Shown one piece after another: positions 1 to 64,000 of a DNA stretch of 64,000 nucleotides (the first letter of the stretch is position 1; every line of letters begins with the position of its first letter). This DNA comes from Candidatus Latescibacterota bacterium. GTDB lineage: Bacteria; Latescibacterota; UBA2968; UBA8231. Location: NCBI GenBank assembly GCA_965221775.1, contig CBDCSU010000006.1:2016001-2080000 (forward strand), written 5' to 3'. Both the position numbers and the translations under genes were made by a program. A model generated the notes under the pieces. That model saw nothing but the letters and a program-made list of their open reading frames with translations, searched no databases and was not told where the DNA came from.

Positions 1-1
1 C

Positions 2-382
2 AACTACTACTTCGGCACCAACTCCCGGCGCATCCTGTCCTGCGGCGTCTACCTGCAGGAGGCCGACCGGCGCAACGGCTGCCTGCGGGTGGTACCCGGC
101 AGCCACCACGACGCGGTGATCGTCGACCACCAGCGGGAGCAGGGCATGCACGGGTCCTGGACCCAGGTCGAGGAGTCCCGCGCCGTGGACGTGGCCGTCG
201 CGGCGGGGACGGTGGTCCTGTTCTCCGCCAACCTCCTGCACGGCACCGCCGACAACGACGACCCGCGGCGCACCCGCTACTCGACGGCCTGGCACTACGT
301 GCCCGGCGGTCTGGACCTGGAGCGCTTCCGCCGCGGCGAGTACGAGGACCGCTGGACCGTCCGGAGGGCCGTCCCGGCCTGA
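2..382 (+). CDS. PhyH-family (phytanoyl-CoA dioxygenase-like) Fe/2OG oxygenase, 5'-truncated by window edge
   Basis: Frame open from base 2 (NYYFGTNSRRILSCGVYLQEADRRNGCLRVVPGSHH...LLHGTADN...R); NGCLxVVPGSH and distal His/Arg are typical of PhyH. Confidence 0.85.
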   Translation, partial: NYYFGTNSRRILSCGVYLQEADRRNGCLRVVPGSHHDAVIVDHQREQGMHGSWTQVEESRAVDVAVAAGTVVLFSANLLHGTADNDDPRRTRYSTAWHYVPGGLDLERFRRGEYEDRWTVRRAVPA

Positions 383-495
383 GGGCGTGTCACCAGGGAC
401 CCGGGGCCGTGTGCCCAGGGTGACATCCATCGCCCCGGGGGCCGCGCAGAAGCCCCGAGGGCCATCGGTGGTCCCGGAGTTGCGTTGTCCTTCCC

Positions 496-1284
496 GTGGT
501 CTCCCGACTTTGCACCTCCACCCGGCTCTGGCTGCGCGCCGCCGTGCTGCTGCCGCTCGCCACCGCGGGAGCGGCCGTCGCCGCCTTCGAGCGGGGACCC
601 TTCGCCGACCCGCTGCCGGCGCCGGGCCGGCTGGGCGCCAACCCCGCCCGGCTCGCGTCGGTCACCGCCTCCCTCTGCGGGCATCTCGTCCACGACCGGC
701 CCTTCGGGCTGCGCGAGCTGGGCGGTCAGCATCTGCTGCTGGCGGCGCCGCGCCTCGGCCGGTTGCGGGGAGGGTTCGGGCTGGCGGTGCGCGGCCCCCC
801 GCGGCACCGGGAGCAGGCGGTGCTGGCGGCGGTCGGTGTCTCGCTGACAGGGGGGCTGGATCTCGGCGCCGGCCTGCTGGAGGCGCGCCTGCAGCGGACC
901 GGCCAACCGGCCTGGCGCGGGCGGGCGCCGGTCCTGGGGGCGCGCGCGGATCTCCTCCGCCGATGGCAGGTGGAGGGGTGGTGGCACGGCGCCGCGGGGG
1001 GCCTGCTGGAGAGGAGGGGCTCCGTGCGCCTGCGCCGCGAGGGGCCGGAGGCAACCCTCTCCCTGGGGGTCGCCTGGCGGGGCCCTGCCCTGCGCCCCGA
1101 GGTGCGCCTGTCTCTGCCCCTCGGGGGGCCGGCGGCGATGACCCTCGACGGGCTCGACCGTCCGCGCCAGTACGGCCTGGGCGTGGGAGCCGGGGCGCGG
1201 AGCCTGCGCATGGGGGTGCACCTGCGGTCCCACCACCAGCTCGGTGCCACGCCTTCGTGGTCGGCGGGCAGGGCCTGCCGCTGA
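496..1284 (+). CDS. Hypothetical exported protein, probable outer-membrane beta-barrel (PorV/PorQ-like)
   Basis: Signal-like N-terminus ending AVA-AFE; NPA and PFGLxEL motifs; alternating beta-strand pattern; C-terminal HxxLGxT. Confidence 0.5.
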   Translation: MVSRLCTSTRLWLRAAVLLPLATAGAAVAAFERGPFADPLPAPGRLGANPARLASVTASLCGHLVHDRPFGLRELGGQHLLLAAPRLGRLRGGFGLAVRGPPRHREQAVLAAVGVSLTGGLDLGAGLLEARLQRTGQPAWRGRAPVLGARADLLRRWQVEGWWHGAAGGLLERRGSVRLRREGPEATLSLGVAWRGPALRPEVRLSLPLGGPAAMTLDGLDRPRQYGLGVGAGARSLRMGVHLRSHHQLGATPSWSAGRACR

Positions 1285-1350
1285 CTTTGCGGGGTGGGCG
1301 GGGGCGGGCGATCTTCTCTTCAGGACGCTGGACCGAGAAAGGAGCCCCCC

Positions 1351-1923
1351 ATGCTGCTTCGCATCGCCCTCGCATCGCTCGCCGGCCTGTCCGCCTGCGC
1401 CGAGTCGGACTCCGTGGTCAATCCTCCCGGCACCGACGGGGTCGTCGCCCCGGTGGACGAGGGGGGCCTGCGCCAGCTGGCCGACCTGTCCGGCTCCTTC
1501 GCCGAGCGTTTCCGCATCGTCGGCGACGGTCTCGAGGTCACCGGACCCGGGCAGGAGATCAGCCTCATCTTCGAGGTCGACGGCGCCGACCAGCTGCGGC
1601 AGTTCGACATGAAGCTGGAGGCCGAGCCCGCGGCCGCCTTCGACCTGGAGAACGCCGAGGCCACCCTGGAGACGCCCTTCGTCACCCCAGCCCCCAACGG
1701 AGTGGTGGTGACCGGCGCCGAAGTGCGGGTCCTGGGAGCCAGCCTGACCACCTCGGTCAGCGGCAGCCAGGTCCTGGCGACGCTGCGGGTCCGCACCGCC
1801 TCCGGGTACGACGCCTCCAGCGAGGTCCGGCTGGTCCTCACCAGTTTGTCCCTCGGACCCAGCTCCGGCGAGCGCGACGAGTACGACTCCGACCTGGGCG
1901 TGGGGATCACCCTCAAGCACTAG
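1351..1923 (+). CDS. Lipoprotein with cohesin-like beta-sandwich
   Basis: RBS AAAGGAG before ATG 1351; lipobox LSAC; acidic beta-rich body with a cohesin-like SGSQVLATLRV strand. Confidence 0.6.
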   Translation: MLLRIALASLAGLSACAESDSVVNPPGTDGVVAPVDEGGLRQLADLSGSFAERFRIVGDGLEVTGPGQEISLIFEVDGADQLRQFDMKLEAEPAAAFDLENAEATLETPFVTPAPNGVVVTGAEVRVLGASLTTSVSGSQVLATLRVRTASGYDASSEVRLVLTSLSLGPSSGERDEYDSDLGVGITLKH

Positions 1924-1950
1924 CGCGGCTGGCGCAGGTGCCTGCGGCCG

Positions 1951-1979
1951 TTGACGATATGACGGCCGGGGGTTACGTT
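1951..1979 (+). promoter_or_regulatory. Sigma70-type promoter for tRNA-Ala
   Basis: TTGACG (1951-1956), 17-bp spacer, TACGTT (1974-1979), 15 bp upstream of the tRNA. Confidence 0.65.
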
Positions 1980-1994
1980 CTGAGCCTTCCTTGG

Positions 1995-2070
1995 GGGGCT
2001 GTAGCTCAGTTGGGAGAGCGCCTGAATGGCATTCAGGAGGTCAGGGGTTCGATTCCCCTCAGCTCCACCA
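1995..2070 (+). tRNA. tRNA-Ala (GGC)
   Basis: 76-nt cloverleaf GGGGCTG...CAGCTCCACCA; anticodon arm CCTGA-ATGGCAT-TCAGG; T-loop GTTCGATTC; G3:U70 Ala identity pair; encoded CCA. Confidence 0.98.
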
Positions 2071-2343
2071 TCGTAAGACTCTCCGATTGTCACACCGGTC
2101 AGGCCATGCTGTGATGGTGGCTTGGCCGTTCGTATTCCAAGACCCAGTGTCCGGAGGCTGGCGTCAGGCCCTGCCGTGGGGTCTGGCCTGCGGTGGAATG
2201 CGGGCAGGGTGTATCGCAAGGGAATCGAAGGACCGCCGAAGGCACCCCTGCCGGAGCTGGCCGCGCTCCGGAAAGCTGCAACGCACGAAGAGCCCCGCCC
2301 GGGCACTGCTCGCCGGGACTCGCAAGAGGGGGTCAGGGGGCGA

Positions 2344-2742
2344 TCATGAGCCCGATGGAGTCACACCTGAGGCGGCGGCGAGGGCCTGATCGAAGGTCCG
2401 GACCTCCCGCACGCCGCGGCGCCGGCAGCTGGCCAGGTGACAGAGGTCCCTGGCGCCCAGGGCGGGATGCTGCTCGTGGAGCTGCCGCGCCAGGGTGACG
2501 TCCTCCTGCTCCAAGGGCCACACTTCCACGCGGGATCCGGTAATCAGCGCCAGGGCTGCGTCGAGAGTCTGCTTCCGCCCCACGGGCAGGTAGGCGTGGG
2601 CCAACTCCTGCAGCACTTCCGCCGAGGTGCACAAAGGGGTCCGAGAGCGGATGCACCCGGCGAAGAACTCCCGCGCCGTGGAGCGGAGAGGATGGGGACG
2701 GCCAACGGCGTACATGAAGACGTTGGTATCGACGAAGATCAC
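2344..2742 (-). CDS. vapC: VapC-family PIN-domain toxin
   Basis: IFVDTNVF, EVLQEL, RDLCHLA and TFD PIN motifs; 4-nt overlap with the upstream antitoxin gene. Confidence 0.9.
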   Translation of the reverse strand: MIFVDTNVFMYAVGRPHPLRSTAREFFAGCIRSRTPLCTSAEVLQELAHAYLPVGRKQTLDAALALITGSRVEVWPLEQEDVTLARQLHEQHPALGARDLCHLASCRRRGVREVRTFDQALAAASGVTPSGS

Positions 2743-3014
2743 GTGCTGGAGAGACCCCGCTGACGTGATTCATCGATGACGGCCCGGTGCTGCTCCCAAT
2801 CCGGTTCTCGCCCGGGGCCTTCGAGCGCGTCACAGGCGCGGAAAAATCCCTCGAGGTCTTCCTGTGATCTGAAGGCGTGGAGCCTCTGCTGCTCCTTCAG
2901 ACGCTGATGGGCAGCGCTCCTGAGCCAGGCGCTCAGGGTCATGCCCTCCGTCTGCGCCTGATGGACGAAGCGGTCCCGGTCCTCGTCGGGAATCACGAGC
3001 TGAACCCTGGCCAT
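2739..3014 (-). CDS. vapB: Antitoxin (RHH/CopG-like VapB)
   Basis: 91 aa, RVQLVIP...GMTLSAWLR RHH-like pattern, coupled to vapC. Confidence 0.75.
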   Translation of the reverse strand: MARVQLVIPDEDRDRFVHQAQTEGMTLSAWLRSAAHQRLKEQQRLHAFRSQEDLEGFFRACDALEGPGREPDWEQHRAVIDESRQRGLSST

Positions 3015-3032
3015 TCTTTCCGTCTCCTGTGT

Positions 3033-3061
3033 AAGTATGTGTATGAATAATACACATACTT
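3033..3061. promoter_or_regulatory. Probable VapBC autoregulatory operator (perfect 12-bp inverted repeat)
   Basis: AAGTATGTGTAT-gaata-ATACACATACTT, AT-rich, directly upstream of the antitoxin RBS. Confidence 0.75.
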
Positions 3062-3068
3062 CCTGGAG

Positions 3069-4123
3069 TCAACCCCGCGCCACCTCCACAGTTCGCCCCG
3101 TCCGCCCGGACTCGACAGCGGCGAACACCGTAGCGGCGATCGCCCGGCTCTCCCGCGCCCCCATCAGGGTGTCCGACCCCGTGTCGATAGCCCGGGCGAA
3201 GTCGTCCAGCAGGCGGCCCTCGTAGTCCGCCCCCACGCGCCGCTGGCGGTGGTCCTCCGGCTTCAGGGATCTGGCATAGACCGAGACCTCGGGCCGAGGC
3301 TCGGCGGCGACGAAGGCGCCCCGGGTCCCGAGGATGTGCAGCCGCAACTCGCCGATGTTGGGGTGGGAGGGCTCCCCGATGCGGCCGATGCACAGGGAGC
3401 CCGGGGTGCCGTCCTCCATCTCGAGCGTCACCGAGGCCAGGTCCTCCACGCCGCGGTCGGCGTGGCGCTGGAAGAAGTGGGCGGTGGTCCGGGCGAAGAC
3501 GCGCCGGACGGGGACGCCGAGGAGGGCGTGGAAGTAGGCGAGGGGGTAGATCCCCTCGACGGTCAGCTCGCCCAGGACCTCGTGGCCGAGGGGGATCTCT
3601 TCCGGCTCGCCGGAGCCGAGGAGGACACCGGCGTCCTTGGCGAAGAAGAAGTCCACATGGACGGCGCGGGGATCGCCGAGGCTGCCCCCGGCGAGGACTT
3701 CCCGCGCCTGCAGGATGGAGGGGAAGGTGTTGCGGTTCCACATGAGGAACCGCACGTCCGCCTCTTCCACCGCCGCCACCACGCGGTCGCACTCGGCCAG
3801 GGTCAGGGCCATCGGCTTGTCCTGGACGATGTGCAGGCCGGCCTCGGCGGCGGTCGCGCTCAACCGCGCGTGGCGGCCGGTCTCCGGGGTGACGCAGGCG
3901 ACCCGTGGCCGATACCGGTCCAGGGCCGCGGATACCCCGCGCACGTACGGGAGGCCGAAGGCGGAGGACGCGGCCTCGTTGCGTTCGTGCACCCAGTCGG
4001 GCGCCTCTTCCTCGTCGGCAGGGCCACCAGCTCGAAGCGGGGATGCGCTGCCAGGGCCTGCACGATGTAGAGGTGCTTCACCCCGCCCAGGACCAGGACC
4101 GGCAGCACCTCAGGCGCGCTCAT
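3069..4123 (-). pseudogene. Gfo/Idh/MocA oxidoreductase with a one-base frameshift near 4019 (pseudogene or assembly error)
   Basis: The N-terminal Rossmann part (MSAPEVLPVLVLGG...FELVAL) switches frame into ADEEEAPDWVHERN...DKPMA; adding one G restores LVALADEEE. Confidence 0.75.
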
Positions 4124-5087
4124 ACCGCCCTCCGGACAGCCGGAAGGCCGCCCCCGCGGACCACGAGGCGACAGCCGCCTCCGCCACCCTGAGCACCGCC
4201 GCTTCGTCCTCGCCGCTCACGGCTGGTTCCCGCCCCTCGCCGACGGCCGCGGCGAATTCCGACAGCACCAGGGCGGACACCGATTCATCCGGTTCGGTGA
4301 GCACCGCCTGGGCCCGGCCCCCGCCGTAGAGCAGCTGCGCGTTGTGGTGGTCGTCGGCGTGAGCGGCTCCGAGGGACCCGATCAGGGCCAGGGAGCGGTA
4401 CCCGTCGCCGGGCGGCAGACCGTGAGAGATGTCGATGAGGGCCATGCCCCCGCCCTCGAAGCCGAGGTGTACCTGGAGGTACTCCGTCTCGGTGAGACTG
4501 GCCGCCCCGGGTGGCCGAACCGCGGCGAAGACGTGGGTCGGCAGGCCGTCGAATACCCACAGCGCCAGGTCGAGGGCGGCCAGTGCGCGGAGGAGGGCGT
4601 TCCCGTTCTCCTGCCCGGCCGGAGACCAGTGGTGGATGCGAAGCAGCCCCGGCCGCCCCAGCTCACCCTCGTCGAGGCTGGCCTTGACGGCGCGGCAGTC
4701 CGCCCGGAAGCGGTCGCCGTGGGCGGGCATGAGCCTGACCCCGGAGGCGCGTGCGGTTGCGGCGGTCCCTTCGGCTTCTTCGGCACCGGCCGCCAGGGGC
4801 GGCTCGACGAGGACATGCTTGCCGGCGGCGACCGCGCCTTCGACGAGAGAGCCTCGCGCCGCAAGGGGCACGGTGACGACGACGGCGTCGACGGCGTCAG
4901 CGGCGGCGTCGAGCAGTTCGTCGAGCGATGCCGTCCGGAGCGTGACCCCGGCAGAGAGGGCCGCCCGGGCCGCCCGCCCGGAGTCCGGGTCGGCTACGGC
5001 GGCGACCTCCACGTCGGGGAGGTGCCGCGCCGCCTCGAGGTAGGGCGCGGCTCTCGCGCCGCAACCGATGAGGGCCATGCGGAGCAT
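4110..5087 (-). CDS. Gfo/Idh/MocA oxidoreductase
   Basis: MALIGCG Rossmann motif; AGKHVLVEPPLA. Confidence 0.85.
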   Translation of the reverse strand: MLRMALIGCGARAAPYLEAARHLPDVEVAAVADPDSGRAARAALSAGVTLRTASLDELLDAAADAVDAVVVTVPLAARGSLVEGAVAAGKHVLVEPPLAAGAEEAEGTAATARASGVRLMPAHGDRFRADCRAVKASLDEGELGRPGLLRIHHWSPAGQENGNALLRALAALDLALWVFDGLPTHVFAAVRPPGAASLTETEYLQVHLGFEGGGMALIDISHGLPPGDGYRSLALIGSLGAAHADDHHNAQLLYGGGRAQAVLTEPDESVSALVLSEFAAAVGEGREPAVSGEDEAAVLRVAEAAVASWSAGAAFRLSGGRYERA

Positions 5088-5136
5088 CGGCGCCGCCGGC
5101 TGTTTCAGGGATGGTCCGCGACCGCCCGCGGAGGGC

Positions 5137-6012
5137 TCACCGGTCCCAGCGCTCGGGAGCGATCGACGGCGCGTCCGACCTCATGCCCACCGGCTTGTGG
5201 GGCTGCTCCCAGTCGACGCCGGATGTGTTGAGGCTCTGCAGGAAGCGCCGGGCCACCGCCGGCGCCGCCGCCACCAGCTCCGGATCCCACTCCTCCATCG
5301 GCTGGATGGGACCCGCCCAGGCGGGGCGGTAGCCGAGCTGTATCAGCGTGCGCTGCGAGTCGGCCCGGTTGGGATGGGTGCCGTGGAAGATGTTGACGGG
5401 GAAGACGACGGCGGTCCCCGCTTTCGCGCAGATGGTCCGCTCGCCCGGGTGCGAGGTGTAGCGCACGTAGGGGTTGGCGTCGGCGTGGAAGGAGAGGTGG
5501 GAGCGCGGCAGGACGCGCAGGGGCGCCCGCTCCGGCGTGAGATCGTCGAGGTAGTAGAGCACGCGCAGCAACCTGGGAGAGCTGCCCTCGTACCCGAAGA
5601 TCGAGGAGCCGAAGGGCTGGCCGTCGGTGTGCAGGGAGATGGGGGGCGAACCGGCCAGGGTGCGCGTGAACAGCCCGCGGGTGAAGACGATGTCCTCCCC
5701 GCAGAGGGCTTCGAGGAACTCGACCACGGGGGGGTTGGCGATCACCTCCGCCAACGCCGGGCTGTACCACTGAGGCTCCTTGTGGAAGGTCTGGCAGTCG
5801 CTGTAGTCCTTGGTCCCCATGGGCGCGTCGGCCATCTCCTGGTTGATGCGGTCCATGTGGGCCGTGTCCAGGACGTCGGGTAGGACCACGTACCCCTCGA
5901 CCTCGAGGTGGCGCATCTTCTCGCCCAGGGTCATCGAGCCGTAGTCGGTCTCGTCGACGTTCATGAAGCCGATCGCCTCGGAGGCATCGTAGTTCAGGTC
6001 GCGCTTGGCCAT
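5137..6012 (-). CDS. PhyH-family Fe/2OG oxygenase
   Basis: EGYVVL, LHTDG (HxD), VLPRSH, FHGT...R. Confidence 0.85.
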   Translation of the reverse strand: MAKRDLNYDASEAIGFMNVDETDYGSMTLGEKMRHLEVEGYVVLPDVLDTAHMDRINQEMADAPMGTKDYSDCQTFHKEPQWYSPALAEVIANPPVVEFLEALCGEDIVFTRGLFTRTLAGSPPISLHTDGQPFGSSIFGYEGSSPRLLRVLYYLDDLTPERAPLRVLPRSHLSFHADANPYVRYTSHPGERTICAKAGTAVVFPVNIFHGTHPNRADSQRTLIQLGYRPAWAGPIQPMEEWDPELVAAAPAVARRFLQSLNTSGVDWEQPHKPVGMRSDAPSIAPERWDR

Positions 6013-6033
6013 GTCGATTCTCCGGTGGAGGGC

Positions 6034-7509
6034 TCAGTCGCGGGCGCCGCGAGTCCGCAACATCGCCGCGAGTTCCTCGTCTCCGCGCTCGAGGGCGGCG
6101 GAGAGGGGGGTGGCGCCGTCGTTGGCGGCGGCGTTGCTGTCGACGCCGTGGGCGGCCAGCAGGTCGAGGAGCTGCTCGCAGGAGGGCCCGGCAGCGACGG
6201 CGTGGAAGAGGGTGTGTCCGCCGGCGCCGCGAGCCCTGGCCAGCCCCGGGTCGGCCTCCAGGACCTCGGCCAGCTGGCTCACCCGTCCGAAGGCCGCCAG
6301 GTCGAAGGCGTTGCGGCTGTGATCGAGCAGCAGATCGCGCAGCTCGAAGTGGCCGGCGTGGTTGGCGAAGCCGACGGGCGTGGCATTGTGGTCGCGCTCG
6401 CGGATCTCGCAGCTGGCTCCGTGGTCCAGGAGAAGCTGAACGACCTCGGCGTTGTTGGACCAGGCCGCCTCGTGGAGGGGGACGCGGCCGTTCTCCTGCG
6501 GTGCGTTCGGGTCGGCGCCCAGGGCCAGCATCAGCCGGATCGTCGCGGCGTTGTTGACCGCTTCCAGCAGCAGGGCCGGGTTGTCGATCATGCCGGGCTC
6601 CACCTCCAGCAGCTGTCGAGCGGCGCTCTCGTCGCCGCTCATCACGGCGGCGGTGAACCGGTCTTCGGCGGAGAGCTCCCGGGCCTCGGCGCCGTGCTCG
6701 ACCAGCCTCGCCGCGATCTGCGGATGGCCGCGGAGCAGGGCGTTCTCGTAGTTGGAGCGGCCGTTGTAGATGTCCGCGGCGTCGACATCGGCGCCGTGCT
6801 CCAGCAGCAGCGACACCCGTTGCGCCATGCCCATCTTCACCGCCTGGCAGAGCTGGTAGTCCAGGGTCCGGATCGGCGGGTCGCCGTCGGGATCGACCAC
6901 GTCGGCTGCCTTCAGCCCGTGCGCCAACAGCAGCTCCAGCCACTCGTCATCCGGCGTGAACATGGTGTTGTAGAGACCCTGGGCATCGTTCGGGTCGGCG
7001 CCGGCGTCGAGCAGGATCCCGGCCAGTTCCCGAGCCCGCGCGTGCGGCGGCTGCTGGAGGAGGCCCTCCTCCCCCTCGCCCATGGCCCCGGTGAGGCCCG
7101 ACCAGCGCCAGCCTCCCAACTTCCGGTCCACCAGGAAGGTGTTGCCGTCGGCGCCGGCGGCCAGCAGCACCTCGAGGGCGGCCACGGCGTCGCGCTCCGG
7201 GGGGTCCTCCGGTATCCGGCTGTAGCAGACGTAGAGCAGGGGCGGCCAGTCGCGGGGACCGCCGGCGGCGACGGCGGCGGAACTGTCCGCCGACAGGTGC
7301 TCGCGCAGAGCCTTCACGTCGAAGGCGGCAGCGGCGGCATGGCAGCTGGCGGCGGTGACCTCCGGGGACTCGGCGAGCATCCGCGCCGCCTGCTCGCGGC
7401 GGCTGACGTGATCGACGCCGAAGTAGGCCAGGCAGGCCAGGTCGGCGAAGCGGTCGGCCCCTTCGCGCAGGGATGTCGACTGGGTGCCGGCCGGTGAGTC
7501 GTTGGACAT
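6034..7509 (-). CDS. Ankyrin-repeat protein
   Basis: Repeated LLxxGADPN, PLHEAA and TPLSAA ankyrin motifs. Confidence 0.9.
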   Translation of the reverse strand: MSNDSPAGTQSTSLREGADRFADLACLAYFGVDHVSRREQAARMLAESPEVTAASCHAAAAAFDVKALREHLSADSSAAVAAGGPRDWPPLLYVCYSRIPEDPPERDAVAALEVLLAAGADGNTFLVDRKLGGWRWSGLTGAMGEGEEGLLQQPPHARARELAGILLDAGADPNDAQGLYNTMFTPDDEWLELLLAHGLKAADVVDPDGDPPIRTLDYQLCQAVKMGMAQRVSLLLEHGADVDAADIYNGRSNYENALLRGHPQIAARLVEHGAEARELSAEDRFTAAVMSGDESAARQLLEVEPGMIDNPALLLEAVNNAATIRLMLALGADPNAPQENGRVPLHEAAWSNNAEVVQLLLDHGASCEIRERDHNATPVGFANHAGHFELRDLLLDHSRNAFDLAAFGRVSQLAEVLEADPGLARARGAGGHTLFHAVAAGPSCEQLLDLLAAHGVDSNAAANDGATPLSAALERGDEELAAMLRTRGARD

Positions 7510-7585
7510 GGAGGAATTTCCTGTTGGCGATTGTCGGGCGCGGATTTTAGGTTCGGGGCGACGGCCAGGTCAAAGGAGGAAGAGG

Positions 7586-8230
7586 ATGCGAGTTGTCATT
7601 CTGTCAGGCGAGAACCACGGCTTCGACCAGAGCGCCGCGGTGATCCACCGGTTCCTCGATTCGGCCGATGACGTGGAGGTCCGACTCGACAGCGACAAGG
7701 AGATCCTCACCTCCCCGTCCCTGCGCGAGTTCGATGTCCTGGTCTTCGGCACCGGGTTCACGCGCGCCGTGGTGGGGCCCGACGGCGAGGTCGTCCGCGA
7801 ACGCGACCTCACGCCGGACCAGGAGGACGGGCTCTTCGACTACGTCGCCGCCGGCAAGGGCCTGGTCGGCGTCCACGGCACCGCCTGGTGGGTGGACGCG
7901 CGCGCCGTCACCCTCCTCGGCGGCCACGCCAACTGGCACCCGCCGGGACTGACCTTCACGGTGAACATCGAGGATTCGACCCACCCCGTGACCCAGGGCC
8001 TCTCCGACTTCGAGGTGGAGGACGAGATCTACATGTCCGCCTGGGATCCCGGCCTGCGGATCCTGGCCACCGCCGAGTGGAGCGGCAAGCAGCATCCCAT
8101 GGCCTGGGTCCGGTCCTACGAGGCCGGACGGGTGTTCTACACCACCCTGGGCCACACGTCCGACACCTTCCGCCGCCCCGCCATGCAGCGGCTCATCACC
8201 CAGGGCGTGCGCTGGGCGGGCTCGAACTGA
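7586..8230 (+). CDS. ThuA-like domain protein (class I glutamine amidotransferase-like fold)
   Basis: RBS AAAGGAGG; GKGLVGVH, DEIY, GRVFYTTLGH motifs. Confidence 0.85.
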   Translation: MRVVILSGENHGFDQSAAVIHRFLDSADDVEVRLDSDKEILTSPSLREFDVLVFGTGFTRAVVGPDGEVVRERDLTPDQEDGLFDYVAAGKGLVGVHGTAWWVDARAVTLLGGHANWHPPGLTFTVNIEDSTHPVTQGLSDFEVEDEIYMSAWDPGLRILATAEWSGKQHPMAWVRSYEAGRVFYTTLGHTSDTFRRPAMQRLITQGVRWAGSN

Positions 8231-8250
8231 CCCCGCGGGACCGAGATGGC

Positions 8251-9765
8251 ATGGTGACACCCAGGTGGACTGCCGCGGTGCCTGGCGGGGACGCTCCGCC
8301 GGGGCGGCGCTGGTGGTCTGCAGTTGCCGCGGCTGCGGCGCGGGCGCGGTTCCGTGGCGGAGATACCCCCACGCCGCCGGCGCAACCAGCAAGCGGACAC
8401 GGGTTCGGAGTCGGGCTGCTCCTGCTGGCGGTGACCCTGCCGGCGATGGGACCCGCCGCACGGGTCGAGTCGATGTCCGTCCAGGGGGCCACCGTGATCG
8501 AGGTGACCCTCCAGGGCGGTGAAGCATGGGGCCTGCTCGTCGAGTTCGCGCGATCGGTCCCGGGCCGCCAGCCCGACTACACCTGGAGCGGGGTCACCGA
8601 CATCTCCGGCCGGCTGGTGCTGACCATCCCCGCCACCGACCCGTCCATGGTCAGCGGGGATTACCGGGCGAGGGCCGTCAACCTGTACGGCGAGGTGGTG
8701 GGCGAGTGGCACCGGATCCCCGTCGACCGCGGAGGGCGCCAGGCGTATGAGCTGGACATCGGTTCAGGCCAGGTGCGGCGATTGTCCGCCGAGCCCGGGA
8801 AGGCGCTGGTGGCCCACTATCGTCTCGATGGAGACGCGCGGGATGCCAGCGGCAACGCCTATCACGGCACCCCATCGGGCGTAGAGCCGGGAGAGGACCG
8901 CTTCGGCAACGAGGCGGGGGCGCTGGTCTTCCGGGGGACGCAGGACCGCATCGATCTGCCCCACCAGGTGCTCGACGGTCTGCGGGACGTGAGCATCTCC
9001 CTGTGGCTGAAGACCACCAAGTCGCAGAGTCAGTCCATCCTGAGCGCCGCCAACCGGAGCGACGACAACGAGCACATGGTCTACCTGTGGGACCAGAGCA
9101 ACCTCCACTTCTTCTCGCACGGGGAGCACGGTGGCAACAACAGGTTCTGCTGGGTGAGCATCCCGGCGATCGCCGACGGGCAGTGGCATCACATCGTGGT
9201 GATCCGCAACGCCTCCGAGGGCAACGCCGACATCTACGTGGACGGCGTGGGTCAGACCGATCTCTGCGGAAGCCTCGAGTACAGAGCGCTGAACGTCGAG
9301 GCCGGAGGTCTGATCCTCGGCCAGGACCAGGACCGGCTGGGCGGCGACTTCGACCCGAACCAGGCCCTGGAGGGGTCGCTGGACGACCTCTGGATCTACG
9401 ACAGGGCCCTGACGGCCTCCGAGGTGCAGGCCCTGCGCGGCATGGTCGAGCCGGGTGCGGCCGGGCAGGCCGCGCTGGGGGCATCGGACTCCAGTGGCCT
9501 GGAGCCCAGCGCCCCCAACCCCTTCAACAACTCCACCTGGGTCCCCTACCGGCTGGCCGTCCCCGGTCCGGTGCGGCTGGAGATCCACAACATGCTCGGC
9601 CAGCGGGTGCGCCTCCTGGTGGACGAGTTCCAGGCCGCCGGCTCTCACCGGGTCCACTGGGACGCCCGCGACCAGGGCGGTGTGCCGGTGGCGGCGGGCG
9701 TCTATCTGGCGCGGCTGGCGCACCCCGAGGGCGTGCACAGCCGGCGGCTGCTCTACCTCGAGTAG
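8251..9765 (+). CDS. Secreted LamG-like jellyroll protein with C-terminal FlgD/T9SS-A-like domain (start uncertain)
   Basis: Hydrophobic signal (GLLLLAVTLPA); LVAHYRLDG, SISLWLK, DGQWHHIV, LILGQDQD, DDLWIYDRAL; C-terminal PNPFN...WDARD...AAGVY. Confidence 0.8.
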   Translation: MVTPRWTAAVPGGDAPPGRRWWSAVAAAAARARFRGGDTPTPPAQPASGHGFGVGLLLLAVTLPAMGPAARVESMSVQGATVIEVTLQGGEAWGLLVEFARSVPGRQPDYTWSGVTDISGRLVLTIPATDPSMVSGDYRARAVNLYGEVVGEWHRIPVDRGGRQAYELDIGSGQVRRLSAEPGKALVAHYRLDGDARDASGNAYHGTPSGVEPGEDRFGNEAGALVFRGTQDRIDLPHQVLDGLRDVSISLWLKTTKSQSQSILSAANRSDDNEHMVYLWDQSNLHFFSHGEHGGNNRFCWVSIPAIADGQWHHIVVIRNASEGNADIYVDGVGQTDLCGSLEYRALNVEAGGLILGQDQDRLGGDFDPNQALEGSLDDLWIYDRALTASEVQALRGMVEPGAAGQAALGASDSSGLEPSAPNPFNNSTWVPYRLAVPGPVRLEIHNMLGQRVRLLVDEFQAAGSHRVHWDARDQGGVPVAAGVYLARLAHPEGVHSRRLLYLE

Positions 9766-9848
9766 CGAATGACCCCTGATCGCCGGGACGGGGTTTCCCG
9801 GCGCAACGGACCCGGGCCGGAAGCACCGCGCCGTCCGGGCAGAGACGC

Positions 9849-11411
9849 ATGATCCGAACCCTCGTACGCAAGGAGCTGCTGACCAACCTGCTCACCTTGC
9901 GTCTTGGCGTGGCCGTCATCTTCAGCGTCGTCCTGTCGGTGCTGACCACGTTCATCGGCACCGTGGACTACGCCCGCAACGTCGATGTCTACGAGCGCGA
10001 GATCCGGGAGTACGAAGAGGGCCTGGAGGAGGTCACCGTCTACTCCCAGATCGGCCCGCGGGTCATCGTGCCGCCCCAGCCCCTGGCCATCCTCTGCCGC
10101 GGCGTGGTGAGCACGGCGGGACAGTCGATCTGGATCAACCTCGACCAGGTGCCGGTGTCTGCCTGGGAGCTGGCCGAGAGCTTCGACAGCAACTTCATGC
10201 GAATCCTCGTGCAGATCGACTTCGCCACGGTGGTGGCCCTGCTGCTCAGCTTCCTCGCCGTCGTCCTCGGCTTCGACGGCATCTGCGGGGAGCGCGAGAG
10301 GGGCACCCTCAAGCAGCTCCTCGTCAACCCGGTTCCCCGGGCCCACGTGGTCCTGGCCAAGCTGCTGGGCGGCATGATCTCCCTGTGGATCCCCTTCGCC
10401 CTGGCCTTCGTCCTCTCCCTGCTCATCCTGGTGGCCCACCCCGACGTGCACCTGGCCGGTAGCGACTGGGTGCGTCTCGGTGTCTTCTTCGTTCTCTCCT
10501 GCCTGTTCCTCGGCCAGGTCTTCGCCCTGAGCCTGATGGTCTCCTCCCTGGTCCGCGGCACCGACACGGCGCTCATCATCTGCCTCTTCGCCTGGCTGGT
10601 GGGCGGCGTGGGATACATCAACGTCCTGCCCTCCCTCAGCCGCTACGGGGTGAAGGCCCCGCCCGCCGACGAGTTCCGCGACCAGAACCGCCAGCTCTGG
10701 AACGAGTTCGAGAGGACGATGGAGGAGTGGGACGGGAGGAACCCCCCTCCGCCGCCCGCCTATCTCAAGGGCCTGGAGCGAGGCCGCGTGCTGCGCTACG
10801 CCCATCCCGCGGGCTACGAGTGGATGCAGCGGAGGTACGCCGCCGCCATGGACAAGCGCCTGGAGCTGGCCGACCGCCGCTACCGCTACCAATGGGCCAA
10901 CTGGGGGCCCCTGGCGCGGATGAGCTACATCGTCGACGAGTGGTCGATCCTGTCGCCCTTCACCAACTACCAGGTGCTCTCCTACCTGCTGGCGCGCACC
11001 ACCCTGGACGACCGCTTCCACCTGGTCGAGGAGGGCCGCGACTACCGCCGGACCTGGATCGAGTACCTGCGCGGAAAGGATGCCTTCGCCAGCCGCCGCT
11101 GGTTCAGCGACGATCCCGAGGGCCAGGAGCCGATGATCGCCGATCCGTCGTCGGTGACCGAGGCGATGCTGGCTGCCGACGCCCCGTTCATGCGAGAGCG
11201 CATGGCCTGGGCGGAGGCCCGGGAACAGGCTCGGTCCGCCGCCGCCGTGGGGCTGGACCTGACGGACATGCCCCGCTTCGGCGGCCCTTGGCAGCGATCC
11301 CTCGGCGCCTCCTTCGGGGTGATGATGCCGGGCCTCGCCATCCTGGTCCTGAGCTTCGGCCTGGCGGTGATGGTCACCATCTCGCGTTTCCTGCGCTACG
11401 ATCCTCGCTGA
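9849..11411 (+). CDS. ABC-2-type transporter permease subunit
   Basis: MIRTLVRKEL start; ICGERERGTLKQLL EAA-like motif; multiple TM segments. Confidence 0.8.
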   Translation: MIRTLVRKELLTNLLTLRLGVAVIFSVVLSVLTTFIGTVDYARNVDVYEREIREYEEGLEEVTVYSQIGPRVIVPPQPLAILCRGVVSTAGQSIWINLDQVPVSAWELAESFDSNFMRILVQIDFATVVALLLSFLAVVLGFDGICGERERGTLKQLLVNPVPRAHVVLAKLLGGMISLWIPFALAFVLSLLILVAHPDVHLAGSDWVRLGVFFVLSCLFLGQVFALSLMVSSLVRGTDTALIICLFAWLVGGVGYINVLPSLSRYGVKAPPADEFRDQNRQLWNEFERTMEEWDGRNPPPPPAYLKGLERGRVLRYAHPAGYEWMQRRYAAAMDKRLELADRRYRYQWANWGPLARMSYIVDEWSILSPFTNYQVLSYLLARTTLDDRFHLVEEGRDYRRTWIEYLRGKDAFASRRWFSDDPEGQEPMIADPSSVTEAMLAADAPFMRERMAWAEAREQARSAAAVGLDLTDMPRFGGPWQRSLGASFGVMMPGLAILVLSFGLAVMVTISRFLRYDPR

Positions 11412-11426
11412 GTCGGGAGCGGTCCC

Positions 11427-12821
11427 ATGGGAGCGATCTTCCTCCACCAGCTGCGCGACAACCTGCAGTCGCTGCGCTTCCAGATCAGCCTGGTCATCCT
11501 GCTGCTGTTCTTCGGGGCCAACGGCGTCATCTACACCATGAAGACGGGCCACCTCGCCGACGAAGTGACCCGCATCACCCGCCTCAACGAAGAGCGCTAC
11601 GGGCGCGTGGAGACCACGGCGGATGCGGCCTCCACCAGCTACAAGATCCGCTGCGCCGAGGTGGGCACCGAGTTCATGGCCGAGGCCGGCTCCGACTGGT
11701 TCCGCTACGCCATGTACGTCAACCCGGCTTCCGGCGAGATCCCCGGCTTCGCCAGCTCGCGCACCACCAACCGCTGGATGCGCCGTTTCGAAGTCGTGGA
11801 CTGGGCCGTCATCGTGCGCTACGTGCTCTCCTTCCTGTGCGTCGTCCTGGCCTACAACGCCGTCTGCGGAGAGCGCGAGAACGGCACCCTGTTGCTGGTG
11901 CTGACCAACTCCCTGTCCCGCGGCCGATTCCTGCTGGCCAAGGTCGGCGCCCATCTGGTCACCCTGCTCGCCGCCACCGCGGCGGGCAGCCTGCTCAGTC
12001 TGCTCGTCCTCGTCCTCGGAGGGGTGCTCGAGCCGGACGGTGAGGTGTGGCTGAGCTACGCCTTCTTCCTGCTGGGCACCACCCTTTTCATCACCCTCTT
12101 CCTGCTGCTGTCCACGGGCATCTCGGCCCTGGCCCGCAGCTCGGCCTCCTCCCTGGTGCTGCTGGTCACCGCCTGGACCGTGCTGATGGTGGTCATCCCG
12201 CAGACCTCGTACCTGGCGGCGGTGACGGCGGTGAAGTCACCGGGCGGGACCTGGCAACAGATCGACACCCACGAGAGGGAGGTGCGCACGGCCCTGCAGC
12301 GGGAGGGGGTCGAGCCGCGGCCCCCGGAGCTGGCCCGGGCCGATGACTTCGCCCTGGAGAAGCGCTACGCGCAGCGCATCCAGGAGATGGAGAAGGGCAA
12401 GGACCGCATCCGCCTGGAGGCGCTGGACCAGGAGATCCGGCAGTTCGAGGTCGCCCGGACCGTGAACATGCTGTCCCCCGGGTTCGCCTTCCAGTACTCC
12501 CTGGAGGCGTTGCTGCGCAACGGCATCGAGCGCTTCCGCAGCTTCACCCGCCAGGGCTGGGACTACCGCGAGACCCTGCGCGAGTTCCTGCGCGCCCGCG
12601 ACGCGGCCGACGCAGACTCGCCCCACGTGCTGTTTCTGGGGGACTACATGTCGCAGGAGAAGCTGGACCCGCGCCACATCCCGCGCTTCGAGGCGGTCCC
12701 CCTGCCGCTGGGGGAGAGCGTGGCCGCCGGCGTGGCGCCGATTCTGATCCTGGTGCTGGAGACGGGGCTGGCCTTCTTCTTTGCCTTGTGGGCCTTCAAC
12801 CGGGCGGAGGTGGCGGGGTAG
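11427..12821 (+). CDS. ABC-2-type transporter permease subunit (paralog of upstream gene)
   Basis: VCGERENGTLLLVL motif; TM segments; LSP motif and C-terminal PRF shared with the upstream gene. Confidence 0.8.
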   Translation: MGAIFLHQLRDNLQSLRFQISLVILLLFFGANGVIYTMKTGHLADEVTRITRLNEERYGRVETTADAASTSYKIRCAEVGTEFMAEAGSDWFRYAMYVNPASGEIPGFASSRTTNRWMRRFEVVDWAVIVRYVLSFLCVVLAYNAVCGERENGTLLLVLTNSLSRGRFLLAKVGAHLVTLLAATAAGSLLSLLVLVLGGVLEPDGEVWLSYAFFLLGTTLFITLFLLLSTGISALARSSASSLVLLVTAWTVLMVVIPQTSYLAAVTAVKSPGGTWQQIDTHEREVRTALQREGVEPRPPELARADDFALEKRYAQRIQEMEKGKDRIRLEALDQEIRQFEVARTVNMLSPGFAFQYSLEALLRNGIERFRSFTRQGWDYRETLREFLRARDAADADSPHVLFLGDYMSQEKLDPRHIPRFEAVPLPLGESVAAGVAPILILVLETGLAFFFALWAFNRAEVAG

Positions 12822-12852
12822 ACGCAGCGGATCGAAACCCCGGATTCACTCC

Positions 12853-14214
12853 ATGCAGATAGAGCGTTTCTTCGACGAACTGTCTCCGCGCTTGGAAACC
12901 GCAAGGGGTCTGGAACGGGAGCTCGACCAGAACTTGGCACGCAAATTCAACGTTCTCGACTACTTGAGAACGGATGAATTGGGGCTCTCCCGGATCATCG
13001 CGGATCTGGTCAACCCCAAGGCGAGCCATGGTCAAGGGGTGATGTTTCTCCGGACCCTTCTGGAGAATCTGGAGTGCTTTGGGGAGACTCTACGCTGGCC
13101 CGACCTCCATAGAGCATCAGTTCAGTGCGAGGAGAAGATCACCGGCGAGCGAAGGATCGACGTGGTGGTGAGATTCAATGGGCCGGATGGAGAAGTCCAT
13201 TGTCTGGCCTTGGAGAACAAGCCCTACGCCCTCGATCAGGAGAGCCAGGTCAGGGACTACCTCGAACATCTCAAGAGGAATGATCGGTTTCTCCTGATCT
13301 ACCTGTCGCCCCGGGGCGAAGGGCCGTCAGAGTTGAGTATCCCCAAAGATGAGTTGAAGAAGTGGAAGAACCGCTTTGTTATCATGCCCTACGTGGGAGC
13401 GCAAGAGGAGAGGAAGGACGGATTCGATACCTATCGCCTTCGGCATTCCCTCGCCGACTGGCTCGGCGAGTGCCGGAAGAACTGCGAAGTCGATCGGTTG
13501 CGCTGGTTTCTCGCGGACGTGGAGAGATTCTGTCAAGGAACATTCGGAGGGCAAGCGATGCCTGCTGATAGTGAGACCAAGGCCGTCGAGGATTTCGTGC
13601 AGGATCCGGACAAGCTGAGAACCGCTGAAGCGGTGTACAGGTCCTGGCCTGCCATCAAGCAGAAAGTATGCCGAAAGTTCCATGAGCAGCTGTGTTCCGC
13701 CATCGATGGGAGGGCAAGGAACAGTATGGTGCTGAAGAACATGCAGGTGAAGCACCCGAAGGAAGCTGACCACGAGGAGTACTGGATCTGCATGTATCGG
13801 GAGCGTTGGCCCCAGTACGAAGGAGCAGGGGAGACCATTGGAGACAGGCGCACCGCTATCCTTCTGATCAATGAGAAGAGCGGGCCGAACGATTGGTTCA
13901 TTGGTGTTGCGAGTCCAATGCCGAGGAGTGAGATGAAGGACAGGGACCAGGAGCGACGAATCAAGCTGGAGGAAAGACTTGGGGCCAAGTTCATGAGCAA
14001 GAAGACTGCCCCTTGGTTCCCATGGTGGATGTGGGTGAAGGGGGAAGTGCGAAACTGGGAGTCCGTGGTTCCGAAACTTCACGAGGAGAATCAGGCCCAC
14101 AAGGGAGGCCAGATAGCCGGCCAGATCACCAGGTACTTCGTCGACAAGTTCATCGAGATTGCGGAGGAGGCGGTACCGATCATCGACGACATCGAAGGCC
14201 CCGGCAAGACCTGA
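12853..14214 (+). CDS. PD-(D/E)xK nuclease family protein (PDDEXK_4-like)
   Basis: FNVL...SRIIADLVNPKASHGQG...RIDVVV...ALENK...DQESQVRDY...LIYLSP; visibly lower GC than neighbours. Confidence 0.8.
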   Translation: MQIERFFDELSPRLETARGLERELDQNLARKFNVLDYLRTDELGLSRIIADLVNPKASHGQGVMFLRTLLENLECFGETLRWPDLHRASVQCEEKITGERRIDVVVRFNGPDGEVHCLALENKPYALDQESQVRDYLEHLKRNDRFLLIYLSPRGEGPSELSIPKDELKKWKNRFVIMPYVGAQEERKDGFDTYRLRHSLADWLGECRKNCEVDRLRWFLADVERFCQGTFGGQAMPADSETKAVEDFVQDPDKLRTAEAVYRSWPAIKQKVCRKFHEQLCSAIDGRARNSMVLKNMQVKHPKEADHEEYWICMYRERWPQYEGAGETIGDRRTAILLINEKSGPNDWFIGVASPMPRSEMKDRDQERRIKLEERLGAKFMSKKTAPWFPWWMWVKGEVRNWESVVPKLHEENQAHKGGQIAGQITRYFVDKFIEIAEEAVPIIDDIEGPGKT

Positions 14215-14232
14215 ACCCGAACCCCCGACCTC

Positions 14233-14631
14233 TCAGGACTCCCCCCCGACCCACGCCCGAGAGGCCGCCATCCCGGCGGCGGCCGCCAGCAGGCAGCCGC
14301 CGACGCTCAGGCCGATGTTGGCCAGCATGGCGGTCCAGCGCCCCTCGTTCCACAGCTGGAGCGACTCGTAGCTGAAGGCCGAGAACGTGGTGAAGCCTCC
14401 GAGGAAGCCCGCCATCACCAGCAACCGCACGGCGGGGGCGGCGGTCACCCGGTCGGCGAGAACCGGCCCGAGGAAGCCGATCGCCAGGGAGCCGAGGACG
14501 TTCACCGCCAGCGTGCCATAGGGGAAGGACCCGGCGTGGGCGGCAACCCATCCGCCCAGGAGATACCTCCCGGCGGAGCCGAAGAACCCGCCCAGGCCGA
14601 CCACCGCCGCGTCCCTCAACCAGTCGCTCAT
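14233..14631 (-). CDS. crcB: Fluoride efflux channel CrcB/FluC
   Basis: GGFFGSAGRY, FPYGTLAVNVLG, GFLGGFTTFSAF motifs. Confidence 0.93.
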   Translation of the reverse strand: MSDWLRDAAVVGLGGFFGSAGRYLLGGWVAAHAGSFPYGTLAVNVLGSLAIGFLGPVLADRVTAAPAVRLLVMAGFLGGFTTFSAFSYESLQLWNEGRWTAMLANIGLSVGGCLLAAAAGMAASRAWVGGES

Positions 14632-14696
14632 CCTCGGACCTCTTTCCTCCGGGGAGAAGGTGGGCCGGGGCCGGCCGCAGGGAAAGAAGGGCAGCA

Positions 14697-15434
14697 ATGA
14701 CAGAGCGGTCCTACGACCCGGTCGTGCGCCGGGTGGAGGCTCTGGCGAGTCGGGACCGGACGGTGGAGACCATCGGGACGGTCGAGAGCCATCCGGTCCA
14801 CTGCATCCGGGCGGGCCACCCCGGGAGGCTGCGGGTCCTGCTCACCGGCGGGGTCCACGGTGACGAACCGGCCGGAGTGGAGGCGGTCCTGCGCTTCCTC
14901 GAGCGGGACATGGACCCGTGGCTCGGGCAGGTGGAGTTCACCGCCATGCCTTGCATCAATCCCGTGGGGTACGTGAGGGACACGCGCGACAACGGGGGCG
15001 GCGCCGACGTCAACCGCTCCTTCGAGAGCGACGACGTGCCCGAGGTACGGCTGGTCAAGCAGGTGCTGGCGGGATGCCGGGTCGACGCCTTTGTCGACTG
15101 CCACGAGGACTGGGAAGCCGACGGCTTCTACATGTACGAGGGACCGCGCCAAGGCCGCGCGGTGGGACCGGCTGTCATCGCCGCGGTGGAAGAGCGGGCC
15201 TCCATCGACCCGGACAGCGGCGAGGACAGCGAGCCGGTGTCGCGGGGGGTGTACGAGATCTCCCCGTCCTGGGGCCGGCAGGGGCTGGGGCCCTATGTCC
15301 TGCACGGACACGCCGCCCGCGCATGCATCTTCGAGACGCCGACGAAGTGGCCGCTGGAGCAACGGGCGGCCGTGCACCGGGTGGCGCTCGATGCCGCCCT
15401 GCGCCATTGGACAGGAGAGCCGGCGGGGGGCTGA
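14697..15434 (+). CDS. M14-family zinc metallopeptidase / desuccinylase-like hydrolase
   Basis: GGVHGDEPAG (HxxE), INPVG, DVNRSF, DCHED, FETP. Confidence 0.85.
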   Translation: MTERSYDPVVRRVEALASRDRTVETIGTVESHPVHCIRAGHPGRLRVLLTGGVHGDEPAGVEAVLRFLERDMDPWLGQVEFTAMPCINPVGYVRDTRDNGGGADVNRSFESDDVPEVRLVKQVLAGCRVDAFVDCHEDWEADGFYMYEGPRQGRAVGPAVIAAVEERASIDPDSGEDSEPVSRGVYEISPSWGRQGLGPYVLHGHAARACIFETPTKWPLEQRAAVHRVALDAALRHWTGEPAGG

Positions 15435-15449
15435 CACAAGAGGTCGCCT

Positions 15450-17024
15450 TCACATCCCCCAAACCTCGATCCCCGCCCCGCCGGCCGATCTCCGGCGATC
15501 GTGAAACACCTTGTCCTCCCAAGGCCTGTCCTCGCGCCGGTCGAAGATCACCAGGTGCCCCGCTTCGGCCCCGCAGCGATCCATGTATCCCGCCGTCTGT
15601 TCCACCCCCTCGGCGACCGTCCGCTCCAGGCTTCCGTGCAGAATCTTGCACTCGACCACTACCCTGAGCGTCCCTTCGCCCTGGGGCCATACAATGAGCA
15701 GGTCCGTCCGTCCCCGTCCCAACCCGTACTCCCGCTCGATCCGCCCGCCGCTGTTCACGATGCGCTGCAGGAAGGCCTGAAGCAGAAGCTGCGGTCCCGC
15801 CTCCTGGTACTGAAACCGCCCCACCCAATGCTCGGAGTGTTGGCGGAAGAACGCCTGGAAGGCCGACATCAGCCTGTCCAAATCCAGGCCCCCCTCGGCA
15901 TCCACGTACCACGCTGATTCCTGCTCGAATTCCTCCTGCACCACCCACGTCAGCTCGCGCGGAACAACCTCGGCGTAGATCGGATTGGCCATGCGCAACG
16001 GACGATCCTGGGCAATCAGACCCAGATCGCGCGCGTACTCCAGATCGCGGTCGCCAAAGCGGCGCTCTTCGCCGCCGCTCAGCAGCGGCTCCACCACCCG
16101 CCGCACGCGCTCCTCCTTGAGCTTGTCGGCCAACTGATCCAGGTGCGTCTCGCGGCGGAGGATCAGCTGCTCCTGCGCGTCGAGGATGGCCCCGGCTTCC
16201 ACCGGGTGGCTCCGGTCTCGCCCAGCCGCGCTCCTGAAGCAGGTCTCATAGGCCAGGGCGTTGACAAGCCACGGCTGCCCCCGGGTCTGCTCCCAGATCG
16301 TCTCCAGGGCGTCGTCCGTGAAGACCTGGCCCGTTTCCGCCGTGTGTTGCGCCAACAGGGTCCGCATCTCCCCGGCGCTGAAGTCGCCCAGCCGCAGCGA
16401 TTCGGCCTTGATGTTGAAGGCGCTGCCTCCGGCGATCATCGCATTCTCGGCGGTCGATTGAATCCGGTAATCGCGCACATCCCGCACTCCGCACAACACC
16501 ACGCTCTGCGGAAAGCCATCGGGCCGCAGATCGTAGCCGGCCCGCAACTGGCGCAGCACCGCCAACAGCGAATCCCCGATCAGGGAATCGATTTCGTCGA
16601 TCAGCAGCACCAGTGGCTCGGGGCTGGCCTCGGCCCAGCGCGTCAGGGCCTCGCGCAAGGCCCCCGCTCCAAACTCGGCGAAGATTCCAGCCCATGTCCG
16701 GGTCAGGAATTCGTCGCCCAGCGTCAGGCGCGCCCGGGAAGCCAAGTCGCCCAGGATAAGCTGGGTGGCTCGATCCACATCTTCGCGCATGGCTTGGGCG
16801 GCCTCCACGTTGACGTACACGCAGCGGTAGCCGCCTTCGGCGTTGATCAGGTCGCGCAGGGCCAGCAGCGAAGAGGTCTTGCCCGTCTGGCGCGGCGCGT
16901 GGAGGACGGAGTATTTCTCATCGCGGAGCAGCGCGCGAACCTCGGCGAGGTTCAGCCGGTCCAGCGGAGGGAGGCAGTAGTGCTTGTCGGGTTTGACCGG
17001 ACCAGCGGTGTTGAAGAAACGCAT
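15450..17024 (-). CDS. AAA-like P-loop ATPase with C-terminal PD-(D/E)xK-like domain
   Basis: RFFNTAGP start; HAPRQTGKT Walker A; LLIDEID Walker B; C-terminal REYGLGRGRTDLL...VECK. Confidence 0.85.
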   Translation of the reverse strand: MRFFNTAGPVKPDKHYCLPPLDRLNLAEVRALLRDEKYSVLHAPRQTGKTSSLLALRDLINAEGGYRCVYVNVEAAQAMREDVDRATQLILGDLASRARLTLGDEFLTRTWAGIFAEFGAGALREALTRWAEASPEPLVLLIDEIDSLIGDSLLAVLRQLRAGYDLRPDGFPQSVVLCGVRDVRDYRIQSTAENAMIAGGSAFNIKAESLRLGDFSAGEMRTLLAQHTAETGQVFTDDALETIWEQTRGQPWLVNALAYETCFRSAAGRDRSHPVEAGAILDAQEQLILRRETHLDQLADKLKEERVRRVVEPLLSGGEERRFGDRDLEYARDLGLIAQDRPLRMANPIYAEVVPRELTWVVQEEFEQESAWYVDAEGGLDLDRLMSAFQAFFRQHSEHWVGRFQYQEAGPQLLLQAFLQRIVNSGGRIEREYGLGRGRTDLLIVWPQGEGTLRVVVECKILHGSLERTVAEGVEQTAGYMDRCGAEAGHLVIFDRREDRPWEDKVFHDRRRSAGGAGIEVWGM

Positions 17025-17111
17025 CGCGGAAGCTCCTCATGCCTGCGGGCGGAAAACTCCGGGCCGTTCATCGGTCGCCGGATGGTGCCACCTACCTCCG
17101 CCGATGCTACA

Positions 17112-18269
17112 TCAACCAGCGCGATGAACAGCAGTCGCTTCATGGCCCTCCGGCGTCTGAACCAGGGTGAGCACGGCGATCTCGGAAGGGGCGCCGAGCC
17201 GCAACGGCGGTCCCCAGTAGCCGGTGCCCCGGTGGACGTAGATCCAGGTGTCGCGAACCTTGTGCAGGCCCGCGATGAAGGGCTGCTGCAGGCGCACGGC
17301 GTACTTCCAGGGGACGAACTGGCCGCCGTGAGTGTGACCCGACAACTGCAGGTGGCAGCCGGCGCGGCTGGCCGCCTCTATGCTGCGCGGCTGGTGAGCG
17401 AGGAGGATCCGCACGTCGGCGCCGTCGCTGCCGGCGAGGGCCCCGGCCGGGTCCGACGCGTGGCCGGGGACCATCTCGCCGGCGCTGAAGTCGGTGGCCC
17501 CGGCCACGGCGAGCCGTCCGCCGCCGCGGTCGATGTGGCGCACCTCGTTGATCAGGACGTCGAAGCCGAGGCGCCGGGCCTGGGCGGTCCACTCCTCCAC
17601 GCCCGAGTAGTACTCGTGGTTGCCGGTGCAGTAATAGACCCCGAGGGGGGCGGCGAGCCGGCCCAGGGCCGCCGTGTGCGGGGCGAGCTGTTGGACGGTG
17701 CCGTCGGCGAGATCGCCGGTGAAGGCGATCAGGTCCGGCTGCAACTCCTGGACCCTGGAGACGAGGCGCTCCACGAAGGGGCCCTTGATCGTTGGGCCCA
17801 CGTGGAGATCGCTGATCTGGACGATGCGCAGCCCCGCGAGCGCGGGAGGCAGGTCCGCCACCGGGACATCGATCCGGCGGACCGCCGGAGTGCGCCGGGC
17901 CTGGTAGTAGCCAAAGGCCGCCACGCCCAGGGCGAGGGAGAAGGTCGCCAGGTCGATTCCCGCGTTGAGCCCGGGGTCGATGGGGGTGACCAGCCCCAGA
18001 AGCAGGCCCCCCAGATCGCGCAGGACCAGCAGCGTCGAGGAGACGATGAAGAAGCCCATGCCCAGGTAGGCGACCCAGGAGAGGGGATCGCTGAGCCAGG
18101 CAAGGCGGGCACGGGAGCGCAGGCGGAAGAGCAGAAAGGGCAGGAGGAGGAGGAGGACCAACGCCGATGCCGCTCCGGTCTGAGCGGGGAGAGGCAGGTA
18201 GGGGATGAGGCGCCAGCCCGAGTAGGCGTAGACGGAGGCGAGCAGCGACAGGAAGAACAGCACCAACAT
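17112..18269 (-). CDS. Membrane-anchored metallophosphoesterase (YkuE-like)
   Basis: N-terminal TM helices; SDLH, TGDL, GNHE, HQP, SGHTHGGQ, WGPPLR. Confidence 0.9.
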   Translation of the reverse strand: MLVLFFLSLLASVYAYSGWRLIPYLPLPAQTGAASALVLLLLLPFLLFRLRSRARLAWLSDPLSWVAYLGMGFFIVSSTLLVLRDLGGLLLGLVTPIDPGLNAGIDLATFSLALGVAAFGYYQARRTPAVRRIDVPVADLPPALAGLRIVQISDLHVGPTIKGPFVERLVSRVQELQPDLIAFTGDLADGTVQQLAPHTAALGRLAAPLGVYYCTGNHEYYSGVEEWTAQARRLGFDVLINEVRHIDRGGGRLAVAGATDFSAGEMVPGHASDPAGALAGSDGADVRILLAHQPRSIEAASRAGCHLQLSGHTHGGQFVPWKYAVRLQQPFIAGLHKVRDTWIYVHRGTGYWGPPLRLGAPSEIAVLTLVQTPEGHEATAVHRAG

Positions 18270-18283
18270 GACAGGGCCTGTCT

Positions 18284-19474
18284 TCAGGCTCCGGTGGCTG
18301 TGGAGGACAGGGGCTCGGTGCCCTCGTCGAGCACGGCGAGGTACTCGCGGTAGACGAAGACCCTGTTGCGGCGGCCGCCGGTAACCTCCGTGGCGATGTC
18401 GAGGTCGCACAGCCGCTGAAGCCCGGTCCCGACCGTGGGGGCCGAGAGGCCCGTGCGCTCGACGACCCGCGCCACGTTGACGACGACCAGTTCGGCGAGA
18501 GCCTCGTGGATCCGGAGCGCCGAGTTCGCGCCCCGGCCGCTGGCGGCGATTCTCGATCGATCGCCCGAGGCCATGCTCAGCAGGCGCTGGGCGGTCTCGC
18601 GGGCGGAGGTGGCTACCGCGGCGACTCCCTCGAGAAAGAACTCGAGCCAGGACTCCCAGTCGCCGGTGCGCCGGACGGTGCCGAGCAGGTCGTAGTAGCG
18701 GTCGCGGTGCTTCTTGAAGTACAGGCTGAGATACAACACGGGCGACGAGAGCAGCCCGCGGTCGATCAGCATGAGGATGATCAGCATCCTTCCGGTGCGG
18801 CCGTTGCCGTCCATGAAGGGATGGATGGTCTCGAACTGGACGTGCGCCAGGCCGGCGCGCACCAGCGCCGGCAGACCGTCATCCACAGCGTGGACGAAGC
18901 GTTCCAGGTCGGACATGGCCGCGGCCGCCTCTGCCGGAGGGGGCGGGACGAAGGCGGCGTTCCCCGGCCGAGTCCCGCCGATCCAGTTCTGGGAGCGGCG
19001 GAACTCGCCCGGCCGCATGTGGCCGCCGCGGGCATCGGTGAGAAGGATCTGGTGCGCCTCGCGCAGCAGGCGGTTGCACAAGGGCAAGCCATCCTGGCCG
19101 GCGAGCCGGGTGGTGGCGTGGTCGACGGCCGCCACGTAGCGGGACACCTCGCGAAGATCGTCGAGGGGTGCACCCGGAGAACGGGCGGACTCGAAGCGCA
19201 GGAGGTCGGACAGGGAGGACTGCGTACCCTCGATCTGGGAGGACAGGACGGCTTCCTTGCGCACGTAGCTGTAGATGAACAGACCAGGGTCGGGCAGGAG
19301 GGAGGCCGCACCGTCCAGCCGCCCGAGGGCATGGGTCGCCTCCTCGAGGAGCACCTGCAGAGGCCCCGTCATCCGGAGGGGCGGCTCGGGCGGCAACGGC
19401 CGGGGAACGAAGGCTCGCACCTCTTCGTCGCCATGGGATGTGACCAGGTAGTCCCCGGTCGGACCGCGGTTCAT
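18284..19474 (-). CDS. Fic family protein with C-terminal HTH
   Basis: EAVLSSQIEG; canonical HPFMDGNGRTGR; winged-HTH-like C-terminus. Confidence 0.92.
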   Translation of the reverse strand: MNRGPTGDYLVTSHGDEEVRAFVPRPLPPEPPLRMTGPLQVLLEEATHALGRLDGAASLLPDPGLFIYSYVRKEAVLSSQIEGTQSSLSDLLRFESARSPGAPLDDLREVSRYVAAVDHATTRLAGQDGLPLCNRLLREAHQILLTDARGGHMRPGEFRRSQNWIGGTRPGNAAFVPPPPAEAAAAMSDLERFVHAVDDGLPALVRAGLAHVQFETIHPFMDGNGRTGRMLIILMLIDRGLLSSPVLYLSLYFKKHRDRYYDLLGTVRRTGDWESWLEFFLEGVAAVATSARETAQRLLSMASGDRSRIAASGRGANSALRIHEALAELVVVNVARVVERTGLSAPTVGTGLQRLCDLDIATEVTGGRRNRVFVYREYLAVLDEGTEPLSSTATGA

Positions 19475-19552
19475 GTGTTCCTCGACGGGCGGTCAGGCTC
19501 CGTGTGACGTGGGCCGCCCTTGTGAAAGGTTCTTGCGTTCCATGCCACTCAA

Positions 19553-19577
19553 TGTAAATTCAAAGCGCAAATTTACA
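19553..19577. promoter_or_regulatory. AT-rich inverted repeat in divergent promoter region
   Basis: TGTAAATT-N9-AATTTACA between fic and the DUF6029-like gene. Confidence 0.45.
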
Positions 19578-19622
19578 CAAGGCCACCGCCAAGTAAACTA
19601 ATCTTCGTCGACGAGAGATCAG

Positions 19623-21173
19623 ATGACTCTGCCTCGTGGCGTCACCCTTCGCCTGCTCGCCCTGCTGGCCAGCACCATGCCTGCGGCCGGCCCCCTCGAC
19701 GCCCAGCTGCGGCTGACCGCTCACCACGAGTACCAGTTCGGCAACCTTCCCGACGCTGAACCGGCCGACCTGCGGGCCCTGTACCAACAGGTGAACCTCG
19801 GCTTCGAGTCCGCGGGATTCCTGGCCAGCGCCCGCAGCGAGGCCTTCCGCTCCAGCGGCGAGGACCGCGACTACCTCCATCTCGCCCAGCGGTCGCTGTC
19901 GTACCGGCACGGCGGCCTGGAGGCCACGGCCGGGCACTTCTACGCCCTCGTGGGCCGCGGTGTGCTGCTGCACGCCTTCGAGCTTCCCGGCGTCATCACC
20001 GAGGACCGCGTCTCCCGCCGGCGTTACCAGATCGTCCGCGACCTCGACGGCGCGCGGGTGAGCGGCCGGTGGCGGCAGGTGGAGGTGCTGGCCCTGCACG
20101 GCGTGCCCGTGAACAGCGAGCTGGCCCCCGGGCTGAAGGGTCTCGACCGGCGCCAGGGCCGGGTCTCCGGGGGGGCCGTCCGGGCCAGGGTGAGCCGTGA
20201 GATCGCGGTCGGGGCGGGACTGATCGAGTTCTCCTTCGGCGGGGAGGAGGAGCTCGGCGCCACCACCCACGGGGAGCTGCGCTTCGGATCCCTCCTCGAG
20301 AGGCTTGGACTGGGCGGCTGGTACGGGGATCTCTACGGCGAGTACGCCCAGATCGACCCGGCCCCGGACCGCTGGCTGTCGCTGGACCGCGACCGTTCGC
20401 GGGCCCTTTACCTGGCCGGCACCCTGACGGGCGGGGCCTGGGGCCTGAGCCTGGAGCTGAAGGACTACGACGACTTCGCCTTCCCGAGCCTCAACAACCC
20501 GCCGACGCTGATCCGGGAGCACGAGGCCTTCCTCCTCAACCGGGAGACCCACGCCCTGCTCGCCGACGACGAGACCGGGGTGCAGGCCGAGCTGACCTGG
20601 GCCCTGCCCCGCGACATCGGACTGACCGCCGCCTGGAACCTGGCCACCCGCCGGGGACCGGACCCGGGGGACGAGAAGTCCCTGCGCGAGTACTTCGTGC
20701 AGCTGGACTCCCCGGTGGGCGAGGCATTCCACGGGCAGCTGTTCCTCGATTACACGCGCAACCGCATCCTCGAGAACGAGCGCCGCCTGACCGCGGGCAC
20801 GCGCTGGGACTGGTCCGCCGGCGGACGCCACGCCGCCAGCGCCGACCTGCAGGTGCAGGACGTGGACCGGCGCTTCGGCCGCAGCGAGTTCCCCTACGAG
20901 AACCTGCTGGGAACGGTGGAGCTCAGCCGCTATCCGGCCTGGACCTGGTCCCTGCAACTGCAGAGGTCGAACGATCCCCTGGAGGCAGGGGCCTCGGAGT
21001 CGGGAGCGACGTACTGGTGGGCCCTCGGCGCCAGCTGGCGGTTCCGCGACGCCCACACGCTGGACGTCTTCGGGGGCCGGCGCAGGACGGGGCTGGCCTG
21101 CACCGGGGGCAGCTGCTACGAGGTGCTGGGCTTCGAAGGCATCGAGCTGCGCCTCACCAGCGAGGTGCTGTAG
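19623..21173 (+). CDS. DUF6029-like outer-membrane beta-barrel protein with C-terminal Cys pair
   Basis: Signal peptide; GHFYALVGRGVLL, KDY...NNPP, and C-terminal GRRRTGLACTGGSCYEV..FEG, recalled as DUF6029 motifs. Confidence 0.65.
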   Translation: MTLPRGVTLRLLALLASTMPAAGPLDAQLRLTAHHEYQFGNLPDAEPADLRALYQQVNLGFESAGFLASARSEAFRSSGEDRDYLHLAQRSLSYRHGGLEATAGHFYALVGRGVLLHAFELPGVITEDRVSRRRYQIVRDLDGARVSGRWRQVEVLALHGVPVNSELAPGLKGLDRRQGRVSGGAVRARVSREIAVGAGLIEFSFGGEEELGATTHGELRFGSLLERLGLGGWYGDLYGEYAQIDPAPDRWLSLDRDRSRALYLAGTLTGGAWGLSLELKDYDDFAFPSLNNPPTLIREHEAFLLNRETHALLADDETGVQAELTWALPRDIGLTAAWNLATRRGPDPGDEKSLREYFVQLDSPVGEAFHGQLFLDYTRNRILENERRLTAGTRWDWSAGGRHAASADLQVQDVDRRFGRSEFPYENLLGTVELSRYPAWTWSLQLQRSNDPLEAGASESGATYWWALGASWRFRDAHTLDVFGGRRRTGLACTGGSCYEVLGFEGIELRLTSEVL

Positions 21174-21196
21174 GGGCAGGGAGCCAGCCGCGCCCC

Positions 21197-22084
21197 TTAC
21201 TTCAGCAGAGTGACCTTGCGGGCGATGGCCGCGCCCCCTTGGCGCGCGGAAGCGATGTAAACGCCGGAGGCGACCGCTTCACCGCCTTCGTCGCGCCCGT
21301 CCCAGGTCAGGGAGTGCGTCCCCGCCGCGTAGTGTCCGGACCAGGCGCGCACTACCTGCCCCCGCAGATCGAATACGGTCAGGGCCACGGGACCTGCCGT
21401 GGTCACCGTGAAGGAGAGGGTGGTCTCGGCGTTGAAGGGATTCGGCCAGGCCTCCAGGGCGAAGCCGGCGGGCACCCGGGGGGCGGCTCCCACCGCCGTG
21501 CCGATCTCCTCCTCTTCCTCTTCGACCTCCTCCAGGGCGGCGGCCAGATCGGCCAGGGCGGTGTCGATGGCCTCGCGGATCTCGCCATCGTTGTAGCGCT
21601 GGCCGAGCCTGGCGTCGGGCGACCGGTAGCGGACCACGCCCTCGTGATCGATGACGAAGTAGTAGTCCTGGACCACGCCGTAGTCCCGGGCCACCCCGGA
21701 ACCGTTGACCAGTATCGGGTAGGTCGCCAGACCGTCGTCTACCCAGATCGACTTGACGCTCGATGCCCGTCCGTCCCAGATATCGATTCCGAGGGCGATG
21801 AGCTGATCGCCCCCGTAGTCCTGCCAGACTGCCTCGGAACTCGCGGCCTCCGCGACGCAGTACGGTCAGGTGTTCCCGAGGAAGTTGATGTAGACGACCT
21901 TCTCGCCGAGGAAGTCGCCCAGCGACACGAGCTCTCCGTCCACGGTCTCGAGCTCGAAGGTGGGGGCCGTGTCGCCGGCCGCCGCCTGGGCCTCGGCCTC
22001 CCCGGCTCCGGCCACGTGAAGAGCGGTGAGGGCGATCGCCGCGCAGGCGAACGGTCCCTTCCGCAGGACGCTTCTAGCTCTCAT
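21197..22084 (-). CDS. Predicted selenoprotein: exported TlpA/AhpC-TSA-like redoxin (UxxC) fused to C-terminal FlgD/T9SS-A-like domain, 295 aa
   Basis: ATG 22084 with RBS; signal peptide; GDTAPTFEL...GEKVVYINFLGNT-TGA(21866-21868)-PYC, then the frame stays open through TYPIL...YFVIDHEGVVRY, an acidic linker and PNPFN...WDGRDE...ASGVY...KVTLLK. Confidence 0.85.
21828..21861 (-). promoter_or_regulatory. Candidate bacterial SECIS hairpin
   Basis: mRNA after UGA reads CCGU-ACUGC-G-UCGCG-GAGGC-CGCGA-GUUCCGAG-GCAGU: lower stem ACUGC/GCAGU, upper stem UCGCG/CGCGA, G-starting apical loop about 16 nt after UGA. Confidence 0.6.
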
Positions 22085-22640
22085 CGGCTTCCCCTTTCGT
22101 CGAATCCGGAACGGCCTCACCCAGCAGCTCCACCAGCCTGGCGCGCAGGCGGATCTCGTCTCCCGGCTTGTACCCGAAGTGCTTGTACACCACCTCGCCC
22201 TCCGTGGAGAGGATCAGCGACGCCGGCACCGCGGGCAGCTGGAACTGCTTCATCACCTGCCGCGAGTGATCGAGGAGGACCGGCAGCTCCAGGCGGTGGC
22301 GCTTGAGGAAGGGCCTCACCTTGGGCTGATTGCGAGGACCGTCGACATTGACGGCGTAGACCCCCACTCCGCGGTCCTCGAACTCCCTGGCGATCTTCTG
22401 CACCGCGGGCAGCCCCTTGATGCAGGGCTTGCACCAGGTGGCCCAGAAATCGAGGATCACCGGCCCCTCTTCCAGCGCCTTCTGCAGTGAGAACTCCTTG
22501 CCGTCGAGGGACGGCAGGGTGAACTGGGACTTGGCCGCCGCCGCGGCAGGCGCCGGAGGAAGGAGCACGAGGCCGAAGGCCGGCAGGATCAGCGCCATTC
22601 GGGCCATGGCCGCGAGGGCCTTGCGGTTGCTCCTGCTCAT
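22074..22640 (-). CDS. TlpA/ResA-family thiol-disulfide oxidoreductase, exported
   Basis: Signal peptide; LDFWATWCKPC; cis-Pro loop AVP; its stop overlaps the selenoprotein start. Confidence 0.92.
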   Translation of the reverse strand: MSRSNRKALAAMARMALILPAFGLVLLPPAPAAAAAKSQFTLPSLDGKEFSLQKALEEGPVILDFWATWCKPCIKGLPAVQKIAREFEDRGVGVYAVNVDGPRNQPKVRPFLKRHRLELPVLLDHSRQVMKQFQLPAVPASLILSTEGEVVYKHFGYKPGDEIRLRARLVELLGEAVPDSTKGEADES

Positions 22641-22665
22641 CTTCTCATCCTCCCCGGCTTCTACC

Positions 22666-23904
22666 TTATTGCCGCGGCGTCGATGCGTGCAAGGCGGCCG
22701 CGAAGTCCGACCCCGCCGGCTCCTGGTAGACGCGCAGCCCGAAGCGCGGCACCACCGCCAGCAGATGGTCGAATATGTCGGACTGGATCCCCTCGTAATC
22801 GGCCCACACCGTGGTGTTGGTGAAGACGTAGATCTCCAGGGGCAGGCCCTGGGCCGCCGGCGCCAGCTGGCGGATCAGGAAGGTCATGTCCTGGCGGATT
22901 CGGGGGTGGCTGCGCAGGTAGGCGGCCACGTAGGCCCGGAAGGTGCCCACGTTGGTCAGGCGCCGGCCGTTGACCAGCTCCGAGGCGTCGACCCGCGATT
23001 CGGCGTTGTGTTCCTCCACTTCCTTCTGACGGGAGTCCAGGTAGTCGCGGATCAGCTCGAAGCGCTCGAAGCGCTGCAGCATCTCGGCGTCGCAGAACCG
23101 GATCGAGTTCATGTCGATGTGGATGGCGCGCTTGATCCGGCGGCCGCCGCTGTCCTGCATGCCGCGCCAGTTCTTGAAGGAGACGTCCACCAGCTTGTGG
23201 GTGGGAATGGTGGTGATCGTCTTGTCCCAGTTCTGCACCTTCACCGTGTGCAGGGCGATGTCGATGACGTCGCCGTCGGCTCCGAAAGTGGGGACCTCGA
23301 TCCAGTCGCCCACCTTGACGAGCCGGTTGGAGGCGATGGTGAAGCTGGCCGTCAGCGACAGGAGGGTGTCGCGGAAGACTAGGATGACCACGGCCATGAC
23401 CGCGCCGACCCCCGAGAGCAGCACCCAGGGCGAGCGCCCCGTCAGGACCGCCACCGTCATCAGGCCGCCGATGACGTAGAGGACGATCTTGAAGATCTGG
23501 GCGTAACTCTTGATCGGAACTTCGGTGCGCGCGTCGTAGTCGGCCGTCGCCTCCTGCAGGGCGCCGACCGCGGCCCCCGCCACGAGCAGGACCACCATGA
23601 GCAGCGCGGCGTTCACCACCTGCAGGGCCGTCTCCGTCGAGCCCGGCAAACCCTCGGCGCCGTAGTAGAAGACGAGCACCGGCAGCAGCAGGGCGGCGCG
23701 GTTGAGGACGCCCTGGTGCAGCAGCACGTCGTCGAGCTTGGTGCTGCTCGCCTGGATCAGGTGGGACATGGCGCGCAGCAGCACCCTGCGGGCCAGGAGG
23801 TGGGCCACCCAGGCGACCAGGAAGAGACCGGCGGTGTAGGTCGCCTGGCCCTTCAGGGGATGCTCGGCGAACCACAGCGTCAGGGCCTCGATGAACTCGG
23901 GCAT
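22666..23904 (-). CDS. MscS-family mechanosensitive channel (YbdG-like)
   Basis: VGDWIEVP, ADGDVIDI, VQNWDKTITTIPT, NWRGM..SGGRRIKR, LTNVGTFRAY, IQSDIFDH. Confidence 0.92.
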   Translation of the reverse strand: MPEFIEALTLWFAEHPLKGQATYTAGLFLVAWVAHLLARRVLLRAMSHLIQASSTKLDDVLLHQGVLNRAALLLPVLVFYYGAEGLPGSTETALQVVNAALLMVVLLVAGAAVGALQEATADYDARTEVPIKSYAQIFKIVLYVIGGLMTVAVLTGRSPWVLLSGVGAVMAVVILVFRDTLLSLTASFTIASNRLVKVGDWIEVPTFGADGDVIDIALHTVKVQNWDKTITTIPTHKLVDVSFKNWRGMQDSGGRRIKRAIHIDMNSIRFCDAEMLQRFERFELIRDYLDSRQKEVEEHNAESRVDASELVNGRRLTNVGTFRAYVAAYLRSHPRIRQDMTFLIRQLAPAAQGLPLEIYVFTNTTVWADYEGIQSDIFDHLLAVVPRFGLRVYQEPAGSDFAAALHASTPRQ

Positions 23905-23966
23905 GCCCGAAAGGTACGAAGGCCCCGCCTTTCCCACCGTTTCCGCCGAGCCCGTACCTTCATCGC

Positions 23967-26900
23967 ATGAGCACCGCCGCCCCGCCCGACGTCAGACTCG
24001 TCGACCTCGAGAGCAGCCTCGACGGCTGCATGATGTCGGACCGCGTGCGCCTCGGCCGCCGGCTCCGCCGCCTGCGCGAAGCCCTGTCCAGCGGCCGGCC
24101 GCCCCGGCGCCTGGTGCAGGACCTCGACCACATCGCCGAGCGCGCCCGCCGCTCGCGGCGGACCCGCGCCCTGCGCCGGCAGGCCCTGGAGGCGATGGAC
24201 ATCAGCTTCCCGGCGGAGCTGCCGGTGAGCCAGCGCGCCGACGAGATCCAGGCCGCCGTCCGCGAGCATCCCGTGGTCATCGTCGCCGGGGACACCGGCT
24301 CGGGCAAGACCACCCAGATCCCCAAGATCTGCCTCCTCGCCGGCCGCGGGAGAGACGCCCGCATCGCCGTGACCCAGCCCCGCCGGGTGGCGGCCACCTC
24401 GCTGTCGCGGCGGCTGGCCGAGGAGCTGGGCGTCGAGTGGGGGCGGCAGGTGGGCGCCAGGATCCGCTTCCAGGACCGGACCTCGCCGGAGACGCTGATC
24501 AAGTTCGTCACCGACGGTCTGCTGCTGGCCGAGGTCCGCTCCGACCGCGACCTGCTGGAGTACGACACCCTGATCATCGACGAGGCCCACGAGCGCTCCC
24601 TGAACATCGACTTCCTCCTGGGGTACGTGCGCACCCTGCGGGCCCGCCGCCCCGACCTGCGGATCGTCGTCACCTCGGCCACCATCGACACCGGGAGGTT
24701 CTCCCGCGCCTTCGGCGGCGCGCCGGTCGTCCAGGTGTCGGGGCGCGTCTACCCGGTCGAAGTGCGGCACTGGCCCCTGGAGGAGCTGCTGGAGGGGGAG
24801 GAGGGCGGGTTCTCGTACACGGATGGCGCGGTGGCCGCCTGCGAGCGGCTGCTGGCCGCGTCCACCCGCGGCGACGTGCTCGTCTTCATGCCGTCGGAGC
24901 GCGACATCCGCGAGACCCGCGACCTGCTGGGCGCCAGGCTGCGGGAGCGGCGGCAGGGCCCGGGCGGCGTGGAGGTCCTGCCCCTGTTCTCGCGCCTGAG
25001 CGCCGCCGAGCAGCAGCGCGTCTTCGGACCCCACTCGGGGCGGCGCATCGTCATCGCCACCAACATCGCCGAGACCTCCCTCACCATCCCGGGGATCCGC
25101 TACGTGGTGGACACCGGCCTGGCGCGGATCTCGCGCTACAACCCGCGCAGTCAGACCCAGCGGCTGCCGATCGAGGAGATCAGCCGCTCCTCGGCGGAGC
25201 AGCGCAAGGGCCGCTGCGGCCGCGTCGAGGACGGGACCTGCGTGCGCCTCTACGGCGAGGAGGACCTGCTGGCGCGGCCGGAGCACACCCAGCCGGAGAT
25301 GCAGCGCGCCAACCTCGCCGAGGTGATCCTGCGGATGCTGGACCTGGAGCTGGGACGGGTGGAGACCTTCCCCTTCCTCGACCCGCCCTCCGAGGCCGCG
25401 GTCCGCGCCGGCTACCAGTTGCTCGAGGAGCTCGGGGCCATCGACGAGAACCGCCGCCTCACCTCCCTGGGGCGGGACATGGCGCGCATGCCGATCTCGC
25501 CGGCGGTGTCGCGCATGGTCCTGCAGGCGCGCGCCGAGGGCTCCCTGGCGGAGGTCCTCGTCATCGCCGCCGCCATCTCCGTGCAGGACCCGCGCGAGCG
25601 CCCGGCCGAGGAGGAGGAGAAGGCCGATCTGGCCCACCGGCGCTTCGTCCACCCGCGCTCCGACTTCCTCACCCTGCTCAACATCTGGGCCGCCTTCCAC
25701 GACCGGCTGGAGGAGGGCACGCAGTCGCAGCTGCGCAGGTTCTGCCGGAAGCACTACCTCTCCTACCTGCGCATGCGCGAGTGGCGGGACATCCACGCCC
25801 AGTTGCGCGCCAACCTGCGGGAGCTGGGCGGCTTCCGGCTCGAGGAGGACGCCTCCGGGGGGGAGGCGGCGTACGACGCCGTGCACCGCTGCCTGCTCAC
25901 CGGGCTGCTGAGCCACGTGGGGCGGCGCGAGGACCGCAACCACTACGCGGCGCCCCGCGGCCGGAAGGCGATGCTCTTCCCCGGCTCGGGGCTGTTCCAG
26001 CGCACCGAGCCGAGGAAGCGCCGGGAGCCGGCGGCGGCGGCGACGGCGGATGCGCGGGACGGGGCCCCCGCGGCCGAGGGGGCGGAGTGGGTGGTGGCCG
26101 CGGAGATGGTGGAGACCAACCGCCTCTACGCGCGCACCTGCGCCGCCATCCGGCCGGAGTGGATCCTGGACCTGGGGAAGCACCTGTGCCGCTCGAGCCA
26201 CCGGGACCCCCACTGGAGCCGGTCCTCCGGACGCGTCCTCGCCCACGAGACCATCCGCCTCCACGGGCTCGTGGTCTCCGAGGGCCGCGTCGGCTACGGC
26301 CGCATCGCCCCGCGGGAGGCGCGCGACATCTTCGTGCGCGAAGGCCTGATCGCCGGCGAGATCGACGGCGCCGCCCAGCGCTTCCTCGACCACAACCGCC
26401 GCCTGCACCAGCGCCTCGAGGTCTGGCAGAGCCGCCGGCGCGGCGGATCTCCCGTCGACCTCGACGACGCCTTCCACGACTTCTACGCCGGGGTGCTGCC
26501 GGAGGGCACGGCCTCGGTCCACGACCTGAACTGCGTCATCGGCGACCACGGGGGCCGCGACGACTTCCTCCTCGCCGACGAGGCCCGGCTGCTCGGCGGC
26601 GCCGCCGGCGTCGACGCCGAGGCGTTCCCCGAATCCGTCGACATCGGAGGGGTGCAGCTCGGGCTCTCCTACAAGTACGCGCCTGGCCACGAGGCCGACG
26701 GCATCACCCTGCAACTGCCCTACCGGCTGGTGGACGCGGTGCGCCCGGAGGTCCTCGACTGGCTGGTTCCGGGGCTGGTCGAAGAGCGGGTCACGGCGCT
26801 GCTGAGGTCGCTGCCCAAGGCCGTGCGCAAGCGCTTCGTGCCGGTGCCGGCCACGGCCCGCCGGATCGCCGCCGACCTGAAGCCCACCCACGGGGACGGC

Positions 26901-27986
26901 ACCTTTCTCGACGCCCTGGAGAGCTACATCGAGGAGCACTGGCGGGTGCAGGTGCGCCGCGCCGACTGGGACCTGGAGCAGGTGCCGGAGCACCTGCGTC
27001 TGCGCGTGGAGATCGAGGGCGAGGGCGCCACCCTGGCCGCCGGACGGGACCTGGCGGCGCTGTCGGGACAACTCGACCGGCCGGCCGGTACCGGGGCCGT
27101 CAACCTCGAGGCCTGGGGGGAGGCCGCCCGCCGCTGGGAGCGCGAGGACGTGACCGGCTTCGACTTCGGGGACCTGCCCGAGCGCCTGGAGGTGACCCGC
27201 GTCTCGGGGGTGCCCGTCTTCGCCTTCCCGGGGCTGGCGCTGGAGGAAAACGCCGTTCACGTGCGCCTCTTCCCCGACCGCGGGGAGGCCCGCGCCGCCA
27301 CCCCGGCGGGTCTCCAGCGGCTGTGCGAGCTGGCCCTGAAGGACGAGACCGTCTGGCTGCAGCGGGAGCTGAAGGACTTGAGGTCCCTCGCCGGCGGCCG
27401 GCTGCCGGGGGACGCGGACGAGATCGAGCGCCAGGCGTACGAGCACCTGGCCCGCTATCTGTTCCTCGAAGGCGATCTCTTCCCCTTGACCCGGGAGCGC
27501 TTCGAGGCGCGGGTGGCCCGGTCCCGGGAGCGGCTGGAGGGGTTGTCGCGGCGCTTCCTCGACCTGATGGGGGAGATCCTGGAACTGAGGTCCAGGCTGA
27601 TCGCCCAGGCGAGGCCCTACCCCGGGCTGAAGGAGGACCTGCGGCGCCTGCTGCCGGCGGACTTCCTGGCGGGACTGGAGTTCGACCGCCTGCCGCACCT
27701 GGTGCGCTATCTCAAGGCGATGAGCGTGCGCGCCGACCGCTATCTCGCGGACTCGGGCAGGGACGCGGCCAAGGCGGCCCAGGTGGCGCCCTTCGCCAAG
27801 GCCTGGGAGCGGGTCCGGGACGGCCTGGCCGATGCTTCAGCGGAGCGGCGCCGGCGGGCCGAGGCGCTGCGCTGGCTGGTGGAGGAGTTCCGCGTCTCCG
27901 TCTTCGCCCAGGAGCTGGGCACGGCCGAGCGGGTCTCCGCGGCGCGGCTGGAGCGGGCGATCGAGGAGGTGGCGAAGGCGGACTGA
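23967..27986 (+). CDS. hrpA: ATP-dependent RNA helicase HrpA
   Basis: GDTGSGKTTQ, TQPRR, DEAHERS, SAT, QRKGRCGR; C-terminal WLVPG and EEFRVSVFAQELGT. Confidence 0.95.
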   Translation: MSTAAPPDVRLVDLESSLDGCMMSDRVRLGRRLRRLREALSSGRPPRRLVQDLDHIAERARRSRRTRALRRQALEAMDISFPAELPVSQRADEIQAAVREHPVVIVAGDTGSGKTTQIPKICLLAGRGRDARIAVTQPRRVAATSLSRRLAEELGVEWGRQVGARIRFQDRTSPETLIKFVTDGLLLAEVRSDRDLLEYDTLIIDEAHERSLNIDFLLGYVRTLRARRPDLRIVVTSATIDTGRFSRAFGGAPVVQVSGRVYPVEVRHWPLEELLEGEEGGFSYTDGAVAACERLLAASTRGDVLVFMPSERDIRETRDLLGARLRERRQGPGGVEVLPLFSRLSAAEQQRVFGPHSGRRIVIATNIAETSLTIPGIRYVVDTGLARISRYNPRSQTQRLPIEEISRSSAEQRKGRCGRVEDGTCVRLYGEEDLLARPEHTQPEMQRANLAEVILRMLDLELGRVETFPFLDPPSEAAVRAGYQLLEELGAIDENRRLTSLGRDMARMPISPAVSRMVLQARAEGSLAEVLVIAAAISVQDPRERPAEEEEKADLAHRRFVHPRSDFLTLLNIWAAFHDRLEEGTQSQLRRFCRKHYLSYLRMREWRDIHAQLRANLRELGGFRLEEDASGGEAAYDAVHRCLLTGLLSHVGRREDRNHYAAPRGRKAMLFPGSGLFQRTEPRKRREPAAAATADARDGAPAAEGAEWVVAAEMVETNRLYARTCAAIRPEWILDLGKHLCRSSHRDPHWSRSSGRVLAHETIRLHGLVVSEGRVGYGRIAPREARDIFVREGLIAGEIDGAAQRFLDHNRRLHQRLEVWQSRRRGGSPVDLDDAFHDFYAGVLPEGTASVHDLNCVIGDHGGRDDFLLADEARLLGGAAGVDAEAFPESVDIGGVQLGLSYKYAPGHEADGITLQLPYRLVDAVRPEVLDWLVPGLVEERVTALLRSLPKAVRKRFVPVPATARRIAADLKPTHGDGTFLDALESYIEEHWRVQVRRADWDLEQVPEHLRLRVEIEGEGATLAAGRDLAALSGQLDRPAGTGAVNLEAWGEAARRWEREDVTGFDFGDLPERLEVTRVSGVPVFAFPGLALEENAVHVRLFPDRGEARAATPAGLQRLCELALKDETVWLQRELKDLRSLAGGRLPGDADEIERQAYEHLARYLFLEGDLFPLTRERFEARVARSRERLEGLSRRFLDLMGEILELRSRLIAQARPYPGLKEDLRRLLPADFLAGLEFDRLPHLVRYLKAMSVRADRYLADSGRDAAKAAQVAPFAKAWERVRDGLADASAERRRRAEALRWLVEEFRVSVFAQELGTAERVSAARLERAIEEVAKAD

Positions 27987-28003
27987 CACCCTCGCCCCGT
28001 TCC

Positions 28004-28816
28004 TTACCCCGGCACTCTGTCCCGCAGCCACCGGAAGCACTTCTCGTAGCCGATCCCGCCCTCGCCCTCGGGACCCTCGTACTCCACCGTCCAGGCGCCG
28101 GAGTACCCGGCGTCGCGCAGGCAGCGGAGGGCGTGGTCCAGGTGGATCTCCCCCTCCCCGAGGGCGGCGCCCTTGTACTCGGAGCGGGAGCCGGTGCCGT
28201 CCTTGAGGTGGGTGTGGAAAGTGTGGGGGGCGAGGATCTCGTAGAAGTGGTCGATGCGGTCGAGGTCGTGGCCGAACCATCGGTAGTTCATGGTGTCGAG
28301 GTTGACCCCGAGGCGGTCGGAGCCGACGCGCTCGATCAGGTGGAGCTGCCAGTCGCCGTCGTTGGTGGAGACCCCGTGGTTGTCGAGGGCGATGCGCACG
28401 TCCAACTCCTCGAGGAATCCGGCGCAGCGCTGGAAGGCCTCCAGCATCATGCCGTCCCAGCGCTCGCGGGGGACCTGGCCGCCGCGGTCCCAGCCGCCGT
28501 CGGAGCGCACGATGTCGGTGCCGGCCCTCGGGATGATCTCGCAGACCCGGCGGTAGCGGCGGATCTGATCCTCGAAGTCGCCGCGGTCGGCCTGGATGAA
28601 GTCGTTGCCCGCGGAGACGGCCGAGACCTTCAGGCCGTGGCCCTCGAACAGGGCCCGCACCTCCTCGGCGCGGCGGCCGCCGTCGTCGTCGGCCTCGTCC
28701 CAGATGTCGCGGATCTGCAGCTCGCAGGACTGGTAGCCGATCTCGCTCGCCCGGCGGGCGAAGCCCTCGAGGTCGTACCCCGGCCAGCTGTGGTGGATGG
28801 CGCCGATCGTGCTCAT
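28004..28816 (-). CDS. Sugar phosphate isomerase/epimerase (xylose isomerase-like TIM barrel)
   Basis: IALDNHG, VNLDTMN, HTHLKD, LGEG, VEYE. Confidence 0.85.
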   Translation of the reverse strand: MSTIGAIHHSWPGYDLEGFARRASEIGYQSCELQIRDIWDEADDDGGRRAEEVRALFEGHGLKVSAVSAGNDFIQADRGDFEDQIRRYRRVCEIIPRAGTDIVRSDGGWDRGGQVPRERWDGMMLEAFQRCAGFLEELDVRIALDNHGVSTNDGDWQLHLIERVGSDRLGVNLDTMNYRWFGHDLDRIDHFYEILAPHTFHTHLKDGTGSRSEYKGAALGEGEIHLDHALRCLRDAGYSGAWTVEYEGPEGEGGIGYEKCFRWLRDRVPG

Positions 28817-28818
28817 GG

Positions 28819-29780
<962 letters not shown>

Positions 29781-29784
<4 letters not shown>

Positions 29785-30515
29785 GGGAGGTCTCCGGTGT
29801 GCAGATCGATGGTGGTGAAGGCTCTGCCCTTCTCGGTCACGGCGACGCGCACGAAGTCTAGGTGCTCCTCGCAGGGGTTGAGGAGGCCGTGGCCCTCGCC
29901 GGGGCGCTGCAGGGTGACGTGGCCGGGACCGATGCGCGTGGTGCGGTCGCCGATGGTCATCTCTCCGGCCCCCGAGAGGACGACGAAGACCTCGTCCATG
30001 TGCTCGTGGTAGTGGCGCCCCAGGGAGCTGCCCCGGGAGAGGACGGCGTGGTCGAGGAAGGTCCAGCTGCTGGCGAAGTCCTCCGGCCCCCACAGATGCC
30101 GGGTGGCGATGCGTCCGCCGCCGCCGTGGATGGCGTCGCGCCAGGGCAGCCGGTCGCGGGTGAAGGGCTCGCTCAGGAACCGTGCGCGCTCCGGATCGGC
30201 GCCGCTCACGCCGATGGCGATGAGGCGGGCGCCGACGGGCCCGGCGGTCAGACGGTGGTCGGCACCCACGCCGCACAGGAGCGCGGCGGGCGCGTCCACG
30301 GTCTCCGGCGCGCACTCGGCGGGGGCGATGGCCGCCGTCCCACGCAGCAGCAGGTAGCCGCACTCCACGTCGGGGGCCGGGCGGGCCTCGTGCACGGCCC
30401 CGGCCGGCAGGTCGATCAGGTCCAGCTGCGGCCACGGGGTCTCCCGCGGGGTGCCCAGGAACAGGGCCACGGGCTCTCCGGTCGGTCGGGCGACATCGTC
30501 GAGGCGCTGGATCAT
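29781..30515 (-). CDS. Cupin domain protein (bicupin-like)
   Basis: HYHEHMDEVFVVLSG...GEGHGL; 4-nt overlap with the DUF3500 gene. Confidence 0.8.
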
Positions 30516-30653
30516 GCGGGGTAAGGTAAGCCCGCGCCCACTACCGGCAACGGAGGTCCTCGGGGGACTCCCGCCGGGTGGCTGCGGTCACCTGCCCTTC
30601 GTAGTCTTGCCCGCGTTCTCCACTGACCACCCCTTCCGCCGAGCACGCCTTCC

Positions 30654-31769
30654 ATGTCCGCCGCCACTCCGCGCCGCCGCACCTCCGGCCCGTTGCGCGT
30701 CGGCGTCCTGGGGCAGGGCCGCAGCGGCTACGGCATCCACTGCCGCTGGTTCGAGCAGGCGCCCCGGAAGTACCGCATCGCCGCCGTGGCCGATCTGCTC
30801 GCCGACCGCCGCCGGGAGGCCGAGAGCCGTTTCGGCTGCGACAGCTACCGGGAGCACCGCGACCTGTTGTCCCGCGACGACCTCGACCTCGTGGTCAACG
30901 CCCTGCCGTCGCACCTGCACCCGCCGGTGACGATCGAGGCCCTGAAGGCCGGCCACCACGTGGTCTGCGAGAAGCCCGCCGCGTGGAACGTGGCCCAGCT
31001 CGACCGCATGATCGCCGCCGCCACCAAGGCCCGTCGCGTCCTGGCCCCCTTTCAGCAGTCCCGCTACCGGGCCCTGTTCCGCAAGAGTCTGGAGGTGATC
31101 GACTCCGGCGTGCTGGGGCGCATCCTGCAGGTGCGGATCACGGCCAACGGCTTCGCCCGCCGCTGGGACTGGCAGACCCTGCAGGAGTTCAAGGGCGGCA
31201 ACCTGCTCAACACCGGGCCTCACTTCCTCGACTGGGCCGTCTGCCTGCAGGGCTTCCGCAAGCCGGACGAGGTGTTCTGCGCCATGGACCGGGCCAACAC
31301 CTCCGGCGACGCCGAGGACTACGTGAAGGTGGTGCTCCGGAAGAAGGGGGCCCCCGTCATCGACCTGGAGATCTCGAGCTGCGACGCCTACCCGCCAGGA
31401 GAGACGATCAACGCCCAAGGGACGAGGGGAGGGCTGAGCGGCGGCAACGGCGGCCTGCGGTGGCGCTGGTACGATGAGAAGCAGACGCCGAGGCAGCGGC
31501 TGATCCGCAACCCCCTGCCCGAGCGGGCCTACTGCCGGGAGGAGCTGGAGTTCACCGAGGAGAGCTGGACGCCGACGGAGGCCGAGACCGACGCCTTCCG
31601 GTGGATGTCGAGGCGGTTTTACGATCACCTCCACGAGGTCCTGCGCGGCGGCGCCAAGCTCGACATCACCCCCCGGCAGGTGCGCGTGCAGATGGCGGTG
31701 ATGGAGGAGTGCCACCGGCAGGCGAAGCTGCCGAAGCTGCCGGCCAAGGGCTGGCCGAAAGGACGATGA
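30654..31769 (+). CDS. Gfo/Idh/MocA oxidoreductase
   Basis: VGVLGQGRSG, VVCEKP, GGNLLNTGPHFLD. Confidence 0.9.
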   Translation: MSAATPRRRTSGPLRVGVLGQGRSGYGIHCRWFEQAPRKYRIAAVADLLADRRREAESRFGCDSYREHRDLLSRDDLDLVVNALPSHLHPPVTIEALKAGHHVVCEKPAAWNVAQLDRMIAAATKARRVLAPFQQSRYRALFRKSLEVIDSGVLGRILQVRITANGFARRWDWQTLQEFKGGNLLNTGPHFLDWAVCLQGFRKPDEVFCAMDRANTSGDAEDYVKVVLRKKGAPVIDLEISSCDAYPPGETINAQGTRGGLSGGNGGLRWRWYDEKQTPRQRLIRNPLPERAYCREELEFTEESWTPTEAETDAFRWMSRRFYDHLHEVLRGGAKLDITPRQVRVQMAVMEECHRQAKLPKLPAKGWPKGR

Positions 31770-32803
31770 CCATGACCCCCGACCGGGAGCGCGCCTTCGA
31801 GACCGCCCTGGCCGCCCTGCCGCGGGTGCGGCTGGCCTCGGTGCGTCCGACGCCCCTGGAGCCGATGGCCCGCCTCAGCGCCGAGCTCGGCGGACCGGAC
31901 ATCTACATCAAGCGCGACGACCTGACGGGCCTGGCCTTCGGCGGCAACAAGACGCGCATGCTCGAGTTCTCCCTCGCCGACGCCAGGGAGCAGGGCGCCG
32001 AGGTGATCGTCACCGGCTCGGCGGTGCAGTCCAACTACTGCCGGCAGATGTCGGCCGCCTGCGCCCGCCTGGGCCTGGAGCTGCACCTGGTCCTGCGGCC
32101 GGTGCGCGGCATCGACCACGAGGAGGTGCAGGGCAACCACCTGCTGATGCGCCTCCTCGGCGCCCACGTGACTGTCCACGACGAGTCCGGGCGACAGTCC
32201 CACGCCGAGGCCCTCGCGGACAAGGCGGACCAGCTGCGCGCCGAGGGCCGCAGGGTCTACGAGCCGCGCACGGAGGAGACGGTCGACCTCGACGCCCTGG
32301 CCTACGCCGAGGCGGCGCTGGAGGTGGTGCGGCAGTCGCGGCAGCTCGGCATCGAGCCCCGGTTCCTCTACGTGGCGGCCCACGACACCACCCAGGCGGG
32401 AGTGGTCCTCGGCCTGAAGTACCTGGGCAGCGGCATCCACGTGCGCGGCTTCACCCCCATCGAGGACCGGCCGCGCCGGCGGGAGGAGATGCGCCGCATG
32501 GCCCTCCAGGGGGCGCGCCGCATCGGCCTGGAGGTGGAGCTCTCCGACGGGGACTTCGACAACGAGGAGTCCTTCGTCGGCGAGGGATACGGCATCCCCA
32601 CCGAGGCCTGCCTCGAGGCGGTGCGCACCACCGCCCGCACCGAGGGGGTGCTGCTCGATCCGGTCTACACGGGCAAGGCCATGGCGGCCCTCTGCGCCCA
32701 CGTGCGCCAGGGCAAGCTGACGAAGGAGGACGGTCCCGTGGTTTTCCTGCACACCGGCGGCAACCCCGCGCTCTTCGGATACGCCGGGGAGGTGATCGAA
32801 TGA
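31766..32803 (+). CDS. D-cysteine desulfhydrase / ACC deaminase family PLP enzyme
   Basis: KRDDLTGLAFGGNKTR, QSN, LLDPVYTGKA, FLHTGG. Confidence 0.9.
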   Translation: MTMTPDRERAFETALAALPRVRLASVRPTPLEPMARLSAELGGPDIYIKRDDLTGLAFGGNKTRMLEFSLADAREQGAEVIVTGSAVQSNYCRQMSAACARLGLELHLVLRPVRGIDHEEVQGNHLLMRLLGAHVTVHDESGRQSHAEALADKADQLRAEGRRVYEPRTEETVDLDALAYAEAALEVVRQSRQLGIEPRFLYVAAHDTTQAGVVLGLKYLGSGIHVRGFTPIEDRPRRREEMRRMALQGARRIGLEVELSDGDFDNEESFVGEGYGIPTEACLEAVRTTARTEGVLLDPVYTGKAMAALCAHVRQGKLTKEDGPVVFLHTGGNPALFGYAGEVIE

Positions 32804-33297
32804 GCCGGGTGGACTACGCGGTGATGGACACGCCCCTGGACGGCCTCGGGGTGGCGTGGTCGGCGGCGGGACTGCGGCGCATCTGGTTCGCCTGTGCCGA
32901 CGCGGCACCGCCGGTGCCGGCGGAGTGGCGCCGGCGGCCCGGGCCCGCCTTCGGCGCCGGCGAGCAGCTGGCCGCCTACTTCGCCGGGGAGCGGCTCGAG
33001 TTCGATCTGCCCCTCGACGCCTGCGGCACGCCCTTCCAGCGCCGGGTGTGGCAGGCGTTGACGGAGATCCCCTATGGCGGCACGTGCACCTACGGCGAGA
33101 TCGCCCGGCGCCTCGGCCGTCCGCGGGCGGCGCGCGCCGTGGGCGGCGCCAACCACCACAATCCGCTGCCCGTGGTCGTCCCCTGCCACCGTGTCATCGG
33201 CGCCGGCGGGTCCCTGACCGGCTATGCGGGGGGCCTCCGGATCAAGCGCTTCCTCCTCGACCTCGAGGCCGGAAGCAGTTCCCGCGCCGCCGCCTGA
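32800..33297 (+). CDS. ogt: Methylated-DNA-protein-cysteine methyltransferase
   Basis: GTPFQRRVW, IPYG, ARAVGGA, VPCHRV. Confidence 0.95.
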   Translation: MSRVDYAVMDTPLDGLGVAWSAAGLRRIWFACADAAPPVPAEWRRRPGPAFGAGEQLAAYFAGERLEFDLPLDACGTPFQRRVWQALTEIPYGGTCTYGEIARRLGRPRAARAVGGANHHNPLPVVVPCHRVIGAGGSLTGYAGGLRIKRFLLDLEAGSSSRAAA

Positions 33298-33321
33298 GAA
33301 CCCCCACCGAGGAGGCCATCC

Positions 33322-34332
33322 GTGAAGATCACCCGCATCGACCGCTACGTCACCGCCGTCCCTCACATCCCCTCCATCGAGAAGAGCCGCCCCGGCCACT
33401 ACCGCGACAACCCGATCACCATCGTCGAGGTGCACACCGACGAGGGCCTCACGGGCCTCGGCGAGGGCGGGCGGGGCGACCTGATGGAGGGCGTCGAGGA
33501 GGCGTGGGTGGGAAGAGACCCCCTGGCGCTCGAGCTGCCAAACATGGGCGGCGCCATGGCCATGGCCTGCTACGACATCGCCGGGAAGGCATACGGCCTG
33601 CCGGCCTGCCGACTCATGGGGGCCCGGCACTGGAGCGCGGTCCCCGTGGGCTGGTGGTCGCCTCCCCTGGAGCCGGCGGAGTTCGCGGCCATGGCGGAGG
33701 AGGGCGCGAGGCTTGGCTACAAGACCCACAAGCTCAAGGCCCGCCCCTGGAACATCGTCGAGACCGTCGAGCTCATGACAAAGGTCGCCGGTCCCGACTA
33801 CGGCATCATCGTCGATCCCAACTTCTCCTTCGGCGACCTGGCCACCTCCCTGCGCCTGGCGCGGCAGCTGGCGGGCTACAACATCCAGGCGTTCGAGGAT
33901 CCCTTCCGCTACCGGCCCGGCTGGCACCAGTACCACCACTTCCGCCAGCACTCGGCGATCCCCCTGGCGCCGCACCTGCACGACCCCGAGCAGGTCATGA
34001 GCGCCATCCGCGCCGACGCCGCCGACGCCTTCAACCTCGGCGGCTCGGTGGAGAGCGCGCAGATCATGGCCGGCATGGCCGGGGCCGCCGGACTGCCGGT
34101 GTGGCTGCAGGTCGTCGGACTCGGGCTGGGGGTCTCAGGCGCCTACGGCACCCACGTGCACGCCGTGATCCCCAACGCCACGATTCCCTCCGACTCCCTT
34201 CACTTCACCCGGGAGAACGACCTCATCGGCGGAGCCCTGACCCCGAAGGACGGCATGGTGCAGGTGCCGACAGCGCCGGGACTGGGGGTGGACCTGGACA
34301 GGGCGGCGGTGGAGAAGTACCGGGTGGGCTGA
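33322..34332 (+). CDS. Mandelate racemase/muconate lactonizing enzyme family
   Basis: VHTDEGLTGLGE, KLK, VDPN, EDP, PGLGVDLD. Confidence 0.88.
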   Translation: MKITRIDRYVTAVPHIPSIEKSRPGHYRDNPITIVEVHTDEGLTGLGEGGRGDLMEGVEEAWVGRDPLALELPNMGGAMAMACYDIAGKAYGLPACRLMGARHWSAVPVGWWSPPLEPAEFAAMAEEGARLGYKTHKLKARPWNIVETVELMTKVAGPDYGIIVDPNFSFGDLATSLRLARQLAGYNIQAFEDPFRYRPGWHQYHHFRQHSAIPLAPHLHDPEQVMSAIRADAADAFNLGGSVESAQIMAGMAGAAGLPVWLQVVGLGLGVSGAYGTHVHAVIPNATIPSDSLHFTRENDLIGGALTPKDGMVQVPTAPGLGVDLDRAAVEKYRVG

Positions 34333-34399
34333 AGCACCCCCTCCTCTTGTATGCAGGCGGAGATGTGCCTACATTGCAGGCATAGATAGGAGGCACACC

Positions 34400-34642
34400 A
34401 TGCAGTACACCCTTCGCGGCGTTCCCGATCACGTCGACCGCGTCCTGCGCGAGCGGGCGGTGAGCTACGGCTGGAGTCTGAACCGGGTCGCCCTGGAGGC
34501 CCTGGAGCAGGGGCTCGGACTGGAGCGGCAGGAGAGACGGTTCCACGATCTCGACCACCTCGCCGGCACCTGGGTCGACGACCCGGGGTTCGACCGCGTG
34601 ATCGAGGAGATGGACACGATCGACGAAGAACTCTGGTCGTGA
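34400..34642 (+). CDS. vapB: Antitoxin (RHH-like)
   Basis: YTLRGVP...SLNRVALEAL...DLDHLAGTW; overlaps the PIN gene; imperfect palindrome TGCCTACA-T-TGCAGGCA upstream. Confidence 0.75.
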   Translation: MQYTLRGVPDHVDRVLRERAVSYGWSLNRVALEALEQGLGLERQERRFHDLDHLAGTWVDDPGFDRVIEEMDTIDEELWS

Positions 34643-35025
34643 GGATCGCCATCGACACCAATCGCTACCGGGACTTCTGCGCCGGCGATGCCGACTGCCT
34701 CGATCTGGTGCAGCGAGCGGAGCGCGTCTACCTGCCCTTCATCGCTCTCGGGGAGCTGCGCGCCGGGTTCCTGGCCGGTTCGCGGACCGGGCCCAACGAG
34801 CGGGTCCTGGATCGGTTCCTCTCATCGCCGAGAGTCGAGGTCCTCTTCCCCACGGCGGCCACGACGCGCCAGTACGCCCAGTTGTACCTGCAGTTGCGCA
34901 CCCAGGGGACGCCGATCCCCGCCAACGACCTGTGGATCGCCGCCCTGGTCTTGGAGAACGATGTGCACCTGTTTTCCCGCGACGCCCACTTCGACCGGCT
35001 GCCCCAGCTGCCGCGGGCGGCCTGA
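34639..35025 (+). CDS. vapC: VapC-family PIN-domain toxin
   Basis: IDTN, GEL, IPANDLWIAA, SRDAHF. Confidence 0.92.
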   Translation: MRIAIDTNRYRDFCAGDADCLDLVQRAERVYLPFIALGELRAGFLAGSRTGPNERVLDRFLSSPRVEVLFPTAATTRQYAQLYLQLRTQGTPIPANDLWIAALVLENDVHLFSRDAHFDRLPQLPRAA

Positions 35026-35035
35026 AGGCCCCGAC

Positions 35036-35890
35036 ATGGTCCCGGACCTCGACACCTACCTCTTCGACCTGCGTGGCTACATCCACCTGCGCGGCGCCCT
35101 GTCGCCGGAGGAGGTCGCTGCCTGCAACGCCGGTCTCGACGCCATCCCGCGCCTGGAGCCGGGCCAGTGGTACGGCCATGTGCAGGGCCACACCTACGGC
35201 ACCCTGGACGGCCTCAACTACCAGCAGATCTACGAGGCGGGGGAGCCCTTCGAGCGGCTCATCGACCACCCCTCGTGGATCGAGCACGTCAAGCTCTTCG
35301 TCGGCGGCGAGGGCACCTTCGACTACCACCACGGCCCGCTGTTCATCGACGAGTGCTTCGCCAGCTTCCGCGGGCCCGGCGAGGCGATCGGACTCCACTC
35401 GGGCGGGTATCCGCCCATCCACCGCAACCAGTTCCGCTACCACGGCGGGCGTTTCATGTGCGGCCAGGTGAACGTGCTGGTGGCCCTCACCGACATCGGG
35501 GCCGGCGACGGCTGCACCATGCTGATCCCCGGCAGCCACAAGTCGAACTTCCAGCACCCGGAGTACCACCGGAAACACATGAGGCCGGGGGGCGCCACCG
35601 TCGAGGGGACCGAAGGCGCCGTGGAGGTCCACATCGCCGCCGGCGACGCCCTGGTCTTCGTGGACGGCATCTCCCACGGCTCGGCCCGGCGCAGCAACCC
35701 TGGCGAGCGGCGGGTGTGTGTCTACCGCTACGGGCCGTCGTGGGGGAACTTCCGGCTCGGGTACGCGCCCTCGCCGGAGCTGCTGGCGCGGCTGACGCCG
35801 GAGCGCCGCCGGATCGTGCAGCCCCTGGAGTTGCTGCCCCGGGAGCCGCAGGTCAAGCCGCCGGCCGCCTCCGAGGGAGGCGCAACGTGA
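35036..35890 (+). CDS. PhyH-family Fe/2OG enzyme lacking the facial-triad Asp (HSG)
   Basis: FDLRGY, LHSGG, ALTD...DG...IPGSHK, SHGS...RR. Confidence 0.8.
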   Translation: MVPDLDTYLFDLRGYIHLRGALSPEEVAACNAGLDAIPRLEPGQWYGHVQGHTYGTLDGLNYQQIYEAGEPFERLIDHPSWIEHVKLFVGGEGTFDYHHGPLFIDECFASFRGPGEAIGLHSGGYPPIHRNQFRYHGGRFMCGQVNVLVALTDIGAGDGCTMLIPGSHKSNFQHPEYHRKHMRPGGATVEGTEGAVEVHIAAGDALVFVDGISHGSARRSNPGERRVCVYRYGPSWGNFRLGYAPSPELLARLTPERRRIVQPLELLPREPQVKPPAASEGGAT

Positions 35891-35995
35891 TCAGGCGTGC
35901 CGCCGCGGGTAACGCGGCCTCCGGCCGTCTCCGAGGGAGTGCCGCCGCAGGTGCGCTGGACCGGCGGCAGGGCTCCCGGGCCCGGGACGGGCGCC

Positions 35996-37636
35996 ATGAG
36001 TGACCCCGCCCTCCATCTGCCGCTGGACGACTCCCGGGCGCCGCCCGGGGGGCCGGCCAAAGCGCGCCGCTTCGACGGCGGCGAGGGCCTGACCCTGCCG
36101 GCGGCGGACACCCCGGCCCTCGGCACCGGGGACCTCACCATCGATCTGTGGCTGAACCCCGACGCCGACGGCGGCACCGTGGGCGACCTCGTGTCGCGCT
36201 TCGACCCCGTGTCGCGCCGCGGCTTCGCCCTCTCCTGCGTCAGCCACAGCGGCGTCACCTCCACGAGCCAGGCGAACCTGCGGGGCCTGCAGTTCGGCAT
36301 CGACGCGGGGCGGCTGCCCGACGCAGCCGATCCGTGCGCCGACCCGCTTCTGCAGCCGACGCCGTGGGTCGACCGGGGCCGCCCGGGCGCCGCCATGCAC
36401 GTGGCCGCCCTGCACACCTCGGGCGGCGACCTGTTCGCCGGCACCTTCGAGATGGAGGCGGACGAGCGCGGCCACCTGTGGCGCTACGGCGGCGGCGACC
36501 TCTGGCACGACCTCGGCGGGGCGCCGGACGGCTCCAGCGTCGTCGACGCCATCGCCCGTTTCGACGGCGGCCTCTACTGCGGCACCGGGCGCTACATGCC
36601 GCAAGGTTCCGCCCTGGGGCCGGTGCGCAACAACCGGCCGGGGGGCACGGTGTGGCGCGTCGACGGCGACGGCGCCTGGGTCGACTGCGGGCGGCCGGGC
36701 GGCGAGGACGCCACGCCCGAGGAGGTGGAGGTGTCCGGCTATGCCACGGGCAAGGCCGACCAGGCCTCGGCTCTCACCGAGTTCGAGGGGCGCCTCTACT
36801 GCACCAGCTTCCACCGCCGCGGCGCCTTCGTGTACGAGGGCGGCAAGGACTGGCGCTACGTGGGGCCCGACGAGCGGCTGATCGCCTTCGCCGTTTTCGA
36901 GGGGAACCTGCTGGCCCTGGTCAACGGCGGGCCGGTGCTGCGCTACGCCGGCGGCGAGAGCTGGGAGGACTGGGGCCATCCGCAGGGCTCGACCCAGACC
37001 TACTCGGCCGCGGTCTACGGCGGCTGCCTGCACGTGGGCACCTGGCCCTGCGGTACCGTGCACCGCCGCGGCGAGGACGGCCGCTGGACGGAGCTGACGC
37101 GCCCGGGGTACGAGCGCGAGATCATGGCCATGGCCGTCTTCAACCAGAAGCTCTACGTCGGCGGCCTGCCCATGGGCATCGTCTACCGCCACGACCCCGC
37201 CGACGGAGGGGGGGATGCCTTCTCCTACGTGGGCACCCTGGACGCCACTCCCGGAGTGGTCCTGCGGCGGGTGTGGTCCATGTCCGTGTTCGACGGCCAG
37301 CTCTTTGCCGGCACCCTGCCCTCGGGCCGGGTGTGGAGCCTGCGCGCCGGTGCCCTGGCCACCTTCGACGACGTGTTGAGCCCCGGCTGGCACCACTTGG
37401 CGGCGGTGCGCCGCTCGGGGCGGCTGGAGCTGTTCGTCGACGGGAGGCCCGCCGGCCGCTCGGCGGCCTTCGCCCCGGAGGACTACGACGTCGACGCCGG
37501 GGTGCCGCTGCGCGTAGGCGCCGGGTGCCATGCCGGCCTGCGGGGGTGGCTGGCCGATGTGCGAGTCCACGGCCGCGCCCTGTCGGCGGAAGAGGTGGCC
37601 GCGGCCCTCGGCCAAGCCGGTGGTCTCGCCGGGTAG
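35996..37636 (+). CDS. LamG-like jellyroll interrupted by a beta-propeller
   Basis: N-terminal FDG...TIDLWLNP; central repeats (FDGGLYCGT, FEGRLY, YGGCLHVGT, FNQKLYVG, FDGQLFAGT); C-terminal GWHHLAAV...LFVDG...DVRVHGRALS. Confidence 0.75.
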   Translation: MSDPALHLPLDDSRAPPGGPAKARRFDGGEGLTLPAADTPALGTGDLTIDLWLNPDADGGTVGDLVSRFDPVSRRGFALSCVSHSGVTSTSQANLRGLQFGIDAGRLPDAADPCADPLLQPTPWVDRGRPGAAMHVAALHTSGGDLFAGTFEMEADERGHLWRYGGGDLWHDLGGAPDGSSVVDAIARFDGGLYCGTGRYMPQGSALGPVRNNRPGGTVWRVDGDGAWVDCGRPGGEDATPEEVEVSGYATGKADQASALTEFEGRLYCTSFHRRGAFVYEGGKDWRYVGPDERLIAFAVFEGNLLALVNGGPVLRYAGGESWEDWGHPQGSTQTYSAAVYGGCLHVGTWPCGTVHRRGEDGRWTELTRPGYEREIMAMAVFNQKLYVGGLPMGIVYRHDPADGGGDAFSYVGTLDATPGVVLRRVWSMSVFDGQLFAGTLPSGRVWSLRAGALATFDDVLSPGWHHLAAVRRSGRLELFVDGRPAGRSAAFAPEDYDVDAGVPLRVGAGCHAGLRGWLADVRVHGRALSAEEVAAALGQAGGLAG

Positions 37637-37829
37637 CCCCGGACGAGGCGGGTCCCTCGGCTGGAGATCGCTGCCCCGGGCTGCCGCCGGGTTCGCGCAG
37701 ACCCTGGCTCGCCGGTAGCGCCGGCGGACGGGGGTGTCCCTCGGACAGCGGTCGCTGCCGTGGGTTCGCGCAACCACCGGCTCGCAGCCGCCATCACCCG
37801 CTCTTCCGCTTCACCCGGAGATCCCTGCC

Positions 37830-38873
37830 GTGACCAGGCGCACCCGCTCCTCCGATCCCCAGCTCTCGCCCTCTCTATACCACCGCTGGCTGATGGACCA
37901 CACGGAGCCCGCCCTGGCATGGGACGGGCGCGACCTGACGGCCTGGCAGCGCCGGCTACGCCGCCGGGTGCGCGAGCGCATCGGACTGCCGGCGAGGGAG
38001 CGTGAGCCCCTGCGGGTGCGCTCCCTGTGGAAGCGGCCGCACGAGCTGGGCACGATCGAGAAGATCCTCTTCCGCGCCGAGCCGCGGGCCGACGTGATGG
38101 CCTACGTCTGCCTGCCGGCGGGCGTGGAAGGGCCGCTCCCGTGGTTCGTCTGCGTGCAGGGGCATACGACGGGGGCCCACTGCTCGATCGCGGTGGAGCG
38201 GGAGGACGAGACGCGGGAGATGGAGGTCGACGGAGACCGCGACTTCGGCCTGGGCTGCATGCGCCGCGGCATCGCCGCCCTGTGCATCGAGCAGCGCTCC
38301 TTCGGCGAGCGCCGCGAGCAGCACCAGGAGAGGGTATCCCAGCACGGCTGCCACGACGCGGCCATGCACGCCATCATGCTGGGCCGGACGCTGATCGGCG
38401 AGCGCGTCTTCGACGTCGACCGGGGGCTGGACTACCTGAAGACGCGGTCCGACGTCGACTGGAAGCGCGTCGGTGTCATGGGCAACTCAGGGGGCGGGAC
38501 GATCAGCCTCTTCGCGGCCGCCACCCTGCCGCGGCTGCGCTTCGCCATGCCCTCCTGCTACTTCTGCACCTTCCGCGACTCGATCATGTCGATCTACCAC
38601 TGCGCCGACAACTACGTGCCGGGGCTGCTGCAGGACGCGGAGATGGCCGACGTGATGGGCCTGTTCGCGCCGCGGCCGGTGGTCTGCGTGGCCGGGCGGG
38701 AGGACCCCATCTTCCCCATCAAGGGGGTGCGCAAGGCTTTCCGCCGTCTGAAGGAGATCTACCGGGCCGCCGGCGCCGAGGACCGCTGCCGCCTCGTGGT
38801 CGGCGGCGAGGGGCATCGGTTCTACGCCGACCCGGCGTGGAAGAAGATGCTGCCGATGGTGGAGCGTGGGTGA
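37830..38873 (+). CDS. Alpha/beta hydrolase (dienelactone hydrolase / abhydrolase_7-like)
   Basis: GVMGNSGGG nucleophile elbow; HCADNYVPG, APRP, GHRFY. Confidence 0.85.
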   Translation: MTRRTRSSDPQLSPSLYHRWLMDHTEPALAWDGRDLTAWQRRLRRRVRERIGLPAREREPLRVRSLWKRPHELGTIEKILFRAEPRADVMAYVCLPAGVEGPLPWFVCVQGHTTGAHCSIAVEREDETREMEVDGDRDFGLGCMRRGIAALCIEQRSFGERREQHQERVSQHGCHDAAMHAIMLGRTLIGERVFDVDRGLDYLKTRSDVDWKRVGVMGNSGGGTISLFAAATLPRLRFAMPSCYFCTFRDSIMSIYHCADNYVPGLLQDAEMADVMGLFAPRPVVCVAGREDPIFPIKGVRKAFRRLKEIYRAAGAEDRCRLVVGGEGHRFYADPAWKKMLPMVERG

Positions 38874-38910
38874 GGAGCGGAGGACGGGTCCGGGCGGGCG
38901 CGCCCGGGCT

Positions 38911-39147
38911 CTAGTTGACGGGTTCGCTCTCCAACTCGGCGAGGATCTCGTCCATGGACCACAGCCGCTCGGAGTCCTGGATCAGGACCTCGATGATGAA
39001 GGGATGGGCCTTCACCGTTCGGCTGTCGATGAACTGGAAACCCGGCGACCAGTTGCCGTCGCCGTCCTTGACGAACATGCTCTTGTCCTCGATGACGGTG
39101 ATCTCGTCGTCGCTGCCGTCGGCGCCCATGTAGCGATAGTTCGACAT
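38911..39147 (-). CDS. Small acidic hypothetical protein (78 aa)
   Basis: Strong RBS AGGGAGG; GC3-rich codon usage; MSNYRYMGADGSDDEITVIEDK... Confidence 0.65.
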   Translation of the reverse strand: MSNYRYMGADGSDDEITVIEDKSMFVKDGDGNWSPGFQFIDSRTVKAHPFIIEVLIQDSERLWSMDEILAELESEPVN

Positions 39148-39197
39148 CGCTTCCTCCCTTGCTGCCGTCCCACTTCGTCGTCTCGCGGAAAAACACA

Positions 39198-39213
39198 TAC
39201 AAATTCCGTGCCA
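39198..39213 (-). promoter_or_regulatory. Candidate sigma54 (-24/-12) promoter
   Basis: Minus strand TGGCACGGAATTTGTA versus consensus TGGCAC-N5-TTGCW (one mismatch at -12), about 50 nt upstream of the small gene. Confidence 0.5.
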
Positions 39214-39652
39214 TCGTGCATTGGACCACTGATGCCCGGCGATCCGGTCCCGATGGCCGGCCGGAGGGGCCCCCGGTCTCCTTCTAGGGGCCCCGCCGGA
39301 GGTGTCCGCTGCCCCTGAGCACCCCTCGGGCTCCCAGCCGGTCCTCCGCCGATCGGCTTCAACTTGTTCATAATCAATCACATAAGAGTAACCGAACGGG
39401 ACTCTCCCGGCTCTTCGAGGTTGATCGGCGGCATGAGTTGCGCCGTAGGCAATTCCTGATACCAGTCTCAGATTTCCAGGGCGCCCGGGGCGGCCGCCGG
39501 GCGGGCCGGTGAGGATCCACCGGGCACGGCCGAGCCTGTTCACTACCGGACACGTGGTGTGTGCAGGCGTGCACGGGGGGCCAGAGTGCACTATTTGCAC
39601 CGGACACCCATGTTGAGCGTGACGCTCTGCGTTCACTTCTTTCTCACCGGCC

Positions 39653-40558
39653 ATGACGATTCCGGTACGACCCTATCGCCCCGACGACCTGAAGGGCGTC
39701 CGCGACCTCTACAACGACCTGCTCGTGGGCCGCGTCCCCCACTGCTGGCCGGTGGCGGCCTCGGCCCTGGGCGGGACCCTGGGTGCAGCGGAGGCCGAGC
39801 ACGACGGGGTCCGGCTGCTGGAGCAGGCGGTGCTCGTGGCGGGATCAGCCGACGGGTTCGTCCACGTCGGCCGCCAGGCGGTCCACAAGTGGCAGGACCA
39901 CGAGGTCGGCGTGATCCGCTTCCTCGCCTGCCGCCGCGGCGAGCGCGCCGTGGGCGATGCCCTGGTGCAGGCGGCCGAGTCCTGGATGGGTGAGCGAGGC
40001 CTGGGGCACAGCACCGTAATGCCCCAGATCTGGCGCTACCCGTTCTACGGCTTCCCCCACGCCTATCTGTCCGACCATCTCGATCACGTGCAGGCCCTGG
40101 TGCGGTTCCGCGGCTACACCCGGAGCGGCGGCGAGGTCTTCCTCGACTGGCCGGAGATGCAGCCGGAGCCGGGGGTCCAACCCGAGGGCCTGGACTTCGA
40201 CCTGAGCCTGGAGGACCGCCCGGGGGAGGGCCGCCTGCCGGGGCTGAGGCTTCGGGCTCTCCAGGGCGACGAGATCATCGGCACCTGCGTCCTGGTGAGC
40301 GGCGCCGACTCCTCCCCGTCGGCCGACGAGGCCCACGACTTCGCCTTCTGCGACTGGCTCGGCGTGAAAGAGGAGCACCAGGGCAACGGCCTCGGACGGT
40401 TCCTGCTGGCGCAGGCCATGTTCCTGGCGCGAGAGCGCGGCTACCGCCACGGCGCCATCAGCACCGCCCTGAGCAACGACCGCGCCTTCCTGTTCTATAC
40501 CAATCACGGCTTCCGGGTCGTGGACTGGACCTACGAGTTCTCGCGGGAGCTGTCGTGA
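39653..40558 (+). CDS. GNAT N-acetyltransferase (tandem domain)
   Basis: LGVKEEHQGNGLGR acetyl-CoA motif; NDRAFLFYTNHGF. Confidence 0.85.
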   Translation: MTIPVRPYRPDDLKGVRDLYNDLLVGRVPHCWPVAASALGGTLGAAEAEHDGVRLLEQAVLVAGSADGFVHVGRQAVHKWQDHEVGVIRFLACRRGERAVGDALVQAAESWMGERGLGHSTVMPQIWRYPFYGFPHAYLSDHLDHVQALVRFRGYTRSGGEVFLDWPEMQPEPGVQPEGLDFDLSLEDRPGEGRLPGLRLRALQGDEIIGTCVLVSGADSSPSADEAHDFAFCDWLGVKEEHQGNGLGRFLLAQAMFLARERGYRHGAISTALSNDRAFLFYTNHGFRVVDWTYEFSRELS

Positions 40559-41718
40559 CCGTCATCGATTCCCACGCCTACTGCTTTCCGCCCGGGGATT
40601 CCCCCGCCGGCCACGCCACCGCCGCCGACCACCTGAAGTGGGTCCAGGGCGGCCAGGCCTCCCACCACCAGCCGGCCTGGCGCATCCGCGACCGCGCTCC
40701 CGCCTCCTCCGAGGTGCTGGCCGCCCCCGGCGGGGCGATGGACTTCGACAACCTGCCCGATGTCGACTTCCGCGTCGATCACGACAAGGGGCGGGTCGTG
40801 TGGATCATCGACGGCGAGGACTACACCAAGCAGTTCTACCCGCCCAACCTGTCGCACCTGGAGTACACGCCCCACAACCTGATCGCCGAGATGGACTACG
40901 CCGGCGTCGACAAGGTTCTGCTCCACGTGGACGCCATGCTCGGCCGCGGTCCGGCCTTCCAGGCCGAGGCGGTCGCCGCCGACCCGGGGCGCATCTTCTC
41001 CATGGTCCCCGTCGACGAGTGGCGTCTCGCCCGAGAGCTGGAGGCGGTCACCGCCGAGACCGTGGCCGCCGTGGAGGAGCACGGGCTGCACGCGATCAAG
41101 TTCAACCCGCCCCACGCCTACTACTACCGCTCCGACCCGTGGGACGGCGAGCACCTGCGGCCCTTCTGGGAGGCCGTGGCCGGCCTCGGGGTGCCCGTGT
41201 TCTTCACCCTCGGCACCGGCCCCGGCGAGGCCTCGGTGACCCAGGGCCTCGAGAGCCGGCGCCGCGGCTACCTGGCCGAGTTGGAGATCCTGGCGCGCTG
41301 GATGGAGCGCTGGCCGGAGGTTTCGTGCTCCCTCACCCACGGCTTCCCGTGGCGCCTGTTCCTCGACGACGAGCCCTCCGGCTCGCCGACGCGGGTGGTG
41401 CTGCCCGATGGCGTCTGGGCCCCCTTCGACAACCCCAACCTGAGCCTGGAGGTCTGCTTCCCGGTGCGCCTGGGGGACCTCTTCGACTACCCGTACCGGG
41501 AGCTGTGGCCGACGCTGGAACAGATGGTCGAGCGCATCGGCGCGGGGCGGCTGCTGTGGGGCACGGACATGCCCTTCCAGAACCGGTTCTGCACCTACCG
41601 CCAGTCGCGCCGCTGGATCGAGGAGTACTGCGAGTTCCTCTCCGCCGAAGACCTGGCCGCGATCATGGGCGGCGCCTGCGCCCGCGTCCTCGGCCTCGGC
41701 GGCGAGACGGAAACCTGA
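40555..41718 (+). CDS. Amidohydrolase family protein (Amidohydro_2)
   Basis: IDSHAY, EMDYAGVD, RLLWGTDMP. Confidence 0.85.
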   Translation: MTVIDSHAYCFPPGDSPAGHATAADHLKWVQGGQASHHQPAWRIRDRAPASSEVLAAPGGAMDFDNLPDVDFRVDHDKGRVVWIIDGEDYTKQFYPPNLSHLEYTPHNLIAEMDYAGVDKVLLHVDAMLGRGPAFQAEAVAADPGRIFSMVPVDEWRLARELEAVTAETVAAVEEHGLHAIKFNPPHAYYYRSDPWDGEHLRPFWEAVAGLGVPVFFTLGTGPGEASVTQGLESRRRGYLAELEILARWMERWPEVSCSLTHGFPWRLFLDDEPSGSPTRVVLPDGVWAPFDNPNLSLEVCFPVRLGDLFDYPYRELWPTLEQMVERIGAGRLLWGTDMPFQNRFCTYRQSRRWIEEYCEFLSAEDLAAIMGGACARVLGLGGETET

Positions 41719-41741
41719 TAGCGAGAGAGGAGAAGGAGCAC

Positions 41742-42818
41742 ATGTCCGAAGAGACGAGGTACCGCTCGGCGATCGTGGGGCTGGGCTTCATCGGGGGCGC
41801 CGACCAGGTATCGGGCGACGGCGTCGGCCAGCGCGTGGTCGACCTCGACGGCACCCACGTGGCGGCCCTGCGCGGCCACCCCCGGGTCGACGTGGTCGCC
41901 GGCAGCAGCCGGGACGACGGCCGCCGGGAGCGTTTCCACGCCACCTACGGGGCGCCCGTCTTCGCCGACTGGCGCGAGATGCTGCGCGAGGCGGCGCCCC
42001 TGGACATCCTGTCCGTGGCCACCTACACCCCCACCCACGCCGAGATCACGGCGGCGGCGGCGGAAGCCGGCGTGCGCGCCATCTACTGCGAGAAGCCGAT
42101 CTCGGCGACCCTGACCGAGGCCGAGGAGATGCTGGCCGCCTGCGGCAGGTCCGGGACCCTGCTGGTGGTCAACCACAACCTGCGCTTCCACCCCGGCTAC
42201 CGGCAGCTGCGGGACCGCATCGCCGAAGGCGCCCTCGGCACCCTGACCTCGGCCTCGGTCCAGTGGACCTCCGGACGCCTCGGCAACGTGGGGACGCACC
42301 AGTTCGACGCCGTGCAGATGGTCACCGGCCTACCGGTGACCGCCGTCTCCGGCACCCTGGACTTGTCCGGGAAGCCCGACTGCCGCGGCCCGGATTTCAT
42401 CGATCCCGGGGGCTGGGGCATGCTGCGCCTCGGGCGCGACCTGCCCGGGGACGGCGAGGGGCCCATCGGCGACCTGATCTGCATGGTCGACGGCGCCGAC
42501 TACGGCACGGCGCCGCCGCGCCACCGCTACCACGGCACCGAGGGCTACGCCACCTGCCGCAAGCGCGACATCGAGATCGTCCGCGGCGACGACCGCGAGC
42601 TGATTCCCGACGACTCCCCCGACAGCGGCATGGACCGCGCCGTGGCCGAGATCGTCGACTGGCTCGACGGGGCGGGACCGTTCGGCTACGACGCCTCCGA
42701 GGCGGTGCGCACCCTGGAGGCGATCGTCGCCTTCCACGCCTCCCACCTCGCCGGCGGCGCCTGGGTCGAGCTGCCCCTGTCCGGCGCCGACCGCGACATC
42801 GTCGTGCGCTCCGGCTGA
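41742..42818 (+). CDS. Gfo/Idh/MocA oxidoreductase
   Basis: IVGLGFIG, IYCEKP, VGTHQFD. Confidence 0.88.
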   Translation: MSEETRYRSAIVGLGFIGGADQVSGDGVGQRVVDLDGTHVAALRGHPRVDVVAGSSRDDGRRERFHATYGAPVFADWREMLREAAPLDILSVATYTPTHAEITAAAAEAGVRAIYCEKPISATLTEAEEMLAACGRSGTLLVVNHNLRFHPGYRQLRDRIAEGALGTLTSASVQWTSGRLGNVGTHQFDAVQMVTGLPVTAVSGTLDLSGKPDCRGPDFIDPGGWGMLRLGRDLPGDGEGPIGDLICMVDGADYGTAPPRHRYHGTEGYATCRKRDIEIVRGDDRELIPDDSPDSGMDRAVAEIVDWLDGAGPFGYDASEAVRTLEAIVAFHASHLAGGAWVELPLSGADRDIVVRSG

Positions 42819-42824
42819 AGGAGG

Positions 42825-43550
42825 ATGGACGATCCCATGTTCGGTGAGATCCGCAACTCCCGGGGCGAGAGGCTCGAGTACACCTTGCACGAGGGCCGCG
42901 GCGAGGGCCTCGTCGTCATCGGCCACGGCGTCACCGGCAACAAGGACCGGCCCTTCGTGGCGGCCCTGGCCGAGGGCCTGTCGGCGGCCGGCCTGCACGC
43001 CCTGCGCTTCTCCTTCGCCGGCAACGGCGGCTCCGAGGGGCGCTTCGCCGAGTGCACCATCTCCAAGGAGGTCGACGACCTGGGCAGCGTTCTCGCCGCC
43101 GTGGGCGAGCGGCCCCTGTGCTACGTCGGCCACAGCATGGGCGCCGCCGTGGGGGTGCTGCGGGCGAGCTTCGACCGCCGCATCGGCTGGCTCGTGTCGC
43201 TGGCCGGCATGGTCCACACCCGGGCCTTCGCCGAGCGCGAGTTCGGAGAGGTGACGCCCGACGAGGGCTGCATGTGGGACGAGCCCGACTGCCCGCTCTC
43301 GAGTGCTTACATGCGGGACATGGCCGCCATCGGCTCGGTCGTCGACAAGGGCGCCGAGGTCTCCGTGCCGTGGCTGCTCTATCACGGCACCGAGGACGAC
43401 GTGGTGCCCCTGCAGGACTCGAAGGAGATCGTCTCCCGGGCCCCGCGGGCGGAGCTGGTGGCGCGGAGGGGAGCCGACCACGTCTTCAGCGACGATGCGG
43501 CCCCCATGGTGGAGCTCGTCACCGGCTGGATCTCGCTGCAGATGGGCTGA
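42825..43550 (+). CDS. Alpha/beta hydrolase
   Basis: GHGVTG, GHSMG, HGTEDDVV, ADHVF catalytic triad pattern. Confidence 0.88.
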   Translation: MDDPMFGEIRNSRGERLEYTLHEGRGEGLVVIGHGVTGNKDRPFVAALAEGLSAAGLHALRFSFAGNGGSEGRFAECTISKEVDDLGSVLAAVGERPLCYVGHSMGAAVGVLRASFDRRIGWLVSLAGMVHTRAFAEREFGEVTPDEGCMWDEPDCPLSSAYMRDMAAIGSVVDKGAEVSVPWLLYHGTEDDVVPLQDSKEIVSRAPRAELVARRGADHVFSDDAAPMVELVTGWISLQMG

Positions 43551-43551
43551 G

Positions 43552-44334
43552 ATGGCCTGGACCTTCAGCGAGCGCCACCTCGAGGAGCACGGCATGCTGG
43601 GGTACACGGTCTTCGCCGGGATCGTGCCGCCGCCGCTGCTGGCCGACCTGCGCCGCGTCTGCCAGCGGGCCCGGGAGCTGGCCCGCGAGCGCTCGGGTCC
43701 GCAGGCCCAGCGCCTGCAGCCGGTCTTCGAGTACGACCTCGACCACCGGCCCTTCACCGACTTCGCCGAGCTACCCGAGCTGGTGGACGCCGTCCACAGG
43801 ACCCTGTCCCCGGAGCACACCTTCGGCCTGCGGGACGGTCTCGGCGTCCTGCTGGAGCCGGCGGACGAGCCCTGGTGCACCCACTGGCACCGGGACTGGC
43901 GCGACAACGTCCTCGACCTCGACCGCGAGCGCTGGGAGGCCGACTACCGGGATCCGGCGCTCTTCAACCAGCTCAACTGCGCCCTCTACGAGGACTCCTC
44001 CACCTGGGTGGTGCCCGGCTCCCACCTGCGGCCCGACCTGCCCCGGGAGGAGGCGCGCTTCCCGGAGCGGCCCGTGCCCCGGCCGGAGCTGGCGGGGCTC
44101 ACCTTCGAGGAGCGGGAGCGCGCCTGCCTGGAGTACTGCCGCTCCCTGCCCGGCGCCCGCCAGCTGCACCTCGGGGCCGGGGACTTCTGCCTCTACCGCA
44201 ACACCCTGTGGCACATCGGCAGCTACGTGCCCTACCGCACGCGGGCGACCCTGCACGACCACGTGGATACCCCCGCGTACCGGGCCTGGCGCGAGAGCGA
44301 GCGCGACGCGGCGAGGCGGCGACGGGAGAGTTGA
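43552..44334 (+). CDS. PhyH-family Fe/2OG oxygenase
   Basis: WHRD, VVPGSH, LWHIG...RATLH. Confidence 0.85.
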   Translation: MAWTFSERHLEEHGMLGYTVFAGIVPPPLLADLRRVCQRARELARERSGPQAQRLQPVFEYDLDHRPFTDFAELPELVDAVHRTLSPEHTFGLRDGLGVLLEPADEPWCTHWHRDWRDNVLDLDRERWEADYRDPALFNQLNCALYEDSSTWVVPGSHLRPDLPREEARFPERPVPRPELAGLTFEERERACLEYCRSLPGARQLHLGAGDFCLYRNTLWHIGSYVPYRTRATLHDHVDTPAYRAWRESERDAARRRRES

Positions 44335-44354
44335 ATCGGCCGGGGCGCGCTGCC

Positions 44355-45539
44355 ATGACCGGGAGCGACTATCGGAAAATGCTGCGCGCGGCGGTCCTCG
44401 AGGACGCGACCTTCCTCCGTCTGACGATGAGCGGCAGGCGGCAGGGCAGCGACCTGCAGTGGCACAAGGCGGTGGTGCGCCCCGTCCTGATTCAGGGACA
44501 GCCGAGGATGCAGTTCTCCTGGTTCGATGGCCGCAAGGACATCACCGAGAACTGGGCGGATTCGGACCTGGAGCAGAAGCTGGAGGAGGCGCTGGCCCTG
44601 CCCTTCCGGCAGTTCCACCTGCAGGCGACCTCCGGCGACCTCTATGTGCGCGTCAGCAGGAAGGACAAGCCTCTCATCAACCGCACCCCGGCCTCGCTGT
44701 CCGGCCAACCCCTCATCGCCCACGACCGGGTGAAGGGGCATCTTCTGCCCCGTGGTACGCCGGACATCCTCCTGCAGGCCCTGGGCATCATGGACGGCAG
44801 CGGCCGCGTGCGTCCGCCGGCGCAGGGCAAGTTCCGCCAGGTCAACGAGTTCCTGCGCATCGTGTCACAGGTGGTGGATGAAGCGAATGGATCGGAGCGG
44901 CCCCTCGATATCGTGGACTTCGGCTGCGGCCGCGCCTATCTCACCTTTGCCGCCTATCACTACCTGCACCACATGCAGGGGCGTCCGGTCCGCGTTACCG
45001 GAATCGACCGCGACCGGGAGTTGGTGACGAAGTGCGACCGTCTGCGCGACGAGCTGGGTTGGACCGACCTTAGCTTTCGGACGGCGGCGATCTCCGACCT
45101 CGTGCTGGAGCGGCCGCCGGACCTGGTGCTGAGTCTGCATGCGTGCAACACCGCCACCGACGAGGCGCTGGCCCAGGGGATCCTGCAGGGCAGCGGCATC
45201 ATCCTGGCCGCGCCCTGCTGCCAGCACGAGCTGCGCCCGCAACTCCAGGCGCCGCTGTTCCAACCGGTGCTGCGCCATGGCGTGCTCAAGCAGCGTACCG
45301 CCGAAATCCTGACCGATGCCCTGCGGGCCTTGACGCTGCGCATCATGGGCTATCGCACCGACGTCCTGGAGTTCGTCGATCCCGAACACACCGCGAAGAA
45401 TCTGCTGATCCGGGCGCGGCGCGGACTGCCGCCCGGCGACCCGGACCTGGTTCGGGAGTACCGGGAGCTTCGGGACTTCTGGCAGGTGACACCGACGCTC
45501 GAGGGGCTCGGCAGCACCTTCGGGCAATATGTCGAATAA
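44355..45539 (+). CDS. SAM-dependent methyltransferase (Methyltransf_32-like)
   Basis: KFRQVNEF, VDFGCGRAYLTF, LHACNTATD, APCC, HTAKN. Confidence 0.88.
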   Translation: MTGSDYRKMLRAAVLEDATFLRLTMSGRRQGSDLQWHKAVVRPVLIQGQPRMQFSWFDGRKDITENWADSDLEQKLEEALALPFRQFHLQATSGDLYVRVSRKDKPLINRTPASLSGQPLIAHDRVKGHLLPRGTPDILLQALGIMDGSGRVRPPAQGKFRQVNEFLRIVSQVVDEANGSERPLDIVDFGCGRAYLTFAAYHYLHHMQGRPVRVTGIDRDRELVTKCDRLRDELGWTDLSFRTAAISDLVLERPPDLVLSLHACNTATDEALAQGILQGSGIILAAPCCQHELRPQLQAPLFQPVLRHGVLKQRTAEILTDALRALTLRIMGYRTDVLEFVDPEHTAKNLLIRARRGLPPGDPDLVREYRELRDFWQVTPTLEGLGSTFGQYVE

Positions 45540-45575
45540 CGGACGGGGAAGATCGACCAGAGGGAGAGAATCGCC

Positions 45576-46385
45576 ATGGATGTGTTGAGCAGGGAAGAGC
45601 TCGAGTTCTTTGCCGAAGAGGGATATGTCGTCGCCCGTGAGGTGATCGACCGCGATCAGGCCGAGCGTACGGCACGCGCCGTGTGGGCCTTCACCGGCAT
45701 GGACCCGGACGATTCAGGGACCTGGTACCCTGAGGAGCGGCGCGGCATCATGGTCGAGATCTACCAGCACCAGACCATGTGGGACAACCGCACCGCCCCG
45801 CGGGTGCACCGGGCCTTCAGCCAGGTCTGGGGGACCGACAAGCTGTGGGTCAGCCACGACCGGGCGAGCATCAGCCCCCCGGCCCTGGACAAGGACGCGC
45901 CCGAGCACGGCCTGCACTGGGACGCCTCCCTGGACAACCGCCCGTTGCCCTTCGGCGTGCAGGGCGTCCTCTACCTGAACGACACGCCCGCCGAGCAGGG
46001 GGCCTTCGTCTGCGTGCCGGGGTTCCACCGGCGCCTGGAGGCGTGGCTCGACGAGTTGCCGGAGGGGGCCGACCCCCGCGGCCAGGACCTGCTGGCCCTG
46101 GGGACGCGTCGCATCGGCGCCGAAGCGGGGGACCTGGTCATCTGGCGCACCGCCCTGCCGCACACGGCCAGCCTAAACCGCGGCGACAGTCCCCGAGTGG
46201 CGCAGTACATCACCATGAGTCCCGCCGGCGACAGCGAAGAGGCGCGGCGCAAGCGCACCGACTTCTGGCAGCGGCGGCTCTCCGGGCTGGGGCGCTACGC
46301 CGAGGAGCGCGAGGCCCGCGAAGGGAAGACGGCGGAGCTGACGAGCCTGGGGCGGAAGCTGGCGGGGGTGGATCCGTGGGAGTGA
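45576..46385 (+). CDS. PhyH-family Fe/2OG oxygenase
   Basis: EGYVV, LHWD, VQGVLYL, CVPGFH, LPH...R. Confidence 0.85.
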   Translation: MDVLSREELEFFAEEGYVVAREVIDRDQAERTARAVWAFTGMDPDDSGTWYPEERRGIMVEIYQHQTMWDNRTAPRVHRAFSQVWGTDKLWVSHDRASISPPALDKDAPEHGLHWDASLDNRPLPFGVQGVLYLNDTPAEQGAFVCVPGFHRRLEAWLDELPEGADPRGQDLLALGTRRIGAEAGDLVIWRTALPHTASLNRGDSPRVAQYITMSPAGDSEEARRKRTDFWQRRLSGLGRYAEEREAREGKTAELTSLGRKLAGVDPWE

Positions 46386-46437
46386 GTCGGCGGCGGGAGG
46401 GGAGTGAGAGTAGATTTGTGGCCGGAGCAGGCATTCT

Positions 46438-49400
46438 ATGACTGAGCGTTTCTTCGAGCGACCGATTCTCAACTCCCCCTACGAGCGCCCGTCCCGGCAT
46501 TGGGAGCTGGACGAGACCGGACAGCCGACCCAGAGAATCATCGAGAGTCGCCGCAAGGCGGAGTTCATCACGCCGATCCCGAAGCCCCGAAAGCGCAAGG
46601 GGGCGGGGCAGCAGGCCCTCGTATTCGACGAAAAGGCGCAGAAGCTCGGGACCGATGGCCAGCAGTACGACCTGACCGCCATCATCAATGGGGTTCGCCA
46701 GGAGGTCGACCGCTGGCGCGAGCTGCCGGAGGCTCAGTGGCAGGTGACCCCGGAGACGGCCCGCCTGCTCCGGCACTGGCGGCACCACCACTTCAGCGGC
46801 ATCCGTCCCTTCTTCTGCCAAGTCGAAGCGGCGGAGACGGCCATCTGGCTCACCGAGGTCGCCGGCTCGCGAGCGGGCCGGGGCTTTCTCGATCATCTGG
46901 CCAACGCCAACGACGAGGCCAACCCGGACTTGCCTCGCCTGGCCCTCAAGCTGGCAACCGGCGCCGGCAAGACCACGGTCATGGCCATGCTGATCGCCTG
47001 GCAGACTGTCAACGCGGTGCGCCGGCCTCAGAGCCGTCGCTTCACCCGCGGCTTCCTCGTGGTCACCCCAGGGATCACCATCAAGGACCGTCTGCGCGTC
47101 CTGCAGCCGAACGACCCGGACAGCTACTACCAGCGCCTCGAGCTGGTCCCCAACGACATGCTTCCCGACCTAGAGAAGGCGAAGATCGTCATCACCAACT
47201 ACCACGCCTTCAAGCTCCGCGAGCGCATGGAGATGTCCAAGGGGGGCCGTTCCCTGCTGCAGGGACGGGGCGAGTCGATCGCCACCTTGGAGACCGAGGG
47301 GCAGATGCTGCAGCGGGTCATGCCGGAGCTCATGGGCCTGAAGAGTATCCTCGTCCTCAACGACGAGGCCCACCACTGCTACCGCGAGAAGCCGGGAGAG
47401 GCGGAGGAAGAGACGCTGAAGGGGGACGACAGGAAGGAGGCCGAGAAGAACACGGAGGCCGCCCGGCTGTGGATCTCAGGGCTGGAAAACGTCGGCGAGA
47501 AGCTGGGCATCAACCGGGTGATCGACCTGTCGGCCACCCCCTTCTTTCTGCGCGGCTCCGGCTACGCCGAAGGCACGCTGTTCCCCTGGACGATGTGCGA
47601 CTTCTCGCTCATGGATGCCATCGAGTGCGGCATCGTCAAGCTGCCCCGCGTGCCGGTGGCCGACAACATTCCCGGCGGCGAGATGCCGAAGTTCCGCAAC
47701 CTGTGGGAGAATATCCGCGAGGACATGCCGAAGAAGGGGCGGAGCAAGGCCAGCCACCTCGATCCCTTGAGTCTGCCCGTCCAACTGCAAACTGCCCTGG
47801 TCGCGTTGTACGGTCACTACCACAAAGTCTTCGAGGGAATGCAGAAGGCGGGCATTGCCGTGCCCCCCTGCTTCATCGTCGTCTGCAACAACACCTCCAC
47901 CTCTAAGCTGGTCTACGATTACATCTCCGGCTTCCACCGCGAGAACGAGAACGGTTCGACGACGTTCGAGAACGGGCGCCTGGAGTTGTTCCGCAACTTC
48001 GAGGACGACGGCACCCAACTCCCGAGGCCCCACACCCTCCTGATCGACAGCGAACAGCTGGAGTCCGGGGAGGCGCTGGACAGAAACTTCCGGCAAATGG
48101 CCGCCGACGAGATCGAGCGCTTCCGGCGGGAGATCGTCCAGCGCACCGGGGACCTCCGCCAGGCCGAGAAGATCACCGACCAGGATCTCCTCCGGGAGGT
48201 CATGAACACTGTGGGGAAGGAGGGCAGGCTCGGCGACTCGATCCGCTGCGTGGTGTCTGTGTCGATGCTGACCGAAGGGTGGGACGCGAACACTGTCAGC
48301 CACGTGCTCGGGGTCCGCGCCTTCGGGACGCAGTTGCTCTGCGAGCAGGTCGTCGGCCGCGCCCTGCGGCGCCAGTCTTACGATCTGAACCAGAAAGGCA
48401 GATTCAACGTCGAGTACGCCGACGTGCTTGGGATACCCTTCGACTTCACCGCCAAACCGGTAGTGGCGCCGCCCAAGCCGCCAAGACCGACGGTCCATGT
48501 GCATGCAGTGCGGCCGGAGAGGGACTCGTTGGAGATCCGTTTTCCGCGGGTGGCCGGGTACCGAGTGGAGCTGCCTGAAGAGCGGCTAGAAGCTGCCTTC
48601 AACGAGGATTCGGAGTTTGTCCTGACCCCCGAGGTGGTCGGGCCCTCGATTACGAGGAACCAAGGGATCATCGGCGAGGGGGTCGACCTCAACCTTGTCC
48701 ACACCAAGGGCCTGCGGACCTCGACCCTCCTGTTCCACCTGACTCAGCGCCTGCTCATCACGAAGTACCGGGACCCGGGGCAGGAGCCGAAGCTCCATCT
48801 CTTTGGGCAGCTCAAGCGGATCACCAGGCAGTGGCTCGACGGCTATCTCGTCTGCAAGGGGGGCACCTGGCCGGCCCAGCTCATGTACCAGGAGCTTGCC
48901 GACTTGGCTTGCGAGCGGATCGCCGCGGCCATCACCCGAGAGGGGATCGACACCCGCCCGGTCAAGGCGGTCCTCGATCCGTACAATCCCGTCGGTTCGA
49001 CCGCCCACGTTAACTTCAACACCACGAAGACGAGCCGCTACGAGACCGATTCCCGTCGCTGCCACGTCAACTGGGTCGTCCTCGACAGCGACTGGGAAGC
49101 GGAGTTCTGCCGCGTCGCCGAGTCTCATCCGCAAGTCAGGGCCTACGTCAAGAACCACAACCTCGGCCTGGAGGTCCCCTACCGGTCCGGCTCGGAAACG
49201 AAGACGTACCTGCCGGACTTCATCGTTCTCGTCGACGACGGCCGGGGCGACGACGATCTCCTGAACCTGATTGTCGAGATCAAGGGGTACCGGGGGGAGG
49301 ACGCCAAGGACAAGAAGGCGACCATGGACACCTACTGGATTCCCGGGGTGAACAACCACGGGGATTACGGTAGGTGGGCCTTTGCGGAGTTCACCGATGT

Positions 49401-49476
49401 CTTCGAGGTAGAAGCCGCATTCGATCGTTTGGTTGAGGAGCTTGGCTCCGAAGTGGAGATCCAGGCCAGCGAGTGA
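46438..49476 (+). CDS. res: Type III restriction endonuclease Res subunit (BPTD_3080-like)
   Basis: LATGAGKT, NDEAHH, SATP, MLTEGWD, QVVGRALR; C-terminal PDF...VEIKG nuclease. Confidence 0.92.
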   Translation: MTERFFERPILNSPYERPSRHWELDETGQPTQRIIESRRKAEFITPIPKPRKRKGAGQQALVFDEKAQKLGTDGQQYDLTAIINGVRQEVDRWRELPEAQWQVTPETARLLRHWRHHHFSGIRPFFCQVEAAETAIWLTEVAGSRAGRGFLDHLANANDEANPDLPRLALKLATGAGKTTVMAMLIAWQTVNAVRRPQSRRFTRGFLVVTPGITIKDRLRVLQPNDPDSYYQRLELVPNDMLPDLEKAKIVITNYHAFKLRERMEMSKGGRSLLQGRGESIATLETEGQMLQRVMPELMGLKSILVLNDEAHHCYREKPGEAEEETLKGDDRKEAEKNTEAARLWISGLENVGEKLGINRVIDLSATPFFLRGSGYAEGTLFPWTMCDFSLMDAIECGIVKLPRVPVADNIPGGEMPKFRNLWENIREDMPKKGRSKASHLDPLSLPVQLQTALVALYGHYHKVFEGMQKAGIAVPPCFIVVCNNTSTSKLVYDYISGFHRENENGSTTFENGRLELFRNFEDDGTQLPRPHTLLIDSEQLESGEALDRNFRQMAADEIERFRREIVQRTGDLRQAEKITDQDLLREVMNTVGKEGRLGDSIRCVVSVSMLTEGWDANTVSHVLGVRAFGTQLLCEQVVGRALRRQSYDLNQKGRFNVEYADVLGIPFDFTAKPVVAPPKPPRPTVHVHAVRPERDSLEIRFPRVAGYRVELPEERLEAAFNEDSEFVLTPEVVGPSITRNQGIIGEGVDLNLVHTKGLRTSTLLFHLTQRLLITKYRDPGQEPKLHLFGQLKRITRQWLDGYLVCKGGTWPAQLMYQELADLACERIAAAITREGIDTRPVKAVLDPYNPVGSTAHVNFNTTKTSRYETDSRRCHVNWVVLDSDWEAEFCRVAESHPQVRAYVKNHNLGLEVPYRSGSETKTYLPDFIVLVDDGRGDDDLLNLIVEIKGYRGEDAKDKKATMDTYWIPGVNNHGDYGRWAFAEFTDVFEVEAAFDRLVEELGSEVEIQASE

Positions 49477-49577
49477 CCAGCCACTCCGTGGCGGGTACAT
49501 CATGGTGCGGCGTAGGAACAGGCCACGGGGCTTTGGCCACTAGGCTCCCGAGTTCAGAAATCGAGAGAGGAAAGAAC

Positions 49578-49787
49578 ATGGGATACACGGCAATCGTGAA
49601 ACGCAGGGGCGGATGGTGGATCGGCTGGATCCAGGAAGTACCCGGCGTCACCTGCCAGGAACGCACCCGCGAAGAGCTCGTGGACACGCTCGCCGTCACG
49701 CTCGGGGAGATGTTGGAGATCAGACGCGAGGCGGCCCGATCGGCGGCCGGCGACGGCTATGAGACGGCAAAGATCTCCGTTGCATGA
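49578..49787 (+). CDS. hicB: HicB-family antitoxin
   Basis: YTAIVK...WWIGWIQEVPGVTCQERTREEL; RBS GAGAGG. Confidence 0.85.
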   Translation: MGYTAIVKRRGGWWIGWIQEVPGVTCQERTREELVDTLAVTLGEMLEIRREAARSAAGDGYETAKISVA

Positions 49788-49846
49788 AGCGCAGGACGCT
49801 TCTCAGGCACTGGCGGCGGCACGGCTGCACGGACCGGATGATCTGA
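49784..49846 (+). pseudogene. hicA: Truncated HicA toxin remnant
   Basis: ATG overlaps the hicB stop (ATGA); MKRRTLLRHWRRHGC resembles the HicA N-terminus (MKRxxLxRHLxxxGC) but stops after 20 aa. Confidence 0.7.
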
Positions 49847-49872
49847 CGACCGGCACGGAAAGAAGAAGGTCG

Positions 49873-50163
49873 ATGAACAGAGATGAAGTCCTGAAGTTGC
49901 TCCGAACCCACAAGGCGACACTTTCCCAACGCTTTGGCGTCACTGGACTCGCCCTGTTCGGTTCCTTCGCCCGCGACGGAGCTACGGAGAACAGCGACGT
50001 TGACATCATGGTTCGCTTTGACAAGCCGGCCACTTCAGACGCCTACTTCGGCACCCAGTTCTACTTGGAGGACCTGCTGGGCCATTCAGTCGATCTGGTG
50101 ACCGACAAAGCCCTGCGAGCGGAGATACGGCCGTACGTGGAGCGGGAGCTCGTCAATGTGTGA
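49873..50163 (+). CDS. Minimal nucleotidyltransferase (MNT antitoxin)
   Basis: LFGSFARD...SDVDIMV; VDLV. Confidence 0.9.
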   Translation: MNRDEVLKLLRTHKATLSQRFGVTGLALFGSFARDGATENSDVDIMVRFDKPATSDAYFGTQFYLEDLLGHSVDLVTDKALRAEIRPYVERELVNV

Positions 50164-50527
50164 CGATGACCAACAGGCGCGTAAGTGGCAACTCTACATA
50201 CAGGATATGATCGCATTCAGCGAGAGAGCCCTGTCCTATACAAGTGGGATGGACCAGGATACGTTCATCGCCGAAGTGCTCGTCTACGATGGAACCTTGC
50301 GCAATCTGGAGCTGATCGGGGAGGCGGCGACCCACATCCCGGGTGAGGTGCGCGAGGCTCATCCTGAAGTTCAGTGGCGGCGCATCATCGCAACGCGGAA
50401 TCGCTTGGCTCACAGTTACCTGGGTATGGACGACGACGTTATCTGGGACATCATCCGGACCGACGTCCCGAGACTGCTGACGGCACTGCGAGAGCTGCTG
50501 GAAGCGACCAACGAGGACTCCTCATAG
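50156..50527 (+). CDS. HEPN (DUF86) ribonuclease toxin
   Basis: RNLELIGEAA; RNRLAHSY (Rx4H); overlaps the MNT gene. Confidence 0.9.
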   Translation: MCDDDQQARKWQLYIQDMIAFSERALSYTSGMDQDTFIAEVLVYDGTLRNLELIGEAATHIPGEVREAHPEVQWRRIIATRNRLAHSYLGMDDDVIWDIIRTDVPRLLTALRELLEATNEDSS

Positions 50528-53461
50528 ATGGCGAAGAGAAAGGCACCCAAGACCGTCGAAACCCTCCGGCACCAGGACGCATCCCGGAAGAACATCCCTA
50601 CGGCTGAGTACCAGGCGGTGATGGCGGAGGACGACCGCAACCCGATCAGGGTCGCGTACGAGCGGCGCAACCCGGACCTTGACCCCCAGCTTGTCTGGCG
50701 GGGCAAGGATGAGCAGAACTGGTCGGACCTAGTGGTGCAGGCCCCGCCCCTGTTCATCCAGGAGAAGGTGCATCCGAAGGTGCTGATTGACGACCTGCGG
50801 CAGCGGACCAGGGAGACGGAAGACCAGCCTGACCTGTTCGCGGACTTCAACGGGCTGCCGAGCGGGGACGCGCAGACGGAGTTCTACCAGCACGACGCCA
50901 ACTGGTCGAACCGGATGATCCTCGGGGACAGCCTGCAGGTGATGGCGTCGCTGGCGGAGCGGGAGGGGCTGCGCGGCAAGGTGCAGTGCATCTACATCGA
51001 CCCGCCCTACGGCATCAAGTTCAACTCCAACTTCCAGTGGTCAACGACCAGCCCCAGGGTAAGAGATGGCAAGGCCGACCACATCACGCGTGAGCCAGAG
51101 CAGGTAAAGGCGTTCCGGGACACCTGGCGGGACGGGATACACTCGTATCTCACGTACCTACGGGATCGGCTGACGGTTGCGAGGGATCTGTTGAATGAGA
51201 GCGGATCGGTATTCGTACAGATTGGGGACGAGAATGTGCATCGGGTGCGAGCCCTGCTAGACGAGGTGTTTGGTGGGGGAAATTTCATGAGTCTGATTTC
51301 CTTCAGGACGTCCATAGGCCTAGGATCTCAGCACTTGGACAATACCAGCAATTACCTGCTGTGGTACTGCAAGAATCAGGAGAAGGCAAAGTTTCGCTCC
51401 CTATTCCAACTCTTGGAACCATGGGAAGAAGGGGCGACACGCTACAAGATGCTTCGGATGCCCGACTTGAGGGAGCGCCGAGTAACAAGGGAAGAGTTGC
51501 ATAGAGAGACGCCATTGCCGCAAGGCTCTCGGCTGTTCAGGGATCAAGGCTTTACGTCTCGAACAGGTTCTGATACGACCTTGTTTCCCGTAACCTTTCG
51601 AGGGAGGGCCTATCGTCCATCCTCCGGTGGCTGGCGCACATCGGAAGGCGGCATGCTGCGAGCAATGAGAGCCGATCGCGCAATTGAGACTGGGCAGAAC
51701 ATCAGTTTCCGGAAGTACTTCGATGATTTCCGAGCACTCGGTTTAGACAATATGTGGATGGACGTTTCTGGTGGAATCACAAGCCGAGCAGATCCCAAGG
51801 TGTACGTGGTTCAGACATCGAAGAAGGTTGTTGAACGCTGCATCCTGATGGCCACCGATCCCGGCGACCTCGTCCTCGACCCCACCTGTGGCGCCGGCAC
51901 CACCGCGTACGTCGCCGAGGAGTGGGGTCGTCGCTGGATCACCATCGACACCTCCCGCGTCGCCCTCGCGCTCGCCCGCGCCCGCACTATGGGCGCCCGC
52001 TATCCCTACTACCTGCTCGCCGACAGCGGCGACGGCCAGATCAAGGAGGCCGAAGTTTCCCGGAAGGCCCCCTCGGAAGCGCCTACGTACAACGACATCC
52101 GCCAGGGCTTCGTGTACGAGCGCGTGCCCCACATCACCCTCAAGTCCATCGCCAATAACGCCGAGATCGACGTGATCTGGGACAGTTTCCAGGAGAGGCT
52201 GGAGCCGCTGAGGGAAGAACTGAACGCCGCACTCAAGCGGGATTGGGAGGCGTGGGAGATCCCCCGGGAGGCGGGGGACCCGTGGCCGGAGTCGCCCACC
52301 AAGGCGTGGGCAAGGTTCCAGGCCGCGTCCACGGACGGGGAGAAGTCGACGGCGCTGCGCGAGTTGAACAAGGCCCTGGGTCGGGAGTACGGACTCGAGG
52401 ACGTTCCCGCCGAGCCGCGCGACCCCTGGCCCCTTGGGGCGTCTGACCTTCACAGCCTCTGGTGGGAAGAGCGCATCGCCCGCCAGAAGGAGATCGACGC
52501 CTCCATCGCCGCAAAGGCGGATTACGAATACCTCTTCGACAAGCCCTACGAGGACAACAAGAAGGTCCGCGTCGCCGGCCCTTTCACCGTGGAGAGTCTG
52601 TCGCCGCACCGCCTCCTCGGCGTCGACGAGGACGACGAACTGATCGACAACGTCGCCGAAGCCAGCCTCGGGTACGGGGCAAAGCAGGACTTCGCCGGGA
52701 TGATCCTCGACAACCTCAAGACCTCCGGCGTGCAGCAGGCCCACCGGGAAGACCGTATCTCCTTCTCAGGGATCAGGCCCTGGCCCGGGGAGCTCGTCTG
52801 CGCCGAGGGAACCTACGTCGAAGGCACCGGCGACTCCGGCCCCCAGAGACGCGCCGGCATCTTCATCGGCCCGGAGTTCGGCACCGTCTCCCGCCCCGAT
52901 CTCGTGTCGGCGGTGCGCGAGGCCGCCGACGCCGACTTCGACGTGCTGGTCGCCTGCGCCTTCAACTACGACTCCCATGCCTCCGAGTTCAGCAAGCTCG
53001 GCCGTGTCCCGGTCCTCAAGGCGCGCATGAACGCCGACCTCCATATGGCCGACGACCTCAAGAACACGGGCAAGGGCAACCTCTTCGTCATCTTCGGCGA
53101 GCCGGACATCGACCTCCTCGACGCCGAGGATGGCCAGATCCAGGTCAAGGTCAACGGCGTCGACGTGTTCCACCCCAACACTGGTGAGATCCGCAGCGAC
53201 AGCGCCGACGGTATCGCCTGCTGGTTCGTCGACAGCGACTATGACGAGGAGAGCTTCTTCGTCCGCCAGGCCTACTTCCTCGGCGCCAACGATCCCTACA
53301 AGGCGCTGCGGACGACCCTGAAGGCCGAGATCAACCAAGAGGCCTGGGAAACTCTGCACAGCGACACCTCGCGGCCCTTCCCGAAGCCGGCGTCGGGCCG
53401 CATCGCCGTGAAGGTGATCAACCACCTCGGGGACGAGGTGATGAAGGTGTTCCGGGTGTGA
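50528..53461 (+). CDS. mod: Type III R-M Mod subunit (N6-adenine DNA methyltransferase)
   Basis: IYIDPPYG (motif IV) precedes VLDPTCGAGTT (motif I), beta class; C-terminal IAVKVINHLG. Confidence 0.92.
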   Translation: MAKRKAPKTVETLRHQDASRKNIPTAEYQAVMAEDDRNPIRVAYERRNPDLDPQLVWRGKDEQNWSDLVVQAPPLFIQEKVHPKVLIDDLRQRTRETEDQPDLFADFNGLPSGDAQTEFYQHDANWSNRMILGDSLQVMASLAEREGLRGKVQCIYIDPPYGIKFNSNFQWSTTSPRVRDGKADHITREPEQVKAFRDTWRDGIHSYLTYLRDRLTVARDLLNESGSVFVQIGDENVHRVRALLDEVFGGGNFMSLISFRTSIGLGSQHLDNTSNYLLWYCKNQEKAKFRSLFQLLEPWEEGATRYKMLRMPDLRERRVTREELHRETPLPQGSRLFRDQGFTSRTGSDTTLFPVTFRGRAYRPSSGGWRTSEGGMLRAMRADRAIETGQNISFRKYFDDFRALGLDNMWMDVSGGITSRADPKVYVVQTSKKVVERCILMATDPGDLVLDPTCGAGTTAYVAEEWGRRWITIDTSRVALALARARTMGARYPYYLLADSGDGQIKEAEVSRKAPSEAPTYNDIRQGFVYERVPHITLKSIANNAEIDVIWDSFQERLEPLREELNAALKRDWEAWEIPREAGDPWPESPTKAWARFQAASTDGEKSTALRELNKALGREYGLEDVPAEPRDPWPLGASDLHSLWWEERIARQKEIDASIAAKADYEYLFDKPYEDNKKVRVAGPFTVESLSPHRLLGVDEDDELIDNVAEASLGYGAKQDFAGMILDNLKTSGVQQAHREDRISFSGIRPWPGELVCAEGTYVEGTGDSGPQRRAGIFIGPEFGTVSRPDLVSAVREAADADFDVLVACAFNYDSHASEFSKLGRVPVLKARMNADLHMADDLKNTGKGNLFVIFGEPDIDLLDAEDGQIQVKVNGVDVFHPNTGEIRSDSADGIACWFVDSDYDEESFFVRQAYFLGANDPYKALRTTLKAEINQEAWETLHSDTSRPFPKPASGRIAVKVINHLGDEVMKVFRV

Positions 53462-53516
53462 AGGGACGGAACTGATACAGTGCCAGAAGAGCGGTCGAGA
53501 CCAGGAGACCTATTGG

Positions 53517-55040
53517 ATGAGTGAACTTGGGCATCCCAAAATTACGCTTTCTCCCGAGGTACGGATTTCGGCAACCAATTTCGGGCCAATCGACAGTTGC
53601 ACTGTGGATCTGAGGCCGCTGACTGTGTTCGTCGGTCCGAGCAACACTGGGAAGACCTATTTTGCCACCCTGGTCTACGCGTTGCACCGGGTGCTCGAAG
53701 GATTCCCACGGCTTCCGCACCACCAGCATGGCTTAGCGTACAATTACTGGCAGGTAGAGCCGGCAGCGCGGGCTGACGTGGGAGTGGAGGAACTCAAGGA
53801 TGTTCTTGACAAGCTTAAGATTGACGGTCCGTTCGCATTCTCGGACCTGCCCGAAGGTGTGCGCAGCGTGGCGCATGCCTGGCTCAATGATCCGAAGTTC
53901 ATTGGTGAGGAGGTAAGGACCGAACTCGAACGCTGTTTCGACCTGGAATCGGTGGCCGATCTGATCCGATTGTTCGAGAGTGGGACGAAGGTTTCACTGG
54001 CCGTGGGAGAAGAAGGTCGCCCCCTGTGGCGATTCCAGATGGAGATTTCGGAAGTGGACATCACCATGAGTGGGGGAATAGATGACATGGTTCTCTTGCC
54101 CGAAGGATGGTCCGCTTCGGAGTCAGGGGGTCAAGAGTCCTTTCTTTCCAGGAAACTGATCACAGAGATCCAGAGACTTGATTCCTCACCAGACCGCCCA
54201 CATCAGTTTGGGGATTTCTTTGACCTCTTGTACAGAGTGGCTTCTGGTGGAGCCTTCTCCTCGCACTACTTGCCCGCCGCCCGCAGTGGTATTATGCAAA
54301 GTCACCGCGTCATCGCCCGCTCTCTAGTGGCCCGCTCCACTCGGGGTGGGTTGGAGAGTTTTCCAGAGATTCCCACCTTTTCGGGGGTTATGGCCGACTT
54401 CTTGGAGTGGCTTATTCTGTACCAAGAACGCGAATCTACCAATAGAGACATGAGTGAGCTTGCTGATGCTCTGGAACGGGAGGCGCTTGCGGGACGGATA
54501 GAGGCCAAGGTCTCTCCAGCAGGAGGGTATCCCGAGTTTGTTTACCTTCTGGGAGAGAGTCAGCAGGAAGTCCGCCTGTCCCGCACATCCTCTATGGTAT
54601 CCGAACTCGCTCCAGTCGTCCTGTTCCTGCGCGGAGCCGTCCGGCGGGGAGATTTGCTCATTATTGAAGAGCCGGAGGCTCACCTTCATCCCGCTGCCCA
54701 GGCCCGGATGGCGGTAACCTTGGCCCGAGTGGTCCGCGCCGGGGTTCGCGTGCTGGTCACGACGCACAGCGACTGGTTGCTCAAGGAGATCGGGAACCTG
54801 ATACGAGAGGGGGAGTTGGGAACAGAGGCTAGTGAATCCCTCCCTAGCGCGCTCCGGCGCAGTGAGGTGGGAATCTGGTTATTTCGGGAGGAGGATACCT
54901 CGCGGGGATCGACGGTGGCGGAAGTCTGCTTCAACCCCAGCGAGGGGGTGGACCCGCCGGACTATGAAGACGTTGCTGAAGAGCTATACAACCGTTCGGC
55001 GAACCTTCAAAACCGGCTCGAAGACAGGGAACATGAGTGA
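53517..55040 (+). CDS. ABC-type ATPase (AAA_15/AAA_21-like), defence-associated
   Basis: NFGPI, GPSNTGKT, LPAARSG, SSMVSEL, IIEEPEAHLHP, VTTHS; no TM segments. Confidence 0.88.
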   Translation: MSELGHPKITLSPEVRISATNFGPIDSCTVDLRPLTVFVGPSNTGKTYFATLVYALHRVLEGFPRLPHHQHGLAYNYWQVEPAARADVGVEELKDVLDKLKIDGPFAFSDLPEGVRSVAHAWLNDPKFIGEEVRTELERCFDLESVADLIRLFESGTKVSLAVGEEGRPLWRFQMEISEVDITMSGGIDDMVLLPEGWSASESGGQESFLSRKLITEIQRLDSSPDRPHQFGDFFDLLYRVASGGAFSSHYLPAARSGIMQSHRVIARSLVARSTRGGLESFPEIPTFSGVMADFLEWLILYQERESTNRDMSELADALEREALAGRIEAKVSPAGGYPEFVYLLGESQQEVRLSRTSSMVSELAPVVLFLRGAVRRGDLLIIEEPEAHLHPAAQARMAVTLARVVRAGVRVLVTTHSDWLLKEIGNLIREGELGTEASESLPSALRRSEVGIWLFREEDTSRGSTVAEVCFNPSEGVDPPDYEDVAEELYNRSANLQNRLEDREHE

Positions 55041-55521
55041 GGTTCTCGAGCGAGTCCGGGCAGGAGTTGGTGATCAGAATCTCAGGGATTCGTGCAGACG
55101 AAACGGATGCAAGGTATCAATGCAGGACGTTCCGGCCCCCCGGATCCTGGTGGACGCGGACCTTGCTTTCCCATATCACCAGATGGAAGGTCAGCGATGT
55201 GATTTTGTTCTTTTTGTAGTGTCCGGCAAGGGCTCTCTCTTCGTAGTTCCGATGGAACTAAAGGGAGGAGGTGTCGACGCATCTGAGGTTTCCGCGCAAT
55301 TGCAGCGAGGCGTCGAATTCGCCGATCGCTTTGCGCCGCAGGGGTTCCAAGCGGTTTGTCACCCGGTGCTGTTCCATGGTGGGAGCATTCACCCGAAGCA
55401 ACGGAAGACGCTCAACCGAGCAAAGGTTAGCTTCCGCGGTCGCCGACTGACCATTAGCACCGCACGCTGCAATCGCCCCGGGAATCTGGCGCTGGCGCTG
55501 GATGGCGCCCTGAAGAGTTGA
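55033..55521 (+). CDS. Small hypothetical protein with PD-(D/E)xK-like motif
   Basis: ATG overlaps the ATPase end; RCDFVLF...MELKGG...AQL. Confidence 0.65.
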   Translation: MSEVLERVRAGVGDQNLRDSCRRNGCKVSMQDVPAPRILVDADLAFPYHQMEGQRCDFVLFVVSGKGSLFVVPMELKGGGVDASEVSAQLQRGVEFADRFAPQGFQAVCHPVLFHGGSIHPKQRKTLNRAKVSFRGRRLTISTARCNRPGNLALALDGALKS

Positions 55522-55746
55522 TGGAGGAGATCGACAGTGAGAGATGACCCTATTGTGGGCGAAATTCGGGTAAGTGCGATACTAACCTTTTCGCTGAGTG
55601 TGTGCTGCGACATCACTGAGATCTTCCGAAGGCCGGGTACAACAGGCCAGGTCCTTTCTGAACTCCGTCCGCTATCCTGCCCCTCGGATGAATCCGCGCG
55701 GGAAGACGCGATAGAGCCCATGGACAGGTAGAAGGATACTGCAATT

Positions 55747-55998
55747 CGCCGAGGGCTGAAGGCATAGGAAGACCTGCTGCGCTGGGCCTTCCTCTGGTTC
55801 AGGAAGCGCATTGAAGACCGCGCGGGGCGATGACGGCGAGGCGGTTGGCGCGTTTCGTCGACGGGGGCGGTGGACAGGCTGTTCTTCACGACCATCACCG
55901 TCACCGGCGAACGGAACGCCTTCGAGGTTTTCGAGACGCTCAACGTGCGTGATGTGCGCCTGTCGGCCAGTGATCTGCTGAAGAACGACCTGTTCTCC
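55747..55998 (+). pseudogene. Decayed DUF262 (GmrSD-like) gene fragment
   Basis: RGLKA*EDLLRWAFLWF, frameshifted ARFVD, then RLFFTTITV...AFEVFETLNVRDVRLSASDLLKNDLF (FETLNxRG...DLLKN signature). Confidence 0.75.
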
Positions 55999-56127
55999 AT
56001 CCCCTCCCGGGGCGGTGACTCCAGCCGGCCCGCCGGGCCACCCCACTTTTTCCTTGATCCCCCCGCCCCTCCCGCCGTTTATTGCCCCGCAACCCCCCGT
56101 TCCGCCCCAAGCCCCACGGAGGAGAGC

Positions 56128-57495
56128 ATGACCACCGAGCTTGGTTCCCTCAGCGTCATATTCACCGAGTTCTACTACTGGATCACGGTGGTGCTCATGT
56201 TCTTCATCCACGTGGGGTTCTGCATGTACGAGGTGGGGGTTTCCCGCCACAAGAACCACATGCACACCCTGATGAAGAACACGATGCTGATCCCCCTGGT
56301 GACGATCACGTTCTTCTTCTTCGGGTGGTGGATCTACTTCGCTCTGCCCAACGGGCCGGGCATCACCGGCGGGCTGGTGGAGGCGCCCCACGCGACGGCC
56401 TGGAGCCAGCTCATGGGGCCGCACATGGGCGGCGTCGGCGACCCGGACGGCTGGGCCCGGATCAACGGCGTGTTCTGGGCGGCCTTCCTCCTGTTCTCGT
56501 GGACGGCGGCCTCCATCGTCTCCGGGTCGGTGATCGAGCGCATCCGCTCCTCGGCCTTCTGGATCCTGGCGATCCTGATCGGGTCCGTGTTCTGGGTCAT
56601 CGACGCGGCCTGGGGCTGGCACGCCGAAGGCTGGATGGTGCGGATCCTCGGCTACCACGACGCCTACGCCTCGGGCGTGATCCACGCCATCGCCGGCGGC
56701 TTCGCCCTCGGGGTGCTGGTGGTCCTCGGACCGCGCATCGGCAAGTTCGCCCCCGACGGCACCCCGCGGAGCCTGAACCCCCGCAACCCCTGGCTCGTCA
56801 CCATCGGCTTGTTCCTGATCTACACCGGCTTCTGGGGGTTCTACGTGGCCTGCAACGTGCCCATGTGGGACGTGCAGAGCGGCGACGGCACGTTCTTCTC
56901 CGCCACCAACATCTACCTGGCGCCCACGACCCTGTCGGCGATCACCGTGAACTTCCTCATGGCCCTGTCGGGCGGGCTCCTCGCCGGGTACGTCATCTCA
57001 AAGGGCGACGCCTACTGGACCTATTCGGCGGGCCTGGCGGGGATCATCGCCGCCTCGGCCGGCAACGACCTCTACCACCCGGTGCAGGCGATGATCATCG
57101 CCGCCCTGGGCGTGGTCTTCATGTACAAGGTCCACTACTTCGTGGAGCGCCGCTTCCGGATCGACGACGCGGTGGGCGCCGTGGCCGTCCACGGGTACGC
57201 CGGCTTCTTCGGCGTCGTGATCTGCGGCTTCGTGCTCTGGGGCTACCCCTCCTCGCCGGATGGCAGCTTCGCCAGCATCAACCCCCTGGGGCAGATCGTC
57301 GGCGCAGTGATCATGTTCGGGGTGCTCGGCTTCATCCCCGGCTGGATCGCCGCCAGGATCCTCAGCGCCGCGGGGATCCTGCGCATCCCGCGCCAGATCG
57401 AGCTGGCCGGTCTCGACTACGCCACCGCTCACGACCGGGCCCAGGAGGAGCAGGGCATCATCGACGCCGAGCGCGCGGAACTCGGCAAGGACTGA
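56128..57495 (+). CDS. amt: Amt-family ammonium transporter
   Basis: RBS GGAGGAG; IVSGSVIERI, HDAYASGVIH, GPRIGKF, DDAVGAVAVHG (twin His). Confidence 0.92.
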   Translation: MTTELGSLSVIFTEFYYWITVVLMFFIHVGFCMYEVGVSRHKNHMHTLMKNTMLIPLVTITFFFFGWWIYFALPNGPGITGGLVEAPHATAWSQLMGPHMGGVGDPDGWARINGVFWAAFLLFSWTAASIVSGSVIERIRSSAFWILAILIGSVFWVIDAAWGWHAEGWMVRILGYHDAYASGVIHAIAGGFALGVLVVLGPRIGKFAPDGTPRSLNPRNPWLVTIGLFLIYTGFWGFYVACNVPMWDVQSGDGTFFSATNIYLAPTTLSAITVNFLMALSGGLLAGYVISKGDAYWTYSAGLAGIIAASAGNDLYHPVQAMIIAALGVVFMYKVHYFVERRFRIDDAVGAVAVHGYAGFFGVVICGFVLWGYPSSPDGSFASINPLGQIVGAVIMFGVLGFIPGWIAARILSAAGILRIPRQIELAGLDYATAHDRAQEEQGIIDAERAELGKD

Positions 57496-57523
57496 ACCGC
57501 TTCGGAACTCACAGGAGAGAATC

Positions 57524-57757
57524 ATGGCTACTGGAAACGTCGAGAGCTGGGGCGGCAACATCTCCGAGATCGGCCCCCTCTACCCCTTCGTGGGCCTGGA
57601 AGGCCTGATGGTCGTCGTCGGCGTGGCTCTGTGGATCCTCTGGCACGTGGTGCAGGTGCGCACCGAGAACGCTACCTACGAGGACGAGATCAACCGCTTC
57701 GGCGACGACGAGACGCTGCGCAAGATCCTCGACGCGGAGGATCCCTACGCTCCGTAG
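57524..57757 (+). CDS. Small single-TM membrane protein downstream of amt
   Basis: RBS AGGAG; SW...IGPLYPFVG.E, a TM helix ending WILWHVVQ, acidic tail. Confidence 0.75.
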   Translation: MATGNVESWGGNISEIGPLYPFVGLEGLMVVVGVALWILWHVVQVRTENATYEDEINRFGDDETLRKILDAEDPYAP

Positions 57758-57807
57758 GGGGAGTGGGCAAGCCGCCATGTAGGCGGAAGAGCCCCGGGAC
57801 CCTGGCC

Positions 57808-60800
57808 ATGAGTGCACGGCGGATTGGCAGGGGTTTCCTGGGGCTCTTCTTGTGCGGCCAGGGGCTGGCGGCTCCCCCCGACCCGCACGTCGAAGGCCGG
57901 GTGGTGCTGGACGACGGGCGGCCAGTCGCCGGAGCGCACGTGCGGTTCTTCGATTCCTCCGACCCGACCCGCACCCATGGCGTCATCGCCGACGAGTGGG
58001 GGCGATTCTCGCTGGCCCAGCCGGGCGCGTCGGGCATGGGTGCGCTGCCCCGGCAGACCACGCTGCTGCAGAACTACCCCAACCCCTTCAATCCCTCCAC
58101 CGTCATCCCGTACCAACTGTCGTCGCCGGGCCACGTGCGGCTGGAGGTGTTCAACGTGCTGGGGCAACTCGTGGCCACCCTGGTGGACCAGGAGGTGTCG
58201 GCGGGGGTGTACACGGCGATCTGGCGCGGCACGGATGGAGCGGGACGTGCCGTGGCGGCGGGACTCTACTTCTACCGCCTCAGGGCGGGCGGCGTCAGCG
58301 AGACACGCCGGATGGTCCTCGTCGATGGTCAGGCCGGCGTGCCCGGCCCCGCTTCAGCCATCACGGCGCCCACACCTGAGTCGGCTCCGGTCTCCATCCT
58401 GACGGTGAGCGGCCCCGGTGTGGCCACCCATGTGGACCCGGACTTCCGGGCCGGCACCGGACCGGTGGAGATCGTCGTCGAAGCGCGAGCCGGCTCCGGT
58501 TCGAGGGCGAAGGCGGCGGCCGGGGGCGGTATCCTCGGCGACGTGGACGGCAATGGCCGGGTCGATCTCATCGACGCGGTGCTGGTGTGGCTGTACGCCT
58601 TCGACGCTACCATCACCAGCCCGAACGATGGCGACATCTCCCTGGGGGATGTGGATCGCGACGGCCGCATCGACATGACGGACTTCCACTACATCGTCGC
58701 CCACTACGTCGATCCTGCCGACCCGTCGCTCCCTGAGGGAATCGGCGACCCCGTGGCGGCAGTCCTTGAGGGCATGATGTACTGGGTGGATTGGGAGACG
58801 GGCAAGATCCAGCGGGCGAACCTGGACGGCTTCGAGGTCGAGGATCTCGTCACAGGGTTGAGGGAGCCGGAGGACCTGGCCGTGGATCTGTCGGGGGGAA
58901 AGATGTACTGGCCGGACCATGCGGCGGGCAAGATCCAGCGGGGGAATCTGGACGGGTCCGGGATCGAAGATCTCGTCACTGACATCTACTACGTATGGAG
59001 CCTGGCCCTGGATGTGGCCGAAGGCAGGATGTACTGGACGAACGCCAGTCACAGGGGGCCCAGGATCCAGCGGGCGAACCTGGACGGATCCGGGGTTGAA
59101 GATCTGATCACCACCGGACTGTTCCTGATAGCCGGTCTGGCCCTGGACCTGCCCGGGGGCAAGATGTACTGGACGGACAGCGGAACGAGGAGGATCCAAC
59201 GGGCGAATCTGGACGGTTCCCGCGTGGAAGATCTCCTTACCACCAATCTGTATGGTCCACGGGGATTGGCGCTGGATCTCACTCGGGGCAAGATGTACTG
59301 GGGCGACTGGGGAAGCGGCCGGCTTCAGCGCTCGAATCTGGACGGTACCCAGGTTGAGGAACTCCTGAGCCGAGGAAACCCCGACAACCTCGTTCTGGTG
59401 ATTCCCGAGGGGAAGATTTACTGGATGGAGAGTGCCTCCGGCGAGGGCGATGGCGAACTCCTGCGTGCCAATCTGGACGGATCGGAGGTTCAGGACTTCC
59501 CCATCACCGGGGTCCGGCAACCGAGGGGTCTGGTGCTTCACCTGCCCGGTCTGCCGGAGGCAGATGTGAATCGCCCCCCGGTACTGGAGGGCATCGTCAA
59601 GCAGAGCGTGGTGGAGGGAGAGACCCTGCGCATCGATCTGTTCGGCCGCGACCCGGAGGGCGGCGAGGTTGCCTTTGAGGCGCTCTCGGACGGCGGTGTG
59701 GCCATGGTCAGCGTGTCCGGCAGTCAGCTGACGATACATCCGGCAGCGCCAGGACGCGCCACGGTGACGGTGAAGGCCAGCGATGCCGAGGGCAACACGA
59801 CAAGCAGGACCTTTTCTGTCAGAGTGACCGCCCCCCTGCCTGTGAGCCTGGGCCGGATGTACTGGACGGACTGGGAGGTGGACAAGATCCAGCGAGCCAA
59901 CCTTGACGGTTCCAGAGTCGAGGAGTTGGTCACCACCGGCCTGGCTTTTCCCTACGGCCTGGCCCTGGATGTCGCCGGGGGGAAGATGTACTGGGCGGAT
60001 GCAGGGACGCAGAAAATCCAGCGGGCGAACCTCGACGGCTCCCGGGTGGAAGACCTCGTCACCAGTGAAACGTTCGAGCCCATAGACGTGGCCCTGGACG
60101 TGGTCGGAGGAAAGATGTACTGGACGGCGACGGACTATGCCTGGACGGCGTCGGACTATGCCTTGACCTGGGGCGCGATTCTCCGCGCGAACCTGGACGG
60201 CTCCCAGATCGAGGAAGTCCTGACTACGGCGGGCATTCCGGAAGGAATTGCCTTGGACCTCGTTGCAGGGAAGATGTACTGGACCGACACCGCCCGATCC
60301 AACCTTGGCCGGGCGAACCTGGACGGGTCCCAGGCAGAAACCATTGTTGGATGGGGCAGTGACATCGGGCCGCTGAACATACCCCTGGGCCTGGCTCTCG
60401 ACCGGGCAGGTGGAAAGACCTACTGGCAGGATCCGGGGACGCTCAGGATGCAGCGCGCCAACCTCGATGGCTCCCAGGCAGAAGATCTCCACGTTTCCGG
60501 GCTTGGGTATCCTGGGATAGGTCCTGGCTCTCGACCCGGCCGAAGGCAAGATCTACTGGACGGACGGCGGCAGGAAGCAGATCCTGCGGTCCAACCTCGA
60601 CGGCACGCGCGTCGAGGACCTCCTCAGCGGTTTGGGCGGACCGGCTGGTCTGGCCCTGGAGATCCTGGCGCCGGACCTGGTGGCCTCGGACCCGTGGGCG
60701 AGTCCCCGCGATCTCGGTCTGGGGCAGTCCTTCACCCTGTCGGTGGCAATCCGAAACCGGGGGCAGCTGCCGGCCCCGGCGACTACCATCCGCTACTACG

Positions 60801-61018
60801 TTTCCAACGATGCGACGATCACCCGGGACGACACCGAGGTGGGCACCCGGCCCGTGCGCGGTCTGTCCGCTCCGGGCACCAGCTTCAAGCTGATCCGGCT
60901 GAGGACGCCATTGAGCCCTGGAGACTACTACTACGGAGCCTGCGTGGATCCGCCCGCCGGCGAAGCCGAGACCCGCAACAACTGCTCACCCGCCGTCAGG
61001 GTGAGGGTGGGAGGATAA
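57808..61018 (+). CDS. Large secreted multidomain protein: FlgD/T9SS-like, dockerin, two YWTD (LDLR-B) propellers, Ig-like, CARDB; frameshift near 60520
   Basis: NYPNPFNP; GDVDGNGRVDLID and GDVDRDGRIDMTD; many GKMYWTD...IQRANLDGS repeats; the last repeat and PDLV...GDYYYGACVD...NN continue in another frame to 61018. Confidence 0.8.
60120..60161 (+). repeat. 21-bp in-frame tandem duplication (WTATDYA/WTASDYA)
   Basis: CTGGACGGCGACGGACTATGC followed by CTGGACGGCGTCGGACTATGC. Confidence 0.8.
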
Positions 61019-61022
61019 CCCC

Positions 61023-61931
61023 ATGCGACGCTTCACCCGGACCCCCTGCTACTCCGGCCCCGACGACCCGGAGCGCGGTCAGCCGCGCGGCACGCTGAAA
61101 CTCGGCGAGACGGTCGTGGTGGAGACCGTGGGCGGCGCCGACCACGACTACGAGGCCGCCGGCGAGACCCGGGCGGGCATGATCGTGGCCGCCGACACGC
61201 CGCGGCACTCGCGCCACGGCGGTCCCTTCGTCATCGAGGGGATCGAGCCCGATGACTGGGTCGCCATCGAGATCCTGGAGATGGAGTGCGGACCCTACGG
61301 CTTCTACCGCAACGCCGGGCCCCACTGGGGCTATTGGCGGGCCGTGGCGCCGGTGCGGGACGGCCTCATCCACTTCCCGCCGGACTTCGTCGTTCCCGTG
61401 CGGCCCATGGTCGGCGTCATCCAGCTGGCGTCGGTGGCCCCCCATCCCATCGACCACGGGGGCAACATGGACTTCAACTCCATCCAGCCGGGAAGCACCG
61501 TCCACATCCGCGCCCAGAAGCCGGGGGGATACCTGTCGATGGGCGACACCCACGCGCGCATGGGGGAGGGGGAGCTGACCGCCGCCGGCGTGGAAATCGA
61601 CGCGGCGGTGACCATCCGCGTCGACCGCTCCCCCGGCTTCCCGAACGCCAGCCCCGTGGTGGAGAAGACGCGCCACGTGGAGGAGGCCGAGGAGTGGCTC
61701 ACGGGCGGCATCGGACCGAGCTGGGGTGAGGCGCTGAAGAAGGCCTGGATCGAGATGGTGGCCCTGATAGTCGACCGCTACGACACGACCTACGAGTACG
61801 CCAACATGATCGTCGGCACCATCGCCGACGCGCGGCCCGGCTTCGCTACCGAGTACATCGGCGACTACTGCACGGTGCAGCTGGCCATCACCAAGCAGCT
61901 GCGGCGCACGGGAACGCCCTACCAGCCCTGA
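61023..61931 (+). CDS. Acetamidase/formamidase family protein
   Basis: GPFVIEGIEP, PMVGVI, HGGNMD, GDTHARMGEGE. Confidence 0.88.
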   Translation: MRRFTRTPCYSGPDDPERGQPRGTLKLGETVVVETVGGADHDYEAAGETRAGMIVAADTPRHSRHGGPFVIEGIEPDDWVAIEILEMECGPYGFYRNAGPHWGYWRAVAPVRDGLIHFPPDFVVPVRPMVGVIQLASVAPHPIDHGGNMDFNSIQPGSTVHIRAQKPGGYLSMGDTHARMGEGELTAAGVEIDAAVTIRVDRSPGFPNASPVVEKTRHVEEAEEWLTGGIGPSWGEALKKAWIEMVALIVDRYDTTYEYANMIVGTIADARPGFATEYIGDYCTVQLAITKQLRRTGTPYQP

Positions 61932-61953
61932 CGGCCCGGGGGGCCCGGCGGAG

Positions 61954-63279
61954 TCAGGCCTCCAGTCCCGTCTCCCCCATCTGGCGCGAGGCCAGCACCC
62001 ACGGGTCCCGCGTCCGCACGCGGAACTCCTTCACCTTGTTCCGCATCTCCTCGGCCACCGGCTGCAGGGCCGGCTCGTCGATGAGGTTCTCCGCCTCCAC
62101 GGGGTCGGCCTCGACGTCGAAGAGCGCCTCGGCCCGCTGGCGCAGGAAGCCATCCGTCGGGCGCTTCCCCATCATCGCCATCCCCTCGCCCTCGACGGCC
62201 TTCCACGTGGGGGAGCCCCACAGGTCGCTGGGCAGGGGCCGCGTCAGCTCGGGGTAGAGGTTGCGCACGTACTTGTAGCGGCGCCCCCGCAAGCCGCGGT
62301 ACGGGTAGTAGTTCGTCACCTCGTGGAAGGTGTGGGAGAAGAAGGTCTCGTCCCAACCTGAAGGGTTCCGCTGGTCGAGGATGGGCACCAGAGAGCGCTC
62401 GGGCAGGCCCTCCGGCGGCTCCACGCCGCACCAGTCGAATACGGTGGGCGCGATGTTGCTCCAGTTGACCAGGGCGTCGCACTCGACCTGACCGGCGCCG
62501 GGGCGCGCGATCAGCAGCGGACAGTGGTGGCCGGAGTCGAAGGAGGAGGCCTTGGCCCCGGGGAAAGGCATGCCGTGGTCGCTCATGACGACGATCATCG
62601 TCTCGTCGGCGCGGCCGGCCGCCTCCAGGGCCTGCACCGCCAGCCCGATGCCGAGATCCAGCCGCGAGACCGCCTGGTAGTACTCGGTCAGCTCGGCGCG
62701 CACCTCCGGGTGGTCGGGCAGGAAGTCGGGGACCGGCACCTGCGCCGGGTCGTAGCGGGTCTCCTCCACGCCCTCGTAGCTCTGCCGGTTGCCGAAGTCG
62801 CGGTGTGGGTCGGAGAATCCCAGGTGCAGGTAGAAGGGGCGGTCTCCGGCGTCGGCCAGGAAGCCGGCCGCCATCTCGGCCATGACGGCCACGTTGCGCC
62901 CTCCGCCGGGGACCTGCTGCAGGTCGTGGGTCCAGGGGTAGACGCTCGCCGGCTGGGTGTGGAGCTTGCCGATGATGCCGGTGGCGTACCCGGCGGCGCC
63001 GAGCCGCTTCGGGATCGACGGCATGGAGGCGGCGGTGTGGAAGTTGTGCATCCCGTGGGAGTGGCCGTACTGGCCGTGGGTGTGGCTGTAGTGGCCGGTG
63101 AGGATGTTGGCGCGGCTGGCGGCGCACGACGGCGAGGTGCAGAAGGCGTGGGTGAAGCGCGTCGCCCGCCGGGCCAGGGCGTCCACATGGGGCGTCTGGA
63201 TGACGGGGCTGCCGTAGCAGCCGGCCAGGGGGCTCCAGTCGTCGGCGATGAGGAGCAGGACGCTGCGGCCGTCAGGCAT
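61954..63279 (-). CDS. Sulfatase (SGSH-like)
   Basis: LIADD, CAASRANILTG (CxxxR), GKLH, SDHG. Confidence 0.92.
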   Translation of the reverse strand: MPDGRSVLLLIADDWSPLAGCYGSPVIQTPHVDALARRATRFTHAFCTSPSCAASRANILTGHYSHTHGQYGHSHGMHNFHTAASMPSIPKRLGAAGYATGIIGKLHTQPASVYPWTHDLQQVPGGGRNVAVMAEMAAGFLADAGDRPFYLHLGFSDPHRDFGNRQSYEGVEETRYDPAQVPVPDFLPDHPEVRAELTEYYQAVSRLDLGIGLAVQALEAAGRADETMIVVMSDHGMPFPGAKASSFDSGHHCPLLIARPGAGQVECDALVNWSNIAPTVFDWCGVEPPEGLPERSLVPILDQRNPSGWDETFFSHTFHEVTNYYPYRGLRGRRYKYVRNLYPELTRPLPSDLWGSPTWKAVEGEGMAMMGKRPTDGFLRQRAEALFDVEADPVEAENLIDEPALQPVAEEMRNKVKEFRVRTRDPWVLASRQMGETGLEA

Positions 63280-64000
63280 CGGCCCGCGGACCCACCGTTA
63301 GCACCACGATCTTCGGGTCCCAGGGATTGCCGCCGGGATAGTATGGCGGCATCAGGCGCCGGCGCCCCTCCCGGGCCGCGGCGCAGTGGAGCAGCGCCAG
63401 GGCCAGGACGTTGTCCTGGCTGGCGGCGCCGGCGGCGGACGGGTTCTCGGCCAGCAGGCCGTCCCGCGTACGTTCCGCGGCGAGCGCACTCCCAAGCGAT
63501 GCGGCGGCCTCGAGGCAGGCCGGCTCCCCCGTGGCCTCGTGCAGGTCGAGGAGGCCGAAGACGGCGGAGACGGGATCCGGGGTCCGCTCCCCGGCGGCGG
63601 GCAGGGGCACCGGGCCCCCCTCGCCGGTCCAGCCCATGGCGCCGGCGAGACCCGCGGCCATCTCCAGCAGGTCCTCCTCGCCGGTGACCCGGAAGGCCCG
63701 GGCCCAGGTCAGCAGGGCGCCGCCGTCGGCCGGCACCTTGACGAGCTTGGCCGGCGGACAGTAGCCCCGCTGCTCGGCGCCCTGCTCGCGGAGGCGCTGC
63801 CCGTCGTAGAGGATCGGGTGGAAGCAGCCGAGGGCGGGGTCCCAGCTGTGCTCCCTGAGAGCCCGCAGGTCCCGGAGGGCCACGTCGAGGAAGGCCCGCC
63901 CGCGATCCTCCCCGAGCTTGTCGCGGAGGTTCAGGAAGGTGAGCGCCGCCCGCTGGCCGCGGGTGACGATCGTCCCCGAGGTGAGGACCGTCGCCTCGTT
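63272..64000 (-). CDS. C-terminal part of an alpha/alpha-toroid protein, PL2 pectate lyase-like (5' end beyond window)
   Basis: Frame open to the window edge; FHPILYDG...GY...LLTWARAFRVTG...FGLLDLHEATG...LALALL resemble PL2 C-terminal motifs. Confidence 0.55.
   Translation of the reverse strand, partial: NEATVLTSGTIVTRGQRAALTFLNLRDKLGEDRGRAFLDVALRDLRALREHSWDPALGCFHPILYDGQRLREQGAEQRGYCPPAKLVKVPADGGALLTWARAFRVTGEEDLLEMAAGLAGAMGWTGEGGPVPLPAAGERTPDPVSAVFGLLDLHEATGEPACLEAAASLGSALAAERTRDGLLAENPSAAGAASQDNVLALALLHCAAAREGRRRLMPPYYPGGNPWDPKIVVLTVGPRADA

Follow-up and report, generated by a model that had tools for sequence, protein, structure and literature searches.

A candidate selenocysteine redoxin with a type IX secretion sorting domain in a conserved gene unit of Latescibacterota

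Introduction

Selenoproteins of the "Prx-like thiol:disulfide oxidoreductase" kind, which belong to PF00578 and carry a UxxC or UxxU motif, form a published class in the portions of PMC13188914, PMC2398784 and PMC1088965 available to us, where the class is named "Prx-like 1" in the GOS study and comprises 225 Sec and 2,740 Cys forms; the statement of an earlier note on the present DNA that UxxC AhpC/TSA-like selenoproteins are known agrees with these sources. According to the available part of PMC1088965, the bacterial SECIS directly follows the UGA on its 3' side and is a hairpin whose small apical loop contains G, and Sec peroxiredoxins carry a TxxU motif. Here we describe a gene that fits the Prx-like class as delineated in those portions, by its PF00578 score and its UxxC motif. 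The gene lies in a window (the whole stretch of DNA that was analysed, 64,000 nucleotides) from a Candidatus Latescibacterota bacterium. With a probability of about 0.85, we read it as an intact gene for an exported selenocysteine redoxin, with a SECIS hairpin, a thioredoxin fold with a UPYC motif, a type IX secretion (T9SS) route, a thiol-disulfide oxidoreductase activity and a place in a TlpA/DUF6029 gene unit.

Results

Read-through frame and domain organization

Two same-frame ORFs are listed on the minus strand, 21866..22120 (84 aa, ending in ...NFLGNT) and 21197..21694 (165 aa). From 22084 to 21197 the strand holds a single frame of 295 codons, in which the TGA at 21868..21866 is the sole break. 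Translation with TGA as U gives 295 residues, and U73 in NFLGNT-U-PYC is the only departure from translation table 11. The ATG start (MRARSVLRKG...) is kept in all four same-genus orthologues read. The features of the locus are as follows.

21197..22084, minus strand: whole candidate selenoprotein gene (ATG 22084..22082; TAA 21199..21197; 295 codons including one UGA)
21986..22084, minus strand: predicted Sec-type signal peptide of residues 1-33, identified by eye as a basic stretch followed by a hydrophobic one and AEA
21626..21976, minus strand: thioredoxin-fold redoxin domain, residues 37-153 (Pfam AhpC-TSA)
21866..21868, minus strand: UGA, candidate selenocysteine (residue 73), first position of U-P-Y-C
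21857..21859, minus strand: TGC, predicted resolving Cys76 of UxxC, invariant in the orthologue alignment
21841..21855, minus strand: SECIS-like hairpin UCGCGG-AGG-CCGCGA, stem from 10 nt and loop from 16 nt after the UGA
21473..21520, minus strand: acidic disordered linker, residues 189-204 (EEVEEEEEEI...; pLDDT below 50)
21200..21457, minus strand: C-terminal beta-sandwich, T9SS type A sorting domain / FlgD_ig, residues 210-295 (TIGR04183 and FlgD_ig)
22074..22640, minus strand: upstream TlpA/ResA-like CxxC redoxin, 188 aa, WATWCKPC, same operon by overlap
19623..21173, plus strand: convergent DUF6029 gene, 516 aa, predicted all-beta outer-membrane barrel (Pfam PF19494, 59.9 bits)

The predicted export signal recurs in the family, as 15 of the 18 listed homologue stretches open with a start codon and a hydrophobic N-terminus, while two of the other three are cut by the end of the DNA and one by a short open frame. 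The Pfam family AhpC-TSA (PF00578) spans the TGA, covering residues 37-153 with 56.9 bits (cut-off 26). The AlphaFold2 model of the read-through protein has a mean pLDDT of 79.6 and forms a single thioredoxin fold, in which residue 73 stands directly before the helix 74-78, and a C-terminal domain of seven strands. The acidic poly-Glu linker between them differs in length among orthologues. Foldseek places ResA, AhpE, CcmG and other thiol-disulfide oxidoreductases at the top, with target TM-scores of 0.72-0.86 (ranks 1-10 and the ResA rows), and an ungapped BLASTP alignment puts U73/C76 on C70/C73 of the neighboring TlpA-like protein (FWATW-C-KP-C; 25% identity over 48 residues, E 4e-4).

The earlier note had proposed most of this organization: two ORFs in one frame interrupted only by the TGA at 21866-21868, the TGA opposite the first Cys of the neighbor's TlpA motif, a thioredoxin fold continuing past it, a hairpin about 16 nt downstream, a signal peptide, a poly-Glu linker and a PNPFN...KVTLLK C-terminal domain. 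Each element was recovered in our analysis, the signal peptide as a prediction by eye and the hairpin with its loop, not its stem, beginning at that distance.

A conserved three-gene unit and the C-terminal tail

The start of the candidate selenoprotein gene overlaps the end of the upstream TlpA-like gene by 11 nt, and the two are therefore assigned to the same operon. Of the 17 homologous loci with flanks, 11 have the TlpA-like gene next to the redoxin; the TlpA-like gene adjoins DUF6029 in five of five distant genomes, and the DUF6029 gene stands beside a redoxin copy in 38 of the 41 genomes that have both. The three genes form a conserved unit. The only cysteines of the DUF6029 protein form a C-x4-C motif near its C-terminus, present in 15/15 orthologues, and its AlphaFold2 model is all-beta at a low mean pLDDT of 56.6.

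Over residues 213-291 of 295, the tail matches TIGR04183 (T9SS type A sorting domain) with 31.3 bits (cut-off 23), and FlgD_ig matches the same domain with 36 bits (cut-off 27). The Pfam model Por_Secre_tail falls under its cut-off here (19.4 versus 27 bits). An identity as the flagellar hook-cap protein FlgD was rejected, as the full-length FlgD model reaches 30.2 bits against a cut-off of 230 and matches the Ig-like part only. The genome carries T9SS genes above cut-off, namely two for PorU (580 and 542 bits) and one for SprA (612 bits summed), and a PorV-like gene beside PorU that stays below it (148 versus 250 bits). The tail itself is matched at 47 other places in the genome. Some family members have other C-terminal domains in place of the T9SS tail and keep the neighborhood genes.

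The last observation bears on the location of the protein. A genuine selenoprotein might instead remain periplasmic or sit on the outer membrane's inner face, with the beta-sandwich acting as an Ig-like docking domain, for example to the DUF6029 barrel. The sub-threshold Por_Secre_tail score and the better Pfam match to FlgD_ig are consistent with such a location, as are the paralogues and orthologues in which DFDGDG..FFLFA repeats or extra domains replace the tail beside the same TlpA and DUF6029 genes, and the periplasmic setting of TlpA-type partners and of a DsbD-type electron source. To our knowledge, no reductant is known at the bacterial cell surface. However, TIGR04183 scores above its cut-off, the genome has two PorU genes, SprA and the 47 further tail places, and NCBI names the CxxC homologues T9SS-target proteins. 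On balance, we regard retention in the periplasm as unlikely, though it deserves real weight, and favor export of the selenoprotein by the T9SS.

The active-site motif

A second question concerns the chemistry. The protein could be a peroxidase, that is, a Sec peroxiredoxin-like enzyme, instead of a disulfide reductase or isomerase; AhpC/TSA is its best Pfam family, the top fold matches include AhpE and Bcp peroxiredoxins, and two relatives are named "peroxiredoxin" by JGI. The fold matches to ResA and CcmG are equally good, though, and the operon partner is a TlpA-like protein with W-C-x-x-C. In peroxiredoxins the peroxidatic residue sits in T/S-x-x-C(U), and a peroxiredoxin proper was rejected on this ground, as N-T-U-P-Y-C has its Thr adjacent to Sec and not three residues before the second Cys. 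The present motif is U-x-x-C with Sec first, a thioredoxin-like arrangement that PMC1088965, in the part available, contrasts with the T-x-x-U of Sec peroxiredoxins. A peroxidase is accordingly rather improbable, and a thiol-disulfide oxidoreductase remains the preferred reading.

Conservation of the TGA codon

Redoxin matches number 78 in 55 of the 168 genomes of the window's phylum (E<=1e-15). An in-frame TGA occurs once in 76 of them, down to about 36% identity, and is absent from two; one of the 76 also has a TAG. Wherever it was read, the codon context is G-x-x-U-x-x-C. The aligned codon is TGA in 18 and TGC in one of 19 sequences, and TGA in 38 and TGT in one of 40 further stretches, with one stretch (L086) left out. 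Sec is also paired with Cys in library proteins: among the best 150 of 1.84 billion library representatives, 64 place Cys-x-x-Cys on U73/C76, 47 of these with the C-terminal domain, while 33 are C-terminal fragments beginning just past residue 73 and one is a 72-aa N-terminal fragment. Seven residues (C76, E84, Q88, G99, W103, P123 and D146) are invariant in 15 aligned sequences. For four orthologue pairs, pN/pS is 0.25-0.43 downstream of the TGA versus 0.23-0.46 upstream.

At the nucleotide level, a DNA contig of sequencing run X5 (598 nt) crosses the codon with no differences and is the only letter-perfect contig; the read check suggested in the earlier note is thus in favor of TGA. Contigs from RNA libraries also bridge the codon (X17, 570 nt with 33 differences; X18, 212 nt with one difference), where X17, X18 and X9 may each differ at the codon itself. 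These RNA-library contigs are not proof of transcription, and X18-X20 cover only small parts of the stretch.

A nonsense mutation or sequencing error, leaving a dead gene or two small genes, would fit the split that gene callers make and one paralogue with both TGA and TAG (genome G017), which may be a pseudogene. Such an origin is contradicted by the same-codon TGA in 76 of 78 matches, by the purifying selection downstream of it and by the X5 contig, identical across the codon, and on its own the C-terminal piece would have no signal peptide and only half a fold. We consider it very improbable; the UGA at codon 73 almost certainly encodes selenocysteine, as judged from comparative sequence data.

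Selenocysteine machinery

The genome contains selA (two matches, 489 and 561 bits), selB (335 bits) and an adjoining tRNA-Sec, together with selD (353 bits), which itself has one TGA, so that the selABCD set named in the earlier note is present in full. Across 41 relatives, the redoxin occurs in 16, all of which have selA, and in none of the four relatives that lack selA. The matches to selA, selB, PorU and SprA have no internal stops, and homologues terminate with TGA directly after ...LLLLR. The idea that the whole organism reads TGA as an amino acid, for which the open frame alone speaks, is contradicted by these long conserved genes free of internal TGA, by TGA terminators, by the aligned residue in relatives being Cys and neither Trp nor Gly, and by the dedicated tRNA-Sec and SelB, and its likelihood is close to nil.

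A SECIS-like hairpin with a conserved register

The hairpin lies 3'-adjacent to the UGA and has a small loop containing G, as the available part of PMC1088965 describes for bacterial SECIS elements. Its register is kept in 56 sequences (50 distinct), an alignment from which both Cys forms of the phylum and the stretch L086 are excluded: 80.9% of cells are paired versus 30.9-49.1% for slid partners, and none of 500 shuffles reaches the values found for pairing, double-change cells or covariation score. An earlier test on 19 sequences stood weakly above its controls (9/500 shuffles for pairing). Of the 50 distinct sequences, 28 have G-C and 17 have U-A at the pair 19-29, and a sub-clade with the peptide LSRAES in place of VAEAA keeps the stem through this kind of change from G-C to U-A. 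Two of the seven tested pairs are partial (16-32 in 21/50 and 22-26 in 30/50 sequences). The covariation, which rests mainly on pair 19-29, probably goes back to a single event, or to a few, in related sequences. Loops among homologues read AGG, GGG, CGUGC or GUC. One tandem Cys paralogue (genome G026) retains the hairpin of its sub-clade, which is therefore not exclusive to TGA forms.

The folding energy is unexceptional in this sequence of about 70% G+C (z -0.16, with 74/200 shuffles as good; z -0.04, with 93/200) and was rejected as evidence for a SECIS, since shuffles fold equally well. At permissive thresholds, Rfam gives just one chance-level match across 21700-21950 (sR58, E 7.4). RNAalifold unaided did not choose the hairpin helix, and its own consensus, a weak 4-bp long-range helix of -0.25 kcal/mol, was not adopted. 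What lifts the selenoprotein reading beyond chance is the conservation of both the TGA and the hairpin register across homologues, not the energy of the hairpin. The result also answers the alternative raised in the earlier note, that close relatives all have Cys and share no conserved hairpin.

Discussion

Proposed mechanism

The selenium insertion, T9SS secretion, final location, substrate and electron donor of the following scheme are all putative. The ribosome would decode the UGA at codon 73 as selenocysteine, with the hairpin from 10 nt downstream recruiting SelB and Sec-tRNA(Sec). In the predicted product, a ResA/TlpA-like fold with U-P-Y-C follows the N-terminal signal peptide and is joined by the acidic linker to a type A T9SS sorting domain. 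The product would cross the inner membrane through the Sec translocon, after which the C-terminal domain may be passed to the type IX secretion system with its SprA translocon and PorU sortase. At the cell surface or in the exterior the protein may then act as a thiol-disulfide oxidoreductase, in which Sec73 would attack a substrate disulfide and Cys76 would resolve the selenenylsulfide. The selenoprotein presumably works within the conserved unit, together with the periplasmic CxxC TlpA-like protein and the DUF6029 outer-membrane barrel with its conserved Cys pair.

A bolder model, which we put forward as speculative and doubtful, joins the three proteins into an outer-membrane redox relay, in which reducing equivalents would run from the periplasmic CxxC protein through the C-x4-C of a Wzi-like barrel to a surface selenoenzyme that would be the first T9SS selenoprotein cargo. 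If such a relay is true, sponge-associated bacteria would gain an extracellular disulfide- or peroxide-handling activity resistant to over-oxidation. If the tail works as in Bacteroidota, type IX secretion would either display the selenoprotein on the cell or release it. The linkage to the TlpA-like gene and DUF6029 offers a testable approach to the role of DUF6029, a domain of unknown function.

Annotation and comparison with known systems

Every standard gene caller splits the whole family, which in this phylum comprises no fewer than 76 genes from 53 species-level genomes, plus many metagenome-collection fragments, and a family model would repair the annotation. The misannotation that the earlier note anticipated is indeed found, as public gene collections hold only fragments, a 72-aa N-terminal one and C-terminal ones of about 200 aa. 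None of the curated NCBIfam selenoprotein models reaches its cut-off, the best being WAxxUGC_long (19.9 versus 300) and deiodinase_rel (20.4 versus 250). We found no publication on the Sec form as likely T9SS cargo or on its TlpA/DUF6029 linkage. The GOS "Prx-like 3/Unknown_3" fusions might carry a similar tail.

The earlier note did not recognize a Sec redoxin with a sorting domain as a described architecture. The claim holds in part: only the Sec form with the T9SS tail appears undescribed, while the combination of redoxin and sorting domain is already common in CxxC form, as in the 47 of the best 150 representatives that have both domains. CxxC redoxins with a T9SS tail in other FCB-group phyla share the two-domain architecture over the full length at 33-38% identity and differ from the present protein in having Cys in place of Sec; two of them, from Calditrichota, bear the name "T9SS C-terminal target domain-containing protein". 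A profile built from 15 CxxC homologues gave 80 tail-only loci, and a redoxin motif was found upstream in none of the 20 checked, namely those with the match reaching furthest toward the N-terminus.

By description, HBP35 is likewise an exported, surface-attached protein that combines a thioredoxin-type redox domain with a T9SS C-terminal domain, but it is Cys-based, hemin-binding and from Bacteroidota. ResA, CcmG and TlpA are the best fold matches, are exported and have their active site where helix 1 begins, and the invariant P123 presumably stands where their cis-Pro loop is expected. In contrast to them, the present protein has Sec for Cys, carries a sorting domain in addition and lacks a membrane anchor; membership of the ResA/TlpA family (NCBIfam NF002854) was rejected at 36.9 versus a cut-off of 170 bits, the likeness being in fold only. 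As far as the available portions of the sources describe it, the Prx-like class is alike in a PF00578 score above the cut-off, in having Sec first in UxxC and a large number of Cys homologues, in a hairpin that closely follows the UGA, and in a function that is predicted only in both. Compared with that class as there described, the present clade has in addition a signal peptide before the redoxin domain and, behind it, an acidic linker leading to a T9SS type A sorting domain; it has Sec in 76 of 78 phylum matches, and is tied to the TlpA and DUF6029 genes.

Gene structure and active-site codon

The selenocysteine (Sec, U) reading of the redoxin gene and the features discussed below are placed on the window as follows.

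Features of the locus (window positions)
22074..22640, minus strand, upstream TlpA-like CxxC gene
22084..21197, minus strand, candidate selenocysteine redoxin
21855..21841, minus strand, hairpin UCGCGG-AGG-CCGCGA, stem beginning 10 nt 3' of the UGA
19623..21173, plus strand, convergent DUF6029 gene (59.9 bits)

Two minus-strand ORFs, 21866..22120 (84 aa) and 21197..21694 (165 aa), share one frame in the ORF list. Translation that begins at ATG 22084, ends at TAA 21197 and reads TGA as U gives 295 residues, and the sole deviation from table 11 is U73 (21868..21866) in the context NFLGNT-U-PYC; the list and the translation thus confirm the claim of the earlier note that a TGA at 21866-21868 is the only interruption. 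By ungapped BLASTP, U73 and C76 align with C70 and C73 of the TlpA-like protein encoded upstream (motif WATW-C-KP-C), which places the TGA opposite the first cysteine of that motif, as had been proposed. The start codon and the end of the TlpA-like gene overlap by 11 nt, and the two genes are therefore very likely co-transcribed.

The codon was also recovered from sequencing runs. Sixteen runs of seven studies, largely sponge metagenomes, contain at least half of the sampled words of the stretch, and rows labelled sponge metagenome come from three studies, with the study of the best holder set aside as a possible source of the stretch. A DNA contig of run X5 (598 nt, 21512-22109) crosses the codon with 0 differences and reads TGA at 21866-21868. 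Contigs of X9 (DNA) and of X17 and X18 (RNA libraries, whose contigs are no proof of transcription) bridge it as well, and none of their listed differences lies at these positions.

Domains and predicted fold

The Pfam AhpC-TSA match spans the TGA (residues 37-153; 56.9 bits, cut-off 26), and FlgD_ig covers residues 221-280 (36 bits, cut-off 27). The NCBIfam model TIGR04183 for the T9SS type-A sorting domain also exceeds its cut-off (31.3 vs 23), so that the C-terminal FlgD/T9SS-A-like domain proposed from the sequence is borne out by two models; Pfam Por_Secre_tail stays under its threshold (19.4 vs 27). Among NCBIfam models, ResA (36.9 vs 170) and all curated selenoprotein models score far under their cut-offs. 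The AlphaFold2 model, which rests on 15 family members (mean pLDDT 79.6), contains one thioredoxin fold continuing past the TGA, with residue 73 immediately N-terminal of helix 74-78, followed by a long helix, then an acidic, disordered segment at 189-204 and a sandwich of seven strands at 210-293. The top Foldseek matches among solved structures are ResA, CcmG, AhpE, Bcp and further thiol-disulfide oxidoreductases.

Conservation of the TGA

A search with the redoxin part alone (E<=1e-15) yielded 78 matches in 55 of 168 species genomes of the phylum. Exactly one in-frame TGA is present in 76 of the 78 and none in the other two, so the codon is conserved among the homologues. One of the 76, the paralogue G017:C1:4136423-4137238, has a TAG in frame as well and probably represents a pseudogene. 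Read directly, the codon is TGA in 18 of 19 cases of a first set, the exception being TGC in a tandem paralogue, and in a second set of 40 stretches it is TGA in 38 and TGT in one, with one stretch left out for a misassigned frame. Every codon read stands in G-x-x-U-x-x-C, and the TGA is retained though identity to the window's protein drops to about 36%. In four orthologue comparisons, pN/pS 3' of the TGA is 0.25-0.43, similar to the 5' part, and purifying selection acts on the downstream sequence. No variation is seen at C76, E84, Q88, G99, W103, P123 and D146 across 15 sequences.

Sec machinery and genetic code

The window's genome (5.36 Mb, 6 contigs, about 70% G+C) holds all four components named in the earlier note. 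selA (489 bits with PF03841, 561 with TIGR00474) is immediately followed by selB (335 bits), with a tRNA-Sec found by aragorn 80 nt beyond it. selD (353 bits; G000:C5:959676-960599, outside the window) has an in-frame TGA of its own, and its product, selenophosphate synthetase, is therefore probably also a selenoprotein. Among 41 close genomes selA occurs in 37; all 16 redoxin-bearing genomes have it, and the redoxin is found in none of the four that lack it. The use of TGA as a general sense codon is rejected, as no internal stops were found in long conserved genes of this genome and several homologues terminate in TGA.

A SECIS-like hairpin

The folding energy of the hairpin is ordinary for its composition (z -0.16 and -0.04), it has no Rfam match, and RNAalifold, unaided, did not select its helix. 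For comparison, 56 TGA-bearing sequences (50 distinct) were aligned and a seven-pair helix was evaluated against 500 shuffles. Of its cells, 80.9% are paired, against 30.9-49.1% once the 3' partner is displaced by 1-3 columns, and none of the shuffles matches the observed pairing, the 19 double-changed cells or the covariation score. At pair 19-29, 28 sequences have G-C and 17 have U-A; those with U-A code for C-L-S-R-A-E-S where the others have C-V-A-E-A-A yet remain paired, and therefore the stem is preserved while the protein changes. In two smaller groups the hairpin at this site is displaced or a different one (UCUCGG-AGGCU-CCGAGA and ACGGACG-GUC-CGUCCGU), and every loop contains a G. Several points weaken the signal: owing to the kinship of the aligned sequences, a single event may account for the main covariation; the outer pair 16-32 is formed in only 21 of 50 sequences and the innermost pair 22-26 in only 30 of 50; and the tandem Cys paralogue retains the hairpin of its own group. 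Judged from the alignment, the comparative signal is better than the energy signal; the hairpin that had been suspected 3' of the TGA does exist, in a conserved register.

Cysteine forms and public annotation

Among 1.84 billion cluster representatives, the best 150 matches were classified.

Classes of the best 150 matches
Full-length, Cys-x-x-Cys on U73/C76, same C-terminal domain: 47
CxxC lacking the C-terminal domain: 17
C-terminal fragments starting shortly after residue 73: 33
N-terminal fragment of 72 residues, with ...GNT at its end: 1
Position 73 occupied by Tyr: 1
Tail-only matches: 51

Ten clusters were looked up. That of the 72-aa N-terminal fragment and one of C-terminal fragments include 'hypothetical protein' entries, and the other C-terminal fragment cluster is nameless. 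Two CxxC forms from Calditrichota are named 'T9SS C-terminal target domain-containing protein', others 'peroxiredoxin'. Because public clusters hold N- and C-terminal fragments, the expectation that pipelines would misannotate the gene was correct. The proposed novelty of the architecture stands in part: the redoxin with a sorting tail is already widespread with Cys, and the Sec form with the tail was not found in the titles and abstract openings searched. The nearest named NCBI record to the redoxin gene is 'uncultured Gemmatimonadaceae bacterium' (92% identity), and those to SelA are 'Candidatus Latescibacterota bacterium' (92%), 'uncultured Gemmatimonadaceae' (67%), 'uncultured Latescibacteria' (60%) and 'Candidatus Latescibacterota' (49%), so that the organism labels disagree. 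The organism is taken to belong to an FCB-group lineage, Latescibacterota being the most probable.

Predicted secretion and the TlpA/DUF6029 neighbourhood

Two PorU sortases of the genome score above the cut-off of 420 (580 and 542 bits), and SprA is present in three pieces within one 2,192-codon frame (612 bits summed); a PorV-like gene adjoining one PorU is under its cut-off (148 vs 250). The same tail is matched at 47 further places. In view of PorU, SprA and these other tails, the tail would plausibly direct the redoxin through the type IX system. A DsbD-type membrane electron carrier is encoded elsewhere in the genome.

In 17 homologous loci with flanks, the redoxin has DUF6029 as a neighbour in 13 and the TlpA-like gene in 11. 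Matches to both the redoxin and DUF6029 occur in 41 genomes across the phylum, and in 38 of these the single DUF6029 gene has a redoxin copy no more than about 2.5 kb away, the orientation varying. The TlpA-like gene directly precedes DUF6029 in all five more distant genomes fetched (loci L178-L182), and the two genes make up a conserved pair across the phylum. In two of the five a Sec-redoxin follows downstream of DUF6029, immediately so in one of them, and two others lack the third gene; TlpA and DUF6029 thus seem to be the old core. One distant Sec-redoxin has the motif ...GYA-U-SVC and long extra domains, and the other (L180:4800-6911, genome G079), beside DUF6029, encodes a protein of roughly 700 residues: its N-terminal region is long and repeat-rich, a redoxin domain with ...ASW-U-PVC stands in its C-terminal part, and DFDxNG..FxDFVIFA repeats form its end. 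The third member seems to be a Sec-redoxin whose C-terminal anchoring or sorting domains are exchangeable.

Variants also occur among other family members. In one of 639 residues (L026:1456-3372, G024), about 350 additional residues separate the redoxin domain from the T9SS tail. Loci L027, L029 and L030 (G026, G023, G030) carry paired repeats DFDGDG-x-V-x-F-x-DFFLFA in place of the tail, resembling dockerin or EF-hand by eye only, and G026 has a Cys and a Sec form in tandem.

The predicted DUF6029 structure is all-beta with low confidence, and an excerpt of PMC9603273 connects DUF6029, through HHpred, with the 18-strand Wzi barrel. A C-x4-C near the C-terminus is present in all 15 orthologues read and provides the only cysteines of the part read in 12. 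We infer a redox link joining TlpA, DUF6029 and the Sec-redoxin. Beyond DUF6029, three minus-strand genes at 15450-19474 encode a Fic/DOC protein (18284-19474), a calcineurin-like phosphoesterase (17112-18410) and an AAA_22 ATPase (15450-17024); together they may form a cluster of mobile or defence type.

Comparison with known systems

Collectively, the observation behind the earlier note is confirmed, and the conserved TGA, the Sec machinery and the hairpin register support a genuine selenoprotein gene that is systematically mis-split. Titles and abstract openings yielded no literature on a type IX-secreted selenoprotein, or on such a protein in Gemmatimonadetes/Latescibacter*; the single match on type IX secretion concerns something unrelated. 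The thioredoxin-fold UxxC type is the commonest kind of selenoprotein, and the redoxin-tail architecture is common with Cys. In the excerpts available, the review PMC13188914 places 'Prx-like thiol:disulfide oxidoreductase, PF00578, UxxC/UxxU' among high-confidence predicted selenoproteins, and the GOS study gives totals of 225 Sec and 2,740 Cys forms for 'Prx-like 1 (pfam00578, UxxC)' and mentions, in a supplementary figure, Prx-like selenoproteins fused to unknown domains. The redoxin is a member of this Prx-like/TlpA-like UxxC class, and a novel form of it, set apart by its secretion tail and by the conserved module that it makes with TlpA and DUF6029; what is noteworthy here is the predicted T9SS-borne selenoenzyme, together with the link to DUF6029. 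HBP35 of P. gingivalis, a thioredoxin-motif protein, likewise carries a T9SS C-terminal domain according to the excerpted source, but it uses Cys where Sec is predicted here.
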